The position numbers were made by a program, and so were the translations under genes. From positions 1-63,105 of the IMG/VR virus record IMGVR_UViG_3300036831_000039: a stretch of 63,105 bases of DNA. One strand, 5' to 3'. How positions within the stretch are numbered: the stretch's first letter is position 1; the number at the start of each line of letters is the position of its first letter. The notes beneath the pieces are model-generated. The model ran no database searches. It was not told the DNA's origin and worked only from the letters and a program-made list of their open reading frames with translations. The DNA is from a virus. Lineage: Duplodnaviria; Caudoviricetes. Shown here one piece after another: positions 1-63,105 of the stretch.

Positions 1-116
1 ACCTTTATCTGCACAGGTGTGGTGGGCTCCACAGGTAATTAGTGTTACATCCCTTCCTAGTACGTGTGTTCCTGGGGGGCCATTATACCAGCTAGTGTCT
101 GGAGGGCCTCCTGCTA
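1..116. repeat. Terminal direct repeat (circular assembly overlap), copy 1
   Basis: 1-116 is identical to 62977-63092, and an ORF reads through the join. Confidence 0.95.
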
Positions 117-2242
117 CTGCTGGAGTTGTATATTACTGCTCTGCATCAAATACTCTAACACAATTAGGAGCAAGTGGTATTACTCCTCCTGGATCATCTA
201 CATTAAACGCTTTAGCTAGATGGGGAAATACTTCTGGGGGCTCTCTTAAGAACTCTGGAGTTATACTTTCTGACACAGGTTCAATTACCGGTATAAGTTC
301 TCTTACTCTAGCCGGGACTGGAGTGGGGTCATTAAACGAAATATTGACTTCAACTCCTACTGGAATTCAAATTGTGGATCAAGGGGGTACTGAAAATGGG
401 CTAACCTTTGATATGTCGCTTTTTACCACAGATCATACAGTTCAGTGGCCTGATGCAGCAGGTATAGTAACCCTTGGTGGTAATACATTTAGTGGTACGG
501 GTAATATTGTACGCGCTACTTCGCCAACTCTGGTGACGCCTAATCTCGGTACGCCCTCTGCGGCTACTCTTACAAATGCAACAGGACTCCCGATTTCAAC
601 AGGAGTGTCGGGGCTTGCGTCTGGTATCGCGACATTCCTCGCTACGTCAACTAGCGCTAATCTCGCGACGGCGGTGACCGATGAAACCGGCAGTGGCGTG
701 CTCGTATTCGGCACTTCTCCTACGTTAGTTACGCCAACACTTGGCGCGGCTACAGTGACAACCCTCAACAAGGTCACGATCACCGCTCCCGCGACTGGAT
801 CGACACTTACGATCGCTGATGGCAAGACACTTACAGCGAGCAATAACGCGACTGTAAGTGGCACGAATACGGGCGACCAGACCATCACGTTGACTGGCGA
901 CGTTACCGGTAGTGGCACCGGCTCATTCTCGACATCCGTTAATCTGCTCCACCCAAACACGACGCTCATCACGTCATCCAACTCACCATATTCTGTTGCG
1001 GCGACCGACTTCTTCATTGGAGCTGACGCCACGTCTGGCGTGATTACAATCAATCTCCCCGCTGCTACCGGCACTCATCGGCTTGTAGCAATTAAAAAAA
1101 TAGATGCGGTGAACAACGTAACTATTACTCCTAATGGTACTGATACTATTGATGGTGTAAATGCTTCGATGGTAGCGAGCGCTCAGAATGCAAATCATGT
1201 TCTAATGGACGCTGCTTCTGGGGTTTGGTATACATATCATCGGGTAGCGGTTGGAGGTTGTTGTTCTGGTTCTACCAATAATATTACAGTTAATGTTTTA
1301 AATACTACTGCTACAACAGCAGGTACATCTAGATCTGATACTGCTACTGCACCTACTGCCTCGGCGTCTACTCAAGCTGGAGTTAATTACTCGATCACAG
1401 CTTCTAATGCTACAGCGGGAACAACTAATGCGGGCGCACAGGCTGGTGGTATCGTCAACATCACAGCCGGTAATGCGGCCCGTCTGACATCTGGCAACGC
1501 CAACGGCGGGGGTCTAAATCTCTCAGTAGGCAATGGCATTGGCACAGGGACTATTGGTTTCATATCACTCTACAACTCTGGATATGTAAGTGGCTCAATA
1601 GGACTTCCGACGCAGCCACTATTGCAGTTCGGGTGTGCTGGAACTAACTGTACCACTGGCGGAGGTGACGGATTCTTTTACACCAGTAACGCCGATGTTG
1701 CACTTTCAACTGGAGGAACCGCAGCAAGCACGATAGTATTTGCACGAAACGGATCGAGCTTAGGAAATGTAGGTGTTGGGTCCGTTGCTCTCCCGAATAC
1801 GGGATCGATTGGATGGGGCTCAGCAGCCCTAGTAAGTGGCGCTGTGGAACAAACTGTGGTGGATACGTGGCTGATACGTTCAGCGCCGAGTGTAGTCAAA
1901 TTCAGTGCTAATGGTTCAGCACAGTACCCTCCAAAGGCCCTGACGCTTTCAAACGGGGCGAATAATGATCTTGCCATTGCTGGTGCGGGCTTTGTGCGTG
2001 TCACCGGGCCAACAGGAGCATTCTCAATTAGTGGATTTGCTGCCGGTCAGGATGGCGAAGTTTTGAGAGTTTACAATGCTACATCGCAGGCTATGACAAT
2101 TACAAATAAAGCTACATCAACAGCAGCAAACCAAATTAATACTCTGACTGGTGCAGATGTAGTTCTTCGTACAGGACAGTCGTTTGCTACTTTCATTTAT
2201 GACGGTACGTCTTCTTTTTGGATTTTGACGGCTGCTAATTAA
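1..2242 (+). CDS. Fibre-like virion protein, 3' part; true start is ATG 62936 across the join (~760 aa with signal peptide)
   Basis: T/G/S/A-rich beta-type sequence with TDETGSGVLVFGTSPTLVTP and ITINLPAATG..IKKID..VTITPNGTDTIDG motifs typical of phage fibres. The frame continues upstream from 62936. Confidence 0.7.
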   Translation, partial: PLSAQVWWAPQVISVTSLPSTCVPGGPLYQLVSGGPPATAGVVYYCSASNTLTQLGASGITPPGSSTLNALARWGNTSGGSLKNSGVILSDTGSITGISSLTLAGTGVGSLNEILTSTPTGIQIVDQGGTENGLTFDMSLFTTDHTVQWPDAAGIVTLGGNTFSGTGNIVRATSPTLVTPNLGTPSAATLTNATGLPISTGVSGLASGIATFLATSTSANLATAVTDETGSGVLVFGTSPTLVTPTLGAATVTTLNKVTITAPATGSTLTIADGKTLTASNNATVSGTNTGDQTITLTGDVTGSGTGSFSTSVNLLHPNTTLITSSNSPYSVAATDFFIGADATSGVITINLPAATGTHRLVAIKKIDAVNNVTITPNGTDTIDGVNASMVASAQNANHVLMDAASGVWYTYHRVAVGGCCSGSTNNITVNVLNTTATTAGTSRSDTATAPTASASTQAGVNYSITASNATAGTTNAGAQAGGIVNITAGNAARLTSGNANGGGLNLSVGNGIGTGTIGFISLYNSGYVSGSIGLPTQPLLQFGCAGTNCTTGGGDGFFYTSNADVALSTGGTAASTIVFARNGSSLGNVGVGSVALPNTGSIGWGSAALVSGAVEQTVVDTWLIRSAPSVVKFSANGSAQYPPKALTLSNGANNDLAIAGAGFVRVTGPTGAFSISGFAAGQDGEVLRVYNATSQAMTITNKATSTAANQINTLTGADVVLRTGQSFATFIYDGTSSFWILTAAN

Positions 2243-2258
2243 GGAGTAACATTAAATT

Positions 2259-2504
2259 ATGATGATTGTAGCCTCTGGAACCGCAACTCTCGTGTTAGGC
2301 ACTGCAACTGTGTCTACTACAGCATCTCAGACTGGTATGGTAGTCCTTATGTCTACAGTTACTGCTATTGGAACCCCTGGGGCCAAATTAGCGGTGGGAA
2401 CTATTACCCCAGGAACATCATTTGTTATAAATTCATTACTACTAGGATCACTTTCAGTACAAACTTTGGATACTAGTACGATTTCTTGGGCAATAGTGGG
2501 ATAA
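2259..2504 (+). CDS. Small fibre-associated/structural protein
   Basis: AGGAG RBS; GTATLVLGTATVST...SFVINS...DTSTISWAI resembles fibre tip modules. Confidence 0.5.
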   Translation: MMIVASGTATLVLGTATVSTTASQTGMVVLMSTVTAIGTPGAKLAVGTITPGTSFVINSLLLGSLSVQTLDTSTISWAIVG

Positions 2505-2531
2505 ATTAGTATTATTAATCATATTAATTTG

Positions 2532-2561
2532 TTGACATTATATGTATAAATAATGTAATAT
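2532..2561 (+). promoter_or_regulatory. Sigma-70-type promoter for the head operon
   Basis: TTGACA-N18-TAATAT in an AT-rich intergenic gap. Confidence 0.6.
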
Positions 2562-2601
2562 TAACTATCCCAAATCTTGGGAATAATTCTGAGGATAATT
2601 A

Positions 2602-3069
2602 ATGGCTGAATTAAGCGGTACAATTTCTGGGCAGGATGTTGATCTTAATTCTGATCCTCCAAAGCAATCTAAGCCGTTTAAAGCCTCTAAACCCTCACTA
2701 TTCCAGCAAGCAGGTTCTCGTCTTCAGAGCGATTCTCAGTCTGGATTTGGCCAGGAAGGCGGTTCGCCGGAAATTATGGCACTTCAGTTTATGGCCATGA
2801 TTCAGAAGGGAATCCAAGGCCTCTCTGCCATGTATCCGGGGCTTACGCCATTAACTAGTGATGTCATGGGGCGGCTTCAAATGGCAGTTCCGGCACTAAT
2901 TCAGGATTCTAGTAATGGGGGAATGGGAATGATCCCTATTCCAGGCCAGCCCGCACAGCAGCCTCCAGCTAATCCTATGATGTCAGCACCTCCTCCAATG
3001 GGGGGCGGTTCTCCAATGGCCGGACCTCCAGGGGCTAGTGGTCCTATCGGTCCTGTACCTGCACAATAA
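2602..3069 (+). CDS. Pro/Met/Gly/Gln-rich head-module protein
   Basis: GAGGA RBS; lies before the scaffold and capsid genes. Confidence 0.55.
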   Translation: MAELSGTISGQDVDLNSDPPKQSKPFKASKPSLFQQAGSRLQSDSQSGFGQEGGSPEIMALQFMAMIQKGIQGLSAMYPGLTPLTSDVMGRLQMAVPALIQDSSNGGMGMIPIPGQPAQQPPANPMMSAPPPMGGGSPMAGPPGASGPIGPVPAQ

Positions 3070-3095
3070 GTTTTACAATTAGAAAGGAGCCAATT

Positions 3096-3809
3096 GTGGC
3101 ACGGGTGACTATTAAACAGAAGCTTCAGGCAATCCAGCAGAAGTATAGTGTTTCAGAGGATGAAGCGAAGGATCTTCTTAATGAGCTGGAGCAGGATTAC
3201 AACAAAGCGGATCTTGCTGACAAGTGGAATGATTGGTATTCGGAGAACAAGGCAATTATTGATGCTAATGCTGCTAGAGCGGGTCAGGCTGACCAGCTTG
3301 AAAGTGAACTAGCTCGAATTCGTCAGACAGTTAGTCCTGGTGATGAGCGCCGACAGGTTACTAATGAACAGCCACATAATGCCGATCCATCCTTTAATCC
3401 ACAGCAGTTTGCATCAAATCTTTTCAAGGGTGCCTCAGATCTAGTAAAACATGTAAATGTCATTACTACTCAGCACTATATGAAGTTTGGGGAGGTTCCT
3501 GATCTAGACGAGATTGAGAAGATTGTAAATAGCCGGGGCCTGAATTTCGTAGAAGCTTACAAAGTATGGGCTGAGCCAAAAGAGAAGGAAAAGTTTGAGA
3601 CTGATCTTAAGGCTAAGTACGAGAAGGAATTTGCAGAGAAGCTAGAACAGGAAAAGTCTAAGCTCAAGTTCCCATCCAATACTCCTAGGGCTAATTCTAA
3701 TAGTGCAGTTAGAGCCCTATTGGAGAAGAAAGAAGTTAATGAATCCGACCTGATGGATGATTTTATTAAGGATCTAAATACTCCCGTATCCAAGACGGGA
3801 AGTGCGTAA
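3096..3809 (+). CDS. Putative capsid scaffolding protein
   Basis: Charged, helical sequence directly upstream of the capsid gene; AAGGAG RBS. Confidence 0.6.
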   Translation: MARVTIKQKLQAIQQKYSVSEDEAKDLLNELEQDYNKADLADKWNDWYSENKAIIDANAARAGQADQLESELARIRQTVSPGDERRQVTNEQPHNADPSFNPQQFASNLFKGASDLVKHVNVITTQHYMKFGEVPDLDEIEKIVNSRGLNFVEAYKVWAEPKEKEKFETDLKAKYEKEFAEKLEQEKSKLKFPSNTPRANSNSAVRALLEKKEVNESDLMDDFIKDLNTPVSKTGSA

Positions 3810-3889
3810 AATAATTGTAGTTGTGTACTAACGCCGTAGGCCCGCAGCTATTGCTAAACGGGCGAATGGGTTGGGGAGGAAAATAAGCA

Positions 3890-4993
3890 ATGGCTGAACT
3901 AGAACAGATTTCAGTAGCCACTCACCGTTTTATTCGCAAAAACGGAGCAAAGCTGGTTGATAACGTATTCCAGCGTGGGGCCACGGGCAAGTATCTACGT
4001 GATACCCTAAAAGAAGACTATACAGGCGGTCGTCTTATCCAGGAAAATGTCCTGTATGATGTTACGTCTGGTGGATTCTACCAGAAGGGCGAAAGTTTCG
4101 ATATCACGCAGCACCAGATGTTCGAGCATCTAGAGTTCTTGCCGAAGTATTTCTATGAGAATATTACCCTCTTTAAGGAAGATATTCAGGTTCTTAACCG
4201 CGCTGGTAGTGAGGCTGAGATTTTCTCGCTGGTCAAGGCGGCTACAGAAACTGCATTTAGATCCGCAGGCGCTAAGATTAACCTTGCGGTATTTTTCCAG
4301 GGTCAGGGCGTTGGTACTAGTAACTATATCAAGGGCATTAACGGCTTCGCTGAAGCTCTTAATGATGGCTCTGCGCCGTCTTGGGACGGTAACAGCTATA
4401 CCACTTATGGTGGACTAACTCGTGGTGGAAAGGTTGGTACTACCCTCAATTCCATTCCGGTTAAGGTCGATGGCACACTAGAGCTTCCTCTTCTAGAGGA
4501 ACAGTATGGTAAGGCTATGATTGATGATGAGCCTAACCTCATTATCACTACGCCTCTCAACCTTAGCTATCTTAAGGAAAAGCTCTGGGCGCAGCAGATT
4601 TATGAAACTACCCAGGATGTTAAGGCCGGTATCACTGCTCTTAAGTTTAATGGTGCTAACATTCTTTGGGATAGATATTGCCCAGGGTCTGAAATTGCTG
4701 GTCGTGTTGATCCAGCCGCTAATCGCCTTCTAGATCAGACAATTGGTCTAGGCACTTCATATCCAACTATGACTTCCACGGCTGGTGCTGCTGGTGAGTC
4801 ACTGTGGATTCTCACCGCCAAGAAGCCATTTATCAACTTCTATGTTTCGTCTGATGAAGAGTATGCGTTCGGATTTACTGGATTCAAGGTTGCTCAGGAT
4901 AATACAGTAATTGCTGGTCAGATTCTTCTGGCAGCCAACATGACTGTACCTGCCCCTCGTGTCCATCGTCAGCTTCACACGATTACTGGTTAA
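3890..4993 (+). CDS. Major capsid protein
   Basis: 367 aa with strong GGGAGG RBS and biased codons; LVDNVF, GGRLIQE, INGFAEAL, YGGLTR, PNLIITT, LKFNGA motifs typical of HK97-fold capsids. Confidence 0.8.
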   Translation: MAELEQISVATHRFIRKNGAKLVDNVFQRGATGKYLRDTLKEDYTGGRLIQENVLYDVTSGGFYQKGESFDITQHQMFEHLEFLPKYFYENITLFKEDIQVLNRAGSEAEIFSLVKAATETAFRSAGAKINLAVFFQGQGVGTSNYIKGINGFAEALNDGSAPSWDGNSYTTYGGLTRGGKVGTTLNSIPVKVDGTLELPLLEEQYGKAMIDDEPNLIITTPLNLSYLKEKLWAQQIYETTQDVKAGITALKFNGANILWDRYCPGSEIAGRVDPAANRLLDQTIGLGTSYPTMTSTAGAAGESLWILTAKKPFINFYVSSDEEYAFGFTGFKVAQDNTVIAGQILLAANMTVPAPRVHRQLHTITG

Positions 4994-5016
4994 TAACAAA
5001 CTGAGGAGGATTTAAG

Positions 5017-5541
5017 ATGGGAAGTCGTACTTTTATTCAGCGTGCTCAGTTCGTTCAGACTGGCAATCCAACCACTGTTAATGACGTAGCACCATATGCA
5101 CCAGGGCAGGTAGGTTCGTATCTGCCCGATTCAGACCGACTATACCAGTACGTAAAGACGGACTCTAATGCTGCTCCAGCTGCTGCACTTGTGGCGTTTT
5201 GGAAGGACAAGACCAATTATATTGTCACTACTGTACTGGCGGACGCTAATGGCGGAGTTGGTGATGGTAGAAACTTCGTAGCTGGCATCTTTATGAATTC
5301 TGTTACAGCAGGAAGTTACGGATATATCCTTAAGGAAGGTAAGGGCGTTAATGTTAAATGCGCTTCTTCGCCCACTGCGGGCGATCTCCTAATTGCCAAT
5401 ACTGGTACGAACTCAGACGCAACATCGGTAGCTGTTGGTTCAGCCCCTACGGTAAACATTAAGCGTATCGGGGTTGCTACGGCAGCTAAGAGCGGGGCAA
5501 ATGTAGCTACAGACGTTGAGATTGGGTTTGATACGGTCTAA
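5017..5541 (+). CDS. Capsid decoration/cement-like protein
   Basis: Follows the capsid gene; YQYVK..VAGI..GSYGYI pattern; GAGGAGG RBS. Confidence 0.55.
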   Translation: MGSRTFIQRAQFVQTGNPTTVNDVAPYAPGQVGSYLPDSDRLYQYVKTDSNAAPAAALVAFWKDKTNYIVTTVLADANGGVGDGRNFVAGIFMNSVTAGSYGYILKEGKGVNVKCASSPTAGDLLIANTGTNSDATSVAVGSAPTVNIKRIGVATAAKSGANVATDVEIGFDTV

Positions 5542-5554
5542 GGAGGATTAGTTA

Positions 5555-5821
5555 ATGGCTGCAATTAATGCAAAAGTAACTAGCCGCGATAAGACCGCCA
5601 CTAGTAAGATTCTTCGATTTAGGGGTACTGCGGATGCAGGGCTGACAATTGCCACTGGTGATACGCTAACTCTAAATATGAAGAAAGTGTTTGAGGTTAT
5701 TACTAACAAACCTGCACTTATGACAGGATGGTCATATAACGAGGCTACTAAGGTTCTCACATTCACTGTCACTGGCGGGCCTGCAACAGCGGTATTTGTA
5801 ACTGTGGTAGGTAGAGCTTAA
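5555..5821 (+). CDS. Small structural protein
   Basis: AGGAGG RBS; last gene before a terminator. Confidence 0.55.
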   Translation: MAAINAKVTSRDKTATSKILRFRGTADAGLTIATGDTLTLNMKKVFEVITNKPALMTGWSYNEATKVLTFTVTGGPATAVFVTVVGRA

Positions 5822-5853
5822 CGTTTAACACCGCTAATACGTAATTTTTTGTG

Positions 5854-5892
5854 ATGGTGGCGTGAAGTAATATTTGCGCCACCATATTTTTT
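5854..5892 (+). terminator. Intrinsic terminator after the capsid genes
   Basis: ATGGTGGCG...CGCCACCAT stem followed by ATTTTTT. Confidence 0.75.
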
Positions 5893-5907
5893 AGAGGGAA
5901 ACTTTTA

Positions 5908-6822
5908 GTGGCCGAAACTTTTGAAGGATTAGCGGGAAAGGTCTTACTGTCATGCCCTTCTGCGGGACCATTTCTAGCCAGAGAATGGATTAGCTCCGCG
6001 TGGCTGGATTTAATGCGCAGTCGGGAATGGTCATGGCGCTGGAAGTATGCCTATATTCAGATTCCGGCAGTATATAGTACTGGTACAGCATCTATTAGTG
6101 TCGGAACTACTACGGTTACTCTAACTGGAGCTACCGTACTTGCGGCCTGGGTAGGTAGACAGTTTAGAGCCGGGTATAATACTCCAATTCTTACAATTAC
6201 TTCCGCAGTCGATGGAGCAAGTACATTTGAATTAGATCAGCCTTGGTATGGGGTTGATGCTATAAATTCTCCGTATAATGTGTATCAGGCCTATTATCCC
6301 ATGCCAACTGGTTGTACTGCTATTAGAAGCGCTACAGACCCTAGAAATCAGTTCCCTATAGCGACCACAGGCCTTACTAAGGAAGATTTAGACCAACGTG
6401 ATCCACAGCGTACGGTAGGTGGTGCTCCACCACGAGCTATAGTCCCTATTGATTTCTATAATGGAGTCCCACGATGGGAGTTATGGCCACACCAGTATAC
6501 GCAGGGTTTTATTAGAATTTCCTACGTACAAAAGCCCGCTGATCCATTTACTGTTGGTGCAGTAATTCCAGACACTATTGATGGAGAAGTTATCATTGAA
6601 AAAGCTTTAGCTCTCTGTGCTAGATGGCCCGGAGCTAGTAGAGAAAATCCTAATCCGTACTACAGCGATAATAATGCTCAATTCCACTCTGGAGAATTCC
6701 AACGGCGATTAGCCGTACTCCAACGAGAAGACAACGAACTTATGCAGCAAGACGTTAGATATCGTGGCCAGGGACGCTATATTCCTAGTGCTGCGTGGGC
6801 TCAGATGCATGATGTAGGATAA
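5908..6822 (+). CDS. Head-tail adaptor-like protein
   Basis: Position, plus WSWRW, ELWP and YVQKP patterns; contains a YSTGTASI fibre-like insert. Confidence 0.55.
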   Translation: MAETFEGLAGKVLLSCPSAGPFLAREWISSAWLDLMRSREWSWRWKYAYIQIPAVYSTGTASISVGTTTVTLTGATVLAAWVGRQFRAGYNTPILTITSAVDGASTFELDQPWYGVDAINSPYNVYQAYYPMPTGCTAIRSATDPRNQFPIATTGLTKEDLDQRDPQRTVGGAPPRAIVPIDFYNGVPRWELWPHQYTQGFIRISYVQKPADPFTVGAVIPDTIDGEVIIEKALALCARWPGASRENPNPYYSDNNAQFHSGEFQRRLAVLQREDNELMQQDVRYRGQGRYIPSAAWAQMHDVG

Positions 6823-6837
6823 AAGGAGATAATTAAA

Positions 6838-7020
6838 ATGGGTAAGGGATCTAGTAATTTCATGGAAAGTCCAATGGAGCCGGTACGAACTCCGACACTT
6901 AATCCCACTAATAAGGGTATTTCAGGCGGGGAAGACGGTTATAAGAAACGTACTGGTGGAGCATTTCCTGAGAAGCAGCGAGAAACATATCCAGCACTAA
7001 AGCAGCCTACTAAAGGATAA
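6838..7020 (+). CDS. Small hypothetical protein
   Basis: AAGGAG RBS; fills the intergenic gap. Confidence 0.55.
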   Translation: MGKGSSNFMESPMEPVRTPTLNPTNKGISGGEDGYKKRTGGAFPEKQRETYPALKQPTKG

Positions 7021-7023
7021 CCA

Positions 7024-8406
7024 TTGAGTTCTTATAGTCATATTACATGGGATGGATTAGTAGACACTCTTACGGCTAGGCTAGGAGATAGTGGGAATGT
7101 CTACTGGACTAGAAGTGAGCTATATCTCTATCTTGTGGAGACTATAAGAACTTGGTCATTCTTAACTGCGTTTTGGAGAGATACAGGGATTGTTCAAACG
7201 ACTCCTAATACCGCATTCTACAATATTAATTCAATAATTAATGGTGTAGGAGAAAGTCTTCTATCTCAAACAGTTAAAGACCAAGATATAGTAACTGCAA
7301 TCCAATATCATTTATTGGAACCTGCTACTGGAAATTCATGGTCAGGATCGGATCAGTTTACGCTGGCCGATATTACTACTGCGATAGAAAAGCGACGTAA
7401 TCAATTTCTAGCCGAAACTGCATGTGTGGTTACACTAACTACCGGAATTTCAGAAATAACGCCAATTAGTAGACTGTCCCTATCAGATACCACAATAGCT
7501 GTGAGACGAGTAGCATTTAGAAATGATGCTAATGTGGTTTCTCCATTATGGCCAGAAAGTATTTCTAATCAAATGGCATTTGCACCAGATAATCTGCTTA
7601 CTCCTGGTGGACCAGTATCGTATTCCATAGATTCTGCGAGGGTGAATGAAGTAATACTAGCCCCTCCAATCTCAGATATTGGCACATTCGAGACTATTAC
7701 AGTATCAACAGGAACTCCATTAGATCCCACTATGGGGGTTATTCTAGGAATCCCAGATGATATGTCATGGGCTATTAAATGGGGGGCGCTTGCGGACATA
7801 TTAGGAAAAGATTCTCAAGTTCGGGATGCGGACAGGGCCGGATTTTGTGAGCGTAAATATAGAATGGCTTTAAGTATGGCTAAGTATGCGCCTGTTGTAT
7901 TATCAGCACAAATTAACGGTTCTTATACATTTACTGATTCTATTGCAAATTTGGATTCATTCCTAAGTACGTGGCAGTCCACTATTGGTACTCCTACATT
8001 CTTGGGTATGGAGCCTAATTTAATCGCAGTAGGTCCAGTACCTTCTGAAGCGGGGGCTATTCAATTAGATGTGGTTAGAAAAGCTCCTATAAGCTCAGGT
8101 AGTGCCTTTGTCCAGATTGGGCGTGAATATATAGATGTAATTATTGATTATGCATTACACCTAGCATGTTTTAAAATGGGCGGAATAGAATTTAGAAATT
8201 CATTTAGAAATGCACAAAATTTCTTTGATGCAGCGCTTAATTATAATCAACGGCTATCGGCACTAAGTCCTATAGCTGTTAAAATTATGCGTAATTCTAC
8301 TCGTACACTAGAAGACCGCCCGTTTGAACTCCCTGGCGGTGTAGGTACATTACAGAACAATACCTCTACCTCTACAACTACAGAGCAACGCCCACAGGAA
8401 GTATAA
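7024..8406 (+). CDS. Tail adaptor-like protein, probably two tandem adaptor domains; TTG start
   Basis: Repeated W/F-T-x-x-E/D-L helical starts and terminal ALxDY-type helices; position in tail module. Confidence 0.5.
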   Translation: MSSYSHITWDGLVDTLTARLGDSGNVYWTRSELYLYLVETIRTWSFLTAFWRDTGIVQTTPNTAFYNINSIINGVGESLLSQTVKDQDIVTAIQYHLLEPATGNSWSGSDQFTLADITTAIEKRRNQFLAETACVVTLTTGISEITPISRLSLSDTTIAVRRVAFRNDANVVSPLWPESISNQMAFAPDNLLTPGGPVSYSIDSARVNEVILAPPISDIGTFETITVSTGTPLDPTMGVILGIPDDMSWAIKWGALADILGKDSQVRDADRAGFCERKYRMALSMAKYAPVVLSAQINGSYTFTDSIANLDSFLSTWQSTIGTPTFLGMEPNLIAVGPVPSEAGAIQLDVVRKAPISSGSAFVQIGREYIDVIIDYALHLACFKMGGIEFRNSFRNAQNFFDAALNYNQRLSALSPIAVKIMRNSTRTLEDRPFELPGGVGTLQNNTSTSTTTEQRPQEV

Positions 8407-8434
8407 TGTTAGCCAATAAATTGGGGGAAATAGC

Positions 8435-11400
8435 GTGGCAGAAGAACGATTTAAAAGGGTCACTAATAGATTCTACTGTAGGGGTATTGATCTCAATAAT
8501 CCTCTCGATTCTATTAGGGATAACTATTTTCCCATACTTGAAAATATCCGCTCATACCAAGACGGGAGTGTTCAGCCACGGCCAGGACTCACACTTATTG
8601 GATCAGTCATAACTGGTCAAACTCCTGTTCATAGTATTAGACGACTTAATGACCCTAAGAACTCCACATGGGCTAGAATTGTAGGAGCTGGAACAGGCCT
8701 AGCATACGGCCAGACCTCTTTTACTCAAGCACAATACAATAGTTCCAATGTAGTTTTCTCTGGTGATCCACTTACTATGGTGCCGTTTAGACCAGACCAG
8801 AGTACAGATTCCTGGATGTATATTGCGGATTCACTGGCTGCATATAAAATACGGCGAGATGGAGTTGTACATAAAATTGGAGTAGCACCTCCAACAGTAA
8901 CTCCGATTGCCGAACTGGATAGGCCCTTATTTGATAAACTATTAAACTTCCAAAGTACCACCGGATGGACTAGTGACGGAACTGTATGTCCTGGTACTGG
9001 ATTTTGGACAACTCCTAATAGAATTAACACTACTACTACTAAAGTTATTTATGATTCTGGAGTTAATGGCTGGTGTTGCATAGTTCCAGCTTCCATGTCA
9101 AATATTGGTGTTGGGTCTCTATTAGATGTTACCTATGCCGGGCCTTCAACAGAAACAGTTATTGTTTACGAGGCTTTTAGAGGATCATCTGCAACTACGA
9201 TTGCTTCAGTTGCTTGGGATGATGGTAGCGTTGGACCTGGAATGTGCACAATTCGTCCAGCAAATTCTCTTAACGAAATCAAACGTAATGCGGTTATTTT
9301 AATTAATGGTACTATTTATAGCCGTATTACAGATGTTATCAGTGGGCCAGATGGATCTATTGCATTTAGGTGCTCTAATCCTGCTTTTGGAATAGGAATT
9401 TCTATCCAGGTAATAAATTCGTTTAGAGTATATTCTCTAGGAGGATTTGCAGCTAATGGCGGAGATGTATTAGCCCAAAAAGACTTAAGTTTTGGTATTT
9501 TGGCTACTGGCACAGGCTATATTCAGAATAATACTGCGCTTGATCTTACGAAAATGAGTGTTTCATTGTCGTCTACAGGGGGGGCCCTATACGATGACGA
9601 TTATATCCATATTGCGTTCAAGTGCTCCGATCTAAGTAAGCTAACACAAGGTCGCATCATGTTTAATTGTGATGCTACCGATACCACATTTGCCCAAAAC
9701 TACTACTATCGTTCATTTACACCAAATGATCTGTTATTGGCGGCAAAAGGTACATTAACTTCTCTAGATACCCAAACTGTCGCCATTAACAATAATACAA
9801 TCGATACCACACAATTACGGTCTGGTCCTATTCTTTCTGGTAAAAATGATAGTAACGTTGATAATTTACTAGCGGATGCTGATCAACGCCTAGCTAATTT
9901 ACCACAAAATAGGAAAAAAACTGGTGATGTAGATCCTAACTCTCCTAATACCGCTGGAACCACTCGGTCACAGACGGCTACAGGGGATAATCAATGGTCT
10001 GAAATCAGATTTAAGCGCGCAGATTTACAGCGGGTAGGCACAGCCAACAGGGGTTACGCAGACATCACAGGATTTCGGTTAGAACTAACGATATCTGCAT
10101 TAGCAGTAACTATTGATGTTAACTCATTAACTATTTGGGGATCATCTGAACCCGATACAGGAGATATCGGAGAGCCTTATCAATACCGATATAGATATCG
10201 CGTATCTTCTACAGGGGCTTGTAGCAATTTCTCTCCAGCTAATTTCAGTGGAGTAAATGCTCTACGAACTCAAGTAATAGTTGCTATGACGGCATCTACG
10301 GCACCAGAGGTAGACAAAATTGATATAGAACGCAGGGGTGGTACATCTACAGAGTGGACATTTATAGGTACTGTATCCAATTCTGTGCATCAATTTACTG
10401 ATACCATTTCGGATGATGCGGCTATCGGAAATGCCCCATTGTCTGATGGCGATACTAATTTCCAGCCTTGGCCAGTTAGACTTGCTCCAATATCTGTAAC
10501 AGCCTCAATCGTAGGGGGATGCGTAATTAAAACTTTATCCGCATTGCCCACTGGATTGCTCAAAGGTACTGCAATTACTGTTAATGGTATTGCTACTACA
10601 TTTAGACGAATGTTAAGTGCCGGAGTGTATGAGCTATCAGACAGTATAGGCAATACTACTGGAGGGGTTACTGTAGAAGTTCCAGAACCAGTAATAACTA
10701 GTCCATTATCTGCATTATGGGGTCCATGGAAAGGTAGGGCATTAGCTTGTGGAGATGACAATAATCCAGGGACATTGTATATCTCTAATGGTAATAATTT
10801 TGATTCAACATTAGATATTCTTACTCTAGAGATTACTTCACCTTCTGAGCCCCTAATCAATGGCTGTGAGTTTAACGGAAGATGCTACGTATTCTCCTCG
10901 GAAAGAATGTTTGAAATTGAGCAAATTGGAGATAATCAGTTTATTTATTCCGAAGTACCTAATGCTAAAGGATTGTGGTCTAGATGGGCGCTTGCGGTAG
11001 GTTCTAGAATATTTTTTGAGGGAAAAGATGGCTTATACGGAACTATGGGCGGTCCTCCCATTTCTATTACAGATCAAACACTATTTCCGCTTTTCCCTAA
11101 TGAAGGAAATCTTGGAGTAAGTGTAAATGGCTTTAATCCACCAAACGTCATTAGTGGCCAAGAAAAATATCATAGAGTATCTTATTATGATAATTATGTA
11201 TATTTTGATTATAAAGATACTCAAGGCGGGTATAGAAGTTTAATGTTTACGGCTGATAGTTCCGAGCCTGGATGGTATCCGGACGTGTACACTCCTGGCG
11301 TAAGCTTTCACTATGGAGAAGAAGGTAAAGGCGTTCATAGTATTCTCTGTGGCGGAACCGATACTACTACGGGTAATTTATACCAGCTCTCGGGTACATC

Positions 11401-12373
11401 GGATAATGGAACAGCAATTAATTGGCATCTAGGAACTCCAGCATTTGATGCTCAGGATAGACGCGCAAAGAAACGTTGGGGGGATTTTGCATTCAAATCT
11501 TTCCCCGATAATTCTACAATTAATCTTGCACTTAAATATAATAACTACTCTTCTGCTGGTACCATATCACCGGCAACAATCACAGGAGCACAAGAAATTA
11601 TTAGCGTTCATGACATTAATTCTGGGGTAGGCACCGAACAATATAATGCCGCCCTTGATATTACAGGAGCCATTAGCGGTAATGCCCCCAAATTGTACTG
11701 GTGGGAGCCTTCTTATATTTACCGGCCAGAAGATAGTTTTCTACGTGGTACTGATTGGGACGATTTAGGATTAGATAGTGACAAATATATTTATGGTCTT
11801 CATATCACTACCAATACTCAAGGACTTTCTAGAACTGTACGACTTGAATATGATGGCGGACAGTTAGGAGCACTATTAACTATTAATCACAATGGATATC
11901 TTACTAATCCTTATCCATTTGATCCGTTCATTGCCCGAAGAATACGATTCTTGCCAACTGATCCTAATTCATGGCAGGAGTTTAAGTACCAAATTGTGTT
12001 TGAACCGGAGCCGCCACTAGTAGCACAGTGGGGCCCTAGTCAGCAAACATCTTTTGGATATGATGGGTATTTTCATTTACGAGAAGCTTATATAACTCTT
12101 ACCAATTCTGCGCCAGTTACTTTGACCATAACTCGGGCAGATGATGGTCAACAGTTTACATATACTATTCCCCCTGGCACTAGGAAAAAGACCTATCTAC
12201 AGCTAAATCCGATTAAAGCCAAAGGAATTTATTTTGAGATGACTTCTAGTGCTAACTTTAGGGTATATAAAGACGATATAGCTTTCATGGTTAAGCCATG
12301 GGCTAGCCAGCAACAGTTTAGACTTATCTCGCCATTTGGATTCTCTCATGGTGGTGGAGAGGCTAAGATTTAA
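8435..12373 (+). CDS. Tail nozzle/tubular protein B-like protein (1312 aa)
   Basis: LENIR..GSVQPRPG start, beta-propeller-like C-terminal half, RAKKRW motif, position. Confidence 0.6.
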   Translation: MAEERFKRVTNRFYCRGIDLNNPLDSIRDNYFPILENIRSYQDGSVQPRPGLTLIGSVITGQTPVHSIRRLNDPKNSTWARIVGAGTGLAYGQTSFTQAQYNSSNVVFSGDPLTMVPFRPDQSTDSWMYIADSLAAYKIRRDGVVHKIGVAPPTVTPIAELDRPLFDKLLNFQSTTGWTSDGTVCPGTGFWTTPNRINTTTTKVIYDSGVNGWCCIVPASMSNIGVGSLLDVTYAGPSTETVIVYEAFRGSSATTIASVAWDDGSVGPGMCTIRPANSLNEIKRNAVILINGTIYSRITDVISGPDGSIAFRCSNPAFGIGISIQVINSFRVYSLGGFAANGGDVLAQKDLSFGILATGTGYIQNNTALDLTKMSVSLSSTGGALYDDDYIHIAFKCSDLSKLTQGRIMFNCDATDTTFAQNYYYRSFTPNDLLLAAKGTLTSLDTQTVAINNNTIDTTQLRSGPILSGKNDSNVDNLLADADQRLANLPQNRKKTGDVDPNSPNTAGTTRSQTATGDNQWSEIRFKRADLQRVGTANRGYADITGFRLELTISALAVTIDVNSLTIWGSSEPDTGDIGEPYQYRYRYRVSSTGACSNFSPANFSGVNALRTQVIVAMTASTAPEVDKIDIERRGGTSTEWTFIGTVSNSVHQFTDTISDDAAIGNAPLSDGDTNFQPWPVRLAPISVTASIVGGCVIKTLSALPTGLLKGTAITVNGIATTFRRMLSAGVYELSDSIGNTTGGVTVEVPEPVITSPLSALWGPWKGRALACGDDNNPGTLYISNGNNFDSTLDILTLEITSPSEPLINGCEFNGRCYVFSSERMFEIEQIGDNQFIYSEVPNAKGLWSRWALAVGSRIFFEGKDGLYGTMGGPPISITDQTLFPLFPNEGNLGVSVNGFNPPNVISGQEKYHRVSYYDNYVYFDYKDTQGGYRSLMFTADSSEPGWYPDVYTPGVSFHYGEEGKGVHSILCGGTDTTTGNLYQLSGTSDNGTAINWHLGTPAFDAQDRRAKKRWGDFAFKSFPDNSTINLALKYNNYSSAGTISPATITGAQEIISVHDINSGVGTEQYNAALDITGAISGNAPKLYWWEPSYIYRPEDSFLRGTDWDDLGLDSDKYIYGLHITTNTQGLSRTVRLEYDGGQLGALLTINHNGYLTNPYPFDPFIARRIRFLPTDPNSWQEFKYQIVFEPEPPLVAQWGPSQQTSFGYDGYFHLREAYITLTNSAPVTLTITRADDGQQFTYTIPPGTRKKTYLQLNPIKAKGIYFEMTSSANFRVYKDDIAFMVKPWASQQQFRLISPFGFSHGGGEAKI

Positions 12374-13257
12374 TGGCTATTTCTGAATATGATGTAAGGG
12401 TATCAATTCAGGATGTAGAGGATAAAACTCTACTAGCTAGATCTCTACAAAAAATAACCAATGTATTACGAACTATTGGGGGAAAAGTAGATACATTATC
12501 ATCAACTAATAATGGTAGTTCTTCTAGTAATAATTTATCTATTCCCCAAATTAAGTCAGAATTACAGTCTGGAGGCTCTAGTCCGCTTAACGTAGAAGGC
12601 TTATTGGGGCATTTGGCACAAGCCCAATCAGCGGGATTGGCAGTATATTCCTCTGTGCCTAGTAGCGCGGTAATTCAAACTCTTAAGAGCGACCAATTAG
12701 TGCTTATAGAAGGAACTCCAGACACTCTTAAGCGGGTCGTAGCCGGGGCTCCATCTACGCTTAAAGACGTTAATGTAGCCTCTGCGGGGCCATCTAATAT
12801 GGTCACCACTGATACAGTACAAACTATAACTGGAGCTAAAACATTTGGCACTCCACCTATAGGAACGCAATATAACAGTATTCTTACTGGTAATAGCTCT
12901 AACACTGCTATTGTGGCATCTACGACTGCTTATATGCCTATAAGTGGTCCTCAAATTCCTACAATGTCTGATGTTGTGGCCGGAATTACTGAAGTAATCC
13001 CTATTGCTGGAACTATTAAAAATCTTTATGTTAAATTAGATACTAATATTGTTGGATCTGTTACTATAACTGTAATGAAGAATACGACTTCGACAATTCT
13101 AACAACTACAGTTTCCGGTGCTACAGATAATAACCATAATATTACTGACACAGTTTCTATTACTGCCGGAGATACATTAAGTGTTAGAATAGTCACTGAC
13201 GGATCAGCAGCCTCTTGTAAATACACGTGGGGAATTATATTTATTGGGACTATTTAA
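12373..13257 (+). CDS. Tail-associated fibre/adaptor protein
   Basis: VTTDTVQTITGAKTF fibre motif and C-terminal beta-sandwich-like region. Confidence 0.55.
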   Translation: MAISEYDVRVSIQDVEDKTLLARSLQKITNVLRTIGGKVDTLSSTNNGSSSSNNLSIPQIKSELQSGGSSPLNVEGLLGHLAQAQSAGLAVYSSVPSSAVIQTLKSDQLVLIEGTPDTLKRVVAGAPSTLKDVNVASAGPSNMVTTDTVQTITGAKTFGTPPIGTQYNSILTGNSSNTAIVASTTAYMPISGPQIPTMSDVVAGITEVIPIAGTIKNLYVKLDTNIVGSVTITVMKNTTSTILTTTVSGATDNNHNITDTVSITAGDTLSVRIVTDGSAASCKYTWGIIFIGTI

Positions 13258-14838
13258 ATGAAAAAATTTATACTTACATTATTTGTTATAGTTTTTCCAC
13301 TTTCACTCCAAGCTACCACATTTGGTAAGTGGCAGGGATACGCCGAGAGGGGCGGATCACAGGTTAGTGTGTCAGGATTTCTAAGTAGCACTAAGGTTCA
13401 ACAGTCATTTCCAGGAGCTACTGAAACCGTATATCTTACCGGAACAACCACTATTGCTACTATCTACAGTGATGCCGGAGTAACTCTTAAAAGTAATCCA
13501 TTTACAGTAGACTCTACTGGATTTGGATATTTTTACATAGATAATTCTATTTCGTTCGATATTAAATTTAGCGGTACAGGTATTTCTGTTCCATTTACGC
13601 TATCCAATATTACTCTGTCTAACGGAGTCCTTCCCGCAGTTCCGTCTATTATAGATTATGGGGCTATAAATGATGGAAGAACCCTAACAGGAACAGTAAA
13701 TAGCGGTATTGCTACCCTTAATTTAACTTCTGGATCATTTACTAGTGCAGACATAGGAAGGTCTTTTACTGTTCTAGGCGGTGCTGGAGTTGGAGTAGGC
13801 CTAACCGGGACCATTCTATCAATTGGCTCATCCACCTCTGCTACTATTTCTTCAACACCATCTGCTTCAGTATCAAATGCTATGACCTATATAGCTACGG
13901 ATAGCACGTCTGCCATCCAAACTGCACTGGATAATAGCAAAGCTGTAACTATTCCAGCAGGAGCGTTTGGATTCACTCGGCTAAGGCTTCATTATGGCCA
14001 AAGCATTAATGGAGCTGGTATAGGAAGTTCAACACTTCTACGAATTGGACTAGGCGCAGGGGGCCCTGCGATTTCTATGGTTGGCGGAAGTGATATAGCA
14101 CAAGAGCTTAAACTATCTAATTTTTCAGTGCGTTGTGGTCAGATAGGAACAGGACTTGATGGAATTAATCTAGGGTATGAAGTAGCAGGCGGCGGATTTG
14201 CGTTCGGATCTATTATCGAAAATGTTAAAGTCTGGAGTGCGTCCGGATTTGCGTTTAATCTAGCATCCAATGCTGGAATTGTCCGCAATATATGGGCAGA
14301 AAATCAAAACTCTGGCTCACAATCTACTGCTGGTGGATTCAAAGTTACAGTAACAAATTTATATGCGGATATTCTTGGTGTTGAAGGATTTTATCCAGCA
14401 GGCCCATATATATTGAATGCCTCAGGCTCATCAACGTACAAAAATATTCAATCTCAGCTTCAGGGTACTTATGCTACTACTGATGTTGTAAGTATAGGCG
14501 TAACTGGCACTGTTATAGATGGGCTATACCTTTTTGGTGGAGGCACGTATCGGGATGTAGTGCGCATTCTTGGAGGCCAGCAGTTCACAGAGCTTCGACG
14601 ATTAAACGTAGACCCTACGCACCCGGCTTATACTAATTTGGTTAATGATATTCCTAATGGTCGAACATATACTTCGGCAGTAGCTCACTTATCACGCTAT
14701 GTTCAGGCTGCGGATGGTTCTCCAGACACAGCCGCATATCCAGTGTTTGCTGATAATGCAAGTGCATTGGCCGCAGGATATATTAGTGGGGGAATTTATC
14801 GTACATCAACAGGTGAACTTCGTATTGTAGTTCCATAA
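13258..14838 (+). CDS. Tailspike/beta-helix depolymerase-like protein with N-terminal signal peptide
   Basis: ATIYSD..SNPFT head-binding motif; DYGA..DG and DSTSAIQTALD..VTIPAG pectate-lyase-3-like motifs; starts MKKFILTLFVIVFPLSLQA. Confidence 0.7.
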   Translation: MKKFILTLFVIVFPLSLQATTFGKWQGYAERGGSQVSVSGFLSSTKVQQSFPGATETVYLTGTTTIATIYSDAGVTLKSNPFTVDSTGFGYFYIDNSISFDIKFSGTGISVPFTLSNITLSNGVLPAVPSIIDYGAINDGRTLTGTVNSGIATLNLTSGSFTSADIGRSFTVLGGAGVGVGLTGTILSIGSSTSATISSTPSASVSNAMTYIATDSTSAIQTALDNSKAVTIPAGAFGFTRLRLHYGQSINGAGIGSSTLLRIGLGAGGPAISMVGGSDIAQELKLSNFSVRCGQIGTGLDGINLGYEVAGGGFAFGSIIENVKVWSASGFAFNLASNAGIVRNIWAENQNSGSQSTAGGFKVTVTNLYADILGVEGFYPAGPYILNASGSSTYKNIQSQLQGTYATTDVVSIGVTGTVIDGLYLFGGGTYRDVVRILGGQQFTELRRLNVDPTHPAYTNLVNDIPNGRTYTSAVAHLSRYVQAADGSPDTAAYPVFADNASALAAGYISGGIYRTSTGELRIVVP

Positions 14839-14852
14839 TAGAAAGGAATAAT

Positions 14853-15215
14853 GTGGCAACCAGAATATTACCGCCAGAAGAGTATTACAAACTAGAGCCA
14901 ATAGTTAAAAAATTGTTTGGTGAGGATAAACTTCCGCCTACCCCAGATATGTGCTTATGTGTGGCTGTAGAAGAAAGACATGGGGAAATAATAGGGTTTT
15001 TACCACTACAATTAATTCCGCATTTAGAGCCATTTGGGAGCTTAGGTGGGGCAAGTTTTGGGGAATTAAGGCAGGAAGTAGATAAATTCGTAAGTGCTGC
15101 TGGATCAATTAGTTACTATGCACATTTTGATAATAATCCTAAAGGGGAATTAATTGCCCTAAATAATGGATTTAATCCAGTCGGTATGCTATACTGTGGA
15201 ATCTCTAAAGGCTAG
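14853..15215 (+). CDS. GNAT-fold-like virion assembly protein
   Basis: VAVEERHGEIIGF and NNGF patterns; position before ejection proteins as in many podoviruses. Confidence 0.4.
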   Translation: MATRILPPEEYYKLEPIVKKLFGEDKLPPTPDMCLCVAVEERHGEIIGFLPLQLIPHLEPFGSLGGASFGELRQEVDKFVSAAGSISYYAHFDNNPKGELIALNNGFNPVGMLYCGISKG

Positions 15216-15241
15216 TATTTGGGTGTCGGGAGGGAGTGTAA

Positions 15242-16015
15242 ATGGCATGGATTGCCCCGGTAATTGGCGCAGTAGCTAGCCTATATAGCTCTTATAAGTC
15301 CAATCAACAGCAGAAATCTGCGCAGCAATTGCAGCAGAATTCTATAAATCAACAGCAGGATATTCTTAACCAGACCTCTCCGTATGCAAAGCAGTATATG
15401 CAGATGGGGATGAATTCGATTACTCCTGCACAGAACTACTACTCCTCTCTACTTTCCGGTAATCGCTACTTGATGCAGGAAACTCTTGCGCCAGAGCTTA
15501 ACTCAATGGCCAAGAGATATTCTGGCTCGATGTCGGCGGCTAGATCCCTATATCCACGAGGTGGAATGGGGCTGGCCCAAGCTGCACAGCTACCCTATGA
15601 TTACAATTCTCAAGTGAGTAATGCTATGTTTGGCGCTAGACGAGATGCGGCTGGTCAAATGGCTAATATGGGTACTCAGCTTAGCGGACTAGGGCTAAAC
15701 GCGTATGGGTTAAATGCAAATATTGGCAATAATAACCTAGATGCTGCTATGAGGTTACGACAGATAGCGTCTAATCAAGGGCAGCAAGCCGGACAAGGGT
15801 TCTTTGGAGCACTACAGCAGTTCCAGAATTGGTATCAGAATTATGGGAGTAATAACAACAACAATAGTAATCCATCGTCACTACCCTATGGAAATGTAAA
15901 TGGTGGAACATATCCACCTAATAATTGGACTCCGTATGGTAATCCAGGAAGTTCAAATATGGGAGGAAGTTCTCCAACTCCCAATCCATATTCATTCTCT
16001 CAGCCGGGGCAATAA
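15242..16015 (+). CDS. Internal virion/ejection protein
   Basis: Hydrophobic N-terminus followed by Q/N/G/A-rich helical sequence. Confidence 0.6.
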   Translation: MAWIAPVIGAVASLYSSYKSNQQQKSAQQLQQNSINQQQDILNQTSPYAKQYMQMGMNSITPAQNYYSSLLSGNRYLMQETLAPELNSMAKRYSGSMSAARSLYPRGGMGLAQAAQLPYDYNSQVSNAMFGARRDAAGQMANMGTQLSGLGLNAYGLNANIGNNNLDAAMRLRQIASNQGQQAGQGFFGALQQFQNWYQNYGSNNNNNSNPSSLPYGNVNGGTYPPNNWTPYGNPGSSNMGGSSPTPNPYSFSQPGQ

Positions 16016-18061
16016 ATGAGTTTATTTGGTAATATTGGAAATTTTCTAGGGGGCATTATGGGCTCCCCTGATGCTGCTCGTGGATTTGCGTCTGCTAATG
16101 CGGAATTCCAGCAAAAACGTCTGGAAGCCAAACAGCAGCGCTTTCAAAATATGGCTGAAATGTATTCGAATCTTGCTAAATCTACCGCTGATCCTGATCT
16201 AGCTAACGAGTTTGGTAGCAGAGCATTTCAATTTGCGAACGCAGACCCATACGATCCTAAAAGTCTTAAGACACTATCTAAGCTTGGCGATGTTAATCAG
16301 GTATATGAGGATCATTACCAGAAGAAATTGGCTAATCCTCAGCCACAGACCCCTCCACGGGATGAGTATGATGTACAGAACTTCATTGGCCCTGAGCCTA
16401 ATACTTATGATGTTCATGGACGGGTAACGCCTCAGCATGAAATATACGAGAAGGAACGTGCCACAATTGAACCTGCGACTACTCAGCTTAGAATGCGCCA
16501 GAAGCTTATTCAGGGGGCTCTTAGCAATCTTAGATCAAGGGGTGTAGATCCGGATAGCCCAGAGGGTGAACTAGAGCAGAATGTGGCTCTTAGAGGGGCA
16601 GGGATCAATGAAGCTACTCCTACATTTAGGCCGTATCCTACTACCCTCCCTGATGCAAATGGGCATAGACAGCCCGTATTGCTAATGTATGGCAGCCGGA
16701 GTGGTAAGTTCTACATGACCGGCCCTGATGGAAAGAGTACAGAAGTTCATCCTGATATGCCTACTCCACAAGTTAAAGTAGGGCCAGATGGGACAGTGTA
16801 TCCAATTTATTCAGGCGTTGTCGGCGCCCCAACAGGAAATGTAGGCGCTCAGACCGGGACAACTACATCTACTTCTACTACAGTTAATCCTATTACTAAT
16901 ACTACTACTACAGGCAGAACTACCGGGAAAGTTTTCTCTCCAGGTAAGGTAGGTGCGACCCCTATACAGTCACAACCACAGACTCAAGCCGTGCCTGGAA
17001 TGCCCCAAGTTTCTCCAATGTCCAATATGGCTATTCCAGCCCCAATTAGTAGTTCAATTAGTGGCATACATGGAACTTCCCCCGTTACTATGAGGGCATC
17101 TGCTCAAATGCCTCCACAAGGCCCCACAGCTCCCGTCAGCGGTCCTCCAACGTCTACTCCTACGCCGCCTATTGATTGGGAACGTATGGCCGTAGAAGCG
17201 CCTACAACGGACGCTAGAACAGTAGCTGATTATGTATTGAATCCGGAGAAATGGAACGAAGCGCCTAAAAATCAGGCCGCGTATAGAACATTATTCCAGA
17301 CATATAATTTGCCGGTTAACGGGCCTAATAGCAAAGTGCTTACTCAAGAGGGTAAACGTGCTAGAGCCATTCGGGATGGTATCGAGTCACTACAACATGT
17401 AAGAGAGTTAATTAATTCCACCGATGGTACTATTACAGGAACTATAGCGGGCCGGTGGATTAAGGCTATGAATGAGGTAGGCTCCGATAAAGGAATGGCT
17501 GCCACGTTCAAGAACTCTATTTTCCATCCTGATTTAGGATCATGGAATGACGGACCTAATCCACAGACATTAGCTAAATTTGCTCAAGACGCTAATCCTG
17601 GAGCTAATCCGGCTCAGGTTAATCAATTAGTTACTAGAGCATCGGATCTTATTACTAGTCTTAGAATTTTCAATATTACTGAATTACGGGCGCTATCAGG
17701 AGCCTCACAGGGTATTTCTAGGCTATTCCAGATGATTGCACCTGCGATGGCCGATCCTAAAATGGACCCAGGTATTATGAACGGGCATTTGCTGGCACTA
17801 CAGCGTAATTTCTTGGATAGTTATAAGAATATTTATACCGATGTATGGGGCCCTAAAATTCCTTATGCGCCTGGCAAAGAAATTATGGGACAGCTTAGAT
17901 TTTACCCTTCTACTGAGCAGAAAATTGGTATGCTCATGAAAGAGGGCGGGCTCAATAGAAATGATGCGGTATTTGAACTCTGGAAAAGAGGGAAATTGTC
18001 TGGTCCAGAGGATAAAGTTTACGATACTAAATTCGGTAAGCTTCCAACTTATACTCCGTAA
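16016..18061 (+). CDS. Internal virion/ejection protein
   Basis: Position and size; Gly-rich N-terminus and Pro/Thr linker. Confidence 0.55.
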   Translation: MSLFGNIGNFLGGIMGSPDAARGFASANAEFQQKRLEAKQQRFQNMAEMYSNLAKSTADPDLANEFGSRAFQFANADPYDPKSLKTLSKLGDVNQVYEDHYQKKLANPQPQTPPRDEYDVQNFIGPEPNTYDVHGRVTPQHEIYEKERATIEPATTQLRMRQKLIQGALSNLRSRGVDPDSPEGELEQNVALRGAGINEATPTFRPYPTTLPDANGHRQPVLLMYGSRSGKFYMTGPDGKSTEVHPDMPTPQVKVGPDGTVYPIYSGVVGAPTGNVGAQTGTTTSTSTTVNPITNTTTTGRTTGKVFSPGKVGATPIQSQPQTQAVPGMPQVSPMSNMAIPAPISSSISGIHGTSPVTMRASAQMPPQGPTAPVSGPPTSTPTPPIDWERMAVEAPTTDARTVADYVLNPEKWNEAPKNQAAYRTLFQTYNLPVNGPNSKVLTQEGKRARAIRDGIESLQHVRELINSTDGTITGTIAGRWIKAMNEVGSDKGMAATFKNSIFHPDLGSWNDGPNPQTLAKFAQDANPGANPAQVNQLVTRASDLITSLRIFNITELRALSGASQGISRLFQMIAPAMADPKMDPGIMNGHLLALQRNFLDSYKNIYTDVWGPKIPYAPGKEIMGQLRFYPSTEQKIGMLMKEGGLNRNDAVFELWKRGKLSGPEDKVYDTKFGKLPTYTP

Positions 18062-18072
18062 AGGAATATTAA

Positions 18073-20370
18073 ATGCCTGATTTGGATGCACTAATTAACG
18101 ATATTGATAAAAGAGCTACTACTGTGGCTGCTCCTAAAACGGGCCCGTCTCAATATGAGAGAGAGTCTGCGAGAAATTATGTGCCACAATCTGCTACAGG
18201 AGCGTTCCTAGACCAGCTTGGAATTGAGCATTCTACGCCATGGAGCGGAGTAAGTAATGCTGGTAAATTCTATGGCGGAATGGGTAAATCACTAGTCGTA
18301 GATCCACTAGTTTCTGCTGGTAGAATGTTGGCTGATCCAGTATCGGGAGTACAGGGGATTATAGATTCCCATAAAGCACAATTTGATAAAGCCGCTACTG
18401 ATATTAATTCCGGGCATCCTGTAAAGGCCTTCGGTCATACTCTAGCGGGCTCAGTACCGCTTGTAGGACCGTTTGTAGGGGATCTAGCAGATAAGATTGG
18501 CACTCAGGATACACTATCGGGCGCCGGCGGTATAGCAGGGGCTATGTTGCCAATGTTTAAGGGCGGCAGGGGAGCTCTGAATGAAGCCACATTGCCAGGA
18601 GCTAGGCGGGCTGCTGCGGAGAGATTAGCATCCTCTGGAGCGGGCGTAGATCGTATTGGAGATTATGGCTCAGCTCCGGCTAGTGCGATCGTAGATAATA
18701 CAGGACTAGCTATGAGTGGGGAAGGCCGTCTTAATCAAATTACAGCGGCTAAGAATGCTAAATTAAACGCTGTACGATCACTTATTAATTCTCCAGAAAT
18801 GACCGCTCGCCCATCACAAATGTTTGATGCTATTAACAGTGCGGCTGATAATGTTAGATCGTTTATTACCAAACCGGCTGCATTAGAAGAGCTAGAATCT
18901 CTGCGCCAGAAAGCTATTAATAGAAGTATTACTACTAGCTTTGATGGGAAAGGTACCCATTTTCCTGATGGTGTACTGGATATGCGCCAGTGGGCTGATA
19001 AAGGAATTAATGGTAAATTTGGTGCTGATACTGCGTCTATTTCTAAGCAATTCTATCAGTCTTTACGAGGAAATCTTAAGGACCAATTAAATAAAATAGC
19101 GCCAGAAGTTGCACCGCTTAATAATGAAGTTCATAGTTTAATTGATGCTGAGGAGCAGGCTACTAGAAGATTTAATTCTGATGGTAAAAAGCCTGTAGTT
19201 AATACTAGCAGCATTCCTGCAATGGTTAAGTCTCTTATTCCAGGGAAAACTCTAGCGTCTACCACAGCGCAGAAATTACTTAGTCTAGGTACTAAAGAGG
19301 CTCCGAATGTGCCACTTCATGATGTGCCTATGATAATGGGGGATAGGACTCCGAATACCTGGATTAATGGCGGAGATTTCAGAAATCCTAAGCTTGCAGC
19401 GCCTGTTATTAGTTCAGAGGGTTCTTATAATTTACCAAAAATTTCTGATCAAGAATTGTATAACATCTGGTCAAATGATGATCTATCACAAGAAGAGGTT
19501 AATTATAAATTTCACAGTTTGCCTTATCCCGCCCGACAGAGGTATCTAGAGCTAGACAATACTTATGACTCCGCCCTGGCTCACGGAGACACTAATCATC
19601 CGTGGGTTATAAATTATGGAATTCGCCCAGATGAATTTCCTACTAAATATTCGACTAGTGTTCCGACCGGGCCAGTAGGTGGAAATCCGCCAACATATAC
19701 TACTGGTCCAACCGCTGCCGATATTGATCTAGCTCACTCTCAGGGTGGAGTTCTACCAGTATTTGATAATGCCTATTTCCAACGGTCAATTAATTCATTA
19801 AATAATAACCCTATTAATTCACCCTCTAATATAACTAATCCTAGCTTTATAGTAGATACCACCACACCAGCACAGGAATCGTCCCCAATGGTAGCAGGCG
19901 GCGCTAATACTCTCTCGTCTCAGCCTTACAGCACTTATAACAATCCAGCGGCGAATTCCATTCCTGCAGTGCCCGAACGGCCCGCTTTAAAGCCACAAAA
20001 GACTGTTAGATCGGCTTCTCCAACAATTGCAGCCCCAACAATTAATTCCGCTCCAACAGCAGATATTAACCCTAATTCACCATATTCTCCTATGGGAAAA
20101 TCCACAATGGCTGGCGGATATGGATATGGTTCTGCACCAATTAAACCAGAAATTGCTCCACCTCCAACAATTAATTCAGAACAATCTCCGGTATTAGCCC
20201 CTAATTATCGGCCATTAACTGCTGATACATTTCCAGGAGAAAAGGTAATTGTTGATGGATTTCCGTCAACTGTATCTAGTGTTAAGAAAGTTGGTAATAA
20301 AACAGTTGTAAGATATTCCTACAAAGATAAAGGTGGATTTCTTACATTTGATGAAAAAGAGTTTAAATAA
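18073..20370 (+). CDS. Internal virion/ejection protein
   Basis: Gly/Ala-rich N-half and Pro-rich C-half; last large gene before lysis genes. Confidence 0.55.
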   Translation: MPDLDALINDIDKRATTVAAPKTGPSQYERESARNYVPQSATGAFLDQLGIEHSTPWSGVSNAGKFYGGMGKSLVVDPLVSAGRMLADPVSGVQGIIDSHKAQFDKAATDINSGHPVKAFGHTLAGSVPLVGPFVGDLADKIGTQDTLSGAGGIAGAMLPMFKGGRGALNEATLPGARRAAAERLASSGAGVDRIGDYGSAPASAIVDNTGLAMSGEGRLNQITAAKNAKLNAVRSLINSPEMTARPSQMFDAINSAADNVRSFITKPAALEELESLRQKAINRSITTSFDGKGTHFPDGVLDMRQWADKGINGKFGADTASISKQFYQSLRGNLKDQLNKIAPEVAPLNNEVHSLIDAEEQATRRFNSDGKKPVVNTSSIPAMVKSLIPGKTLASTTAQKLLSLGTKEAPNVPLHDVPMIMGDRTPNTWINGGDFRNPKLAAPVISSEGSYNLPKISDQELYNIWSNDDLSQEEVNYKFHSLPYPARQRYLELDNTYDSALAHGDTNHPWVINYGIRPDEFPTKYSTSVPTGPVGGNPPTYTTGPTAADIDLAHSQGGVLPVFDNAYFQRSINSLNNNPINSPSNITNPSFIVDTTTPAQESSPMVAGGANTLSSQPYSTYNNPAANSIPAVPERPALKPQKTVRSASPTIAAPTINSAPTADINPNSPYSPMGKSTMAGGYGYGSAPIKPEIAPPPTINSEQSPVLAPNYRPLTADTFPGEKVIVDGFPSTVSSVKKVGNKTVVRYSYKDKGGFLTFDEKEFK

Positions 20371-20397
20371 TCCTTAGTTCCTAGGAGAGTAGTACCC

Positions 20398-20628
20398 ATG
20401 ACCCTTACCCCTTTAAATGAAAATAGACTTACTCGCCTGGAAACGGTCACTCTCGGAGTTGAGGGTGAAGGCGGTCTTATGAAACGTGTAGCCAAACTAG
20501 AACAGCGCGTAGATGCTATGACTATCCGCATTGTGGTCTTTGCTGGAGTAGGAGTCGCACTTATTTCCAAGGGCACCGAAGTAGGGCTCTCTGTGATTTC
20601 TATGCTTGCGAAACATCTTCTATCATAG
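20398..20628 (+). CDS. Coiled coil plus C-terminal TM protein (holin-like)
   Basis: RLTRLE..GLMKRVAKLE followed by a hydrophobic segment; AGGAG RBS. Confidence 0.45.
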   Translation: MTLTPLNENRLTRLETVTLGVEGEGGLMKRVAKLEQRVDAMTIRIVVFAGVGVALISKGTEVGLSVISMLAKHLLS

Positions 20629-20671
20629 TATTCTCTTCCTTGGCTTTCCAAGAAGATGTGTGCCAAGGATC

Positions 20672-20869
20672 ATGATGACTATTGAAAGAGGAAGTGTTAT
20701 TACTGACTGGAATGAGGTTAGTAGAAGTGTGTACTCTCGACTAGGAGAGATCAGAGAGGAGATGAAGCTGGCTAAACACGATGGAGCCGATTCATGCGTA
20801 ATAGCAACTAATGCCCTGGACTCAGTTGAACAGCTACTAGAAGCCATTAGAATGGACTTTGGGGTATAG
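20672..20869 (+). CDS. Hypothetical protein
   Basis: Likely ATG after AAGGA; stop abuts the next start. Confidence 0.45.
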   Translation: MMTIERGSVITDWNEVSRSVYSRLGEIREEMKLAKHDGADSCVIATNALDSVEQLLEAIRMDFGV

Positions 20870-21628
20870 ATGGCTACTGCGCCTAAAATTCTGTTTATCG
20901 ACATAGAAACCTTTCCACTAGTAACATCTGCGTGGGGCGTGTATGAGGCCAATGCCCTAGAAATCCTAGAGTACCAGCCGATTTGCTGTTTTTCGGCCAA
21001 GTGGCAGAATGGTCCACACATTACCAAAGCTCTTCCAGATTACCCAGGCTACAAGCCATTCTCACGTGATGATGAAGCTATGACAGCCGAACTATGGGAT
21101 CTCATGAATGAGGCTGATATCGTGGTAGCCCATAACGGTGACCAATACGACATCCCGCTCATGAAGGCCCGCTTCGCACGATGGGGCTTCGGCCCTACCT
21201 CTCCTGTAATGTCTATCGATACCAGAAAGATCGCCAAGCGAGTATTTAGATTTGCGTCTAATAAGCTCGATTATATTGGTGATTTCTTTGGAATTGGCAG
21301 AAAAGTTCAGACAGGCGGCTATTCGTTATGGCAGGATTGTATGGCCGGTAAAGAAGCTGCTTGGAAGAAAATGAAAGTGTATAACAAGGCTGATGTAACA
21401 CTGCTAGAGAAGATCTATGATAAGTTTCTACCATGGGTGCCTAATCATCCTAACCGTGCCCTCTTTGATGGTCCCGAAGCCTGCCCGCGTTGCGGAAGCA
21501 CTAACTCGCTCCAAAAGCGGGGAGAAGCTCGCACAGTAAGCCGTGTGTATCAGCGCTACTTCTGCAAGTCTTGCGGCGGATGGAGTCGAGGTACGAAGGC
21601 TCATGGTCCAAAGGTATTAGCCATATGA
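20870..21628 (+). CDS. DnaQ/RNase H-like 3'-5' exonuclease with C-terminal Zn ribbon
   Basis: DIET, HNGDQYD, SNKLD, YNKADV motifs; CPRC...CKSC. Confidence 0.85.
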   Translation: MATAPKILFIDIETFPLVTSAWGVYEANALEILEYQPICCFSAKWQNGPHITKALPDYPGYKPFSRDDEAMTAELWDLMNEADIVVAHNGDQYDIPLMKARFARWGFGPTSPVMSIDTRKIAKRVFRFASNKLDYIGDFFGIGRKVQTGGYSLWQDCMAGKEAAWKKMKVYNKADVTLLEKIYDKFLPWVPNHPNRALFDGPEACPRCGSTNSLQKRGEARTVSRVYQRYFCKSCGGWSRGTKAHGPKVLAI

Positions 21629-21813
21629 CGGGATGGAAGCAAGTAACACCAGATACTATAATTACTGGACAAATTCTTTATTCAGGCCAGCTTCAGGTAG
21701 ACAACAGTATCAGTCAGTGCGATTGTGATTGTGGTTGTCCTGTGGAAGCTTTGGGTAATGAAAGATTTATCTGTAGCTTTTGCAGAGAAGGTAAGTGTCA
21801 GGTGCGCTTATGA
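21625..21813 (+). CDS. Small Cys-rich protein
   Basis: ATGA overlap with the upstream gene; CDCDCGC...CSFC. Confidence 0.45.
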   Translation: MTGWKQVTPDTIITGQILYSGQLQVDNSISQCDCDCGCPVEALGNERFICSFCREGKCQVRL

Positions 21814-22136
21814 GAGCCACGTCCGTTGATAGATGGATTAAGAAATGGAGGCGTCGATTCGGCGCTTCTATGCCTTATAACATAGTATGGATGGACGATT
21901 CCCACGCTAATACCGAGCCGATCGCTGGTGAAGTAATATATGCTGAAACTGGATGGGGGCATGCTGGAGAGGCTATAGACGTTATCATATATCCAGAATT
22001 TGTTGTAGAGCTAGAGTCAGACGAAACCAGGGAACGTATCATTCTACATGAACTCTTGCATCCTATTCTAAATTCTGTAGACGAATTCACAGTGAACAAA
22101 GCCACAGAACTTTTATGGAAGGCCTATGAGCAATAG
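21810..22136 (+). CDS. Small zincin-like metalloprotein
   Basis: IILHELLH motif and a downstream E; ATGA overlap. Confidence 0.6.
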   Translation: MRATSVDRWIKKWRRRFGASMPYNIVWMDDSHANTEPIAGEVIYAETGWGHAGEAIDVIIYPEFVVELESDETRERIILHELLHPILNSVDEFTVNKATELLWKAYEQ

Positions 22137-22656
22137 ATCTGAAAAGTTTGATAGAGCCATACCGTATATATTAGCTAATGAGGGATCAGAATTTACGAAT
22201 GATGTAGATGATCGGGGCGGGGCTACAAAATATGGTATTACCTTGCGTACGGCCAAAACTGTACCGGGCTGCGAGAACTGGACAGAAGACGATATCAAGA
22301 ATCTATCTGAGGAAAAAGCTAAAGATATTTACTACGCCCTATTCTGGAAGTTTGAAGGTATTAGTGACCAAAGAGTTGCCACTAAACTTCTAGATGTATT
22401 TGTTAACCTTCCACCACGTAATGCAATTAAAGTTTTCCAGAGTTCGGCTAATGTTTGTGGCTCTAGAATTGTCGTAGATGGGCTATGGGGATTACGTACA
22501 ATTAATGCTATTAATGACAATAATCCTCAGTGTATTTTAGAGAAAATTGTGCTATTATTGTCCCAATATTATAATTCTATTGTTAAGGTTAATTCTTCAC
22601 AAGCAAAGTTTTTGAAAGGATGGCTTAACCGGGCTAATAGACTTCCAAAGGAATAA
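22126..22656 (+). CDS. Endolysin, GH108 family with peptidoglycan-binding C-terminus
   Basis: EG..TND..DRGGATKYGIT; VDGLWG; KFLKGWLNRA. Confidence 0.9.
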   Translation: MSNRSEKFDRAIPYILANEGSEFTNDVDDRGGATKYGITLRTAKTVPGCENWTEDDIKNLSEEKAKDIYYALFWKFEGISDQRVATKLLDVFVNLPPRNAIKVFQSSANVCGSRIVVDGLWGLRTINAINDNNPQCILEKIVLLLSQYYNSIVKVNSSQAKFLKGWLNRANRLPKE

Positions 22657-22662
22657 TATTCA

Positions 22663-22869
22663 ATGAGCAAAAATACTCTTGTACTAATTGTAGCCATTGC
22701 GTCATCTCTAGGCTCCTGGCTAGTTCAGCTACCTGTAGGGCCCCATGTAATTACTCCTCAGAGCCTAGGAGCACTAGTTCTTCTAGTTGTAGGTGGAGTG
22801 TCTGGTATTGTAGGATATACTCCCGGTGGAAAGGGTGCTGTAGTAGTTGATCCAACTCCAAAGGCATAA
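22663..22869 (+). CDS. Putative holin (2 TM)
   Basis: Two hydrophobic segments, immediately after the endolysin. Confidence 0.55.
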   Translation: MSKNTLVLIVAIASSLGSWLVQLPVGPHVITPQSLGALVLLVVGGVSGIVGYTPGGKGAVVVDPTPKA

Positions 22870-22980
22870 TGGAATATCCTGTGTATCGGGACTATGGAAT
22901 GTAGATTTCCATGGGGTTCTAGGTGGTAGCGTGGAACTGTAAGAGAGTGGGATATCCCAAATAAGTGGTAGGCGTGCACG

Positions 22981-23397
22981 ATGAGGATTAAATCTCGGAT
23001 GACTGTGGGGGTGCTAGTGATCGTGGCTAGTACCCTTTTTTCTTGTAGTACAGGCCCGAAGGTTAAGTCCACTAGTATTATTGTACCTACCCTTCAAACA
23101 CCTGCCCCCATGTGCTATATTACCTGTCCACAAGGATACATGTCTCGACAGCACCACTTGTGCCATTCTGGGATGAGCCGCTATTTTGAGGACATTACAG
23201 TAATCGGTGAAAATAACAACCCTAATAGCCCCTCTGATAGCCGATGGTTTACTACTGAAGCAGCCTACCTAAAGATTGATGTAGAGCGCGGTACATGCCG
23301 CTCCATCATTGCTCAAATCATAGCTGGCCGCTCTTTTTCAGAGCGTGATGCAGGATCTAGCGTTGATCCTCTTACTATTGGTCCCAAACAAAAATAG
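22981..23397 (+). CDS. Lipoprotein (possible o-spanin or other function)
   Basis: Basic N-terminus, hydrophobic core and LFS-C lipobox. Confidence 0.5.
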   Translation: MRIKSRMTVGVLVIVASTLFSCSTGPKVKSTSIIVPTLQTPAPMCYITCPQGYMSRQHHLCHSGMSRYFEDITVIGENNNPNSPSDSRWFTTEAAYLKIDVERGTCRSIIAQIIAGRSFSERDAGSSVDPLTIGPKQK

Positions 23398-23411
23398 GCA
23401 CATATACAAAT

Positions 23412-23433
23412 AGAGGGGGATTTCTCCCCCTCT
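23412..23433. terminator. Hairpin between the convergent arms
   Basis: AGAGGGGGA-TTTC-TCCCCCTCT perfect 9-bp stem. Confidence 0.7.
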
Positions 23434-23496
23434 TGTCCCAGGTACTGCCAAATATAGTCAGCTAGTTTGCTATACCATTCCCTCTAACAATTAATA

Positions 23497-23787
23497 TTAC
23501 TTACTTACAGCATCCTGCGGTGAAGTGGCTACCTGTGTAGCTACTGGAACTGGAGTAGGATTCATGAGAGTGTCGTAGTCCAGTGTTGCAATGGCCGCGT
23601 TTACAGCAGTGACAATGGCATTAGCAATCTTATCGTTAGCGAAGAAGGTAGCAGCCCCTAGCTGTAGTTCCTGGCCTAAAGCAGCCTGGATTGCTGTAAA
23701 TCGTGCCTTGTCATGTAGTGGCTGGATCTGCTCCATCGTTGCAGCGGTCTGAAGCGCAAGGGTGAGAATTCTAAAATAGTTATTCAT
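23497..23787 (-). CDS. Ala-rich hypothetical protein
   Basis: AAAGGA RBS and genome-typical codons. Confidence 0.55.
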   Translation of the reverse strand: MNNYFRILTLALQTAATMEQIQPLHDKARFTAIQAALGQELQLGAATFFANDKIANAIVTAVNAAIATLDYDTLMNPTPVPVATQVATSPQDAVSK

Positions 23788-24073
23788 TAGTATAATCCTT
23801 TCGTTGGTTATCGTTAACTACGCCTAACAGTCCATATCCTGTAATATCTTCCCAAGGGCTTTCCCCAAAAGCATCCTTCTTATTGGCTAGGCGCTTAAGT
23901 TTGTCAAATACCCGAATAATGAGTAGGATATCTTGATATTTCTCTACCGGAATACCTTTTGGGAAAAGTAGTCTAAGGAAAACTTCTGAATCTTTAAATG
24001 AATTGCCGTAAGCTTTATTTTTACTCTCTACAAGGTCAGCAAGCTCTAAAGCAGTTTCTTTATATGTTTTCAG
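23780..24073 (-). CDS. DUF1599/Nmad1-like alpha-helical nucleotide-associated protein (CTG start, missing from ORF track)
   Basis: Hand translation: (M)KTYKETALELADLVESKNKAYGNSF...IRVFDKLKRL...ESPWEDITGYGLLG; GGGAGG lies 9 nt before CTG. Confidence 0.75.
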   Translation of the reverse strand: MKTYKETALELADLVESKNKAYGNSFKDSEVFLRLLFPKGIPVEKYQDILLIIRVFDKLKRLANKKDAFGESPWEDITGYGLLGVVNDNQRKDYTNE

Positions 24074-24089
24074 TTATTGCTTCCTCCCT

Positions 24090-24440
24090 TTACTCGGTTA
24101 GATACCCGCCTTCAATCATTTTAACCGCAGAATCCGGGATGTCATTATACATGACTAGTCCCAAAGTTGTAATAGGGTGATTTCTAGCTAATTCATTGGT
24201 ACTACGTTCTTCAGTTTTGGATAAATTGGTAATAGCGGATGCTATAGCCTTTTTAATTGAAAGCTTAGTTACTTCTCGTTTGATTGTTACTGGTTCATCT
24301 AAATACTCTTGAAAGCCTTCGTTATTGTAGTTCAGAATAGTTAGCCATCCCCTATATGTGGTTGAAGTATGTGGAGACAACCTACTCACTGTTATTTCGT
24401 ACGGAGTTGTAGGGCTACTGTCCTTAAAATTCATGATCAT
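24090..24440 (-). CDS. Hypothetical protein
   Basis: ATGA overlap with the MazG-like gene. Confidence 0.5.
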   Translation of the reverse strand: MIMNFKDSSPTTPYEITVSRLSPHTSTTYRGWLTILNYNNEGFQEYLDEPVTIKREVTKLSIKKAIASAITNLSKTEERSTNELARNHPITTLGLVMYNDIPDSAVKMIEGGYLTE

Positions 24441-24820
24441 ATAAGTTTATTGCCATGACGGAAGGGTCTAGTTTCATTAAACTTCATTTTCATCTGAAGC
24501 CCGTAATCTACGTCAATTCCTAGTTCTCCACACATATCCAGTGTACGAATAAGTATATCCATTAGCTCACTAGCAAATCCTTCCGGTTTACCATCTATGA
24601 CCCAAAATTCATGCAATACTTTATCGCTATTGTTAGTTCTAACCTCTTCAGCGGCCTCAGTTACCTCACTATGGATCATTAGGAGTTTACCGAATATCTC
24701 ATCACATCTACCTGCTAATTCGTGTAGTTGGCTAGTTTTCCACCAACCTTTGCTATGTGCCCATTCATTTATCTGTTGGGAAAGATCACTTAATTTGTAT
24801 GATCTATCAACCTCGCTCAT
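24437..24820 (-). CDS. MazG-like NTP pyrophosphohydrolase
   Basis: HSEVTEAAEE, ELMDILIR.LD, KMKFNETRP.RHG. Confidence 0.85.
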   Translation of the reverse strand: MSEVDRSYKLSDLSQQINEWAHSKGWWKTSQLHELAGRCDEIFGKLLMIHSEVTEAAEEVRTNNSDKVLHEFWVIDGKPEGFASELMDILIRTLDMCGELGIDVDYGLQMKMKFNETRPFRHGNKLI

Positions 24821-25010
24821 ATAGTTCCTTCATCCACTTACGAACTAATGCTCTAGCTCTAAGGTATTCTTCTGGATGATCTTCCATACATGTGCATGGG
24901 GAAGAACAAAAACATCCTCTAATAGGTTCAAGCTGATTGCTACCTTTACACCTACCACAACAGGCCACTAGAGGCTGTATTATATGGTCATATATTGGAT
25001 TATCTGCCAT
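24807..25010 (-). CDS. Small Cys-rich protein
   Basis: ORF in operon context. Confidence 0.45.
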   Translation of the reverse strand: MADNPIYDHIIQPLVACCGRCKGSNQLEPIRGCFCSSPCTCMEDHPEEYLRARALVRKWMKELYERG

Positions 25011-25019
25011 TGTAATAAT

Positions 25020-25532
25020 CTACTCTTCCAGTTGTTCAACATCACTAGAACCTTTAACAGGCTTTACCACAATTCCAGGCTTACCAGGGGAGCCTATCTT
25101 AGTAGCCTTATCTATCTGAGTAGGAGTGACAATGATCTCTTCTCCACAGTTAGGACAAAAATCTGTAGCAGTCATTAGGAGCTTCTTATCAATGATAGAA
25201 CGAGGCTTAGCTCCTTTGCGGCGAGTAACCATGAAGTTCTCCCATGACACATTAGTTTCTCCCTTAATGTCCATGGCAAGTCCGATGAGATTATCCCGTT
25301 CAGACTTTAGGCCTTCTAACACTCCCTCCAACATCACTATTCCTTGACGTTCTGCAACGAGACGATCGAATAGTGTTGGAGCATGGCTGGAGATGTACTT
25401 TTCCATCACGTTCATAGCCTGTGCGAGATTCGGTAGGATTGTAGGCAGCTCTGGAGGGAGAGCCTCATCAAAGCGTACTTCTGAGGAGTGTTTTACAGGA
25501 ACTTCTGCGCGGATTGTTAGTTCGGTAGTCAT
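25020..25532 (-). CDS. Hypothetical protein with CPNC motif
   Basis: ORF in operon context. Confidence 0.55.
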   Translation of the reverse strand: MTTELTIRAEVPVKHSSEVRFDEALPPELPTILPNLAQAMNVMEKYISSHAPTLFDRLVAERQGIVMLEGVLEGLKSERDNLIGLAMDIKGETNVSWENFMVTRRKGAKPRSIIDKKLLMTATDFCPNCGEEIIVTPTQIDKATKIGSPGKPGIVVKPVKGSSDVEQLEE

Positions 25533-25535
25533 TTC

Positions 25536-26075
25536 TTAAACTCTTCCAGGATTATAGCTATGATCTTGAAGCAGCCCTAATGCTTTTTGAAGTCCAGCAT
25601 CTGGGAAGGACATTACCACAAATCGATCATCTAGGATAGGTTCTATAACTGGCCTAACATCTTCCCATTTTAAATTACCATTACCACATCCTGGACGGGG
25701 CATTATAACCATCTTCCACTTTTCTATATCCGCCAACAATCTGAGCGAAACTGTACTACTTTCGATTAGGGTAAGGCAAGCTTTTTCATACCAATTATGC
25801 TTTACAGGAAAAGACACTAGACGTAGGGCAACGTATGGTCTAAGTGGGCCACTCCATATAGGTCTATCTAATTTAAATACCAAATTTCCCTTGGACTGTA
25901 TAAGTTGGCCTAAAGTTAAGTCAACCCCAGGATACCTATCTCTAGCTTCCCGAGCAATCCCACGACCCATAACGCACGCACCGTTGGCCTTAACAGTGCC
26001 GTTAGTAGTTATGACTATTGCATCACAGTTATCAATTTCGTCCCAGATATTTCCGTATTGTGTAATCATTTCCAC
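25536..26075 (-). CDS. Macrodomain (ADP-ribose processing) protein
   Basis: GNIW, TTNG..K.NG..VMGRGIA, FPVK, PRPGCGNGNLKW. Confidence 0.85.
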   Translation of the reverse strand: MEMITQYGNIWDEIDNCDAIVITTNGTVKANGACVMGRGIAREARDRYPGVDLTLGQLIQSKGNLVFKLDRPIWSGPLRPYVALRLVSFPVKHNWYEKACLTLIESSTVSLRLLADIEKWKMVIMPRPGCGNGNLKWEDVRPVIEPILDDRFVVMSFPDAGLQKALGLLQDHSYNPGRV

Positions 26076-26263
26076 CCCAGGCTAAAAGATAAATGTAAAT
26101 GTATGTGTAAAAACAGGTGATAAATTAGTATTACTATTACAGTATACATTACTCGGTCTATTATTTGATCTATAGGGTCAGTAGGCTTTCCAAGCTCTAT
26201 CCAACAAAAGAAGTATAGGACACTTATTATTATTAGTGGTATCAGGATTGGGATTATTGCCAT
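26066..26263 (-). CDS. Small membrane protein
   Basis: Two hydrophobic segments; TAATG overlap with pol. Confidence 0.5.
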   Translation of the reverse strand: MAIIPILIPLIIISVLYFFCWIELGKPTDPIDQIIDRVMYTVIVILIYHLFLHIHLHLSFSLGWK

Positions 26264-29073
26264 TATTTCAAATCTCCCCAAGTTTTAGCTATGTTGCCCT
26301 TAGCCCCCAAGGGTGCTAGTAAGTTTGCCGCATGGCTCATTTCGTACTCTACATGACATTGTAAAAGGGGTGCAATAGACTCTTCAGCCTCAAATATAAG
26401 TTCATCATGCACAGGTACTAATGGCTCACAGTATCCAAACTGTCTAACCTCCGGAATGGAATGGTCATAAACATTCTTCATCCCGACCTTTAGTATATCT
26501 CCAGCAGTACCTTGCACGGGCTGATTGCCAATCTGACGTAGAGCTTCTTCTCGGATACCGTCCAGCGGTGACCACACAGCCGGAAAGTAACGAATGCGTC
26601 CGAACATAGTACGTACCATTCCAGTTTGGCGGGCCTCCGCGTATACATCCGCCATGTAGCATTTAACTCCTGGATAGGCTTCAAACCACGCAGCAATGAA
26701 ATCCATAGCCTCTTGGCGAGTAATCTTAATGCCTAGTAGGGCTAGTTCATTCATGAGTCTTGTAGCCTGCATTCCGTAGAAAATTCCAAAATTGACTGTC
26801 TTAGCTGCTACACGCTGGTCAGAGGTAATTAGATCCATTGATAGCTTGTACACTAGCGCTGCGGTGGCTCGATGAATGTCCTTTCCACTACGGAAAATCT
26901 CAATCATGTTCTCATCCCTACTGAGATGAGCGCCCACCCGCAGTTCCACCTGATCTAGATCAACCGATACCAGTACGCAGCCCGGAGGGGCTATAAAGCC
27001 CTTACGAACGCGTTTGCCAAGTGGGGAGCGGGTAGGAATATTCTGAAGATTGATGTTCCTAGAGGCTAATCTGCCAGACGCAGTATTAGTGTATAAAAGT
27101 TGAGTATGGATTCGACAGTTCTTGTCTGCTAGTCGCTGAATTGGGAGTACGTAGGTTCCCAACATTTTGGCGTGTTCACGATAATCCAATATCACGTCAA
27201 TGATAGGAGCTACAGCAGCGTCGAACGCATACTTAATCTTTAATGACTCCATTGACTTAGCATCAGTGGAGGGTTTTTCAGTCTTCTTAGAGAACTTGGG
27301 AGGGTCTAGTTTAAGTCGTCCATATAGTAGTTCTGAGACTTGATCAGGAGAGCCTGCGTTAACATTGTAGCCTACTAGGGAAGATAGCCTATCCTGAATG
27401 ACTACTAGTTCGGTTTCTAGTTCTTTCTGGAATCCTGAAAAGTAGTCTAGATCCACCAACATTCCAACCGATTGCATTCGGTCTAGTATTGGTAAGATTC
27501 CTCGGTCTATGTCATACACACGCTCTAGCCCCTGCTCCTTCAGCATGGGCATTATAACGTTGAAATCTCTTAATGTAGCGTCTGCGTCTCGGCCAGCATA
27601 TTCAATAACAGCTTTCGTATCTTTAACGTCTCGGAGCGTAGTTCGTGGAAGTTTGCCAATAATATCTTCCACTGGACGGCGAATTTCTGGATCAATGTTA
27701 TACCAACGCTTGCGTAGCGGATGGCTGGCTTCATCCTCGTCAACGTCTTCTCCCTCTTCGTCATCCTCACTGCCGATAGAGGTTATCTCCTCCATCATCT
27801 TTTTGAGGCGTCTAGAAATCGACCAGGGACGCTTAAGCTTTCCTTCCTCATCATAGATGACTGGTGGTGCAGGCCAATTAGCCCCATCTACACATGCGGG
27901 ACACCTAACAGTCGACTTAAGAGGTACATCGGCCAATACAACACACGCACAATCGTCGGATGTCTTAAGAAGCTGGCCCTTTTTGCCACGCTTCCCGATC
28001 TTGCCAGTGCCACTACACGAAGAGCATTTATCATCAGCTAATTTACCTTTACGCTTTGCTAGGCCTGGAAGGTTACCTTTACCCTCACATATTCTACAGA
28101 CTTTCTGAATCCACGCCGTAGTAAGGTATTGATTAACTTTGCTAACCTCCGCAGAGTGGATAAGGGCCGGGTAGCTGCCCATTTCCATTTGATTGAGACG
28201 GTATGATAAAGGCTTTAGAGCTTTAGGAGTTAGCCCCAATAGGTAGGAGCCGATCATAGTATCATGTATATCGGCTTTGTAGGTAGATATTCCTAGCGCT
28301 CTAATGATGGGTAGATCGTGAAGCATATTGTGCCCCACGATCATTTTCCCATCAAATACTGATGAATAGGTGGTAGGCTCAGTAATTACTGAAGCTTTAC
28401 CCACTTGCTGAGTTACTTGTATGCTGTAGGGATCATCTACCCATCCCTCAGTATCTAGTGCTATCGGGAGGGTAGGGTCTAGGGTAAGTAGGGTTTGTGG
28501 GGATTCTTTAGTGTATAATGGGGTAGGATATTTGTCGGGAGGTACAGTGGACTCTATTTCGCCGCGTAGGAGCTTGCCTAATGACCTGAAATCATCCCAT
28601 ACAAGCTTTCCGTAACGATCTGGCTGACGGATACCGGCCGCTGGATGGTACACTGGTAGTATTTTACAGCCTAATTCCTTAGCTACTGGATCTATTGGGT
28701 CAAAAGGTAATCCATGAATATATTCCATCTTCACAGATTTACCAAGAAAAAACTGAGCGGCAATTTTACCAACAGCTACAATTATGTATGGGGAAGCTCT
28801 ATAAAGCTCCTCATAGAGTTCTGGGCGGTCGCGCTCTATCTCTTGATCGGTTGGATTGCGGTCATCTTCATCTGTGCGCCATTTGACAATGTTGGTGATG
28901 AAGACTTCGTTTCTATAAATACCCGCACAGCGGATAAGGTAATTGTTAAGTTCATAACCTGAAGCTCCAACGAAGGGTAATCCTTGATCGGCTTCGCTAG
29001 CTCCAGGCCCTTCTCCAACAATAGCAATTAGCGCCGGAGTAGGCCCATATCCTATTACCTTATTACCTATCAT
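26263..29073 (-). CDS. polA: Family A DNA polymerase with N-terminal family-4 UDG-like domain, 3'-5' exonuclease and Zn-finger insert
   Basis: GEGPG/PFVG/YHPAA (UDG); DTEG, HNMLHD, YAGRD (exo); TASGRLAS, NLQNIP, DLDQVELR, KTVNFGIFYG, VHDE (PolA). Confidence 0.95.
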   Translation of the reverse strand: MIGNKVIGYGPTPALIAIVGEGPGASEADQGLPFVGASGYELNNYLIRCAGIYRNEVFITNIVKWRTDEDDRNPTDQEIERDRPELYEELYRASPYIIVAVGKIAAQFFLGKSVKMEYIHGLPFDPIDPVAKELGCKILPVYHPAAGIRQPDRYGKLVWDDFRSLGKLLRGEIESTVPPDKYPTPLYTKESPQTLLTLDPTLPIALDTEGWVDDPYSIQVTQQVGKASVITEPTTYSSVFDGKMIVGHNMLHDLPIIRALGISTYKADIHDTMIGSYLLGLTPKALKPLSYRLNQMEMGSYPALIHSAEVSKVNQYLTTAWIQKVCRICEGKGNLPGLAKRKGKLADDKCSSCSGTGKIGKRGKKGQLLKTSDDCACVVLADVPLKSTVRCPACVDGANWPAPPVIYDEEGKLKRPWSISRRLKKMMEEITSIGSEDDEEGEDVDEDEASHPLRKRWYNIDPEIRRPVEDIIGKLPRTTLRDVKDTKAVIEYAGRDADATLRDFNVIMPMLKEQGLERVYDIDRGILPILDRMQSVGMLVDLDYFSGFQKELETELVVIQDRLSSLVGYNVNAGSPDQVSELLYGRLKLDPPKFSKKTEKPSTDAKSMESLKIKYAFDAAVAPIIDVILDYREHAKMLGTYVLPIQRLADKNCRIHTQLLYTNTASGRLASRNINLQNIPTRSPLGKRVRKGFIAPPGCVLVSVDLDQVELRVGAHLSRDENMIEIFRSGKDIHRATAALVYKLSMDLITSDQRVAAKTVNFGIFYGMQATRLMNELALLGIKITRQEAMDFIAAWFEAYPGVKCYMADVYAEARQTGMVRTMFGRIRYFPAVWSPLDGIREEALRQIGNQPVQGTAGDILKVGMKNVYDHSIPEVRQFGYCEPLVPVHDELIFEAEESIAPLLQCHVEYEMSHAANLLAPLGAKGNIAKTWGDLK

Positions 29074-29293
29074 TAAATATAGATTTGTCTAGAAATTTGT
29101 CCACCTTTGACAGCTGCAAAGCAGCTTTCTCTTTAATACAGGTGGTACATGCACAGTGAGGTCTGAAGCCCATAACAGCGTTGGTATTGGTATTGCATTC
29201 TTTGCATGGAACAGACACTATTCCATCCCCATGGCACCAAGGACAATTCTTTTCTCTTAAATGATCCTCAATAATAGTTATCCTTGGCTCCAT
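29063..29293 (-). CDS. DnaJ-type Zn-finger small protein
   Basis: CPWCHGDG..CKEC..CACTTC. Confidence 0.55.
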   Translation of the reverse strand: MEPRITIIEDHLREKNCPWCHGDGIVSVPCKECNTNTNAVMGFRPHCACTTCIKEKAALQLSKVDKFLDKSIFNDR

Positions 29294-29294
29294 A

Positions 29295-29531
29295 TTATTT
29301 TTCCCTACACGGAATTCTTACCACAGACAGTTGCTGGCACAGTTCTTTATTTCCGCAGCTATGCCTAGTGCCGGTAAAGTGGGCATCAGATACATAAGCC
29401 GGGAGCGTAACATTGAAAGTCATTTTACAGCCAGGACAAGCGAATGTGGCTACTTTTATACCTAAGTGTAGTCTAGGCTCGGCATCTTTCCTTAACTCAC
29501 ATATACAATATTCCGGCCCCACTTTATCCAT
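29295..29531 (-). CDS. Small Cys-rich protein
   Basis: ORF in operon context with CPGC. Confidence 0.5.
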   Translation of the reverse strand: MDKVGPEYCICELRKDAEPRLHLGIKVATFACPGCKMTFNVTLPAYVSDAHFTGTRHSCGNKELCQQLSVVRIPCREK

Positions 29532-30093
29532 CTACCATTTCTCGCAATGCCACGTCATAATCCTCTTGCCAACGCTCTGCAAGATCGGCTTCGTAGTCAT
29601 CTTCAGAATATGACTCGAAGTCCTCTCCGTCCACCAACATGATTTCGCCCGTAGTAAACAGGAGTTCTACTTCACCCCCTGTAGTACGACACGTTAGGCA
29701 TAGGTCATTCATAGAGGCGGTTACCGGATCACTACCAAAAGAACGCATAAGCTTGATCCTATGGCATGGTCCTGCACACTGTTTGCTCACATTACCAACA
29801 AATAGCTCCGACGAGGAATAGCTACTTCCCCTCGGAGCCGAGAATTTTGGGGAGGAAGACTCTCCATCCTCAAGGCCTTCTGGCTCGTCTTCCTCATCCT
29901 CAAACTCGTAATCTTCACTATCCAGGGCAATCACAACCTCGTCGTCATCTAGAGCCCACATTGGGACATATTCTAGACAATCACACTGCTCACATTCGCC
30001 CCATGTAGGATAGTGCTGTCCATCTTTACATACGCAGATTACGCATACATCGTCGAATTCGTCTACGAACTCTGGCACCACCACCTCACTCAT
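29524..30093 (-). CDS. Acidic Cys-rich hypothetical protein (likely start ATG 30093)
   Basis: ATGA overlap with the nuclease stop; D/E tracts and Cys clusters. Confidence 0.55.
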   Translation of the reverse strand: MSEVVVPEFVDEFDDVCVICVCKDGQHYPTWGECEQCDCLEYVPMWALDDDEVVIALDSEDYEFEDEEDEPEGLEDGESSSPKFSAPRGSSYSSSELFVGNVSKQCAGPCHRIKLMRSFGSDPVTASMNDLCLTCRTTGGEVELLFTTGEIMLVDGEDFESYSEDDYEADLAERWQEDYDVALREMVDG

Positions 30094-30833
30094 TTCTGTC
30101 CCCTCAGTTCCTTGAAAATCTGGGTCGAAAGTTTCTTCCCTACCCCCTCCACTTCCATCCACTGTTCCGGAGAGGCTAATACCATTTGTTCCACTGTCGT
30201 GAAATGCTTGTCCGCTGCCTCTGATCTGATCCAACCTAATCCCCCTAATTCCTTTGCTACTCTACGAACTAGCGACGGAGTGAATAACGAAACTGGTACG
30301 CGAGATTCATCGAATGCTTGTAGGGATTTATGGAGTTCATAAGATTTACTCCACCACATATAAAGATCGAGAATCTGTTGAGCCGTTTCGGTTATATCAC
30401 AGGACCGTTTTACTACTACATGGCTTAGCTCGGAAAGCGAGTTGAGCCAGTTATCGAGCATCCTATAACGTAGATTGCGTTTAGTTTCTTCCCACCCGAT
30501 CGAATGTTTTCTGGCGTCAAAGTTAGTCCACTCGGGGATTTCTATCTCGCCATTCGTGCCGGCGCGCCAGTAACCCTCCACGATCAAGTAGGCTCGCTTA
30601 TAGTGTTCGGCCGCCTTGGGTAGTTGGCCCGCTATGAGCCTGCCGGAAGCGATGCTGTCCCATAGATCTCCGGTACTGAGGCGCTTAACTTCTACCCCAA
30701 TCGGGAACTGACCTTCAGCAAAGTTTCCTAGAAAGGATGCATCACATGACTCTAAGACTCCCAATGTAGCCGTATGCTCAGGAAGATGATCGATTAAATC
30801 CTTGGAGCCTGCTCTGGAGTCTACGATAATCAG
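30090..30833 (-). CDS. ERCC4/XPF-type nuclease (resolvase-like) with HhH; CTG start
   Basis: (M)IIVDSRAGS N-terminus, VEVKR..DL..SI..GRL, YLIVEG, VEGVGKK; AGGAG lies 7 nt before CTG. Confidence 0.85.
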   Translation of the reverse strand: MIIVDSRAGSKDLIDHLPEHTATLGVLESCDASFLGNFAEGQFPIGVEVKRLSTGDLWDSIASGRLIAGQLPKAAEHYKRAYLIVEGYWRAGTNGEIEIPEWTNFDARKHSIGWEETKRNLRYRMLDNWLNSLSELSHVVVKRSCDITETAQQILDLYMWWSKSYELHKSLQAFDESRVPVSLFTPSLVRRVAKELGGLGWIRSEAADKHFTTVEQMVLASPEQWMEVEGVGKKLSTQIFKELRGQK

Positions 30834-30851
30834 AATATAGCTCCTGTGTGC

Positions 30852-31658
30852 CTATAGCCATTGATCCGGGGTAGAATTGGGAAATACTTTCAACGCATAA
30901 TCAATAAACGCAATATCAGGCTGCCATTCCCACTCGGAACCTTTCAACATAGCATTAAAGCCACTGTCCAATACCCGTAGCATGAACTTATTGCTATCAT
31001 CGTCCCGGTATAGGGAGATGATTTCATCCACCAGAGGCCCCATGTGCCGGAAGCCTTTTCGACTGTAGCTCCCTGGGACAAGCTTTCCGCGCTCATCACG
31101 CTGTGAGTTAACTTGATGAAGTAGGATTAGATTTACCGGATAGCGAGCAGCTTGCTTGACTATACCACTAAAATCAGCGTTAATTCCATCATACTCTGAT
31201 CCGAACGTTTTGCTTTCGATCTTATTGCGCCCAAACTCTGCTAGTCTAAACAGTAGCCACAAATCACTAGCGTTATCAATACCGATCGACCGACCAGCGC
31301 TAAGTGCTAGATCATATTGTTTTCGAAATAGATCTACTGCCCGCTTAGCTTGATCCTTGATGTTATCGGGATGGGCATTCATGTCTATTTCAGGAATGAA
31401 TACCACTCGGATGTCCTTGCCCTTAAAACGCTCGTCTAACCGCGCACGTCTAAGTCCCGCATAATCGTTGTTGAATACAATTAATGGTTCTGGCGCAGAC
31501 CCCATAAATGTATCTTTGCCACTCTTCTCAAGCCCTTCAACCGATACTATGATTGATTGCTTAATTGGCTGAAGGTTTTTAAGTGGATTAAACTGCTCTA
31601 ACAGGATCGAAGGGTCGGACATTATCGGGGGCGGAGTTATCAGTGTTGGATTGTTCAT
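30852..31658 (-). CDS. AAA_24/Sak4-like P-loop ATPase (recombination)
   Basis: GLEKSGKD Walker A, IGIDN Walker B, LILLH. Confidence 0.75.
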   Translation of the reverse strand: MNNPTLITPPPIMSDPSILLEQFNPLKNLQPIKQSIIVSVEGLEKSGKDTFMGSAPEPLIVFNNDYAGLRRARLDERFKGKDIRVVFIPEIDMNAHPDNIKDQAKRAVDLFRKQYDLALSAGRSIGIDNASDLWLLFRLAEFGRNKIESKTFGSEYDGINADFSGIVKQAARYPVNLILLHQVNSQRDERGKLVPGSYSRKGFRHMGPLVDEIISLYRDDDSNKFMLRVLDSGFNAMLKGSEWEWQPDIAFIDYALKVFPNSTPDQWL

Positions 31659-31950
31659 TTTCTTCTGTAGACTGCTCCTCTTCAGCCTCTGGCGGTGGAG
31701 TTCTAGGGCCGGATAACATCTTGTATGCTAGTTCAGCTTCTTCTTTGTGAACGTTAGCCAGCATAGTAGTAAGGAAAGTTAGCTGGTCTGAAATTTGGCC
31801 AGAAACGCTCACTAGCATATCTAGCAATCGTACCAGTGCGGTATCGATGCGAACGAACACCTTGCATTCACACTTACTAACCATGCATGGCTTTAGAGTA
31901 TGCGGGCCATGGCTACATGAGGCACAAATTACGTTATAGTCTGCCATCAA
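31588..31950 (-). CDS. Hypothetical Cys/His protein
   Basis: CASCSH..H..C..C.C motif. Confidence 0.5.
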   Translation of the reverse strand: MMADYNVICASCSHGPHTLKPCMVSKCECKVFVRIDTALVRLLDMLVSVSGQISDQLTFLTTMLANVHKEEAELAYKMLSGPRTPPPEAEEEQSTEENEQSNTDNSAPDNVRPFDPVRAV

Positions 31951-32255
31951 TTATCCTTGAGTCCACGATTGGTAAATAAAGGGACTGCGGAGGTATTTGA
32001 AATTTTAAGATCCTCTGATTCTGTAAGAGCCTCATTATAGGTGTCCATGATTGAGCCTAGTACAGGAGAAATAGCTCCATCTAAAGAGTAGATGTTATGA
32101 ATGGTCATTCGCACAATTTCAGTGCCAGATACCTCTGAGGATTCTTCTGGGAACTCCAGAAATATCGCACAGTTAACCCTGCTCTCTCGGCACTTATCCT
32201 TTAGTGCAGTTCCTAGATTCAGGACTTCTTTACGTAGATTTTCTTCTACTACCAT
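31947..32255 (-). CDS. Hypothetical protein
   Basis: Coupled overlaps at both ends. Confidence 0.5.
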   Translation of the reverse strand: MVVEENLRKEVLNLGTALKDKCRESRVNCAIFLEFPEESSEVSGTEIVRMTIHNIYSLDGAISPVLGSIMDTYNEALTESEDLKISNTSAVPLFTNRGLKDN

Positions 32256-32623
32256 TACCCCTCCATCCCTACCCTAGAAACCTTGCTAGTGACTAGCCCG
32301 GCAGTGCTTACCGTACTAAGGAATCGGCCTATTAGCTGGTCATAGTTTGCAATAGGAGTTCCGTATACCTCAAACGTATTACCTGCTTCTAGTGCATAAT
32401 AGTTAATCACATGTGAAAACCAGTGATAAGCCTTGATAGCTAACTCACTGGCAGGATATGTTACCTTCCACCCATGGGCTCCTCGCCAGATAATGAACGA
32501 ATTACTATCTACTGAATCCATTGTAATGTCTGGAAGGGTCCCTTTACCATTTAATATAATGTTACCCCCCTTATTACACCTAATTTTTGCATATATTTTC
32601 TGTGCTGAATAATCATACTCCAA
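32255..32623 (-). CDS. Hypothetical protein (start uncertain)
   Basis: ORF in operon context. Confidence 0.4.
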   Translation of the reverse strand: MEYDYSAQKIYAKIRCNKGGNIILNGKGTLPDITMDSVDSNSFIIWRGAHGWKVTYPASELAIKAYHWFSHVINYYALEAGNTFEVYGTPIANYDQLIGRFLSTVSTAGLVTSKVSRVGMEG

Positions 32624-33189
32624 TTTTTCTCTACTTCTGCCGGAGTAAATTGTACCAACACTTGCCTAACCTTTGCGGGCATATCCCCCCAAAACCATAT
32701 TCGGAAGAAAGCCTCTGTCATCCCATATAGCTTACAGTAAGCCATAGCTTGCCATAACCACTCAGGTTTGTGAGTTTCAATATCCACCACAGAGGAACCA
32801 TCCGCAAACAGTTTAATCATGTTCTTCTCACGAATGTAGGTAGATTTCCACTCCTCTAGTCGCCAGTGAATGATGTTAATAGCGTCTGGAGTTAGGAATA
32901 TTCCGTCAATCTCATCCTCACCGGGGCGAACTAGTTCACCTCCGGATAGATCTACCTGATATTGATTGAGGATATAGGCTATGATCCGTTCCCACAGAAA
33001 GCCCTGCTCAAAAATCATCTTTTTCTGGGGGGAATCATAGTTAGCTTTTCCCGCTCGATTGATACCATACGAGAGCAAGCGATGCTTAGTTATGTCGGTT
33101 AGATGTAATCCCGCTGATCTAATACTGTCCTTCTCGGGGGAGAGGGACAAAGTATTGTAATCAAACGGAACATCAATTAGGACTGGCAT
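32551..33189 (-). CDS. PD-(D/E)XK exonuclease (Cas4/lambda-exo-like)
   Basis: GFLWE, LTPDA, EEWKST, WQAMAY. Confidence 0.8.
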   Translation of the reverse strand: MPVLIDVPFDYNTLSLSPEKDSIRSAGLHLTDITKHRLLSYGINRAGKANYDSPQKKMIFEQGFLWERIIAYILNQYQVDLSGGELVRPGEDEIDGIFLTPDAINIIHWRLEEWKSTYIREKNMIKLFADGSSVVDIETHKPEWLWQAMAYCKLYGMTEAFFRIWFWGDMPAKVRQVLVQFTPAEVEKNWSMIIQHRKYMQKLGVIRGVTLY

Positions 33190-33403
33190 ACACTCTCGAA
33201 GACAGCAATTTATCTAGGTAAACTATCATGTCCTCCGATGACTTAATTTCCGCCGGATCGGTAAGAGTATCGTGTTGAGATTTGAGTGCGTTTAATAGCA
33301 ATCGTTGCTTCCTACTATGGCGTACACGAAACATGTACTCATTAGGAACACTAACGAATCTATCTAGCTCAGCATCGAATCGTGTTTTGAGGTGGCCTGA
33401 CAT
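33173..33403 (-). CDS. Hypothetical protein
   Basis: ORF in operon context. Confidence 0.45.
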   Translation of the reverse strand: MSGHLKTRFDAELDRFVSVPNEYMFRVRHSRKQRLLLNALKSQHDTLTDPAEIKSSEDMIVYLDKLLSSRVYASPN

Positions 33404-33413
33404 TTGTAGCTAG

Positions 33414-33647
33414 TTAATCTTCTGCTGTAAGATAAGTTCTGTCATTCAGAGATTTCGCATAAGTTTTTGCATCACAAAAATAGTCAGTGCGCCAATGCCC
33501 TAGACATGTATCACACATTTGCTTATGTCCGCCGGCCCATCCTAGGATTACTAGTTGCCCACAACATTGACACGTAAAGGGCTTATTCTCTATCCTACGC
33601 CATCCATTTCCTATCATGGCTCCAGCAATTGAACTTGATATTTCCAT
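33414..33647 (-). CDS. Small Zn-finger-like protein
   Basis: CQCC...CDTC. Confidence 0.45.
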   Translation of the reverse strand: MEISSSIAGAMIGNGWRRIENKPFTCQCCGQLVILGWAGGHKQMCDTCLGHWRTDYFCDAKTYAKSLNDRTYLTAED

Positions 33648-33671
33648 ACATTCTGTTCCAAAAGTAAAATA

Positions 33672-33755
33672 CCCCGATAACCACGGAATACTTGATAGGA
33701 GGGACGAGGAGGCCAGATACTATCAATATTCCACCAGTACCGTGCACGTCTCGGG
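33672..33755 (-). ncRNA. Candidate structured RNA (long nested hairpin)
   Basis: CCCGA/TCGGG, CACGG/CCGTG and GGAATATTGATAG/CTATCAAGTATTCC pairings; C-rich loop; T-rich tail. Confidence 0.35.
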
Positions 33756-33812
33756 ATCACAACGTCGAGGAGTTTCAGCATGTCATCCTCTTTAGAGCTA
33801 GTGAGTCTAGCT

Positions 33813-33983
33813 CTATCCCACTACCGGCATTTCACGTTCAATCTTTCTAGCCGGGATCATACATCCTCTAGTTCCCTTACACTTCCAACAGTTAAGGTCT
33901 AGTGGAGCCGGAGGATTCCAACCATTATCCTGGTCTTCTGCCCCACATTCTTGGCACTCATAGATTGTAATTGTGCCCGACAT
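33813..33983 (-). CDS. 56-aa Zn-ribbon protein (not in ORF track)
   Basis: MSGTITIYECQECG...CWKCKGT...VVG*. Confidence 0.6.
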   Translation of the reverse strand: MSGTITIYECQECGAEDQDNGWNPPAPLDLNCWKCKGTRGCMIPARKIEREMPVVG

Positions 33984-33986
33984 GCT

Positions 33987-34814
33987 TTAGACCGCCTTAA
34001 AGTTGCTTCCGTCGAAAGTAACCGCACTACCGGCAAGTAGGGCAGGAAGTGAAGCCTTCTGGGTGTAGATCACATTACTGATCACATTACGGTCGGACGC
34101 ATCCGCCTGGATATTGCCGAAATGCTCATTCAGGTAGCCCTTCTGGAAAAGTTCCATATGGGACACTGTACCATGCGCCTGGACAACTGAAGTAAGCGCC
34201 TGTGTAACCTTAGCTACCGTTTCCGGACTAGGAGCATTAGACGCCGGTGATGGAGCGCTTGCCGGAGCCTCGGCTGCCGGACTAAAGGAAGTACCTCCGC
34301 CCTGTAGCTGGAGAGGGACAGTATAAGTGCGCTTAGAACTCTTAGATGGCTTATCGTTGGTAAACTGGAATGTCATACCATTGAGGCAATCTGCACGGAA
34401 AATACTGATGTCGTTATCCGACACACCAGCACGGTTAGCGGAACGAAGAAAGAAGGCCCATGGTGCATTTTTGCCAATAAGCTTCTTCTTTTCATCAATA
34501 GTCAGTGCCCGCTTAGCGACTAACGCCTTACCATCAGAGGTAACCGTTACTGCATCACTATCCCAAGCAATACCTGTGGAAAGCTCCCCTACGCGGATAT
34601 CCTTATGGTTCTTAGCAGTAATGCCCATAATGCGAGCAGCGATTACGTTCTTAACTACATCCTCATTCTTCTTATCATCGTGGTACTTCTGCTCTAGTTT
34701 GAAAAACTGACCGTCCTTGATAGTAACAATGGCCCCCTCTAGGAACAGCCCATTGTCTTTAAGATCATCAAGTCCAACTCCGGTAAGCTCTCCATCATAT
34801 GTGGTATTAGTCAA
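33987..34814 (-). CDS. Putative ssDNA-binding/replication protein
   Basis: Highly biased codons, P/A linker, position beside exonuclease and ATPase; TTG start with AAAGGG RBS. Confidence 0.45.
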   Translation of the reverse strand: MTNTTYDGELTGVGLDDLKDNGLFLEGAIVTIKDGQFFKLEQKYHDDKKNEDVVKNVIAARIMGITAKNHKDIRVGELSTGIAWDSDAVTVTSDGKALVAKRALTIDEKKKLIGKNAPWAFFLRSANRAGVSDNDISIFRADCLNGMTFQFTNDKPSKSSKRTYTVPLQLQGGGTSFSPAAEAPASAPSPASNAPSPETVAKVTQALTSVVQAHGTVSHMELFQKGYLNEHFGNIQADASDRNVISNVIYTQKASLPALLAGSAVTFDGSNFKAV

Positions 34815-35136
34815 TCAGTAACCCTTTCGTTGTTTGTTATTCTGGATACTACTACCTGTTGCTTGCCATACATCGTACAAAACTGAAGCATCAAAAGTCA
34901 AGGTTGAAATGTTATCCAGTCCAATCTTCATGCAAGTTCTTTAGTTTTTCCTTATACCTCCATTCTCCACAATTATAGCAAAGTCTGTATGGATACGAGC
35001 TATCTCTTCCAGCCCAATAATGGAACAATATGCAATCCAACCATGGCAATAATTTAAGTCGAACTACAAGACGTTCTCCGGGTTGATAGTCTCGTGGAAG
35101 AGCAGAGGATTGGCAATCCATAGAAAACTGTTAATA

Positions 35137-35331
35137 CTATGTAGAGTTTCTGAGCATAAAGAATGTTCCTGGCCACAAACTATAAACAATATAATCTAGC
35201 TCATAGCCGTCTGCTTGAATATTTACAACCCTATGTAGGCCAGAAAAGATATCTTTAGGGAATTCGGATCCTACGTGCCAATCATAAGCAATTAGTTTCC
35301 CATCAGTGTCCTTACAATTTATAGTTAACAT
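35137..35331 (-). CDS. Hypothetical protein
   Basis: ORF in operon context. Confidence 0.45.
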   Translation of the reverse strand: MLTINCKDTDGKLIAYDWHVGSEFPKDIFSGLHRVVNIQADGYELDYIVYSLWPGTFFMLRNST

Positions 35332-35342
35332 TCTATAAGCCT

Positions 35343-37205
35343 TTATATAATCATCGCATCTGGTACTGCATCAGTGTATTTAATTGCCGATAAAAACCAT
35401 CTCTGAAACATTTTCCGATTATACTCTAGGACATTTTCTATGTTGGAATCAAGAATAAATCCCTCACACCAGTCTAGCTCACTTCGCATTCCCCTCCATA
35501 ATGATTGCACTAATTCTTGTACCATCATAAATGTTCCGTAGTCTTTGTCAGCCTCACACCGCGCCCGAAATACGGCGTTTTGTGAATTAGAGTATGGAAG
35601 CTTGGGGACAATCACATATCGGCAATAATCGTGTGGTAGATCTACACCAGTTGAGAAATTTGGCCCGACCAACACACACGGGCCAGTTCTACGTTTAAGC
35701 TCTGATAATGCCGCCGGAAGCTCCTGAGCCGATTTTGGAGCAATCATGAGGTCTTTAAACATTGAATACTTCAGGAAAATTTCCTGTAGCCGATACGAAA
35801 CAGTGGGAATAATTCCCTTCCGATCCAAACGCCTAGCTATGATCTGGTCCGTTCGCTGGACGATACGTCGAATATCCTCTTCCGAACTCTCATAGTTCAT
35901 TTTGGTGGTAGGCATTACATAGATAGGCCTACGCCAAGTTGGAAAGGGGCAATCGTATTCAAAGTAATCTACGTCAGATATGTCTAGCCCGATTTGTTCG
36001 AGAATCTTGGGGCGAATGGTAGCTGATACTATTAGGATTTTATTAGCACCATTTATGAGAAGTTCTCGAAAATCAGAAGGATATATTGGGGTAAATTCTT
36101 TACCGCCTTTGGGAGTATCCTCTATTACCCAATTATCATTAACCCATAAACTCATTATGTCTAACTTGAGCTTGAGCCGTTTTAGCCCTATTAGCGCCTG
36201 TGCGTCCCCCATTCGGGTAGCAGTTTCGATGCGGTTAGCCATCCATCCACGAAGAGTAGTGGCCTTTACAGCCCATTCCGAGATTGTCATAGTTCTATAC
36301 TTAGGCAATCTCAGTAAGACTTTCATTTCATATTCGGATAGCTCAAACTTCACCGCGTCACTTAGGGCCTGTGGAACAGAATGTCCTTCGTCCCATACCA
36401 CAGTAGAGAATTGCCCTAGGCCTTCTGAGTGTAGATTAGAGGATATATTTAACGAGTAATTAGTTATGACCCGTTGTTTCCATTTTGAAGCTTTAATGCG
36501 GTCGTAATACTGACATCCACCCTCAGTATATAGTTCACACTCTCGCTTAGTTATTATTCCTATCTGACACGGCGCATGCGCAACGCATCGTTCATTCCTA
36601 TCTGATTTGCTCTCTGATTTTCTCTTATCTGCTGCTCGAACATAATGTCCATTACTCGTGCATCCATTTGCTGTTGTAGGATTGCTTGAATTTCTGCTAC
36701 ATTTACAGGATTCTCTTGGGGCTGTAGTGGCTCTGGAGGAATTGCTGGATCTATCACCGGAAAGTTCATGAAATCGTCCGGTGGATTTACTACCCACTGA
36801 AATGGTAGGTCCTGAGCTACTATTCTCCCTCGAAATTCCCTCCCCAGGATTTCCCCAGGCTTGTAATTCGCGGGTAAACTTGAGTCGCTCTTCAAGTGAG
36901 ATATGCTCCCACTCACAAGAGTAGTTACTGCGCCCTTTGATGTCGAAGAGGCCCGTTTCTTCCGACCACTCATGATTATATTGCTCCTGTAAAAATTTGG
37001 AACTAGTATCTATAAGCATACGACGGTTGGATATAAGCATCTCTCCCATTACTAGCATTGTTTTACCAAAGCCGGGAGGAGCATCGTGCACTACGATTCG
37101 CTTCTTAGAAGCTAATGATGCCTGTACAGCCTCAAACTGTCCACTACGCCATTCTGTAAATCGAAGTGGAGCCCCATATAGGTATGGAGGTGGGTAATTA
37201 TTCAT
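35343..37205 (-). CDS. DinG/Rad3-like SF2 helicase with Fe-S region and ~100-aa insert
   Basis: APPGFGKT, KGRSNYSC, CQYY, TNYS, DEGH, SAT, GVDLP, KLPY. Confidence 0.9.
   Translation of the reverse strand: MNNYPPPYLYGAPLRFTEWRSGQFEAVQASLASKKRIVVHDAPPGFGKTMLVMGEMLISNRRMLIDTSSKFLQEQYNHEWSEETGLFDIKGRSNYSCEWEHISLEERLKFTRELQAWGNPGEGISRENSSSGPTISVGSKSTGRFHELSGDRSSNSSRATTAPRESCKCSRNSSNPTTANGCTSNGHYVRAADKRKSESKSDRNERCVAHAPCQIGIITKRECELYTEGGCQYYDRIKASKWKQRVITNYSLNISSNLHSEGLGQFSTVVWDEGHSVPQALSDAVKFELSEYEMKVLLRLPKYRTMTISEWAVKATTLRGWMANRIETATRMGDAQALIGLKRLKLKLDIMSLWVNDNWVIEDTPKGGKEFTPIYPSDFRELLINGANKILIVSATIRPKILEQIGLDISDVDYFEYDCPFPTWRRPIYVMPTTKMNYESSEEDIRRIVQRTDQIIARRLDRKGIIPTVSYRLQEIFLKYSMFKDLMIAPKSAQELPAALSELKRRTGPCVLVGPNFSTGVDLPHDYCRYVIVPKLPYSNSQNAVFRARCEADKDYGTFMMVQELVQSLWRGMRSELDWCEGFILDSNIENVLEYNRKMFQRWFLSAIKYTDAVPDAMII
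36560..36973 (-). CDS. Candidate overlapping gene nested in the helicase (alternative frame; start uncertain)
   Basis: Open for 137 codons; the C-terminal ~100 aa read as protein-like sequence with genome-typical codons. Confidence 0.45.
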   Translation of the reverse strand: MSGRKKRASSTSKGAVTTLVSGSISHLKSDSSLPANYKPGEILGREFRGRIVAQDLPFQWVVNPPDDFMNFPVIDPAIPPEPLQPQENPVNVAEIQAILQQQMDARVMDIMFEQQIRENQRANQIGMNDALRMRRVR

Positions 37206-37518
37206 TATTACTATACGGACTGCTTATACTAGCGTCTAGTTTTTGTAATTGAGCCTTAGCTATTGGTATATACATCCGGTCATATTCCAAACATTTTGCT
37301 GATTCTTTCAGCGCAAAATAAACATTTATTCTAGATTTAACCTCATGCTCATGTTCTTTTGCAATATAAGCCTCAGAATCCATTAATCCAGTAGTAATTG
37401 ATAAGCCAAATATTATTAAGAAACAGACAATACCTAAGAAAATGGCAGGAACTATACCTCTATGTATACAATAAAGAATTACTAAAATTAGCGCAAACAA
37501 CGTCATAATGTCAATCAT
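37198..37518 (-). CDS. Membrane protein
   Basis: Two N-terminal hydrophobic segments. Confidence 0.55.
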   Translation of the reverse strand: MIDIMTLFALILVILYCIHRGIVPAIFLGIVCFLIIFGLSITTGLMDSEAYIAKEHEHEVKSRINVYFALKESAKCLEYDRMYIPIAKAQLQKLDASISSPYSNNE

Positions 37519-37520
37519 AA

Positions 37521-37730
37521 TTATTCTATCTTCTCTAGCTCGCTAGGCATAAATTCCCAATAGGTTGCCCAAAAGGGCCTATACATTTCAGCTATTACAG
37601 TCCAATGAGGACGCATAATTTTGGAGCTAGTTAAGTAACATTTACTTACTATACCTGAGTATTCTTTATATTTTATTTTCTCGCCTGATTGGAATGGGCA
37701 GTGCTTAACATCTATATCTAGCTCGGTCAT
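37521..37730 (-). CDS. Hypothetical protein
   Basis: ATGA overlap. Confidence 0.5.
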   Translation of the reverse strand: MTELDIDVKHCPFQSGEKIKYKEYSGIVSKCYLTSSKIMRPHWTVIAEMYRPFWATYWEFMPSELEKIE

Positions 37731-37930
37731 AATTCATGTCCGTATAAAATTCGCCTGCATGACTCAAAAGCGTTCCACGCAGTAAATATTCGTGAATATT
37801 GCCTTTCAGTTATACCATGATATTGCCCGAATTGGCCACAAAAAGACCTATAGGCTCTGCGTTCACTAAGCCAGCGCATGCCTAAATGTCCTACTATTTG
37901 ACGTGCGAGCACATTACTTTTGTCACTCAT
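37727..37930 (-). CDS. Hypothetical protein
   Basis: ORF in operon context. Confidence 0.45.
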   Translation of the reverse strand: MSDKSNVLARQIVGHLGMRWLSERRAYRSFCGQFGQYHGITERQYSRIFTAWNAFESCRRILYGHEL

Positions 37931-38087
37931 TTTCCCGCCACTTCATTTTATAAGGGGTCATACATGAGCACCCTACTCCAATCACTAAGTAAATGGATAC
38001 CTTCTAGGCATCTATCGCATATGCTTGAATAAGTAAGTACATAACAACAGCACACAGGGTGAAAATTGCACTTACACCTGGTAAGCT

Positions 38088-39230
38088 TCATTTTCCTACC
38101 GCTCTATGTTTGCTTTCGATCCGTGACATAACCTTTTGTACACGTCCGTATAGTTCATTAGGCTCACATTTATTGGCCACAAGTTGTGCCTTAAGCCCTG
38201 CAATTGTACCATCTCCGAAAAAGTGGTGTGGAGAATATAGGGTCACAAATTCTACAGTATGCATAGCCCATAAGGATTCAATAAATTCCGGGATTAGTGC
38301 AATATCCTGTGGGCTAGAATCGGACGGGCCGCATTCACCACACGTGAACGGAATCTCACCCTTCCACCCAACACTCTTGAGGTATGGAATGTATCCTCCC
38401 CATCCGTAGAGCCGGCCTAGCGAGCCCGCTAGAAAAGGCATTCCTTCGTTCTGATACAAATGTCCGGATAGCACATCGTAAACGTATCCGGGTGTCCAAG
38501 CATCATGTATAAGCCTAGCACTGGCGCTAGTCTCTAGTAATGAACTATTAGCTAGTAGGTTCACAGTTTGGGCTTTGTACATTGAAGCGAGATAGCCCGC
38601 AGTTGCACACTCAGGCCCCATTATAATAGTTTTTGGTAATACCGATTTCCAACCATCAATAAAAGGACGATCTACAAATAATAATGTATGCTGAGCGGCA
38701 GGCTGCCAATCCCCTTGCCAATCCCTATCTATTAAATGTTTAGTAGGGTAATTGGGATCGTCCCGTTCATTGCCAATGCCCACCCAGGAAACCTTTGTAG
38801 CCCATGGACGCCCAGCAAAGGCTGCCCCTTGATTAAATATGACTTGACGATCTATGTTTAAGGGCGGATTTTCACAATAATCAAGGTCATGAGCATACAC
38901 TAGATTATCTACCCCTACTCCTCCATCGGGCCGGACAAAACGTAAGCATCCACCTCTAGGCTCATCTACAAGACCACCCCCATAAGCTTTTACTCCACCA
39001 ACTGCTTCTGGAGGAATAGCGCCTATATTAGCAAATACATCCCCGTATTGGACGGTAGTTTCAATGGCCTCGTCTATTTGAGAAAAGTTATATATTCCTG
39101 GTTCATCGGTAAGAAAGTTTGCAGCCGCATCTCCTCCAGCACGATATCCACTTACTCCCATATCTCGAAGCCGGGACAGAAGTAATTCATTTACTGGAAA
39201 TTGATTTATTACAAGGTGTAGGAATCCCAT
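38088..39230 (-). CDS. Clan GH-A-like glycoside hydrolase (TIM barrel)
   Basis: PGIYNFSQID, WVGIGNE acid/base, IMGP, DVLSGHLY, TCGECG nucleophile. Confidence 0.7.
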   Translation of the reverse strand: MGFLHLVINQFPVNELLLSRLRDMGVSGYRAGGDAAANFLTDEPGIYNFSQIDEAIETTVQYGDVFANIGAIPPEAVGGVKAYGGGLVDEPRGGCLRFVRPDGGVGVDNLVYAHDLDYCENPPLNIDRQVIFNQGAAFAGRPWATKVSWVGIGNERDDPNYPTKHLIDRDWQGDWQPAAQHTLLFVDRPFIDGWKSVLPKTIIMGPECATAGYLASMYKAQTVNLLANSSLLETSASARLIHDAWTPGYVYDVLSGHLYQNEGMPFLAGSLGRLYGWGGYIPYLKSVGWKGEIPFTCGECGPSDSSPQDIALIPEFIESLWAMHTVEFVTLYSPHHFFGDGTIAGLKAQLVANKCEPNELYGRVQKVMSRIESKHRAVGK

Positions 39231-39532
39231 CAGTCTATAGTGTATCCGTAAATATTTTTGTGAATTTCCAAAAGCCTACTTACACTGATAGTATCACTAT
39301 CTTCGAAACGATTTAGTAGTTCAACGATCGCCTTATGAAATGTATGATCTTTACTAGACACTTCTATTTGCCATCTAATTCTCTCAATCTCTCTTTTGGT
39401 CATAATTTAGCGCTTCCATGCAAAACGGACAATATACCACTGATGGCACAGTTCCATTCCGTAGCCACATGACAAAGTTCCTGGAGCAATTGCTACATTT
39501 ATAATTGATTTTATATAAGTTATCCAACATCT

Positions 39533-40225
39533 TTATGGCCGTGCTGGACTACACTGCTGCCCACAGGATTGTCCCGTCCACCAAGTGTAAAACGGCTGCT
39601 GATCTACCCCCACTACATAAAACGGATACTCATGGGTATTTCTTAGCTCTCCTGGGCGATCAAAGGATACCGTACAATCCTCTTTACAATTGGAATCATC
39701 AATCATGCCATCATAGAACAGAGCGTTAAAGAGGACTTGTCCATGGATTTTGCCATCCTCTCCAGCAACTCCTCCAAAGGTTCCTCTGCCACTCCACGCT
39801 TCCGCAGCACTACAATCGATGGAGATATCTATCTTGACGCATTTTAATCTCATGGGCTTTGTTACTGTATGGTCATGAATAACCCCGAGAGGAGAATCAT
39901 ACCCCAATTGTGCAAAATAATCTTGAGGAATTATGTTTGAACCGTGAATTTGCCAACTATCCACTGCGGCTGCATTACATTCTAACCACTTATAATGGGC
40001 CCCAATAGCTGATCCGTATTTTTGGCGGATATCATCATACCAGCTATTGGCCTTGTGGAGTTGGGCTAGATATTGAGGATTAATTGTTGGACAGCGCACT
40101 AGATCTGGATTCGGGTCTAGTGTTTGAGCATGGACCGCACTTGTAATCAGTAGTAGTATTATACAAATAAGTATAGTCACTAATAGTATGTTAATAGGGG
40201 CAGGATCGTCATTGTATTGTTTCAT
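39533..40225 (-). CDS. Exported Cys-rich protein
   Basis: Long hydrophobic N-segment ending AVHA-Q; multiple Cys in the mature part. Confidence 0.6.
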   Translation of the reverse strand: MKQYNDDPAPINILLVTILICIILLLITSAVHAQTLDPNPDLVRCPTINPQYLAQLHKANSWYDDIRQKYGSAIGAHYKWLECNAAAVDSWQIHGSNIIPQDYFAQLGYDSPLGVIHDHTVTKPMRLKCVKIDISIDCSAAEAWSGRGTFGGVAGEDGKIHGQVLFNALFYDGMIDDSNCKEDCTVSFDRPGELRNTHEYPFYVVGVDQQPFYTWWTGQSCGQQCSPARP

Positions 40226-40490
40226 TAAATAAATTATTCTCCAAATTCTGCACTATTATATGGCCTACGAAATGGATAATATTTTCGCTTATCTCTCATT
40301 TCATATGCCAAATAGATTAAATCATCAAAATCTTCGTTGGTCCCGTCATAGTCATCTTCCTGAGGAGATGAAATGCTATGTGAGCCTGATAGGGACGTTC
40401 CATTATGGAGGATTACATCAGTAACATTGCCTGATTCATACCAGGAAATCTGTTCTAGAACTGGCACACAATCTACGTTATCATTATGAG

Positions 40491-40814
40491 ATGGACTTTT
40501 CATATAAATATCCTAGTAAACAACGGTTTAAATTACGGGCACAATTTAGAGGTATTATGCGTTGGTCATGTCCAAATTGTGGATATATTACTAAGAGCCA
40601 ATTAAATCAGTCCAATTTCTATGTTGAATGCAAGAACGATCGCTGTGATAAGCCGTACGCATGGGGTTTTCACTTCTATGAGATGGCTCCCGGCCCGAAG
40701 AGCCCTCCGCCGGATATCATTATCCCTTCAGATCCTATGCGGGAGGGAGAGTTTAAACCTACTAAATGGCATAGTAAGGATACTGTTCATGAAGTTACCG
40801 AACCCGAATCTTAA
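40491..40814 (+). CDS. Zn-ribbon protein on the opposite strand
   Basis: CPNC...CKNDRC; fills a gap with no competing - strand ORF. Confidence 0.55.
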   Translation: MDFSYKYPSKQRFKLRAQFRGIMRWSCPNCGYITKSQLNQSNFYVECKNDRCDKPYAWGFHFYEMAPGPKSPPPDIIIPSDPMREGEFKPTKWHSKDTVHEVTEPES

Positions 40815-41175
40815 CTAGCCCTTCCATCGAATGCCAGTATACCACATACTTGATTCCTGAGTCTTGAATCAACTCTCGACACATCTCACATGGCTCTGAG
40901 GAGTGGTTAGCGTGATCTCGTGCAGAGTAGAGAGTAGCTCCATGAAGAGGTGTGTTCGACTTGATAAGCGCTCGTTGTTCGGCATGGATGCTACGCTTGT
41001 TGAACTGCTCTCCGAGCGGGTGGCTAACTAGGCGGTTAACTGCAACTGATACAGGCTTGCCTGACTTGACTATTACGCAGCCATGGCGAGATTTACATTC
41101 GGATTCTGAGGCTAGTTTGAGAGCAAGAGTATACCATGTGTGATCTTTAGTGGTTAACTGTCGAGCGGCATCCAA
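40795..41175 (-). CDS. dCMP/cytidine deaminase-like protein
   Basis: S.C..RHGCVIVK, HAEQRAL, GATLY, PCEMC. Confidence 0.85.
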   Translation of the reverse strand: MDAARQLTTKDHTWYTLALKLASESECKSRHGCVIVKSGKPVSVAVNRLVSHPLGEQFNKRSIHAEQRALIKSNTPLHGATLYSARDHANHSSEPCEMCRELIQDSGIKYVVYWHSMEGLVKIRVR

Positions 41176-41561
41176 AGTAGCTCCAATCTTGATCCATCCT
41201 CAAATTCATATTCTTCAGGATTTACGAGCTTATCCATTTTTAATGCCCAATCACGAAGAGCTTTTCGGTTAACCTTCCAAACCCAAAGCTTAATCTTGTT
41301 ACTCGAATTTGGGTTAACTACTGGCTTGTCTGAGGTAACAGTTCCAAGTTTTCTTCTTACTATAAATTTGGCCAACCTAGTCCCATTACCATTGGCCACA
41401 GTATCGGAAAAGAGAATGTAACTAAACCCTGGGAAAAGATCCTCTTGAAGAAGTCCACTATCTTCAAAGGCCTCAAATAAGCTTTGATCGAGATTATTAT
41501 GGTTATAAAGCGCATGAAGCTGGTGAATTCCGCATGAAATTTGTGTAGAATCTATGAACAT
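41154..41561 (-). CDS. Unknown-function paralogue A
   Basis: ISCG..L, ILFSD, LAKFI..KLG.V, NPNS..KI..WVW.V motif set. Confidence 0.7.
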   Translation of the reverse strand: MFIDSTQISCGIHQLHALYNHNNLDQSLFEAFEDSGLLQEDLFPGFSYILFSDTVANGNGTRLAKFIVRRKLGTVTSDKPVVNPNSSNKIKLWVWKVNRKALRDWALKMDKLVNPEEYEFEDGSRLELLWMPLDS

Positions 41562-41590
41562 TTAAATAGTCCTAATTTATCAGAAATTTT

Positions 41591-41924
41591 CTAGACCCAA
41601 GCTTTAAATGCCACTCTGTCAACAATCCATACCCATAGTACAACCTCGTGATCTGTATTGGGATTGGTCTCGGGGCCGATAGCCGTTACTGTGCCTAGCT
41701 GATTATCCATAATTAACTTTAGCACTTTACCTGCATTAACATATGGGTAGCAATCAGAGAATAGGATAAATTTAAAATCAGGAAAGTCAGGATCGTCTAG
41801 TGAATAATCGGTATCTCTATTGGTATTATATAATGAATTAAAGAAATCTTTTTCACAATTGAAAGTGTCCAGCCCATATAATTGTACTGTACTACAAGAA
41901 ATATGAGTATTGTTCGATCAGCAT
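41591..41924 (-). pseudogene. Paralogue B with a +1 frameshift after codon 4 (or sequencing error)
   Basis: ATG CTG ATC GAA [C] AAT ACT CAT ATT TCT TGT; removing one base gives MLIENTHISC...FILFSD...QLGTV...NPNTDHEVVLWVWIVDR; length 334 = 3n+1. Confidence 0.75.
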
Positions 41925-41930
41925 CTAAAG

Positions 41931-42284
41931 TTATCCTGCATTTACCCACTTTAAAGTGGCTAATCTATCAACTTCCCACACCAATACTCGAATTTTATGT
42001 CCTGTGTTAGGATTAGCCTTAACAGAGGACTTAATTACTTTACCAAGTTTGTTATTCTCAATAAATTTAGCTAATTTAGCCCCATTTCGATTAGCAATGG
42101 CATCTGAAAATACAATAAATGGGGTAATAAGCTTGAAACTAATTCCACTTCCGCTCCTGTACCAATCTGTGCACTCAAGGTTAATAATATCGATAAGAGC
42201 TTTTTTAATGTCATTCGTCTTAAGCTCATACAAGTCACTTCTGATCAACTCCATAAAATTGCTTACCTTTCTCCGTCTGTCCAT
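41931..42284 (-). CDS. Unknown-function paralogue C
   Basis: FIVFSD..NGAKLAKFI..KLG.V..NPNTGHKI..VWEVDR. Confidence 0.7.
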   Translation of the reverse strand: MDRRRKVSNFMELIRSDLYELKTNDIKKALIDIINLECTDWYRSGSGISFKLITPFIVFSDAIANRNGAKLAKFIENNKLGKVIKSSVKANPNTGHKIRVLVWEVDRLATLKWVNAG

Positions 42285-42379
42285 TTTCAGTAATAGCGGG
42301 CCGCAGAAATTAATTAGTTAAATAGTTTGTTATAAGATGCGTGCAGAAATGAGGGAGGCTTTTTACTGGCTCTAGTCAG

Positions 42380-42562
42380 CTAAATATTGTTTAAACCTTT
42401 CCAATAATACTTTTCAAAAATAAGCGAAACTCTACAAACATCTATGGCTAGTCTATTAGGCCCTAAATACCTAAAAGCGAAAATCGAAGAAAAATCATAA
42501 CGACGCTTATATATTCGTATACTAAATTGAAAAGGACCAATTGCTATGGAAAATATCGGCAT
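42380..42562 (-). CDS. Hypothetical protein after a G13 tract
   Basis: ATG lies 8 nt after the G13; a longer in-frame version runs from 42667. Confidence 0.4.
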   Translation of the reverse strand: MPIFSIAIGPFQFSIRIYKRRYDFSSIFAFRYLGPNRLAIDVCRVSLIFEKYYWKGLNNI

Positions 42563-42848
42563 AATGTCAGCCCCCCCCCCCCCTTGCGGGATTGAATGAA
42601 TATTAGGTTCAAATTTTTCTAGTTCAAGACAATGATTGCATAGGTTACTCATAATAATATTTATCACTTATCGAATTCAATGTATTCAACTCTAAGAGAC
42701 AATCTGCCCATATCCAAACTGTATCTACCCTTCCCTAGATTGTGAAGCCCCCACACAGCAGAATCCGCACTATACCATAGAATGGAAAAGCTTAGCATTG
42801 CGCTCATTTATTAGTCCTCCAAGTACTAGAGGGTTCACCAGAAGATTT

Positions 42849-42939
42849 TGGTGCAGGCGTCCGGACTCGGACCGGCTTCTAGGCGCTGATCTGGCGCGAC
42901 CGATTATAAGTCGGCTTGAGGACCTTCCTCCCCGCCTGC
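42849..42939 (-). tRNA. Non-canonical tRNA, anticodon UAU (Ile), with long variable arm
   Basis: GCAGGCG/CGCCTGC acceptor + ACCA; D arm GAGG-AAGGT-CCTC; anticodon arm GCCGA-CTTATAA-TCGGT; extra arm GCGC-CAGATCA-GCGC; T arm CCGG-TCCGAGT-CCGG. Confidence 0.8.
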
Positions 42940-42972
42940 ACAAACACGCTCTCACATAATTTTGTATAAGCC

Positions 42973-43425
42973 CTAGAATGGGGCATTCCCTCTATTATTA
43001 TTACTTACCTTCATATATCCTGCCACTTTATTAAACTCTGGTGTAGGAATAATAGGATCTACTTTCGCTGGTTGATTGTACTTTTCTTCCATTGTAGCCA
43101 TCCACTTATTAAGCTCCCTGTGATCGACTGTCCACGCACAGAGGGTAATTTTATGCCCATCTACGTTTTTATAAACTGGATTAACTACAGAAGGGAGGGT
43201 AGTTACCTCTCCAAGATTATTGCTGGTAATATACTGGGTAAGAGCATTAGTGTGTTGAGAACCTTCTTTATCAGAGTAAAGGATTATGCCTCCCAGCACA
43301 GATTTGGTCCCGTACCTGTCCAGTGGATTTTTGCAGGCTTCATACAATGCCTTCTCAAGATTAAAGGTATAAATCCCTACAAGTTCTCCCACTCCGCAAG
43401 AAACTTTTGACCATGACAGATTCAT
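42973..43425 (-). CDS. Unknown-function paralogue D
   Basis: VSCGV.EL, ILYSD, LTQYI..NLGEV, NP..GHKI..AWTVD. Confidence 0.7.
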   Translation of the reverse strand: MNLSWSKVSCGVGELVGIYTFNLEKALYEACKNPLDRYGTKSVLGGIILYSDKEGSQHTNALTQYITSNNLGEVTTLPSVVNPVYKNVDGHKITLCAWTVDHRELNKWMATMEEKYNQPAKVDPIIPTPEFNKVAGYMKVSNNNRGNAPF

Positions 43426-43460
43426 TTTCGTATGTCCTCTAAAGTTAGTTGGTTAATAAT

Positions 43461-43537
43461 TGGTGCCCTTGAGAGGAGTCGAGCCTCTAACCGAGAGATT
43501 AGAAATCTCTTACTCTATCCTATTGAGCTACAAGGGC
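43461..43537 (-). tRNA. tRNA-Arg(UCU)
   Basis: GCCCTTG/CAAGGGC acceptor + ACCA; AGAGA-TTTCTAA-TCTCT anticodon arm; AGAGG-CTCGACT-CCTCT T arm. Confidence 0.9.
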
Positions 43538-43547
43538 AGACTAAGAT

Positions 43548-43769
43548 TCACTCTGACATAAATTCTATTACACTCTTAAGAATGTTCGCCGCATGCATAG
43601 GATGCATAGAGCCATCCCTAAGCCCCGCTTCAGTCCTGGCTAATTCTCTTTTAATCTCCGCTAAGGCTTTCTCTATTAGATCGGCTAATGCTTCTTTAGG
43701 CAATTGGCTAAGCTCTTCCACCGTCTGGGTTATTACGTTCTCCCCTAGTCTTTTTCCTATTTCACTCAT
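43548..43769 (-). CDS. Small helical protein
   Basis: AAGGAG RBS; ATGA overlap. Confidence 0.55.
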   Translation of the reverse strand: MSEIGKRLGENVITQTVEELSQLPKEALADLIEKALAEIKRELARTEAGLRDGSMHPMHAANILKSVIEFMSE

Positions 43770-43996
43770 ACCAACTCCTTCCACCTAAGAATGTCTGCAA
43801 AATTTAGCGCTGATTTAGGGGATAGTTTCATAGGCCTAATCTCGTTATAGGTAATTGAGTTAGGACCGCTACGGGCATATTTTGCGTAAACTGTGGCTGC
43901 TTCCTCATCTACTACGATCGCATACTTCCCGAAAGGCCTATCCGAAGAGTAAGCTTGAAAGTAATGTCCGTTGGGGTCTATGAATATACGGGCCAT
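43766..43996 (-). CDS. Hypothetical protein
   Basis: ORF overlapping the end of the amidotransferase gene. Confidence 0.5.
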   Translation of the reverse strand: MARIFIDPNGHYFQAYSSDRPFGKYAIVVDEEAATVYAKYARSGPNSITYNEIRPMKLSPKSALNFADILRWKELV

Positions 43997-45510
43997 TCAA
44001 GCTCATCTCCTTCTGGAGGCCCTAGGCGATTCTCTTTGTCGGTTAGAAAGCCAATTGCGGCCTGTGTAGCTTCATCAGGATCTTGTGCGGTAGTAGTATT
44101 GAGGACCACTAACGATGTAGATTCCTCACCAGAATGTGCTTTGTTACCTTCTAGAGCTAGTACGAGTTCGGACTCTGGAATGCAATAACAACTACACTGA
44201 TTGCACCAAATATTGCTAGTAAGTTCTCCCTTAGTGTGGATGTCCGTGGAAAGGAAGTGGCCACAGTCTCGACACATTTTAACTGTTAACAACTTGCATG
44301 CTTCGTCTTGTTTTCCCTGGCACTGAACAAGGCTATTGAACAAGCACATGCCCCAAATGTGATACTTCAGCGGATCATTACACCTCGGGCAAATGGTAGT
44401 AAGTTCTACCTCTCCAAAAGTTTCGGAGTTGGAATCAGCATTTCGCAGCATGACACTCCGAAGCCGCTCAATCGGAACCAGATTATCCGGAACAGGATCA
44501 CTAGTAAGCTTTTCCCATTCAGCTTCCATTGCTTCAAAGTGTGCTGTAGTTGGAACTAGCTTACTCTTACGACGAAGAGCTTTCTTTTGGGCTTTAGAGA
44601 GCTTATGGATTCCGTCTGCAGAAGGGGTAGAGAAATTTCCATGAACTACATTGCTAGTAGTTCCTTTGATTGCATTCTGACGTTCAGTTCTGCGGCGCTC
44701 TAACCAACTTTTCTCTGTTTCACTAAGTCCTAGAGTGTTCCATTCATGAGTGTTACCAGAGGATCTAGAACTAGACCACGTAGACATACCACGGAAATTC
44801 TTACTAGCTTCTTTTTCCTCAAACACTTCCCCGTTTTCAATTTTGTACCATGTATCAGGATTGATAATGAGCGATCTCATATCCATACCGAGTAGGTTAG
44901 CCGCTTTGTCAAGCGCTCTCCATTCGGATGCCCAAACAACTAAATTCTGACGTTCTCCGTCAGCTTTAGGCTTGCTACGGTAGAAATTGGCTACCGAAAT
45001 ATTGCCGCCGTTAGTCTTAAAAAACCTAATAGACTTATAATCGTTTGATTTACTTGCGTAGAACACTACCCCATATCCGGATAGCTCCAGTAGTGGAAGA
45101 TCCTCGTTAATATGAGCAAAGAGGTGTTGAGAATCCACTTCAAACGTTCTCCCATACTTTTCATTCATTTCTTTATAGTTACCTACTGAGCCATTGTGCA
45201 CGCCGATAATATTTCCCACCTCAAACGGATGAGCATTAGGAATGCTAACTTCTCCTACTGTGGCAGCCCTGGTATGACCGAGAATCTTAGGATATACCGA
45301 TATTTCCCTAAGTACATGACTGCCCTTTTCAGAGATTTTGCCAAGCCCCTTAATTACATCAATTTTTCCGGTAGGATCAAATAATGCTACTCCGAAGGAA
45401 TCCTTACCTCGGCCTTCCATTTCAGAAGCAAGGGTTACTCCTAGGATGCCTGCTTCGTATTCGGTAAGGTTATTATCGTCTGTACACTGAAACCCGAAAA
45501 TTCCACACAT
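43978..45510 (-). CDS. Class II (Ntn) glutamine amidotransferase with Cys-rich C-terminal extension
   Basis: MCGIFG, RG.DSFG, GHTRAAT.G..NAHPF, HNG, VDS. Confidence 0.92.
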   Translation of the reverse strand: MCGIFGFQCTDDNNLTEYEAGILGVTLASEMEGRGKDSFGVALFDPTGKIDVIKGLGKISEKGSHVLREISVYPKILGHTRAATVGEVSIPNAHPFEVGNIIGVHNGSVGNYKEMNEKYGRTFEVDSQHLFAHINEDLPLLELSGYGVVFYASKSNDYKSIRFFKTNGGNISVANFYRSKPKADGERQNLVVWASEWRALDKAANLLGMDMRSLIINPDTWYKIENGEVFEEKEASKNFRGMSTWSSSRSSGNTHEWNTLGLSETEKSWLERRRTERQNAIKGTTSNVVHGNFSTPSADGIHKLSKAQKKALRRKSKLVPTTAHFEAMEAEWEKLTSDPVPDNLVPIERLRSVMLRNADSNSETFGEVELTTICPRCNDPLKYHIWGMCLFNSLVQCQGKQDEACKLLTVKMCRDCGHFLSTDIHTKGELTSNIWCNQCSCYCIPESELVLALEGNKAHSGEESTSLVVLNTTTAQDPDEATQAAIGFLTDKENRLGPPEGDELEWPVYS

Positions 45511-46968
45511 TTAAATTGTCTCCAAATAAAGATTTTCAGTAATTAATGCTTGAGGTTGAATTTTATTTCGATAGTTACTCATTAAAGTAGCTGGAAGGAT
45601 CTTATCTCCAAAGGATGCATTGGATCGAATGTAATCTGATAATTCCAGCTTATTGCGAAAGTAGTCTATTGATTGTTTAGATACCAATTGACCCATTAGA
45701 AATAAGCCGGAGGTAATATTCTCTTTGCCCTGTGTTTCTTTCGCTTCGGATTTGTTTAATAGATCCTGTAGCTTTGAGTAGCTAATAGATTTAATGCTAT
45801 CGAATAGCTCTAGTAGGAGCTTAACCCATCCATAAATCTCGTTGAAATCTACCGCACCATGATGGAGCCGAAATTCTACAGTGCCTCTAAGAAAGTATGT
45901 GTGGAGATTTACTGCCGAATAGCGGACTTCATTGCGATTTCCACGGATACGCCCATAATGATCTCGCTTGGAACGTAAATATTCATTAGGGTTTCCAAGT
46001 GCTGCATCTCCGTATACTTTCTTGATAATGGCAGGTTTAAGAGACTTAGTATCAGGCTTAATACCTTTTAGAATACCCTCGCTAAGATATTCGCCACACG
46101 GCCTACAGAACGCACTATTGATCCTGGATGAGTGTACTGAGCCAAACAGAACAGGTTCTAGCCGGCTATACACAGCTACAAACCGTTGTATTTCTTGATA
46201 ACCTAAATCTCTACAATCAATATGGACATGTAGGCCACATGAAGTATTGACTTTGGCGTCAGCAGCGATTAACCCGTCGCAGATATCCTTGAGTTCATTA
46301 TATAACGCATCTCCGCAAGCGGGCGTGGTGTTGATTTCAAATGATCTATTGGTGTTACTTACAATAGATCCGTCATGTACCACGCTACAGCCCCATTTAG
46401 ATAATGCTGCATTCAGTTCTTTAGCATTACCATACTCGCTTACCTCAATTTCCACTGCTGCAAATCGTTTTGAGGAATTGTGGATAAATCCCTTCGGACT
46501 TAGGCAAGTTCTCTGCATACCGTTGGATATAAGTAGAGATGAAGTGGCGTCCGTAAATGATGGATCTGGAAAAGTCTTTACTTCCGGATAAGCAAAGTTT
46601 ACTTCGCCAATCCTATCAGCTTCTCTCCACTGGATGGGCTTCCAGCAACAAGAGTGGAAGTAAGTCTTACAACAATTTTTGCACCGGGTACTATTACTTC
46701 CACCTTGTGGACAGCATCCGCAGATATAGTCTTTTATTGGAAATGTATTACCACAACTAGAGCAATATTTATGTTCTTGTTCTTTATCCTTAGGAGATGT
46801 TCCGAGAGTACGATTAGGATAAAGTTTCTTACAGCATCGCACACAACTAGCTATCTCAGGGTTAGCACCACGGGCTGGCTTACAGCAAGTGTTATTGCTA
46901 TTGCTGCAACGACGTGTGTAATTACTATTAAACTCATTACCGCAAATATAACATCTAGTAGGTTTCAT
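45511..46968 (-). CDS. Putative amidoligase (glutamine-synthetase-like COOH-NH2 ligase) with Cys-rich N-terminus
   Basis: AVEIE, DGSI, FEINT, NTSCGLHVHI, RYSAVNL, TVEFRLHHG. Confidence 0.88.
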   Translation of the reverse strand: MKPTRCYICGNEFNSNYTRRCSNSNNTCCKPARGANPEIASCVRCCKKLYPNRTLGTSPKDKEQEHKYCSSCGNTFPIKDYICGCCPQGGSNSTRCKNCCKTYFHSCCWKPIQWREADRIGEVNFAYPEVKTFPDPSFTDATSSLLISNGMQRTCLSPKGFIHNSSKRFAAVEIEVSEYGNAKELNAALSKWGCSVVHDGSIVSNTNRSFEINTTPACGDALYNELKDICDGLIAADAKVNTSCGLHVHIDCRDLGYQEIQRFVAVYSRLEPVLFGSVHSSRINSAFCRPCGEYLSEGILKGIKPDTKSLKPAIIKKVYGDAALGNPNEYLRSKRDHYGRIRGNRNEVRYSAVNLHTYFLRGTVEFRLHHGAVDFNEIYGWVKLLLELFDSIKSISYSKLQDLLNKSEAKETQGKENITSGLFLMGQLVSKQSIDYFRNKLELSDYIRSNASFGDKILPATLMSNYRNKIQPQALITENLYLETI

Positions 46969-47552
46969 TTCTGTCGCCTTTTCATTGCAGCAGTGCTTAA
47001 TCTGAGTCCTTCCGCTTCGTTATAGTACGGGTTAACAGAATCTATAATTTCTCTGATATCTGAAGGACCATAAAGAGTTTCAAGGTAGGTTTTACCATTA
47101 CCAATCTCTGGAGCTTCCTTGCGTGAGTTACAGCAAAACCTGCACATAGTCATGCGGTGGCTTACATGGTTGCACATTGCCCCGAATACCTTGAAACTAA
47201 TAAACCTATGATTGCAGCTAAAACAAGAAAACGATTTAACTTTCCAAGCGGCGTCTACTAGTTTCCAGGGAATGGCCCATTTTGGGAACTTAATGATAGT
47301 TCCACCACAATTACATGCAAAAGGCACGGGCTTAGGACTATTGGTAATTATCCGGCACTTAACCTTCTGGTACTTCTTGCCACAATCTCTGCATACGCCA
47401 CGAATGTTCGACGGAAGAGCTCCCCAATACTTATTAATCCACTTATACGTAGACCTAGTATAAGGATCACCTAACACAAAACGTCTGCGTTCGATGTAAC
47501 TAAATGGAGCTTGTGGGTTAATATATTTATTTACATAGTTATGTTCCGTCAT
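46965..47552 (-). CDS. Basic multi-Zn-finger protein
   Basis: CRDC, CNC, CFSC, CRFCC. Confidence 0.6.
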   Translation of the reverse strand: MTEHNYVNKYINPQAPFSYIERRRFVLGDPYTRSTYKWINKYWGALPSNIRGVCRDCGKKYQKVKCRIITNSPKPVPFACNCGGTIIKFPKWAIPWKLVDAAWKVKSFSCFSCNHRFISFKVFGAMCNHVSHRMTMCRFCCNSRKEAPEIGNGKTYLETLYGPSDIREIIDSVNPYYNEAEGLRLSTAAMKRRQK

Positions 47553-47575
47553 AGCACTCCTTTTACCTATCCTTT

Positions 47576-47794
47576 TTAACTATTGTATAGTTCTTTGAGT
47601 GTTTCATTAAGATAACATAAAATTTTCCTGTCAGCCGTTGACAAATGTATTGCTAATCTACAATCTTCAGTGCTAACCCAATTAGCATGCAATATCGAGT
47701 TAAGAACCTGTGACAGGTGGGAAGCCTCTTTCGCTGTCATAGTAATTTGCACGTCTAGTGGAAGTGGAGTAGGCGGAACCCAACCGCTTTTCAT
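47576..47794 (-). CDS. Hypothetical protein
   Basis: ATGA overlap; PPTP..VQITMT..EA..L resembles 53136-53348. Confidence 0.5.
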   Translation of the reverse strand: MKSGWVPPTPLPLDVQITMTAKEASHLSQVLNSILHANWVSTEDCRLAIHLSTADRKILCYLNETLKELYNS

Positions 47795-48528
47795 TGTAGT
47801 TCTCTCATAATCTGGTCTGTGTAGACTTCCACGGAGGGTCCTTGGTCGAGCCCAGGAGCCGTGTTAACCTCTAGCACGTAAGCGTTATTCCCGGGCACGA
47901 TTCCGAGGTCTACCGCTCCGAAATCTAGCCCTAACGCGGCCACTGCTGACTTCGCCAATTCTCGCCGATCCTGACGAATTCTGACAGCTAACGAATAGTC
48001 AATCTTCCACCCGCTTTCGTATGATCGTATCCATTCGTGTGGATTTGGTATGCGAGGAACTTTGATGCCTGCATGAATAGACTTGCCTTTGAATACGTGG
48101 ATTCGCATTTCCCGAATAAGAGGAAGCTTTTGTGTATAGAAGTCTCTTCCTCCGCCCGTTAATAGATCTCGCCCCCCTTGATGATGTAGTGAACGTCCTA
48201 TACTCCCCGGGGCAGGATAATCATACATTTCTGGAACAGGGATACCCTTACTCGCTAAAGTTAGTAATTCTTCTTTTTTACTACCTACAATATAGGGGTT
48301 CAAAATTTTAAGTCTAATTGGAAATAGGACAAGATTATGCGGATCTTTAAAAGACCCCCAATTAACCCATAGGTCATTAGTTTTAAGCCTATTTGCAAAT
48401 CTATTTAAAGAGGTATTAGAAAGACGTGTAGAGGTTTTGTATGCTCTCACTCCCCTTGCTCTAAGGGAGTCTCGAAGTCTAATTGCGCTCTCTGATGCTC
48501 TGGGACACCATATGTGAACTCGTGACAA
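47791..48528 (-). CDS. ATP-grasp ligase (RimK/YheCD-like)
   Basis: EMRIHVF, ALGLDFGAVD, VLEVNTAPG; GAGGAG RBS. Confidence 0.9.
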   Translation of the reverse strand: MSRVHIWCPRASESAIRLRDSLRARGVRAYKTSTRLSNTSLNRFANRLKTNDLWVNWGSFKDPHNLVLFPIRLKILNPYIVGSKKEELLTLASKGIPVPEMYDYPAPGSIGRSLHHQGGRDLLTGGGRDFYTQKLPLIREMRIHVFKGKSIHAGIKVPRIPNPHEWIRSYESGWKIDYSLAVRIRQDRRELAKSAVAALGLDFGAVDLGIVPGNNAYVLEVNTAPGLDQGPSVEVYTDQIMRELQ

Positions 48529-48542
48529 GACTTAGGCTCCTC

Positions 48543-48926
48543 TTATAACTTCAGTTTTAGAATTTTCTTTTCTTCATCAGTAAGCTTATCTAGTGCTGTC
48601 TTCTTTTTGCGTAGAAATTCCTTGTGGCTCTTTAAGTTCTCTTTCCTAGCTTTATCAGCGGCAACATGATCTCTCCACCACATTTGAAGTTCTAGGGATC
48701 GTCTAGCAATATTAATAGGAGACTTTTTTAGCAGAGAGCAGAGTTCAGCAACTGCATTATCCAGTGCTTCATTACTGTATTTGTTATAGGCACGATTATC
48801 ATAGCCATTCTTAAAGTTTTCGGAATTAACTGGAATTCCTGTTTTTACTTCATCAATTAGCCGGAAAACTTGTGATAACAGCCGTTCGTCTCTTGTAGCT
48901 TCTAGATAATCACCATTACAGGGCAT
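48543..48926 (-). CDS. Hypothetical protein (likely start MPCNGDYL)
   Basis: GGAGGT RBS before ATG 48926; WWRDH..AD..R and ALDKLT.EEK motifs. Confidence 0.6.
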   Translation of the reverse strand: MPCNGDYLEATRDERLLSQVFRLIDEVKTGIPVNSENFKNGYDNRAYNKYSNEALDNAVAELCSLLKKSPINIARRSLELQMWWRDHVAADKARKENLKSHKEFLRKKKTALDKLTDEEKKILKLKL

Positions 48927-48930
48927 ATTT

Positions 48931-50088
48931 CTACATACCTCCACAGCTAGGATTGTTACATCCTGGCACTTTACACACACCGCTAAGAATGCTCTCTGCA
49001 TGCCTACGAAACCCTTTACCGTCAATTCCAGCCTCTTTCCATTCTTCAGGAGTAAGTGGTTCAGCAGGATTTGAAGTTAAATGTGATAGAAAGGAAATTG
49101 ACTTGTGGTTAAATGGTATATGACTCAAAACCCATTCAGCAGTGCTATTATTCATGTTATTAATGGCAAATCTCGCCTTATCAGAGAGTTGTTCGGGAGG
49201 AGTTCCGTAGTTGATAGCAAAGTACAGTGCTGTACGGTATAGATTAAACATAAGACTAACGTATACCGGATTGCTGAGGACTGAGCCAGGAAGTACCCTA
49301 TACTCGACTCCGTGTGTATGGTGGCGATAATCCCTTTTTTCTAGGGCAGTTGCGCCCACAGTAATTGTCGGAACTGGATATTCTCGGTATCTGAACTCTC
49401 CCGCACGGCCATAGGCTTTCCGCCTTAAAATCTCCATCTTAGGCTCATCGGGAGATACCAGTACCCAGGTACAGCCTACCAGAATGTCTGCCCAACGGAC
49501 CAAATCATAGGCTACTTTATCAGTCTTGAGCGATGGATGGGTGAGGTGTAGGTGACCACCAGTTGTCCGCATCCGTTCCGATAGATAAGACGGATCACCA
49601 CAATCATCATAAATATTCAGACTTGGAGAGCAGCCCAGCCGCTTAACATCGTCCGGGGCAGCTTCTTGATCTTTTTTAGGGATGGAATACACAGCAGGCA
49701 TTTCAATAGTAAGCTTAGAGCTACCCACTAGTGATTTAGCGGTAGACAGTGCCACTCCTAGTCTATTCATAATTACATCTAGGCAATAGTGAGGCGGGAT
49801 GCACAACTCCATAGCGTATCCATCACCGTGGAAATCGCTTCTAATCGAGGAGTGTAATTCAGTGGGAAAGCTAACTTTAGGATTATATGGCTCACGTTCC
49901 TGGGGGAAACCTACCTCATGTGGCCAAATGGTTTTGAGCCTATGAGATTTTGGATCACGATGCTTGAAAAGCATTTCCGTATCCATTCCTAGAAGTACCA
50001 AACTATCTGAAACTGTCTGGTTTTGTGAAGAGAAAATGTTAAGGGCAAACTCATCATCAAACGGCATTTTAATCTTATCTTCTGTCAT
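48931..50088 (-). CDS. phiEco32-like COOH-NH2 ligase type 2
   Basis: LGMDTE, DG.A.EL, LGCSP, RTTGGHLH, RR.AYG.AGEFR, GVEYRVL. Confidence 0.88.
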   Translation of the reverse strand: MTEDKIKMPFDDEFALNIFSSQNQTVSDSLVLLGMDTEMLFKHRDPKSHRLKTIWPHEVGFPQEREPYNPKVSFPTELHSSIRSDFHGDGYAMELCIPPHYCLDVIMNRLGVALSTAKSLVGSSKLTIEMPAVYSIPKKDQEAAPDDVKRLGCSPSLNIYDDCGDPSYLSERMRTTGGHLHLTHPSLKTDKVAYDLVRWADILVGCTWVLVSPDEPKMEILRRKAYGRAGEFRYREYPVPTITVGATALEKRDYRHHTHGVEYRVLPGSVLSNPVYVSLMFNLYRTALYFAINYGTPPEQLSDKARFAINNMNNSTAEWVLSHIPFNHKSISFLSHLTSNPAEPLTPEEWKEAGIDGKGFRRHAESILSGVCKVPGCNNPSCGGM

Positions 50089-50349
50089 TAATTCATCCTT
50101 TTTGCTTATCCGATTCTGCCAATGTGTTGGAGAATTTCCTTGACGGCTGCGTCTGACATAAAATATCCCTTCTCTACTACGGTAAGGTTGTTAAGTTGTT
50201 TACCATGCGGTATGAGATTTTGTAGCCCGTACTAGTGGGAAAATCACTAGCGTAGTTGTATAGGTCTTGAAAGAAAGTTAGTGAACTGTTGTATGAGGTA
50301 TATATGATTTGTTTACTGTTGTTCCTGGCAATGACCCATTCAATGAATA

Positions 50350-51012
50350 TCATGGCGCATCACTATCTCCTAGCCAATTATGCCAATGAGTGGCGAAGTC
50401 TTTACTATTCATGATTTCCGTGCTAAGTGAGGAAGCAAGTGACAATCCCTCATAAAGCTCACAACGCTCTTCAGGAGTGAATTGGTCAAATCGATTATTG
50501 CTAGGAAGCTTGTTAATTAGCTCATTTAACTCATTAGCTGCAACGTATGCAAGGTAATCGTAATCATCACTCTCGATTCCCCATACGGAAGATTTTTCCA
50601 GTTCTTTCGTTCCCTCATAAATACTAACTATAACTCCAACGTAACCCCAAACATTCAAACAGTAATCTTGAAGTCGCTTAAAATCTTGATCTACCGCGTG
50701 TTCCATGCTTGTCAAATCTGAGACATGCTGAGAATGTTTGTCACAGCACCAATGTTCTCTGGCTGCCTTTAGCATAGTTGCCTCATAGTCGTAATATAAT
50801 CGTAGACTACCTTCCTGAGTTAGGATTCTTTCCCCTTCATAGGGCAGTCGTCTAGTCCAAGTAGACACTATTCCGTGTCCGTCCTCTTCTCTCCAAGGCT
50901 CGTTCATCGTGTCATCGGGCTCAATGGTCACGATCGCGAATCGACCGCCGCCTAGCTCAATGTTTGTCCCAAAAACAATGTCCTCTGCTGAAAACATTCC
51001 AGACTCCTTCAA
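50350..51012 (-). CDS. Early hypothetical protein
   Basis: PW..EDGHG, WGYVGVIV, SVWGIESD motifs. Confidence 0.6.
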   Translation of the reverse strand: MKESGMFSAEDIVFGTNIELGGGRFAIVTIEPDDTMNEPWREEDGHGIVSTWTRRLPYEGERILTQEGSLRLYYDYEATMLKAAREHWCCDKHSQHVSDLTSMEHAVDQDFKRLQDYCLNVWGYVGVIVSIYEGTKELEKSSVWGIESDDYDYLAYVAANELNELINKLPSNNRFDQFTPEERCELYEGLSLASSLSTEIMNSKDFATHWHNWLGDSDAP

Positions 51013-51091
51013 ACGGAAATTTACCGGACCGTTGGAATAAGCTTCTGAGCTCGATTGTTATAGTAGCTGAAAGCGAGCCAGGAAGCCTTTA

Positions 51092-51349
51092 TTATGCTCT
51101 CCATGTAATTCTTGGCCAATTAAATTCAAAGGTAATCGAGTTACGGTAGACCATAGCCTTTCCCGTTTTAATCCATGTGCTATCATCACCGCTAGTTTGA
51201 CCTCCGTACCATTTAACCCTATTCCAACTAATAGTCAAGTGATACCCCGGTAATTCATACATGTATTCACTATCTTCCCAGCGTCGAAAGGTTAATCCTA
51301 TAAGGGGCAAGGCATGGTAATTGGAGCAATTAGACATATATAATGGCAT
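51092..51349 (-). CDS. Early hypothetical protein
   Basis: AAGGAG RBS; TAATG overlap. Confidence 0.5.
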   Translation of the reverse strand: MPLYMSNCSNYHALPLIGLTFRRWEDSEYMYELPGYHLTISWNRVKWYGGQTSGDDSTWIKTGKAMVYRNSITFEFNWPRITWRA

Positions 51350-51687
51350 TACTTAATCTCCTTTAGGCGTCGCTTTTTGGGCTGTTGGAGCCCTGTTCCG
51401 TTGCAGGACTTGCACTTCTCATACTGACCACCTGCTCCGCCCGGAACACGTACATAACCGGACGATTGAACACACTCAGTACATTCCTTCTCAGCGTGAC
51501 TATTCATGGTCATTCTTCCTTTCATCGTTTTCCACCACAAACTAACGGGCCAATTCAGCATAGGAATTTTTGAGTAATCTACCCGAAACGGATCATCAGT
51601 TGAAGAGTTTTCAGGCTCCGAAACAGTTCTGTGTACAATCGCAGAGCGTGAAACAGTGTGTTGAATTTGATAAAGACTAGTTGCCAT
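51349..51687 (-). CDS. Early protein with C-terminal DnaJ-type Zn finger (may be two genes)
   Basis: CTEC...CKSCNGTG. Confidence 0.45.
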   Translation of the reverse strand: MATSLYQIQHTVSRSAIVHRTVSEPENSSTDDPFRVDYSKIPMLNWPVSLWWKTMKGRMTMNSHAEKECTECVQSSGYVRVPGGAGGQYEKCKSCNGTGLQQPKKRRLKEIK

Positions 51688-51695
51688 AATAATAG

Positions 51696-51884
51696 TTATC
51701 CTTCCTCTAGCACGGATGCAACAATCAAGTAGCCTACTGAGCTAATAGTAATTGTGCCCAACATACCAACAGTAGTGATCTTAGCTAGAATGTCTGCCAC
51801 TACTACAACATTAGTAAGATCGGTAGCATTGGCTTTGTGTGCACGTTTAATCAGTCGAAGTCGAAGGGCGTATAAAAACTCCAT
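51696..51884 (-). CDS. Small membrane protein after a G10 tract
   Basis: Hydrophobic C-half. Confidence 0.45.
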   Translation of the reverse strand: MEFLYALRLRLIKRAHKANATDLTNVVVVADILAKITTVGMLGTITISSVGYLIVASVLEEG

Positions 51885-52254
51885 GAACGCCCCCCCCCCT
51901 AAAGTAGCCGATAAGAGGTTTTGTAGTTAGTGGATGGAAACCATGAGCCGATACTTTCCTGGTCCGCGCAGAACGCATACAGGTTCTCATAGTTTCGAAT
52001 AAAAGTAGTTTTGCTGCGATTAGAAGATATTACCCACTCTACTCTAAATCCAGCGGACGAAAAAAGTTGGCTACTCATCGTATTTCTCCAGTGTGTCTTC
52101 ATGGTCAGCGTTGTTAGTGATGCTGTGCATGATCCCGGCTGCGAACGTGCTAAGTCCACCTAATCCAAGGCACAATATCACAGCCGTGATTAGCGCTCCG
52201 ACTCCAATTACCTGTGAGAGTGGCGTGACTGCAAGTGTTAGCATGATAGTACCT

Positions 52255-52473
52255 CTAAGGCGCGATTAGGACAGCAACAGCGGCGATCCCGATAGCTTTG
52301 CTTGCAGCCAAAAAGGTACCAAGAGCCTCAGTATTTGCCAGATCACTGCATGCTGCTACTAGTTTATCAAAAACCTTCTGATCGCCCTCATAGGAACGAT
52401 CAGAGGATTCCATAATGTCAAGGAATTTGGAAAAAAGGTCAATAACTCGTTGCTTCTTAGTTTGGCTATACAT
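52255..52473 (-). CDS. Early hypothetical protein
   Basis: GGAG RBS. Confidence 0.5.
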   Translation of the reverse strand: MYSQTKKQRVIDLFSKFLDIMESSDRSYEGDQKVFDKLVAACSDLANTEALGTFLAASKAIGIAAVAVLIAP

Positions 52474-52475
52474 GA

Positions 52476-52946
52476 TTAATTCTCTCCATCTTTCTTCATC
52501 AGAGTTTTTCGATATTCTTCCAGACCGGCCTCGGATAAGTGCTCACAATCTTCGTCAATCTGTTCATACCGCTGCAAATCATAGTAGGAGAGATTGCTAA
52601 TTTGGTTATCAAACTCTCCTTCTGTCATCCACAGATCAAACAACTCTCTGTCAGTGTGTGTTCTACCTGGTTGCGGAACCGACTTCTCCCGCCAGTGCCC
52701 GACAGAAGCTATACGGGTCTTAATGACTTCAGCTATTAGTAGATTATCCACAAAATTAATACTTCCCTGGACTACGACGAGGGTATCGCCAGAATATATG
52801 ACGTTGGAGTACCAATTATCCGAAGAGTTGAGCACGTTGGCCCGAAGAGTAGCCAGAGCCTCATCGATCCATGCAGTAATTGTGTTATCCTCGATTGAAT
52901 CGCCCCTCCAAGGGTCGGTCTTAAATACAAGTTCGTAATTGTTCAT
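52476..52946 (-). CDS. Early hypothetical protein
   Basis: GGAG RBS; 156 aa. Confidence 0.55.
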   Translation of the reverse strand: MNNYELVFKTDPWRGDSIEDNTITAWIDEALATLRANVLNSSDNWYSNVIYSGDTLVVVQGSINFVDNLLIAEVIKTRIASVGHWREKSVPQPGRTHTDRELFDLWMTEGEFDNQISNLSYYDLQRYEQIDEDCEHLSEAGLEEYRKTLMKKDGEN

Positions 52947-53135
52947 GGCTTAGGTTCTCCAGGCCCCTTGAGCTTCTGCATCAGATCCAAAGTAGGTCAC
53001 ATTAATTTTCATAGCTACCCCTATGTAGAAGGCTAATGGTTAATAATCACTGGAAAGAACTTCCAGCAGAACACGACGCCAAAGATGAATGCTACGATGA
53101 GCGGTAAGATGACAGGGGAGGGCGAGCGAGGCGAT

Positions 53136-53348
53136 CTATGCTGAAATTCCATTTGCGAGAACGTCACGAATAATCTCCCCTAACTCATTCATTGTTGCGG
53201 CTTCAAGGAATGTAGGATGAATTGCCCGTAATGGGGCACAATCGAGGGCAAATCGGATTAGCGCTTTAGCCTGCTCTTCTGTCATAATTACTTGCACTTC
53301 ACGAGGCGGAGGGGGCTGCGGAGGTGGAGTAATTAAAGTTGCTCTCAT
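53136..53348 (-). CDS. Early hypothetical protein
   Basis: ATGA overlap; AAAGGA RBS. Confidence 0.5.
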   Translation of the reverse strand: MRATLITPPPQPPPPREVQVIMTEEQAKALIRFALDCAPLRAIHPTFLEAATMNELGEIIRDVLANGISA

Positions 53349-53635
53349 CGTTTGGTGTCCTTTCGATTAACATAAATTTCCGTTTCATCGGCCAATTCAA
53401 CAGGATTAAGTTTGCACTTAAACACTCGTGCTCCCTTGTACTTGTTAGCAATCGTTAGAGCATCAGACTGCCGACTGAAGGCAGCAATTAACTCCTGATT
53501 ATCAAGATAAACTACGTAGCCCAAAGGCATAACAGGCTCCTTTTCTCTTGTTTGTGGTGTTCTAAGGAGCGGTCGAGCAGTTCCGGGATACTCCTGCTCT
53601 TTCGCTAATTTAATCCCTCTATTGACAGCCTGCAT
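53345..53635 (-). CDS. Early hypothetical protein (start uncertain)
   Basis: ORF; internal AAGGAG RBS before MPLGY. Confidence 0.45.
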   Translation of the reverse strand: MQAVNRGIKLAKEQEYPGTARPLLRTPQTREKEPVMPLGYVVYLDNQELIAAFSRQSDALTIANKYKGARVFKCKLNPVELADETEIYVNRKDTKR

Positions 53636-53771
53636 GCTGTCTCAACCTGCTTCAAGCAATGTTAGGTTCGCCTCAAACTCCGCGACCGCTTCTTGGAAAT
53701 CCATCCAGTCTGTGAGATCCTCCAGATCCCTTAGCAGCTCGTCATCCATGACACAGTCCTCCCTACTAACG

Positions 53772-53799
53772 AAAAAAGCCGCCCCCGTTAAGGAGCGGC
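53772..53799 (-). terminator. Intrinsic terminator after the first early gene
   Basis: GCCGCTCC-TTAAC-GGGGGCGGC followed by TTTTTT on the - strand. Confidence 0.8.
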
Positions 53800-53829
53800 C
53801 TGGAATGCCCGTAAGTGTGTGAGATCGGG

Positions 53830-54210
53830 CTAAGATTCCACGTTGAACTTCTTAGCCAACTGGTCGAGCATGGTGAACATCTTAAGATTAACATCGGCCT
53901 GAGTAACTCTAATGCCTACAACCTGCTCGCGGGAACGCGGCTCCTTGATAATCATCGCGAACGTGGTCAACTGCTTCTCGCCCGCATTGAGCACCCGCAT
54001 GACACGATACGGCCCGTATTCCTTGCCGGTCTGGCCACTCACGACCCTGACCATATCACCCTCCCGCGTTTCGGGCTCAACTTCGGCGAGCTTGATCGGG
54101 CAGCTAAACTTATCGGCCCATTTGCCCTGACGCTGAGCGGGCGCGTGCTGAACGGGAACTTCGGGAGCGGCGGAATTGGCGGTAGCGGATTTCTTGTTAG
54201 ACATAATCAC
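53830..54210 (-). CDS. First early gene, hypothetical
   Basis: AGGAG RBS, own terminator, G/C-ending codons. Confidence 0.7.
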   Translation of the reverse strand: MIMSNKKSATANSAAPEVPVQHAPAQRQGKWADKFSCPIKLAEVEPETREGDMVRVVSGQTGKEYGPYRVMRVLNAGEKQLTTFAMIIKEPRSREQVVGIRVTQADVNLKMFTMLDQLAKKFNVES

Positions 54211-54422
54211 AAATTCTCCTGATTGTTAGTTGTTAATAATAGCTAGAAAACGTTTTCTAGCAGGTAAAATCACTAAGGTAATTTGGTAGTCTCTCCTACC
54301 AGTCACGCATAGTAATTAGGAACTTAAGAACTTGTCTTAGAGCTTCCTGACTGCCGCGTTCCAGATGCCAGCAAGTTAGGTCCGCCAACTCGAAAAAGCA
54401 CATGAAAATTTCGTCAAAGAGC

Positions 54423-54435
54423 TAAACTACTGATT
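54423..54435 (-). promoter_or_regulatory. IHF-consensus site
   Basis: AATCAGTAGTTTA matches WATCARNNNNTTR. Confidence 0.4.
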
Positions 54436-54534
54436 CTAAACGCAATTCTCCCACAAACAGAACGCTCGTTCGGCTAAATTTCCATAGGATTTCCACAGGC
54501 CGAAAGTGTTATTGTGAGGAAAGTCGGGCCTGGT

Positions 54535-54550
54535 AGCAAGGAATGTGCCA
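54535..54550 (-). promoter_or_regulatory. Sigma-54-type -24/-12 element facing the early arm
   Basis: TGGCACATTCCTTGCT equals TGGCAC-N5-TTGCW. Confidence 0.55.
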
Positions 54551-55125
54551 ACTCGCCTACTCATTAAGAATGGAATATATGGAAATCACGAACTATTTAA
54601 TTCCGTATATAACTCTATACCATTCTATCATTCCACGTGTGCGGACATCCATTATCGGGATATGGAACTATTTACTTCCTCCCCCTAAAATTACTGCCCG
54701 CTCACAAGAGGCAGCTAATATTATCCGCAAATCCGCAAATACTTTTTTACGGCACAAAGGTTGTTTGTGAAGTGCGATAGTGTGGTGTGCGGGCCGGGAT
54801 TGTGCGAGGGGTAGCCGGTATGGATCGGTCACAGAGGGGGGTAGGCTCCATACAGTTATTTTTTTTTAAAAAAAATTAATTAATTATTATGGGGAAAATA
54901 AAGGAAAGCTATTATAGTTCCTCTCTCGTGTCTTACATCCTTTATAACAATCTAGACCCCCTATTTCATTCCACACATCCACATCCGGCCCGCTTTTATA
55001 GAACTACCACCTAAGACTATAGCTAATTTGTGGAAATAGTAGCTAATGGTCCGCTCTCTCTACGTTCGAGCGGGTGTAAGAGTATGTGGGTATTTATTAT
55101 ATTTAATTTAGTGTATAATTACTTA

Positions 55126-55815
55126 GTGGCCAAAGACTTTATCCAAACTTCCGCTATAATTAAATCCGATAAATCCGAGCGCATTCCCCAACGGAAAGAT
55201 CCTGTATATAAACAGTATATTCGTGAAATCGGGGGCCGTAAGGGACTAAGAGGACTAGCAATGGCCTCTGCCAATCCCAAGGCTGTCCAGTTACTAGAGC
55301 TATTGGATGATGAATCCTACAACACTTGGGGCGTAAAGAAACTCTTGCAGGCTGCATCTATTACCTTTAATGAGGCTCTCCAATTACGGGATGAGCGGAG
55401 TCGTAATCTTGCGGTGTCTACTATGATCTCGCGACTGCCAGAACTGGCAGAGGATTTAGTGGAGGATGCTCTTACCCGAAGAATGGTATGTCCTATTTGC
55501 CAGGGTAACCGAGTTATATTCAAATCAGACAAGGATAAGGGTGAGTATGCAGTTGTATGCGATGGTTGTCGCGGATTCGGTGAACTAGTCCAGAAGGGTG
55601 ATAAAGACGCTAGACAATTGGTAGCCAAAGCTACTAAGATAATTGACGACAATCCTGGCGTACTAGTAGACGCTCGTACTCAGGTTAATCAAGTATTCCA
55701 GAATCCATTAGGTAGCAGCTTTGAAGAAGCTATGAAGAAGGCAGGCAAACTAATTACTCTAACTCCTAGAAAGGTAGACAATGAAAATAGTATTATTGAA
55801 AGCGAACTTGTCTGA
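55126..55815 (+). CDS. terS: Putative terminase small subunit with DnaJ-type Zn finger (probable leaderless GTG start)
   Basis: First gene of the late arm, upstream of terL; CPICQG...CDGCRG.G; TATAAT lies 6 nt before GTG 55126. Confidence 0.5.
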   Translation: MAKDFIQTSAIIKSDKSERIPQRKDPVYKQYIREIGGRKGLRGLAMASANPKAVQLLELLDDESYNTWGVKKLLQAASITFNEALQLRDERSRNLAVSTMISRLPELAEDLVEDALTRRMVCPICQGNRVIFKSDKDKGEYAVVCDGCRGFGELVQKGDKDARQLVAKATKIIDDNPGVLVDARTQVNQVFQNPLGSSFEEAMKKAGKLITLTPRKVDNENSIIESELV

Positions 55816-55971
55816 GATTAAACCGCCACTGGAAGATATTGCTAAGTGTTTGCGAGCTATTTGCAAGTTTAATAATATTCCACTAGAAGATCCAGTCGTT
55901 CCCGAGTTTGAACCGGTATCCTATACCACAGACGAATACACTCAGATAGTTACAGAACATAAATCCAAGTA

Positions 55972-57237
55972 ATGTACGCTCGCTCTATTATAGATATGAA
56001 TTTAGCCTCATTCCAAGACGCTATGGGAATGCGGCTGATGCACTATGATTTCGATTTCATTCGGAACGTAGTAGAGGATCTAGAGAAGCTTCCTACCGAA
56101 AAGGATAAGTGGGGTAGGCCTATCTATGGAGATAATGGCCCGTTCAGTCGCCCACTTACTACCGCTGAGTGGGAATTTATAAATAATGAGCGTATAGTTA
56201 ATAAGTTTGACTACCTACATTTCTTTGAAAACTATTGTCATGCATTAATTGTAAAGCCTGGGGATAGTCGTGACCAGCGGGTTGAGCCAATCAAGAACCT
56301 TCTTGAATCTCAGCGAGTGCTACACAATCTCATGGCTGAACGAGAAGAACTTATCTACCAGGAAATGCTAGAAGGAATGCCCATTGACGGAATCCTTATA
56401 GCTATGAACAAAGCCCGCCAGCTTGGAGCTACTCAATATGGGCGTGGCGCTTCAATGCATCGTGTTTTATTCTGGGATGATACTCCGGCAGTAGCAGCTT
56501 CTGTAGACGACGAGATGGTACACACTTTATACTCTAGAGATAAGGTTATATTTGATAACCTCCCATGGTGGCTAAAGCCTTCTGTAGAGTATGATGTTAA
56601 AGATGCTCACCTCTCATTCGGAGGATTACAATCTTCAGTAACCTATTTTCAGGCTAACCAAAAAGGCGGGCTCGGGACGGGTAAGACGCTATCAACTGTC
56701 CATCTTACAGAGGTTGGTCTATGGGAAGCACAGGCAGGATTAGAATCCGTTAAGCGAATTAGATTCGATCTGTTGCCAACAATCCCGCAGTCATCTAAGA
56801 CCCTAGTATTTTTTGAGTCTACAGCTAATGGACGCAACAATTACTGGCATAGATTCGTAATGGACGCATGGGAAGGTAAGAGTAGATTTGTAGCCTACTT
56901 TTGCCCCTTCTATGCGGAGCCCGGAAAGTACAAGCGTCGTCCACCTGAAGGATGGAATCCAGCAGATCACACTAAGAGTATGATTGAGCAAGTAGAACGT
57001 ACCTCACCTTCTTACATGGGGTACACGGTACGGCTTTCCGCAGAGCAAGCTTACTATTGGGAATCCGAGTATGATTCAGCTAAGCGTAACGGGGAGCTTG
57101 GATCGTTCCTAGCAAATTACCCTGCTACTCTCGAAGAGTCATTTCAGCACTCGGGCTCTAAAGCATTTTCATTAGACTCTATACAGCATATTCGATCTAC
57201 TGTTAGAGCTGGTATGCCATACGAACTTATAGGATAA
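55972..57237 (+). CDS. terL: Terminase large subunit, ATPase domain
   Basis: KARQLGAT Walker A, G.GKT..VHLTE Walker B, FESTANG, YPAT.EESF. Confidence 0.9.
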   Translation: MYARSIIDMNLASFQDAMGMRLMHYDFDFIRNVVEDLEKLPTEKDKWGRPIYGDNGPFSRPLTTAEWEFINNERIVNKFDYLHFFENYCHALIVKPGDSRDQRVEPIKNLLESQRVLHNLMAEREELIYQEMLEGMPIDGILIAMNKARQLGATQYGRGASMHRVLFWDDTPAVAASVDDEMVHTLYSRDKVIFDNLPWWLKPSVEYDVKDAHLSFGGLQSSVTYFQANQKGGLGTGKTLSTVHLTEVGLWEAQAGLESVKRIRFDLLPTIPQSSKTLVFFESTANGRNNYWHRFVMDAWEGKSRFVAYFCPFYAEPGKYKRRPPEGWNPADHTKSMIEQVERTSPSYMGYTVRLSAEQAYYWESEYDSAKRNGELGSFLANYPATLEESFQHSGSKAFSLDSIQHIRSTVRAGMPYELIG

Positions 57238-57251
57238 GAAAGGATAATTCT

Positions 57252-57626
57252 TTGAATCCATGGATAGGAGTAGATTTCGACGGGACATTATGTTTTGTAG
57301 ATCCTAATAACCTAGAGGAAGAATGTGGTAAGCCGTTGGAGCCAATGGTTGCACTAATCAAGCGATTACGTAAAAGCGGCAAAGATGTACGCATATTTAC
57401 AGCCCGGGTAAGTAAGAATAATTTTCCCATCGATCACCCGTGGTCCGATGTACAGAAGTCTATTAGATACCAACGAAAGATAGTTCAGAACTGGTGCCTT
57501 AAACATATTGGGGAAGTATTGCCAATAACGTGTGAAAAAGATTATTACATGGAAAAACTATATGATGATCGTGCAGTTCGTGTCGGGTATAACACAGGAT
57601 TTCTTTTAAACGAAGATAATAGATAG
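57252..57626 (+). CDS. HAD phosphatase (polynucleotide 3'-phosphatase-like)
   Basis: VDFDGTL, FTAR, EK, YDDRA; AAGGA RBS with TTG start. Confidence 0.85.
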   Translation: MNPWIGVDFDGTLCFVDPNNLEEECGKPLEPMVALIKRLRKSGKDVRIFTARVSKNNFPIDHPWSDVQKSIRYQRKIVQNWCLKHIGEVLPITCEKDYYMEKLYDDRAVRVGYNTGFLLNEDNR

Positions 57627-58513
57627 TGATAGAACAATCCCTACAGAACGCTGTTCCTCAGCAGATAATCGGGCTTAACCAGCGATTACAGCCTAAGCTA
57701 CAGCTATATAAGCCTGAACTTATCAACAGGCTAACTCCGGCCCAGGCACGAGGAACTATTTGGCTATTCCACCTGCCTAACCCTAAACTCCGCTACATAA
57801 TCGGGGCTGATCCTGCTGTGGGCATTCCCGGCTGGCATCCATCTCTCAAAACTGAGAAAGATACTTCCAACGATAATTCAGCGTTAACTGTGTGGGGAGT
57901 TTACAAAGAAAACATATTACAAGTAGCCGAATTTGCAGCGCCCATAGAACCAGCAGAATTTGCAAAGGTTATCAATGCTATAGGACGCTACTATGCTGGC
58001 AGTGATCCGCTCAAGATGGCTCACGTAATTCTTGAAGCCTGTGTTGGTCCGGGGCCCGAATGTGAACGTGCACTCCTTGGAAAGTATCACTACTATAACT
58101 ATTATACCGAGCGTGATATTCAAGGATTTGATCAAACTAATATAGGCAAACTTGGATGGCGTCCGTCATTACAGTCCAACAAAGATATTTCCATTAATGC
58201 CCGTAAGATTATGGAGGCTAAACTTCCTATAGTGCGCTCTCCGTGGCTTGCCGAAGAATTGAACGATGCGGAGCTAGATACTGAGAAATGGAAGATTCAT
58301 GTTCCCGAAGGTGGAGGCCAACACGACGATAGATTACGCTCAGCTATGCTCGCGTGGTGGTGTGCTTATGGGGCAGAGATTACTATACCAACACCAACTA
58401 TACAGCCCGAAGTAGTTCCTATGAAGGGTTCCAATTGGCAGGCTATGGATGTATCTGCAAAAGAAATGAAGCAGCGGTGGAATCAAAGATGGTATGAAAT
58501 TGTGCGTAGTTAA
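57626..58513 (+). CDS. terL: Terminase large subunit, RNase H-like nuclease domain
   Basis: YIIGADPA.G, DNSA, QVAEF, LGW, HDDRL; TAGTG coupled start. Confidence 0.88.
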   Translation: MIEQSLQNAVPQQIIGLNQRLQPKLQLYKPELINRLTPAQARGTIWLFHLPNPKLRYIIGADPAVGIPGWHPSLKTEKDTSNDNSALTVWGVYKENILQVAEFAAPIEPAEFAKVINAIGRYYAGSDPLKMAHVILEACVGPGPECERALLGKYHYYNYYTERDIQGFDQTNIGKLGWRPSLQSNKDISINARKIMEAKLPIVRSPWLAEELNDAELDTEKWKIHVPEGGGQHDDRLRSAMLAWWCAYGAEITIPTPTIQPEVVPMKGSNWQAMDVSAKEMKQRWNQRWYEIVRS

Positions 58514-58554
58514 TGGTACAATATATAAATTATTATTTATTTGGGAGGAATATA

Positions 58555-58761
58555 ATGCCATTTAAAAGTAAAAGCCAGGAACGATACCTATACGCTAATC
58601 ATCCAGACGTAGCTAAAGAATTCCAGGCGGCTACAGGTAATGATGCTGCACTGCCAGAGAAACTAGCTAAAGTTGGTAGCGGTAAGCCCCGCACACGCAG
58701 AACTTCTATGCGAGATTTTGATAGTGGTATGTTACATAGTTCAGAAATTAATAAGAAATAA
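58555..58761 (+). CDS. Small phage protein (MPFKSKSQ type)
   Basis: GGGAGG RBS before ATG 58555. Confidence 0.65.
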   Translation: MPFKSKSQERYLYANHPDVAKEFQAATGNDAALPEKLAKVGSGKPRTRRTSMRDFDSGMLHSSEINKK

Positions 58762-58819
58762 TCAATATATATTTGTTGTATTAATTATTAATTACTGATA
58801 TTATGGTGGTTTAATTAAT

Positions 58820-63105: not shown

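Follow-up and report, generated by a model that had tools for sequence, protein, structure and literature searches.

The gene at positions 13258-14838 of a soil phage genome appears to encode the precursor of a tailspike-type polysaccharide depolymerase carrying a genuine Sec signal peptide, as judged from the sequence of the gene and its relatives. In the reading favoured here, which was given a probability of about 0.6, the spike is exported and cleaved, with the virion as its more likely destination. The window, i.e. the whole stretch of DNA that was analysed, has a length of 63,105 nucleotides. The spike open reading frame is located on the plus strand, encodes 526 amino acids by direct reading and was divided into three parts:

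13258..13314, plus strand: spike leader, residues 1-19 (direct reading; heuristic cut at 19; family pattern)
13315..13617, plus strand: particle-binding-like N-terminal beta module, residues 20-120 (AF2, VIA, Foldseek, phmmer)
13618..14838, plus strand: linker and putative pectate-lyase-like right-handed beta-helix, residues 121-526, and stop codon (PHROG, ESM Atlas, BFVD)

The spike gene is positioned within the tail module, directly behind one further ORF:

12373..13257, plus strand: upstream ORF of 294 aa without a leader, its TAA adjoining the spike ATG

No match to this 294-aa ORF was found in Pfam or PHROG. Its stop codon is an in-frame TAA immediately 5' of the spike ATG (ATTTAAATG), and translation of the two genes is therefore probably coupled. 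A sequence-only reading of the DNA had taken the abutting stop as support for this start codon, and the start was borne out by the TAA-ATG junction together with the lack of any alternative before codon 38. The GTG at codon 38 is the sole ATG, GTG or TTG in codons 2-60; it is located downstream of G27 and G32, both invariant in the family, so that the conserved domain cannot be made without translation of the leader. The chance that translation begins downstream, or that the ORF is not a gene at all, was considered negligible. A strong Shine-Dalgarno motif is absent before the ATG, only GGGA being present approximately 10-13 nucleotides upstream, which would fit such an artefact. However, a start at codon 38 would delete the two invariant glycines, the junction is consistent with coupled translation, and leaders were found both in homologous proteins (113 of 157) and in 16-17 of 27 related viral loci. 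The 120-aa ORF downstream of the spike was tried as a counterpart of the acetyltransferase gp35 of phage Tunturi_2 and rejected, as no similarity was seen (E 0.41).

The N-terminus of the spike reads MKKFILTLFVIVFPLSLQA, followed by TTFGKWQGY. It had been proposed earlier that this protein has a cleavable signal peptide, and all sequence features expected of a Sec leader were indeed seen. A positively charged n-region (MKK, residues 1-3) is followed by an uncharged h-region, FILTLFVIVF, with a best 12-residue Kyte-Doolittle mean of 2.91 starting from residue 4, and by a c-region with P14 at -6, L17 at -3 and A19 at -1; leucine is tolerated but suboptimal at -3. Cleavage by signal peptidase I was predicted after A19 by our own Sec-leader heuristic. 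The predicted cut between A19 and T20 fits the family pattern, in which +1 is located five or seven residues before the invariant G27, and the mature spike would begin at T20, directly at a beta module of about 100 residues. The leader is not of the lipoprotein type, +1 being Thr (T20) and not Cys, nor of the Tat type, as it contains no Arg and hence no twin arginine. A SAR domain was considered and rejected: the core consists of Phe, Ile, Leu and Val, then Ala at -1, and is not weakly hydrophobic and rich in Gly, Ala and Ser. Two basic residues, K24 and R31, are found soon after the predicted cut, and charges at this place hamper Sec export in E. coli. On the whole, the leader is very probably a working export signal.

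The hydrophobic N-terminus could also be kept uncut, as a membrane anchor or as a structural helix, for example in a trimer core or as a plug in the tail, and the spike would then stay on the cytoplasmic side or be tethered to the inner membrane. Residues 2-15 form a helix in the AF2 model (pLDDT 74-84), as this explanation would have it, and the basic residues behind the segment could weaken export. We nevertheless regard it as very unlikely. The core rich in Leu, Ile, Phe and Val is unlike the Gly/Ala-rich SAR anchors described in PMC6116005, and a structural element would be expected to be conserved and always present, which is not what was seen among the relatives of the spike.

At E<=1e-3, the module family comprises 2680 representative clusters, and its C-terminal parts are of many different kinds. 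Among 157 members that were examined, a leader was present in 113 and absent in 38, while six were unclear. The leader sequences themselves are not conserved and vary freely; only the n-h-c physics and an AxA pattern are kept. The net charge of the first eight residues was +1 to +3 in 106 of the 113 leaders, alanine was found at -8 from the invariant glycine in 58 and at -6 in 54 (the AxA pattern), and proline at -9 in 30. A -1/-3 site was present in 113 of 113, a count that is partly given by construction because the search window was 11 residues long. R was seen at +1 in 28 of the 113 leader-bearing homologues. Met1 of the leaderless members is located five residues before the invariant glycine in 23 of 38 and seven before it in nine, and the predicted +1 of the leader-bearing members is five residues before it in 43 of 113 and seven in 28. 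Leaderless proteins thus begin at the predicted cleavage position of the leader-bearing ones, a coincidence that also speaks against an uncut helix. At the DNA level, a stop codon is present one to four codons upstream of the start in five loci with a full module (L005, L006, L007, L012 and L029), and these loci are therefore truly without a leader. On a FastTree tree of 151 rows, at least 21 changes of leader state were counted; either the leader is easily gained and lost or the tree is poorly resolved.

The N-terminal module was modelled by AF2 with a pLDDT of 90-98 over residues 20-120. In a VIA-align fold comparison against 48,161 chains, the top match was Pam1 (7eeq_A, Z 9.0), and the top ten also included P22 gp9N (8eb7, 8tvr and 2vnl, Z 7.5-7.6), Sf6 gp14N (7sg7, Z 7.3) and Pan3 (9vyg_n, Z 7.0). 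Z values of 7-8 alone are frequent among small beta domains; here, four spike anchors fell within the top ten and Foldseek agreed, giving 9vyg and 7eeq at E of about 1e-3 and probability 1.0. phmmer gave a marginal match to 7eeq (E 0.06), and no match to PF09008 Head_binding was found in the spike at E<=0.1 in Pfam. The module is thus not filed in PF09008, though it may well work like a member of it. Mean column identity was 48% across 10 aligned proteins, and N80, P81 and F82 were invariant in all ten. These three residues are part of the stretch 'ATIYSD..SNPFT', which had been picked out in the sequence-only reading as a virion-attachment-like domain and does belong to a conserved module that resembles spike anchors in its predicted fold. 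By fold, the module is a candidate virion anchor.

The residues beyond the module look like a pectate-lyase-type beta-helix. Residues 130-280 match PHROG 32881 'pectin lyase activity' (E 4e-7), and DSTSAIQTALD, proposed earlier as a beta-helix entry motif, is indeed present at residues 214-224 within this match. Look-alikes of the C-terminal part in the ESM Atlas were viral PF12708 clusters (score 0.93, TM of about 0.6), the Atlas's own model aligned to PF12708 and Beta_helix clusters at TM of about 0.6, and the named BFVD matches were pectate lyase or tail fibre proteins. The AF2 model was poor in this part, with pLDDT below 50 for most of residues 159-511. At E<=0.1, Pfam gave no match on the spike, PF12708 and PF13229 included, save an unrelated YEATS match below the cut-off (E 0.056), and a word-based homologue search with the C-terminal part found only itself. 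Pfam domains in the C-terminal parts of 50 family members were PF12708 in 15, PF13229 in nine, and Gp34_trimer, K1-lyase_C and End_N_terminal in one each.

The spike is not the only leader-bearing appendage protein of the genome. The relevant genes are:

62936..63105, plus strand: start of the second leader-bearing appendage gene, leader MKKLIGIIACLISIPLSAQ (ATG at 62936; heuristic cut at 18)
2..2242, plus strand: body of the second appendage gene, fibre-like, about 760 aa in all (tblastn fibre-repeat matches)
5908..6822, plus strand: adaptor-like protein without a leader (Pfam PF24175 SU10_adaptor, E 2.3e-6, 28.6 bits against a cut-off of 27)
8435..12373, plus strand: 1312-aa tail protein without a leader (full-length homologue of Tunturi_2 gp32)
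22126..23397, plus strand: lysis cassette (Pfam; N-termini read)
22126-22656, plus strand: GH108 endolysin without a leader (PF05838, 5.8e-16; PF09374, 1.2e-11)
22663-22869, plus strand: small hydrophobic holin-like ORF of the lysis cassette
22981-23397, plus strand: lipoprotein-like ORF with LFSC, of the lysis cassette

The first approximately 113 bases of the window repeat positions 62977-63089, and the reading from 62936 therefore continues in the ORF at 2-2242. The tblastn matches of the second appendage protein were fibre repeats of phage structural proteins, and its sole detectable homologue, P0160, likewise opens with a leader. The 1312-aa tail protein is 28% identical to Tunturi_2 gp32 ('virion structural protein') in BLASTP, at E 6e-110. 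When the Sec-leader heuristic was applied to every ORF of 100 aa or more in the window, four were flagged: the two appendage genes, the lipoprotein-like ORF at 22981 and a probably spurious ORF at 41956. No leader was flagged in the capsid, portal, adaptor or 1312-aa tail proteins, in agreement with the earlier claim that capsid and adaptor have none. It had also been claimed that two unrelated appendage proteins carry MKK-type leaders and that this is unlikely to be chance. Both proteins exist, and their mature forms are unrelated (best BLASTP E 0.74); as for chance, the recurrence of the leader at the same place in the spike family makes it more than that. The further claim, that appendages are selectively exported, held in part: only fibre- or spike-like proteins carry leaders, here as in the relatives, and the export and cutting themselves are predicted. 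In the 27 related viral loci, extra leader-bearing large ORFs numbered 13 of 91 where the spike has a leader, versus 0 of 56 otherwise.

Cysteine patterns in the family give signs consistent with an oxidising compartment for the leader-bearing members. A pair of cysteines at alignment positions 29 and 54 was present in 45 of 112 leader-bearing proteins versus 0 of 38 leaderless ones (Fisher 1.9e-7), and by corrected mutual information, a measure of covariation, these two columns come 10th among 6105 pairs. Cysteines per 100 aa in the unrelated C-terminal parts had a median of 1.14 with a leader versus 0.65 without (Mann-Whitney 5e-4), and the ratio of even to odd cysteine counts was 67:36 (p 0.003) versus 17:15. 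After correction for relatedness, four well-supported independent pairs were left, of which two or three pointed in the same direction and none in the opposite one; the sign test over these four pairs, which is underpowered, gave p 0.25, and the link between cysteines and leader did not survive the correction. The spike of the present phage has a single cysteine, and the disulphide argument thus holds at the level of the family rather than for this protein.

In the proposed route, SecYEG would carry the unfolded spike chain into the periplasm, the leader would be cut after A19, and the spike would fold and trimerise there. The most speculative step comes last, namely that the particle built in the cytoplasm would get its spikes once the action of holin, endolysin and spanin mixes the compartments. 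Before lysis, while in the periplasm, the enzyme may in addition trim surface polysaccharide of the host itself. That the exported spike ends up on the virion was rated at slightly less than an even chance. It might be exported and never become part of the virion, acting instead as a periplasmic or secreted depolymerase that trims exopolysaccharide or O-antigen and so eases release, destroys receptors or blocks superinfection; the module would then be a relic of evolution or have some other role. All evidence for export applies equally to such a free enzyme, and it is not obvious where, before lysis, a particle in the cytoplasm could meet a spike in the periplasm. Even so, a free enzyme was considered unlikely, as the well-conserved module matches domains known for tail attachment and the gene is placed in the tail module, probably coupled to its upstream neighbour. 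Both fibre- or spike-like proteins of the genome carry leaders, and if none of these were virion-bound, the particle would be left without an evident receptor-binding protein.

The same arrangement is seen in the cultured Tunturiibacter podophages Tunturi_1 and Tunturi_2 of the Acidobacteriota (PMC11924767), which are grown on a harmless soil bacterium and have the capsid protein and a tail protein of about 1300 aa in common with the present phage. Their gp12 has, like the spike, a leader and the module (38% identity over residues 1-109), the leader ending in ASA and followed by Q; it differs in its length of 1190 aa and in a C-terminal part unrelated to that of the spike. In Tunturi_2, gp12, 13, 14, 16 and 17, its whole fibre/spike block, are leader-bearing, which is a further argument against a free enzyme. 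Signal peptides have no occurrence in the main text of PMC11924767. The siphovirus Tunturi_4, of the same host genus, had a leader in 0 of 12 tail-region proteins, and leaders as a host-wide trait were therefore not supported. A host search of genome contigs with a single protein gave 242 pattern matches, none of them confirmed, and we infer the host from kinship to the Tunturi phages.

Assembly of tailed phages is, by the textbook, wholly cytoplasmic. A two-compartment assembly is put forward here tentatively for a wide group of short-tailed phages from soil and sea. Heads and tail cores may be built in the cytoplasm; all receptor-binding fibres and spikes may be exported by Sec, fold in the periplasm, often with disulphides, and attach to the tail only once the compartments are mixed by lysis. 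Before docking, these exported proteins could remove the receptors of the dying cell itself. The group may include the present phage, Tunturi_1 and Tunturi_2 of the Acidobacteriota, and perhaps the Cellulophaga Pachyviridae. If this is true, host-recognition parts of tailed phages can mature outside the cytoplasm. It would also bear on the timing of assembly and lysis, on spike stability, e.g. through disulphides, on host-surface remodelling by exported depolymerases before lysis, and on the expression of such proteins for phage engineering or enzyme use.

Among known systems, the tailspikes of P22 (gp9), Sf6 (gp14) and the cyanopodophages Pam1 and Pan3 share the layout predicted for the spike, with an N-terminal beta anchor in front of a right-handed beta-helix enzyme. 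In the alignments, the solved chains match the model from their own first residues on, beginning at model residues 10-26, and thus show no leader; spikes of this type assemble in the cytoplasm. A possible precedent for leader-bearing proteins in virions, by analogy, is provided by gp085-087 of Cellulophaga phage phi18:3 (Pachyviridae), which are large and begin with leaders of the MK.. type; these end in A or S, and Q comes next. A GenBank database note describes them as 'structural protein; experimental MS/MS proteomics analysis', which speaks against a free enzyme, and their relatives in other Cellulophaga phages carry the annotation pectate lyase. phi18:3 is, however, an unrelated phage with a host of the phylum Bacteroidota, and its likeness to the present phage lies in leader and annotation.

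In the literature outside subscription journals, no title or abstract was found that describes signal peptides on fibres or spikes of tailed phages. In passages of PMC10975493, PMC13001222, PMC6116005, PMC5723332 and PMC12210884, signal peptides concern only esterase, spanins, endolysins, Bacteroides phage ORFs and eCIS cargo. Late phage proteins are known to pass through the Sec system of the host ahead of lysis, as described for Lys44 of fOg44 and for SAR endolysins in PMC6116005. These differ from the spike in being lysis enzymes and not virion parts, and SAR domains stay membrane-bound and uncut; the endolysin of the present phage, unlike the Sec-exported ones, has no leader.

Exported proteins built like fibres and spikes are found in bacteria themselves. 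The Bdellovibrio MAT fibres (PMC10769870) and Pantoea WceF (PMC7949094) have a signal peptide, a conserved beta-rich N-terminal domain, of about 130 aa in the MATs, and a trimeric fibre or beta-helix whose tips vary. WceF is a tailspike-like enzyme that cuts stewartan and leaves the cell by means of a Tat signal (PMC7949094), and such enzymes would lend weight to a free enzyme. Both are cellular genes acting on the cell surface or matrix, the WceF signal is Tat and not Sec, and their N-terminal domains are likened to the module by layout. MAT fibres and WceF show that trimeric fibres or beta-helices of this kind can fold after export.

The ORF at 13258-14838 (+) encodes a protein of 526 residues, read as a tailspike-type depolymerase whose N-terminal module binds the particle, both functions being predicted. 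An AlphaFold2 model built with 50 family sequences as input placed residues 2-15 in a helix and residues 21-120 in a beta domain (pLDDT 90-98); the remainder was poorly modelled. Comparison of the beta domain with 48,161 solved chains gave the tailspike head-binding domain of cyanophage Pam1 as top match (Z 9.0), and P22 gp9N (three entries, Z 7.5-7.6), Sf6 gp14N (7.3) and the Pan3 spike (7.0) were also among the top ten. Pan3 and Pam1 were ranked first by Foldseek (E about 1e-3, probability 1.0), and Pam1 was matched weakly by phmmer (E 0.06). The C-terminal 400 residues matched PHROG 32881, 'pectin lyase activity' (E 4e-7). In the ESM Atlas this part resembled viral PF12708 clusters with a score of 0.93, and TM values of about 0.6 were obtained towards PF12708 clusters, Beta_helix clusters and one 'phage tailspike' cluster. 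Named matches in BFVD came from uncultured phages and were pectate-lyase, tail-fibre and tail-collar proteins (28 at E<=1e-3). A Pfam search of the spike protein gave no relevant match.

Residues 1-19 of the spike, MKKFILTLFVIVFPLSLQA, hold two Lys, a ten-residue Phe/Ile/Leu/Val core, Pro at -6 and Ala at -1, which are features of a predicted signal-peptidase-I substrate. The TAA of the upstream ORF directly abuts the ATG (ATTTAAATG), and Shine-Dalgarno-type sites are used by the genes upstream of the spike ORF. The next in-frame ATG, GTG or TTG is a GTG at codon 38, and a start there would remove the family-invariant residues G27 and G32. As read from the gene, the precursor necessarily contains the leader. 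All sequence features quoted by the sequence-only reading for this ORF were recovered at the coordinates it gave. That reading had also claimed a leader on a second, unrelated appendage gene and none on the capsid, adaptor and nozzle genes. Both points held: the ATG at 62936 opens MKKLIGIIACLISIPLSAQ, the mature parts of the two proteins are unrelated (best BLASTP E 0.74), and ordinary N-termini were found on the capsid, portal, adaptor, 1312-aa and putative internal proteins. The relevant features of the genome are:

60385-62397: portal
62936, continuing at 2-2242 (+): fibre-like second leader-bearing gene, about 760 aa, between the portal and the scaffold/capsid genes
3890-4993: major capsid protein
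5908-6822: SU10-type adaptor
after the adaptor in the virion module: 460-aa structural protein, then 1312-aa tail protein
294-aa ORF, then the spike gene, 13258-14838 (+), then three large proteins without family matches
22126-23397: lysis genes (GH108 endolysin with no leader; holin-like ORF; lipoprotein-like ORF)

The viral record has 63,105 bases and 43% G+C. Its first approximately 113 bases repeat positions 62977-63089, and its last approximately 16 bases differ from the sequence after base 113. Since the ends repeat, the genome is circular or terminally redundant, with about 62,976 bp, and the collection lists the record as linear. Among cultured phages, Tunturi_1 and Tunturi_2, podophages of Acidobacteriota, are the closest. 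The capsid protein matched the Tunturi phages with 27% identity across 57% of its length (E 3e-16), and the 1312-aa protein matched Tunturi_2 gp32 over its full length (28% identity, E 6e-110).

A simple Sec-leader heuristic, applied to all ORFs of at least 100 aa in the window, flagged four: the spike, the second fibre, the lipoprotein-like ORF by the endolysin and one antisense ORF that is probably spurious. The lipoprotein-like ORF (22981-23397, +), directly after the endolysin and the holin-like ORF, has a leader ending LFSC and no family match; it may encode an outer-membrane spanin. The ORF at 39533-40225 (-), 230 aa and also without a family match, has an acidic, proline-containing start followed by a strongly hydrophobic stretch ending AVHAQ, an N-terminus resembling either a signal-anchor or a leader with a late start.

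The module alone (residues 21-131, leader excluded) was searched against 1.84 billion representatives, giving 2680 clusters at E<=1e-3 and 1059 at E<=1e-10. Leaders were analyzed in 157 proteins, the best 150 of the family plus proteins from an earlier homolog search. The module started within residues 12-45 in 113 of these, no later than residue 6 in 38 and at other positions in six; once a hydrophobicity cut was added, 112 were leader-bearing, 38 leaderless and seven other. The 113 N-terminal extensions share physics and not sequence: a net charge of +1 to +3 over the first eight residues (106/113) is followed by a Leu-rich core. Pro stands nine residues ahead of an invariant Gly in 30/113, and Ala at -8 (58/113) and -6 (54/113) relative to this Gly forms an AxA pattern. 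A rule-based cut site placed residue +1 five (43/113) or seven (28/113) residues before the invariant Gly, and T20 is the predicted +1 residue of the window's spike by the same rule. In the leaderless proteins the first Met lies five (23/38) or seven (9/38) residues before the same Gly. Leaderless members thus start where leader-bearing members are predicted to be cut, as a removable targeting peptide would behave and a structural element would not. A helix that stays uncut, or a wrongly chosen start codon, would fit these comparative data poorly. Family members end in domains of spikes and fibres: of 50 proteins, 15 had PF12708 and nine PF13229, while Gp34_trimer, K1-lyase_C and the endosialidase N-extension each occurred once.

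Several leader-bearing relatives (L014, L015, P0025, P0041, P0064 and P0132) carry a Met at precisely the position predicted to become the first mature residue, the point at which leaderless relatives begin. This Met could be a trace of leader gain through upstream extension, or a second start giving a cytoplasmic form too; it is absent from the window's spike gene. Arg or Lys just past the predicted cut is common in relatives, with R at +1 in 28/113 and K/R three residues before the invariant Gly in 100/113. Arg or Lys directly after the cut is unusual in efficiently exported E. coli proteins.

A scan of IMG/VR, with each ORF read from its upstream stop, gave 27 viral loci encoding the module. 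A clear leader was found directly ahead of it in 16/27, and one locus (L018) was ambiguous. Five loci encode the full module but no leader (L005-L007, near-identical to one another, L012 and L029), each with a stop 1-4 codons upstream of the start, and five carry a shorter, Pam1-like form, also leaderless.

Cysteines gave independent signs, at the level of sequence, of a probable extracytoplasmic life of leader-bearing members. Cys at both alignment columns 29 and 54 (window spike numbering) was seen in 45/112 leader-bearing vs 0/38 leaderless proteins (Fisher 1.9e-7). Cys at column 29 almost never occurs without Cys at column 54, and the pair ranks 10 of 6105 by corrected mutual information. 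In the C-terminal parts, unrelated from one member to the next, the median Cys density was 1.14 per 100 aa in leader-bearing vs 0.65 in leaderless proteins (Mann-Whitney 5e-4), and even to odd Cys counts were 67:36 (p 0.003) vs 17:15. A tree-based test of the link offered four well-supported independent contrasts only, of which 2-3 were concordant and none discordant (p 0.25). The window's spike has one Cys in total, and Ala at both columns.

Further leader-bearing ORFs of at least 250 aa were found in 6/17 leader loci (13/91 ORFs) vs 0/10 leaderless loci (0/56), with Fisher values of 0.0019 by ORF and 0.057 by locus, some spurious antisense ORFs being included and three leaderless loci being near-identical. 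Three of these 13 proteins matched PHROG tail or tail-fibre families and ten had no match. The sole detectable homolog of the window's second fibre, P0160 (623 aa), also opens with a leader. On one viral contig (L016:363-12287), 12 kb hold six ORFs of 250 aa or more that open with a leader; among them are a second module copy and an ORF with the Tat-like motif RRNFIK.

In Tunturi_2, a looser heuristic than that used for the window flagged 14/66 annotated CDS. Five form one block: gp12 (the module protein), gp13 'tail fiber protein', gp14 'pectin lyase', gp16, and gp17 'virion structural protein'. The remaining nine encode small proteins (44-194 aa) of hydrophobic or lipoprotein-like character, and no leader was found on the portal, the capsid or gp11 'tail protein'. 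This block (L031:9802-22744) is the whole fibre/spike block, and the lysis genes follow directly. In Tunturi_4, a siphovirus of the same host genus, 0/12 tail-region proteins have a leader, which counts against a purely host-driven trait. The main rival explanation keeps export and makes the spike a free enzyme, not a virion part; it is weakened by the presence of leaders on this genome's only fibre- or spike-like proteins and on the whole Tunturi_2 block. The protein is best described as a putative tailspike with a predicted Sec leader.

The selective export of appendages proposed by the sequence-only reading would involve Sec export of the spike and a cut behind A19, with the protein folding and trimerising in the periplasm. 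Bacterial pectate lyases illustrate that such folds can form after export. The same is indicated by the fibre-like MAT proteins of Bdellovibrio and WceF of Pantoea, as described in PMC10769870 and PMC7949094. Speculatively, spikes could dock on cytoplasm-built particles once lysis mixes the compartments. P22 spikes reportedly attach spontaneously to heads in vitro. In the open-access literature covered, the phage proteins discussed as having signal peptides are endolysins, spanins, an esterase and eCIS cargo; none on tailed-phage fibres or spikes was found in this literature, and the main text of the Tunturi paper (PMC11924767) makes no mention of signal peptides. Export followed by assembly, if real, would represent a new route for tailed-phage morphogenesis. 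In Cellulophaga phage phi18:3, which belongs to a phage group unrelated to that of the window, virion presence of leader-bearing proteins is recorded in a database note: gp085, gp086 and gp087 all begin with a canonical leader whose last residue is A or S, with Q as the next residue, and are described in GenBank as 'structural protein; annotation based on experimental MS/MS proteomics analysis'. Its sister phage phi46:3 carries a run of five such genes.

Follow-up and report, generated by a model that had tools for sequence, protein, structure and literature searches.

In the 63-kb genome of a soil phage, the gene of an XPD/Rad3/DinG-type Fe-S helicase contains an insert which is Ser/Arg-rich when read in the helicase frame (frame A) and gene-like when read in the overlapping +1 frame (frame B). 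The insert is real and lineage-specific and spans about 243 nt (up to 258 nt when the duplicated junction motifs are counted). It represents one of two things: a gene fragment that was captured and is now read as a floppy loop, or a small gene that lies nested in the helicase. With modest confidence, the former reading is preferred, by which translation in the helicase frame would turn a fossil coding fragment into a disordered loop that the protein tolerates. The window, i.e. the whole stretch of DNA analysed, is 63,105 nt long; the features of the locus are reported in Table 1.

Table 1. Features of the helicase locus. Positions refer to the window. A1 and A2 are alignments of 15 and 52 sequences, respectively.
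Feature	Position	Strand	Basis or remark
Frame A: XPD/Rad3/DinG-type Fe-S helicase	35343..37205	(-)	ORF, 620 aa
Frame B (+1) ORF, 137 aa (stop codon within coordinates)	36560..36973	(-)	called as gene P0058
Lineage-specific insert, helicase residues 122-202	36600..36842	(-)	pLDDT <50, Cys spacer, codon scores, resampling
Cys1 codon (C97, NYSC)	36915..36917	(-)	invariant in A1 (15), at least 90% conserved in A2 (52)
Cys2 C213 36567-36569, Cys3 C223 36537-36539, Cys4 C231 36513-36515	36513..36569	(-)	putative Fe-S module
Four additional codons (IITK) between Cys2 and Cys3	36546..36557	(-)	missing in 14/14 homologues aligned (A1)
AGGAG preceding the frame-B ATG (36971-36973) by 10 nt	36984..36988	(-)	sequence
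12-nt repeat, first copy, 3' insert edge	36594..36605	(-)	SDRN in frame A, QIG in frame B
12-nt repeat, second copy, native helicase	36556..36567	(-)	QIG after Cys2 in frame A; holds frame-B TAG
Tandem 11-nt repeat (10/11 identical), 5' insert edge	36841..36862	(-)	sequence

The helicase and its family

The helicase ORF matches the Pfam model Helicase_C_2 (E=1.7e-11; 44.9 bits, the cutoff being 25.3) and, over residues 19-609, the DNA helicase family PHROG 2488 (1.9e-65). Comparison of the family profile with PDB detected DinG (6.8e-33) and XPD (7e-32), and the same two proteins were found by Foldseek (DinG 6fwr, 7.4e-24; XPD 9p55, 1.6e-22) starting from the AF2 model of the helicase, which has a mean pLDDT of 85 and a pTM of 0.81. 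Within the Walker A and DExH motifs, P43, G45, G47, K48, D272 and E273 are invariant in A1 and H275 is nearly so; in A2 D272 and E273 are invariant, while P43, G45, G47 and K48 are nearly so. Four cysteines located between Walker A and Walker B, namely C97, C213 (APC), C223 (EC) and C231 (CQYY), align with those of the homologues and are the putative ligands of an Fe-S cluster. The order NYSC, long stretch, APC..EC..CQYY, which the preliminary description had read in the helicase frame, was recovered with all its elements on the minus strand. Cys2 is invariant among the 15 closest sequences, those of A1, and is gapped or replaced in 22/51 homologues of the wider alignment. The best protein matches to the helicase show 38-40% identity, and no near kin was found by DNA comparison, in viral contigs or in metagenome contigs.

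With the XPD/Rad3/DinG family, PHROG 2488 included, the phage protein shares Helicase_C_2, the P-loop, the DEGH box, the four cysteines and the predicted DinG/XPD fold. It is alone, however, in having a predicted-disordered segment of 81 residues between Cys1 and Cys2, found in 0/51 homologues and 0/63 viral loci, and in that the DNA of this segment is coding-like in another frame. In the DinG protein of E. coli the spacer between the first and the second cysteine is also long.

Location, size and uniqueness of the insert

About 115 residues separate Cys1 from Cys2 in the phage helicase, and its Cys1-Cys4 spacer measures 133 aa, against 19-46 aa (median 27) in all of the 51 homologues. Similarly, in 62 of the 63 related viral loci the distance between Cys1 and Cys2 is about 0-49 codons and the two halves lie in one frame. 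In the remaining locus, L020, the spacer amounts to 28 residues, and the locus is long because of an intein in the P-loop; thus a long spacer at this site was found in none of the 63. An insert of about 100 aa had been proposed from the sequence; comparison with homologues confirms that the insert exists, and its length is somewhat smaller, about 81 codons (36600-36842). In the AF2 model the corresponding residues have pLDDT values below 50 and are devoid of secondary structure, while most of the remaining residues exceed 90. No further copies of the insert were found elsewhere in the genome. Its GC content (44.0%) equals that of the genome (43.3%), so that it bears no foreign mark.

Soundness of the assembly

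The whole case rests on a single genome from a single sample. The stretch occurs in the contigs of one DNA run, possibly the source of the record; no RNA run is listed with it. A Logan contig of 63,006 nt, compared with positions 36000-37400, showed 0 differences and 0 gaps at a k-mer depth of 20.3.

An insertion domain lying normally in the helicase frame could seem to be in the +1 frame if the assembly contained two compensating errors of 1 nt at homopolymers. The frame-B signal does begin and end near homopolymers, G4 (36842-36845) and A4 (36618-36621), and the only run with the sequence is probably the record's own source. On the other hand, the independent, gapless Logan assembly is identical at a depth of about 20, long ORFs elsewhere in the 63-kb record are intact, up to 1312 codons, and the openness of frame A would be a 0.1% coincidence. 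Compensating indels, which the preliminary description had named as the finding that would undo its case, are therefore unlikely, and such an artefact is the least probable of all the readings considered here.

Coding signal of the two frames

The 80 codons of the insert, when read in frame B, give a score of 30.5 log2 units, a value close to that of the true frames of 35 other ORFs of this phage (30.9±10.2). The +1 off-frame controls peak at 10.7, and 0/993 windows reach the score of frame B. Off-frame windows remaining open for 80 codons are 2/993 in the +1 frame and 0/993 in the +2 frame. When the frame-A protein was kept and its codons were resampled, the expected frame-B score was 8.6±4.9 and the observed one was reached in 0/20000 resamplings. 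The pattern of the insert is thus beyond chance, and frame B is or was coding. These values bear out the earlier impression that the overlapping same-strand frame is protein-like with codons typical of the genome; the peptide then quoted is present. The coding signature is confined to the insert: upstream of it, the score of frame B is not above the expectation from the helicase protein (P=0.18-0.23).

Frame A behaves differently. Its codon score over the insert, 12.9, falls at the 4.6th percentile of true frames and is close to that expected from the frame-B protein alone (14.7±4.7); within the insert, frame A has no coding signal of its own, and shows only the absence of stops. As the preliminary description had noted, both frames are open in the region of overlap; the third frame, C, has many stops. 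When the frame-B protein was kept and synonymous codons were resampled, frame A was open in 0.115% of 20000 trials. In addition, third-position T (T3) occurs in 0/20 of the frame-B codons preceding a codon at risk of forming a frame-A stop and in 17/59 elsewhere (Fisher 0.0035); in the other genes of the phage, the T3 rate before such codons is 43.6%. From this openness (P=0.00115) and from the missing T3 (0/20), we infer that frame A must be read through the insert.

The frame-B reading frame as a candidate gene

The preliminary description had suggested a small gene nested in the helicase gene. The evidence is divided: full coding statistics and an AGGAG-N10-ATG arrangement at 36973 favor the suggestion, while a signal restricted to the insert and start and stop codons compatible with chance weigh against it. 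In this reading the 137-codon +1 ORF, or a shorter form starting at an internal ATG (36770-36772), would encode a separate small protein, and the helicase frame would be an open spacer. We regard this as possible but doubtful, and the same holds for the product envisaged, basic at its N-terminus, Pro-rich in the middle and with a helix of 45 residues, in an architecture like that of lambda Rz1 inside Rz.

Several observations speak for a nested gene. Frame B is unbroken for 137 codons and its codon statistics are those of the genes of this phage; the distance of AGGAG from the ATG resembles the spacing in other genes of this genome, an SD core being present in about half of them; T3 avoidance is site-specific, as expected of joint selection on both frames; and the gene caller of the source record chose frame B over the helicase frame. 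A single-sequence AF2 model of the product contains one long helix, confidently predicted (residues 92-136, pLDDT 79-94).

The ends of the ORF, however, lie in native helicase sequence. AGGAG overlaps codons of the conserved LQxQ motif of the helicase, and the frame-B stop, TAG at 36560-36562, is found in the native Cys2-motif sequence; further on, the IITK codons give TAA TAA in frame B. When the helicase protein was kept and its codons were resampled, an SD core together with the frame-B ATG appeared in 35% of trials, and the openness of frame B upstream of the insert had P=0.15. Start and stop are therefore compatible with chance, and, given the helicase protein, the first 41 codons, the SD and the ATG together have a probability of about 0.05. 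Aside from the helix, the product has no globular fold (AF2 pTM 0.28; Atlas model pLDDT 0.43). Promoter-like sites within the locus are 2, against 2.5±1.8 expected, hence not above chance, and terminators are 0. Moreover, the origin of a nested gene requires the same rare stop-free event as that of a fossil fragment.

A search with the alternative frame had been proposed as a check, and no relatives were found. Near-length clusters and phmmer against 1.84 billion representatives returned only the sequence itself, and PHROGs gave none. In Pfam the only match was DUF6742 (E=0.0088), below the cutoff of that family; in the ESM Atlas the best score was 0.77, where shuffled proteins often score. 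Similarly, tblastn against 50,697 phage records gave one match (E=2), and none emerged when contigs of viruses, metagenomes and genomes were scanned in six frames for exact 8-mers. The same frame-B searches yielded no donor sequence for the insert.

Embedded genes are known in phages: lambda Rz1 lies in the +1 frame of Rz, the two genes are conserved in many phages, and both products have been shown to be necessary (PMC6139136). The loci are alike in that a full +1 ORF is contained wholly within a longer phage gene, in that gene callers mishandle the locus, and in that the embedded product, here putative, is Pro-rich and poorly structured. Unlike Rz/Rz1, the present case is known from the sequence of one genome, without relatives, and here it is in the alternative frame that codon usage is normal. 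Frame B lacks Cys, and its product would therefore not be an o-spanin lipoprotein.

In its strongest form, the nested-gene reading sees a functional small-protein gene wholly inside the Fe-S loop of a phage replication-type helicase, the embedded +1 frame being the primary one; this appears rather unlikely. Equally unlikely is its counterpart, by which the host frame would be no more than a spacer, with synonymous codons chosen site by site so as to keep it free of stops, as the 0/20 risky T3 could suggest. Were it true, a gene-carrying insertion would be translationally transparent to an essential host gene, in an intein-like role without splicing.

Repeats at the insert edges and the possibility of recoding

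Short direct repeats are found at both junctions of the insert. The 12-nt repeat TCAGATAGGAAT, already noticed at the insert end, occurs in exactly two copies in the window, 38 nt apart; when one mismatch was permitted, the sole further match in the window was at 14139. An exact 12-mer pair within 50 nt, given a 400-nt place, is expected with a probability of about 0.001, as a rough estimate. The tandem 11-nt repeat at the other edge contains two G4 runs (36853-36856 and 36842-36845) and the heptamer GGGAAAT (36849-36855). The purine runs described near the insert start were located as GGGGAGGG at 36838-36845 and GAGGGAG at 36825-36831. The tandem repeat was also considered as a hop or frameshift device and rejected, since its 11-nt spacing leads from frame A to C and not to B.

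By recoding, ribosomes would pass into frame B by a +1 shift near G4 (36842-36845) and, near 36600, regain frame A through either a -1 slip or a hop of 38 nt from one 12-nt copy to the other, a route that seems very unlikely. Its product, a mature helicase carrying the frame-B peptide, is just as hard to credit, and so is the shortened N-terminal isoform, terminated by the frame-B stop, that a +1 shift alone would give. Some elements would suit such a route: the GGG G run, a possible +1 slip site, permits re-pairing of tRNA-Gly in the +1 frame; it is flanked by purine-rich SD-like runs; CAG ATA GGA lies in frame B in the first of the 12-nt copies and in frame A in the second, and the distance between the copies (38 nt ≡ 2 modulo 3) fits a move from B to A; and a small hairpin is present in the 38-nt gap. 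Genes with multiple shifts, described in Euplotes and in mitochondria (PMC5009743), offer a precedent.

Against recoding, an unread frame A would be open by a 0.1% coincidence. The take-off codon is not followed by a stop, and the hop would remove Cys2, invariant in A1 though not in the wider alignment. The return from B to A has no canonical -1 heptamer, and GGGAAAT, which lies in frame A and is the sole X XXY YYZ heptamer, leads to the stop-rich frame C. Folding energies are like those of shuffled sequences: for stimulatory RNA structures the two edges gave z values of 0.27 (5') and 0.93 (3'), with 200 shuffles each, and the insert itself gave 0.25. The programmed frameshift put forward in the preliminary description thus lacks support, having neither a suitable heptamer nor structure above shuffles; moreover, a frame A left unread across the insert would be free of stops only about once in 1000.

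A bypassed or spliced segment, also suggested there, fares no better. As to ribozymes and introns, Rfam at E≤10 gave two chance-level matches only. No Pfam intein family was detected in the helicase, although Pfam detects one in L020. The sole productive hop, that of 38 nt from B to A, would delete Cys2. In the bypass of T4 gene 60, take-off and landing codons are matched, a stop follows the take-off, and the gap is dispensable. Here GGA codons are matched, for the B-to-A move only, and AUG follows the take-off. The locus resembles T4 gene 60, dnaX and prfB in its GGA codons, matched in identical 12-nt contexts 38 nt apart, in its SD-like purines and in its G4; it differs from them in that it has no take-off stop, its gap codes for a conserved Cys, it has no significant structure and its zero frame is open. 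Inteins of the same helicase family also leave the host frame open, being located in the P-loop (P0039, P0042, L020) or after residue 525 (P0035); the insert differs from these in its site and in its size, 81 aa against about 340 aa in P0039 and P0042.

A probable fossil coding fragment as a tolerated loop

The insertion sits in the variable loop between Cys1 and Cys2 of the Fe-S module. In the preferred reading, that of a captured fragment, the inserted DNA would be a fossil of protein-coding sequence which originally was read in what is now the +1 frame of the helicase. At its edges the insert has neither a start nor a stop that belongs to it, which points to an internal fragment rather than a complete gene. 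The ribosome would go straight through the insert in the helicase frame, producing a single helicase of 620 aa with a disordered loop of 81 residues, rich in Ser, Arg, Thr and Asn, on the surface of the Fe-S module. Such a loop could be tolerated because its openness matters, not its sequence, and the 137-codon +1 ORF would be a by-product, probably idle.

As to its origin, the preferred view is that a coding fragment was captured out of frame, in a single event, where the DNA had broken. Capture would leave junction duplications, possibly the tandem repeat of 11 nt and the 12-nt repeat copied from a motif 38 nt downstream. As the phage presumably needs the helicase, a fragment could survive there only if it was free of stops. 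An older in-frame insertion domain, shifted by two compensating indels near its ends, would be a less likely origin.

This account has its own difficulties. By resampling, a random coding fragment would be stop-free in this off-frame only about once in 1000, and genome-wide T3 rates give about 1e-5 (0.564^20, a rough estimate); a stop-free fragment being so rare, the capture model needs strong survivorship. Frame B shows no decay, with no stop over 137 codons and an average codon score, features that selection on frame B would explain equally well. A plausible ribosome-binding site and an ATG head frame B, no donor was found, and the GC content of the insert is that of the genome.

Implications

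If frame B is idle, the locus illustrates cleanly how, in nature, an essential enzyme can absorb coding DNA of foreign or displaced origin as a disordered loop, and the Cys1-Cys2 loop of the XPD/DinG type would tolerate about 80 arbitrary residues. Expression of frame B, by contrast, would make it one of the rare genes of dsDNA phages that lie within the gene of a replication enzyme, and would reveal a novel means by which insertions can be maintained in essential genes. On one genome, the locus is better called a documented curiosity than a discovery.

The locus also carries a warning for annotation: codon statistics led the gene caller of the source record to the +1 ORF, called as P0058, and the helicase was truncated to 352 aa (P0001).

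Identity of the helicase and of its insert

The 620-aa product of the helicase ORF matched Pfam Helicase_C_2 (1.7e-11) and PHROG 2488, a phage DNA-helicase family (1.9e-65). A profile built on it and its 51 homologues detected, among solved structures, DinG (6.8e-33) and XPD (7e-32), and its AlphaFold model (pTM 0.81, mean pLDDT 85) retrieved DinG 6fwr by Foldseek (7.4e-24). The product is therefore an XPD/Rad3/DinG-type Fe-S helicase. In a search of 5.8 billion protein clusters, the best homologues were proteins of about 520 aa with 38-40% identity. Public gene calls split the gene: the protein collection has only a 352-aa C-terminal piece (P0001, GTG start at residue 269) and a 137-aa ORF in the +1 frame (P0058), and the full ORF was absent from the results of a near-length protein search.

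In the helicase frame (frame A), about 115 residues separate the first ligand (C97, within NYSC) from C213, followed by C223 and C231. In the alignment of 52 sequences, this helicase has 133 residues between the Cys1 and Cys4 columns, whereas the 51 homologues all fall within 19-46 (median 27). The excess corresponds to an insert of about 81 codons, residues 122-202. In addition, the family alignment was used to fetch 80 loci from viral contigs, and these were tested at the DNA level, gene calls not being used. Both helicase halves were matched at 63, in one frame every time; the remaining 17, which gave no N-terminal match, were left out of the count. At 62 loci, extrapolation placed Cys1 and Cys2 about 0-49 codons apart; the other one, L020, is long because its P-loop holds an intein with HNH endonuclease, its Cys1-Cys2 spacer being only 28 residues. 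On these comparisons the insert is unique to this phage. It is also the sole segment of the helicase model with pLDDT below 50, and it has no secondary structure there.

Inteins occur in several homologues, none in the Cys1-Cys2 loop. Homologues P0039 and P0042 carry about 340 additional residues in the P-loop, past the position of query residue 47, where L020 (1501-3927) has its Intein_splicing and HNH_3 insert; in homologue P0035, 263 additional residues follow residue 525. Between Cys2 and Cys3, the phage helicase has four further codons (IITK), missing from 14/14 aligned homologues. These codons lie directly 3' of the second copy of the 12-nt repeat; in frame B (the +1 frame) they read TAA TAA, and in frame C (the third frame) they contain TAA.

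Coordinates of the features discussed in the text
Feature	Position	Strand	Remarks
DNA polymerase, family-A-type	26263-29073		PHROG 17, 2.7e-120
Helicase ORF (frame A)	35343-37205	-	620 aa
IITK codons	36546-36557	-	between Cys2 and Cys3
12-nt repeat, copies	36594-36605; 36556-36567		exact, 38 nt apart
Frame B ORF	36560-36973	-	ATG 36973, stop 36560
Insert	36600-36842	-	residues 122-202
A4 run	36618-36621
G4 run	36842-36845
11-nt tandem repeat	36841-36862		10/11 identical
GGGAAAT	36849-36855		phase A to frame C
Glutamine amidotransferase	43978-45510	-	PHROG family match
Amidoligase	45511-46968	-	PHROG family match
COOH-NH2 ligase	48931-50088	-	PHROG family match

Codon statistics across the insert

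Codon tables were trained on 35 other long ORFs in the window, each codon being scored by the log2 ratio of its in-frame to its off-frame frequency, and scores were compared over 80-codon windows.

Codon scores of the insert and of reference frames
Sequence	Windows	Score	Stops
True frames, 35 genes	993	30.9±10.2	all open
+1 off-frames	993	-37.2±13.1, max 10.7	open 2/993
+2 off-frames	993	-52.8±16.8, max -1.3	open 0/993
Insert, frame B		30.5	open
Insert, frame A		12.9	open
Insert, frame C		-86	many stops

The +1 frame from which the preliminary description had quoted a peptide is indeed open for 137 codons, and the purine runs it noted are at the places it gave. In a sliding profile the signal switches from A to B at about 36845-36830 and returns at about 36620-36595. 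Each frame was then scored while the protein of the other was held, by synonymous-codon resampling (20000 trials). With the frame A protein held, frame B scored 31.3 against 8.6±4.9 expected, a value reached in 0/20000 trials; its signal is therefore not a by-product of the helicase frame. With the frame B protein held, frame A (stops omitted) scored 11.8 against 14.7±4.7 expected, and thus shows no coding signal in its own right across the insert. Under the same constraint 5.07 stops were expected in frame A, which was open in 0.115% of trials. Stop avoidance is site-specific: T is the third base in 0/20 frame B codons preceding a codon that starts with AA, AG or GA, compared with 17/59 other frame B codons (Fisher P=0.0035), and in 43.6% of such positions in the phage's other genes (n=3114).

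Over residues 78-121 the helicase frame scored low (4.3, with 10.5±3.5 expected for the protein), and frame B is slightly positive around 36935-36965 in the sliding profile. The effect, noted at 36935-36973(-), is too weak to interpret.

Frame B as a possible gene

A functional nested gene, one of the explanations put forward in the preliminary description, is doubtful. The ORF is intact with normal codon statistics, was picked by the source's gene caller at the cost of shortening the helicase, and has AGGAG 10 nt upstream of its ATG, as do about half of the genes here. AlphaFold also predicts a confident 45-residue helix (residues 92-136, pLDDT 79-94). The closest known architecture is Rz1, which lies in the +1 frame of Rz, such an embedded gene being often missed by gene callers (PMC6139136). 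Against this, the coding signal is limited to the insert. Upstream of it, frame B has the score expected from the helicase protein (P=0.18-0.23), and neither its openness (P=0.15) nor the combination of Shine-Dalgarno (SD) and ATG (P=0.35) is out of the ordinary. The SD shares codons with the conserved LQxQ motif and the stop falls in native sequence past Cys2, so the insert supplies neither start nor stop and has the look of an internal coding fragment. No relatives of frame B were found in any search run, and no globular fold was predicted (pTM 0.28, Atlas pLDDT 0.43).

Possible assembly errors, recoding and splicing

Were frame A never translated across the insert, it would be open there only through a one-in-a-thousand accident. 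This bears equally on two compensating indels in the assembly and on a constant detour of ribosomes through frame B. The former is scarcely credible: a second, independent assembly of the only soil-metagenome run containing the sequence gave a 63,006-nt contig (k-mer depth 20.3), probably from the same data as the record, identical over 36000-37400 with 0 gaps.

Recoding is very improbable, and its signals are weak. The sole X XXY YYZ heptamer leads into frame C, no canonical frameshift signal was found at the B-to-A end of the insert, and the folding energies were no different from those of shuffled sequences, either at the two edges (z = 0.27 and 0.93) or over the whole insert (z = 0.25). 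The 12-nt repeat, correctly reported in the preliminary description and with no other exact copies in the window, offers a formal likeness to T4 gene 60 with its take-off and landing sites: CAG ATA GGA sits in frame B, then in frame A, with a spacing that would move ribosomes from B to A. Unlike in T4 gene 60, however, no stop follows the take-off codon, and the 38 nt that would be skipped code for Cys2. This ligand does not vary among the 15 closest sequences, but is gapped or replaced in 22/51 homologues of the wider alignment. As for a spliced segment, no intron was found by Rfam search and no intein in the helicase by Pfam search.

Origin of the insert

The most likely reading, somewhat more probable than not, is that the insert is fossil coding DNA, translated through as a loop; the probability left over by this reading, a nested gene, recoding and an assembly artefact together belongs to something not considered, and the case comes from a single genome. 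A fragment of coding DNA, with a composition like the phage's own (GC 44.0%, genome 43.3%), would have been inserted into the Cys1-Cys2 loop in a frame other than its native one. Since the phage presumably needs its helicase, only a fragment stop-free by chance in frame A could have persisted, and the rare stop-free pattern would be due to such survivorship. Each junction has a short duplication, the 12-nt repeat at one and the 11-nt repeat at the other, and these may be scars of the type left by break repair. Possibly, an older in-frame insertion domain was instead shifted by two compensating indels, a homopolymer run lying near each edge; two mutations, both near the insert ends, would be needed via a non-functional intermediate. 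Whichever the origin, the helicase would be made as a single chain, in which the 81 residues form a disordered loop rich in Ser and Arg. As fossil coding DNA, frame B would be young, unless co-opted.

Genome and sample

The window is an entire IMG/VR virus record of 63,105 bp, which CheckV estimates as 97% complete. Compared with the window, the Logan contig (63,006 nt, run X1) is circularly permuted, contig position 59492 being window 36000; this makes a circular or terminally redundant genome probable, though the record is classed as linear. The genome encoding the polymerase and the helicase also contains a block at 43978-50088(-), whose amidoligase, glutamine amidotransferase and COOH-NH2 ligase might be a modification module.

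What the first reader, a model, noticed from the sequence alone, without database searches (positions are those of the whole stretch)
42849..42939. tRNA with two Ile anticodon-like loops: UAU in the anticodon arm and GAU centred in the extra arm
Seen: a 91-nt tRNA with CCA, anticodon loop CU-UAU-AA and a long variable arm GCGC-CA-GAU-CA-GCGC, whose 7-nt loop centres the canonical Ile anticodon GAU. It also has G8, a 5-nt D loop, a 2-nt D/anticodon spacer, a UCCGAGU T loop and a G:A mismatch at the T-stem base. Known: bacteria normally read AUA with lysidine-modified CAU tRNA, IleRS uses the anticodon as an identity element, and long arms are typical only of Leu/Ser/Tyr/Sec. Inference: the extra GAU loop might recruit IleRS while UAU decodes the ATA codons common in this phage, bypassing TilS. 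Alternatives are a serine-charged mistranslator or a nuclease decoy.
Basis: partly seen in the sequence, partly recalled or inferred. Interest (0 to 1): 0.8.

Follow-up and report, generated by a model that had tools for sequence, protein, structure and literature searches.

The report
Phage AUA tRNA with GAU-displaying extra arm
This soil phage carries a real transfer RNA for the isoleucine codon AUA that has an extra hairpin showing GAU, the ordinary isoleucine anticodon; the design recurs in many phages and may let the host's charging enzyme accept an anticodon it normally accepts poorly.

Summary
Window 42939..42849 (minus strand) is a 91-nt cloverleaf with encoded CCA, anticodon loop CUUAUAA and an extra hairpin GCGC-CAGAUCA-GCGC. 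ARAGORN and Rfam miss it. A covariance model built from 30 relatives, without this copy, finds it full length at 54.5 bits, E 2.4e-11.

It belongs to a large family, mostly in phages. A scan that left the extra arm free gave 93 distinct cloverleaves, and 80 have a 7-nt loop centred on GAU. A scan that left the anticodon free gave 100, and 97 have UAU. The extra stem covaries. The discriminator is A in 80 of 80.

The arm is unlike Leu/Ser/Tyr variable arms: its loop is 7 nt and a 5-6 nt linker follows it. Pectobacterium phage PhiM1's annotated tRNA-Ile is a member.

Best reading: the UAU arm decodes AUA (24.6% of this phage's Ile codons), and the GAU arm serves as a recognition handle for host IleRS. 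Charging is untested.

My literature searches found no description of this design. This scan has noted the same family before on other DNA.

The parts
42849..42939 (-). Whole tRNA gene, 91 nt including the encoded CCA (42851-42849) and discriminator A (42852)
   Evidence: Sequence read. Family covariance model R1 matches 42852-42939(-) at 54.5 bits, E 2.4e-11, model positions 1-89 of 89.
42933..42939 (-). Acceptor stem 5' strand GCAGGCG; pairs 7/7 with 42853-42859 (CGCCUGC)
   Evidence: The nearest relative, L465, differs by a compensatory A3-U70 to U3-A70 change.
42918..42930 (-). Short D arm GAGG-AAGGU-CCUC, preceded by G8 G9 (42932-42931) and followed by the 2-nt spacer AA (42917-42916)
   Evidence: The same D-arm type occurs in L180, L465, L411, L417 and L450.
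42899..42915 (-). Anticodon arm GCCGA-CUUAUAA-UCGGU; anticodon UAU at 42908-42906, with U33 and A37 in canonical places
   Evidence: UAU is the anticodon in 97 of 100 relatives found by a scan that did not constrain it.
42883..42897 (-). Extra arm GCGC-CAGAUCA-GCGC; GAU at 42891-42889, in the centre of the 7-nt loop; joined to the anticodon stem by one C (42898)
   Evidence: The stem covaries in the family: 94.2% of cells paired, and 4 of 4 pairs show changes on both sides, on a structure-blind alignment. A GAU-centred loop occurs in 80 of 93 cloverleaves from scans that left this arm free.
42877..42882 (-). 6-nt single-stranded linker CUAGAA between the extra arm and the T arm
   Evidence: The family linker is 5 nt (53), 6 nt (26) or 4 nt (1) in 80 members. 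In 21 of 24 Leu/Ser/Tyr tRNAs of the same phage arrays where a hairpin could be parsed, it is 0-4 nt.
42860..42876 (-). T arm GCCGG-UCCGAGU-CCGGA, with G.A at the stem base and C at position 55
   Evidence: The same G.A mismatch is present in the nearest relative, L465. C55 recurs in 9 other GAU-arm members.
43461..43537 (-). Companion gene tRNA-Arg(UCU), an ordinary class I tRNA on the same strand
   Evidence: ARAGORN and Rfam RF00005 at 65.5 bits. AGA makes up 237 of 864 Arg codons. The relative L004 has the same pair of tRNAs side by side.

Best explanation
This is a functional phage tRNA that reads the isoleucine codon AUA with an unremarkable UAU anticodon arm. It carries a second, loosely tethered hairpin that displays G-A-U, the anticodon of the major bacterial tRNA-Ile.

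Proposed mechanism (inferred, not shown): host IleRS depends on the anticodon and accepts U34 poorly. It docks its anticodon-binding domain on the GAU hairpin while the acceptor end sits in the active site. On the ribosome the UAU arm decodes, and the GAU hairpin is tolerated in the way the long arm of Leu/Ser/Tyr tRNAs is. This would give AUA decoding that needs no lysidine (TilS) and no specially adapted IleRS.

The 5-6 nt linker after the GAU arm has roughly the length I recall for an ordinary class I variable loop (4-5 nt; recalled). Either the GAU arm can take the anticodon-arm position by alternative stacking on the D stem, or it swings alongside the anticodon arm.

Shown here: the gene, its cloverleaf, family membership, conservation and covariation of the extra arm, its exclusive link with UAU, the invariant A73, and the codon demand.

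Inferred: expression, Ile charging, and the role of the arm.
For: 1. It is a real tRNA of a defined family. R1 gives 54.5 bits, E 2.4e-11, full length. Syntenic relatives of this phage, L003 and L004, carry 93-nt versions that ARAGORN calls tRNA-Ile(tat).

2. The extra arm is selected.
- The scans that fixed only the anticodon loop and the T loop gave 93 distinct sequences with a 7/7 acceptor stem. Of these, 80 have a 7-nt loop closed by at least 3 bp with GAU at its centre.
- Loop positions 2, 6 and 7 vary (A72/U5/C3; U54/A12/G7/C7; A57/G18/U5).
- The stem covaries: GCGC, ACGC/GCGU, GCUC/GAGC, GCCC/GGGC and others. The overall covariation score is 0.836 against 0.188 in shuffles, 0 of 500 as high.

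3. The link runs both ways. A scan fixing only CAGATTA plus the T loop gave 100 cloverleaves, 97 with anticodon UAU.

4. It is not a class II arm. In 21 of 24 Leu/Ser/Tyr tRNAs of the same arrays a hairpin could be parsed, with loops of 3-6 nt and 3' linkers of 0-4 nt. In this family the loop is 7 nt and the linker 5-6 nt.

5. There are signs of Ile identity.
- A73 is present in 80 of 80 members.
- In 3 of 6 phage arrays that also hold a class I tRNA-Ile(GAU), that tRNA has the most similar acceptor stem of all tRNAs in the array: 13/14, 12/14 and 14/14 identical.
- The model aligns the anticodon arm and variable loop of a class I tRNA-Ile(GAU) (L451) onto the extra arm and its linker.

6. There is a need for such a handle.
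- E. coli IleRS kcat/Km is 360-fold lower for UAU than for the lysidine anticodon (PMC3575796).
- ATA is 24.6% of Ile codons in this phage.
- The phage has no TilS or class Ia synthetase domain.
Against: - No aminoacylation or expression data exist. No RNA run was listed, and no convincing promoter or terminator was found.
- The GAU loop is not a canonical anticodon loop. The position-33 equivalent is A in 72 of 80 members. The position-37 equivalent is U in 54 of 80, so it cannot carry t6A37, which the identity review calls a strong determinant for bacterial-type IleRS (PMC9976931). This is softened by 3 of 8 class I phage tRNA-Ile(GAU) genes that also have U37.
- The stem length of the arm varies (3, 4 or 5 bp in 7, 50 and 23 members). 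This fits a flexible tether better than a rigid arm swap.
- In solved class II tRNAs the long arm points away from the anticodon (recalled), so the geometry is unproven.
- Four intact-looking members have GAC (the Val anticodon) in place of GAU: L035, L400, L413 and L418.
- In 3 of 6 arrays the acceptor stem is not close to that of tRNA-Ile(GAU).
The 80 members were defined by having GAU, so 'invariant GAU' really means 80 of 93.
Confidence: 0.5

Rival explanations
1. It is a functional AUA-reading tRNA-Ile, but the extra arm is not the IleRS handle. It could be a determinant or antideterminant for something else. Examples: a U34 or other modification enzyme that keeps UAU from reading AUG, a processing signal, a fold stabiliser for the reduced D arm, or a shield or bait against a host tRNA nuclease. 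In this reading, IleRS charges through A35, U36, A37, A73 and the body.
For: - The loop lacks U33 and mostly lacks a purine at position 37.
- GAC variants exist.
- Many members have reduced D arms: in 39 of 80 the anticodon loop starts after only 28 nt.
- UAU misreads AUG on E. coli ribosomes (PMC3575796 abstract), so some extra control is plausible.
- Class I phage tRNA-Ile(UAU) genes without the arm also exist, for example L427.
Against: This does not explain why the three invariant bases are exactly the major Ile anticodon, centred in a 7-nt loop, and found only with UAU. I know of no enzyme that recognises a GAU loop other than IleRS and the enzymes that act on tRNA-Ile (recalled).
Confidence: 0.25
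2. It is a missense tRNA: the long arm plus A73 makes it a substrate for LeuRS (or ValRS or SerRS), so AUA is read as another amino acid. The nematode V-arm tRNA-Ile(UAU), which is charged only with leucine, is the precedent.
For: - Precedents: nev-tRNA-Ile(UAU) is leucylated (PMC3333845 abstract), and allo-tRNAs with UAU exist (PMC5389517 passages).
- A73 is also the Leu and Val discriminator (PMC9976931).
- Separate class II-bodied UAU tRNAs were seen in phage contigs: L163 and L179.
Against: - The arm differs from the Leu/Ser/Tyr arms of the same phages.
- D arms are class I-like or minimal, not Leu-like.
- The acceptor stem matches co-resident tRNA-Ile(GAU) in 3 of 6 arrays.
- The G73 typical of Ser is absent in 80 of 80.
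- In a phage that uses ATA 272 times in 17,465 codons, wholesale missense would be costly.
Confidence: 0.08
3. This particular copy is a decaying or non-functional relative of the family.
For: - ARAGORN and Rfam miss it.
- It has G8, C55 and a G.A pair at the T-stem base.
- No RNA evidence was found.
Against: - All other stems are intact, and CCA is encoded.
- The G.A pair is shared with the nearest relative, L465, while the acceptor stem shows a compensatory change.
- C55 recurs in 9 other members.
- G8 with the same D arm recurs in L180 and others.
- The phage uses ATA often.
Confidence: 0.07
4. It is a two-headed decoder: either arm can enter the ribosomal A site, so a single tRNA reads AUA through UAU and AUC/AUU through GAU.
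For: - A few members have a fully canonical second loop: CUGAUAA in L086, and CUGAUUA in L056 and L124.
- The linker after the arm has about the length of a class I variable loop (loop length recalled).
Against: - 72 of 80 members have A at the position-33 equivalent, which is incompatible with the U-turn (established tRNA knowledge).
- The stems are only 3-5 bp.
- Many arrays carry a separate tRNA-Ile(GAU).
Confidence: 0.03

Closest known systems
The annotated tRNA-Ile of Pectobacterium phage PhiM1 (JX290549, 25840-25937)
   Same: It belongs to the same family. R1 scores it at 61.5 bits. It has anticodon loop CUUAUAA, extra arm ACAC-CAGAUAA-GUGU and A73.
   Different: It is 98 nt long, with a longer 5' linker and an ordinary T loop. 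In the record, and in the passages of the genome paper that mention tRNA, it is listed only as 'a single tRNA-Ile', with no remark on its shape (PMC5377504).
TilS-independent class I tRNA-Ile2(UAU), e.g. Mycoplasma mobile (PMC3575796)
   Same: An unmodified-type UAU anticodon reads AUA without lysidine.
   Different: That tRNA has an ordinary class I shape and relies on a changed IleRS (Arg865). E. coli IleRS charges UAU 360-fold worse. This family adds a GAU hairpin instead, and the phage encodes no synthetase.
Class II tRNAs (Leu, Ser, Tyr) with a long variable arm
   Same: There is a fifth helix between the anticodon arm and the T arm. The ribosome is known to accept such shapes.
   Different: In the 21 of 24 tRNAs from the same phage arrays where a hairpin could be parsed, loops are 3-6 nt and the 3' linker is 0-4 nt, with no conserved loop triplet. 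Here the loop is 7 nt with GAU, and a 5-6 nt linker follows.
allo-tRNA(UAU) (Mukai et al., PMC5389517)
   Same: A long extra arm combined with a UAU anticodon, found in metagenomes.
   Different: allo-tRNAs have an 8/4 or 9/3 acceptor/T split, G73 or U73, and a tRNA-Sec-like D arm, and they are serine-type. This gene is 7/5 with A73.
Nematode nev-tRNA-Ile(UAU) (PMC3333845)
   Same: A V-arm tRNA with anticodon UAU.
   Different: It is eukaryotic, derived from tRNA-Leu and charged only with leucine (abstract). Nothing in the abstract mentions a GAU-displaying loop.

Membership tests
tRNA (general cloverleaf; Rfam RF00005 / ARAGORN) | 7-bp acceptor stem, discriminator and CCA; 5-bp anticodon stem with a 7-nt loop, U33 and purine 37 | tested here: met
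   Read directly; aligned.
tRNA (general cloverleaf; Rfam RF00005 / ARAGORN) | Recognition by standard tRNA finders | tested here: not met
   ARAGORN finds only tRNA-Arg in the window. Rfam gives no match at E<=10. ARAGORN does call relatives of the same build: L003, L004 and L180.
tRNA (general cloverleaf; Rfam RF00005 / ARAGORN) | T loop with U54, U55, C56 and A58; G53-C61 | tested here: inconclusive
   U54, C56, A58 and G53-C61 are present, but position 55 is C. C55 recurs in 9 other family members.
GAU-arm tRNA-Ile(UAU) family (includes PhiM1 tRNA-Ile) | Match to family model R1, built without this sequence | tested here: met
   54.5 bits, E 2.4e-11, full length. Other members score 49.5-85.5 bits and ordinary tRNAs up to 48.2 bits. 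One GAU-arm relative, L408, scored 46.7 bits, inside the ordinary range.
GAU-arm tRNA-Ile(UAU) family (includes PhiM1 tRNA-Ile) | UAU anticodon, plus a 3-5 bp hairpin with a 7-nt loop centred on GAU, followed by a 5-6 nt linker; A73 | tested here: met
   4-bp stem, loop CAGAUCA, linker CUAGAA, A73.
Class II tRNA (Leu/Ser/Tyr) | Variable arm with a short loop and short flanks; a Leu, Ser or Tyr anticodon; for Ser, G73 | tested here: not met
   7-nt loop, 6-nt 3' linker, anticodon UAU and A73, compared with the arrays' own class II tRNAs.
allo-tRNA (Mukai 2017) | 8/4 or 9/3 acceptor/T-stem split; G73 or U73; long D stem with a tetraloop | tested here: not met
   The acceptor stem is 7 bp. An 8th pair would be G8 opposite A, which does not pair. 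The discriminator is A73, and the D arm is 4 bp with a 5-nt loop. The criteria come from PMC5389517 passages.
Isoleucine-accepting tRNA (charged by IleRS) | Aminoacylation with Ile | not testable with these tools
   Only indirect signs are available: A73 in 80 of 80 members, and an acceptor stem shared with tRNA-Ile(GAU) in 3 of 6 arrays.

The most novel reading that the evidence does not exclude
This would be a tRNA design that physically separates the two readings of a tRNA. One arm (GAU) is read by the synthetase and fixes the amino acid. Another arm (UAU) is read by the ribosome and fixes the codon. Phages would use it to decode AUA in any host without lysidine or an adapted IleRS. If so, the rare relatives whose handle reads GAC would be natural reassignments of AUA to valine.
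Probability: 0.4. Interest if true: 0.9.

Novelty: new variant of a known kind. Interest (0 to 1): 0.75.

Why it matters
AUA is the one sense codon that bacteria can read only with a special trick: lysidine, or an IleRS changed to accept UAU. A widespread phage tRNA that carries the ordinary Ile anticodon on a side arm would be a third, portable solution. It would also be the first natural case I know of in which a synthetase's anticodon determinant sits outside the decoding anticodon.

The idea is directly testable with transcripts and purified IleRS. It bears on how phages escape host codon bias and tRNA-targeting defences. It offers a template for engineering tRNAs whose identity and codon can be set independently.

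Practically, standard finders miss or mislabel some members, including this one, so phage tRNA inventories undercount them.

Tried and rejected
- **Direct similarity searches.** blastn of the 91 nt, and of two relatives, against 50,697 phage records found no match. An exact 33-nt scan of viral contigs found none. A scan for the near-identical extra arm found only L075.
- **GATase protein alone as a query for related loci.** It gave one weak locus. An alignment of homologues was needed.
- **First family pattern.** It fixed AUAA and AGAUU, so it could not test conservation. Of its 12 loci, 6 were AT-rich chance matches (L015, L016, L017, L020, L021 and L023). It was replaced by scans that left the arm or the anticodon free.
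- **MAFFT alignment of 46 members (A2).** It shifted the short-D-arm group by 2 columns, so I did not use it for pair counts. A3 (30 sequences) was used instead.
- **Expression.** No RNA holder was listed. The only run is a DNA soil metagenome that may be the source of the window.
- **Promoter and terminator scan.** Only 9-of-12 promoter-like sites and no terminator; uninformative.
- **An 8/4 allo-tRNA fold.** Rejected, because G8 faces A.
- **A 6-bp tRNA-Sec-like D stem.** Rejected.
- **Pairing of the GAU loop with the anticodon, D or T loop of the same tRNA.** I found no complementarity by eye.
- **The two arms as duplicates of each other.** Their stems show no similarity in the members I looked at.
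- **Literature.** Searches found no paper describing a GAU-bearing extra arm on tRNA-Ile(UAU). Subscription journals and paper supplements were not searchable. In particular, the allo-tRNA and M. mobile supplementary tables may list related genes.
- **Script.** It returned nothing because of a parsing slip, corrected.

Full report
**1. What is in the sequence**

The gene lies on the minus strand. Read from 42939 down to 42849, the 91 nt are, in order:
- GCAGGCG (acceptor stem, 5' strand)
- GG
- GAGG-AAGGU-CCUC (D arm)
- AA
- GCCGA-CUUAUAA-UCGGU (anticodon arm, anticodon UAU)
- C
- GCGC-CAGAUCA-GCGC (extra arm)
- CUAGAA
- GCCGG-UCCGAGU-CCGGA (T arm)
- CGCCUGC (acceptor stem, 3' strand)
- A (discriminator)
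- CCA

The stretch is a 64% G+C island in 26-50% G+C surroundings. It sits between co-oriented ORFs 42973-43425 and 42664-42807. It is about 520 nt downstream of an ordinary tRNA-Arg(UCU) on the same strand.

ARAGORN and the Rfam tRNA model (E up to 10) do not report it. The fold energy of the single sequence is not significant on its own (z -1.69). The case for a gene therefore rests on relatives.

**2. The genome around it**

The window is a virus record of 63,105 bases, estimated 97% complete, and its DNA is held by a soil-metagenome run. It encodes:
- a family A DNA polymerase fused to a UDG domain
- an SU10-type adaptor
- a weak match, below Pfam's cut-off, to the phiEco32-like COOH-NH2 ligase family
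- an amidoligase and a glutamine amidotransferase just upstream of the tRNAs
- a helicase

It has no TilS-type domain (PF01171) and no class Ia synthetase domain (PF00133).

In 66 non-overlapping ORFs (17,465 codons), ATA is 272 of 1104 Ile codons and AGA is 237 of 864 Arg codons. The phage's two tRNAs thus match two codons it uses often.

**3. Relatives**

An alignment of homologues of the neighbouring amidotransferase retrieved 12 viral loci. Two of them, L003 and L004, are syntenic relatives of this phage: amidoligase, amidotransferase, helicase and others at 25-54% identity. Each carries a 93-nt gene that ARAGORN calls tRNA-Ile(tat), with the anticodon at position 32. In L004 it sits next to a tRNA-Arg(tct). 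Both have the same build as the window's gene, with extra-arm stems ACGC/GCGU and GCUC/GAGC and loops CAGAUUA and UAGAUUG.

**4. Is the GAU loop conserved? Scans that leave it free**

- **Scan B** was the same with GGTCC, to test the C55 variant (46 stretches).
- **Together** they gave 93 distinct sequences with 7 of 7 acceptor pairs. Of these, 80 have a 7-nt loop closed by at least 3 pairs with GAU at loop positions 3-5.

Within the 80 members:

| Feature | Distribution |
|---|---|
| Stem length | 3 bp (7), 4 bp (50), 5 bp (23) |
| 5' linker | 1-5 nt, mostly 2 |
| 3' linker | 5 nt (53), 6 nt (26), 4 nt (1) |
| Discriminator | A in 80 of 80 |
| Position 55 | C in 9 |
| Loop position 1 | C60 / U20 |
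| Loop position 2 | A72 / U5 / C3 |
| Loop position 6 | U54 / A12 / G7 / C7 |
| Loop position 7 | A57 / G18 / U5 |

The 13 others are:
- a D-armless group (L033, L037, L050, L090, L142)
- two class II-bodied UAU tRNAs (L163, L179)
- L035 (GAC), L095 (AAC), L103 (AGC), L131 (AAG)
- L123 (poor stems) and L140 (imperfect stem)

These are listed.

Caveat: membership among the 80 was defined by GAU. The honest figure is therefore 80 of 93, not 80 of 80.

**5. The reverse test**

It gave 105 distinct sequences, 100 of them with 7 of 7 acceptor pairs.
- 95 parsed automatically as UAU.
- Two more (L195, L221) are UAU by eye.
- The remaining three are Leu-type or odd sequences in which CAGATTA is not a closed hairpin loop.

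The GAU arm and the UAU anticodon therefore go together in both directions. Anticodon-loop position 37 is A in 94 of those 97 and G in 3 (always a purine), and position 38 varies.

**6. Structure support**

On a structure-blind MAFFT alignment of 30 diverse members, without the window (A3):
- The five-helix structure has 89.0% of cells paired, against 54.4% in shuffles.
- The covariation score is 0.836 against 0.188 (0 of 500 shuffles as high). Sliding the partners by 1-3 columns gives 0.115-0.224.
- The extra-arm helix is 94.2% paired, and all 4 of its pairs show changes on both sides.

Model R1, built from A3, hits the window's gene at 54.5 bits, E 2.4e-11, over model positions 1-89 of 89, with the extra arm aligned. 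The tRNA-Arg scores 39.2 bits with the arm deleted.

**7. Is this copy intact?**

A metagenome scan anchored only on the spacer and anticodon arm gave 43 distinct stretches. Of these, 20 distinct family members, from 42 loci, reached E 1e-7 with R1. All have GAU at the loop centre: 19 as AGAU and 1 as UGAU.

The nearest relative is L465. It has the same D arm and the same GCCGG...CCGGA T stem with the G.A pair. Its acceptor stem differs from the window's by a compensatory A3-U70 to U3-A70 change.

C55 recurs in 9 other members. L180 shares the D arm, the CUAGAA linker and C55, and ARAGORN does call it.

The odd features of this copy are therefore lineage traits, not decay.

**8. How the arm differs from known long arms**

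In the same phage tRNA arrays I examined 24 Leu, Ser and Tyr tRNAs. In the 21 where a hairpin could be parsed, arm loops are 3-6 nt (often GAAA-type tetraloops), 3' linkers are 0-4 nt, and there is no shared loop triplet. The three tRNA-Ser whose acceptor stem parsed cleanly have G or U as discriminator; the other two were mis-registered.

The allo-tRNA criteria (8/4 or 9/3 split, G73/U73, Sec-like D arm; PMC5389517, passages) are not met.

**9. Signs of isoleucine identity**

Six arrays hold both an arm-bearing UAU tRNA and a class I tRNA-Ile(GAU).
- In three of them the class I tRNA-Ile(GAU) has the most similar acceptor stem of all tRNAs in the array: L157 13/14, L158 12/14, L175 14/14.
- In the other three it ranks 2nd (L155, 7/14), 11th (L075) and 7th-8th (L180).
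- In L175 the two genes are plainly paralogues. Its extra arm, UCGG-CAGAUAA-CCGA, resembles the anticodon arm CAUGG-CUGAUAA-CCGUG of its partner.
- R1 aligned a class I tRNA-Ile(GAU) (L451) by deleting the UAU arm and placing its anticodon arm and variable loop on the extra arm and the linker.
- Three of eight class I phage tRNA-Ile(GAU) genes seen here have U at position 37: CUGAUUA or CCGAUUA. That is the commonest form of the extra-arm loop.

**10. Mechanism**

Published work shows that E. coli IleRS uses the anticodon and charges a UAU variant 360-fold less well than the lysidine form. It also shows that M. mobile needed an Arg in IleRS to accept UAU (PMC3575796, abstract and passages).

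A phage tRNA-Ile(UAU) entering an ordinary host therefore faces a charging barrier. The simplest account of an invariant, centred GAU that occurs only with UAU is that it supplies IleRS with its normal anticodon in cis, while the canonical UAU loop (U33, A37) decodes AUA on the ribosome. The 5-6 nt linker after the arm has roughly the length I recall for a class I variable loop (4-5 nt). This allows either an arm swap on the D stem or a flexible side-by-side arrangement. The variable stem length favours flexibility.

None of this is shown. It is inference from conservation and from established IleRS biochemistry. I put it at about 0.5. The weaker statement, that this is a working AUA-reading tRNA of this family, I put at about 0.9.

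**11. Evidence against, and open points**

- The loop lacks U33 and usually lacks a purine at 37, so it cannot carry t6A37, a strong determinant for bacterial IleRS according to the identity review (PMC9976931).
- Four intact-looking members show GAC, not GAU (L035, L400, L413, L418). These are either decay or, if the handle idea is right, valine-type handles.
- No RNA data exist for this phage.
- The nematode V-arm tRNA-Ile(UAU) is charged with leucine (PMC3333845, abstract), so missense charging cannot be excluded by sequence alone.

**12. Distribution and what is known**

Members sit inside large phage tRNA arrays as well as in small phages.

In one-genome-per-species prokaryote assemblies, the scan A pattern gave 119 distinct matches. 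Only 19 have a 7/7 acceptor stem, and 9 of those are family members, several of them in Acidobacteriota MAGs.

The annotated 'tRNA-Ile' of the cultured Pectobacterium phage PhiM1 is a member. In the passages of its genome paper that mention tRNA, the gene is noted without comment on its shape (PMC5377504).

Eight full-text searches found no description of the GAU arm. Supplements and subscription journals were out of reach.

Earlier notes of this scan describe the same family on other DNA. I re-derived the family independently here and checked the PhiM1 lead.

**13. Verdict**

Noticed in passing
L400, L413, L418 (metagenome loci); L035 (viral locus): These look like intact members of the same tRNA family, but the extra-arm loop has GGAC in place of AGAU. 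GAC is the valine anticodon. They are either decaying copies or natural handle swaps.
   Followed up: partly
L033, L037, L050, L090, L142 (viral loci): A group of 86-89-nt UAU tRNA-like genes has a 7/7 acceptor stem and a normal T arm, but only about 10 nt between the acceptor and anticodon stems (no D arm), plus a long G-rich region after the anticodon arm.
   Followed up: no
L157:3395-3468, L158:1259-1332(-), L451:2110-2181(-): These class I phage tRNA-Ile(GAU) genes have anticodon loops CCGAUUA or CUGAUUA, with U at position 37 where tRNA-Ile normally has A (t6A). One also has C at position 33.
   Followed up: partly
L394, L396, L398, L423, L439, L441 and others: A soil and peat subgroup of the family has an unusual T loop, AUCGACA (A at position 54), and a 5-bp D stem with a tetraloop. 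It was recovered from at least 25 metagenome loci.
   Followed up: no
L163 and L179; L279, L313, L330 and others: Separate class II-bodied tRNAs (Leu/Ser-like D arm, long GC-rich variable arm without GAU) carry anticodon UAU. Several in bacterial MAGs have G73, like serine-type or allo-tRNAs.
   Followed up: no
window 43978-46968 (-) and 48931-50088 (-): The tRNAs sit just downstream of a glutamine amidotransferase with a Cys-rich C-terminal half, an Amidoligase_2 protein and, further upstream, a weak match to the phiEco32-type COOH-NH2 ligase. The same module is syntenic in L003 and L004.
   Followed up: partly
L024:636-993, L185:5001-5400(-), L190:11520-11873(-): ARAGORN calls tmRNA genes next to the arm-bearing tRNA-Ile(UAU) in three viral contigs.
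   Followed up: no
window 26263-29073 (-): A 936-aa protein fuses an N-terminal uracil-DNA-glycosylase-superfamily domain to a family A DNA polymerase.
   Followed up: no
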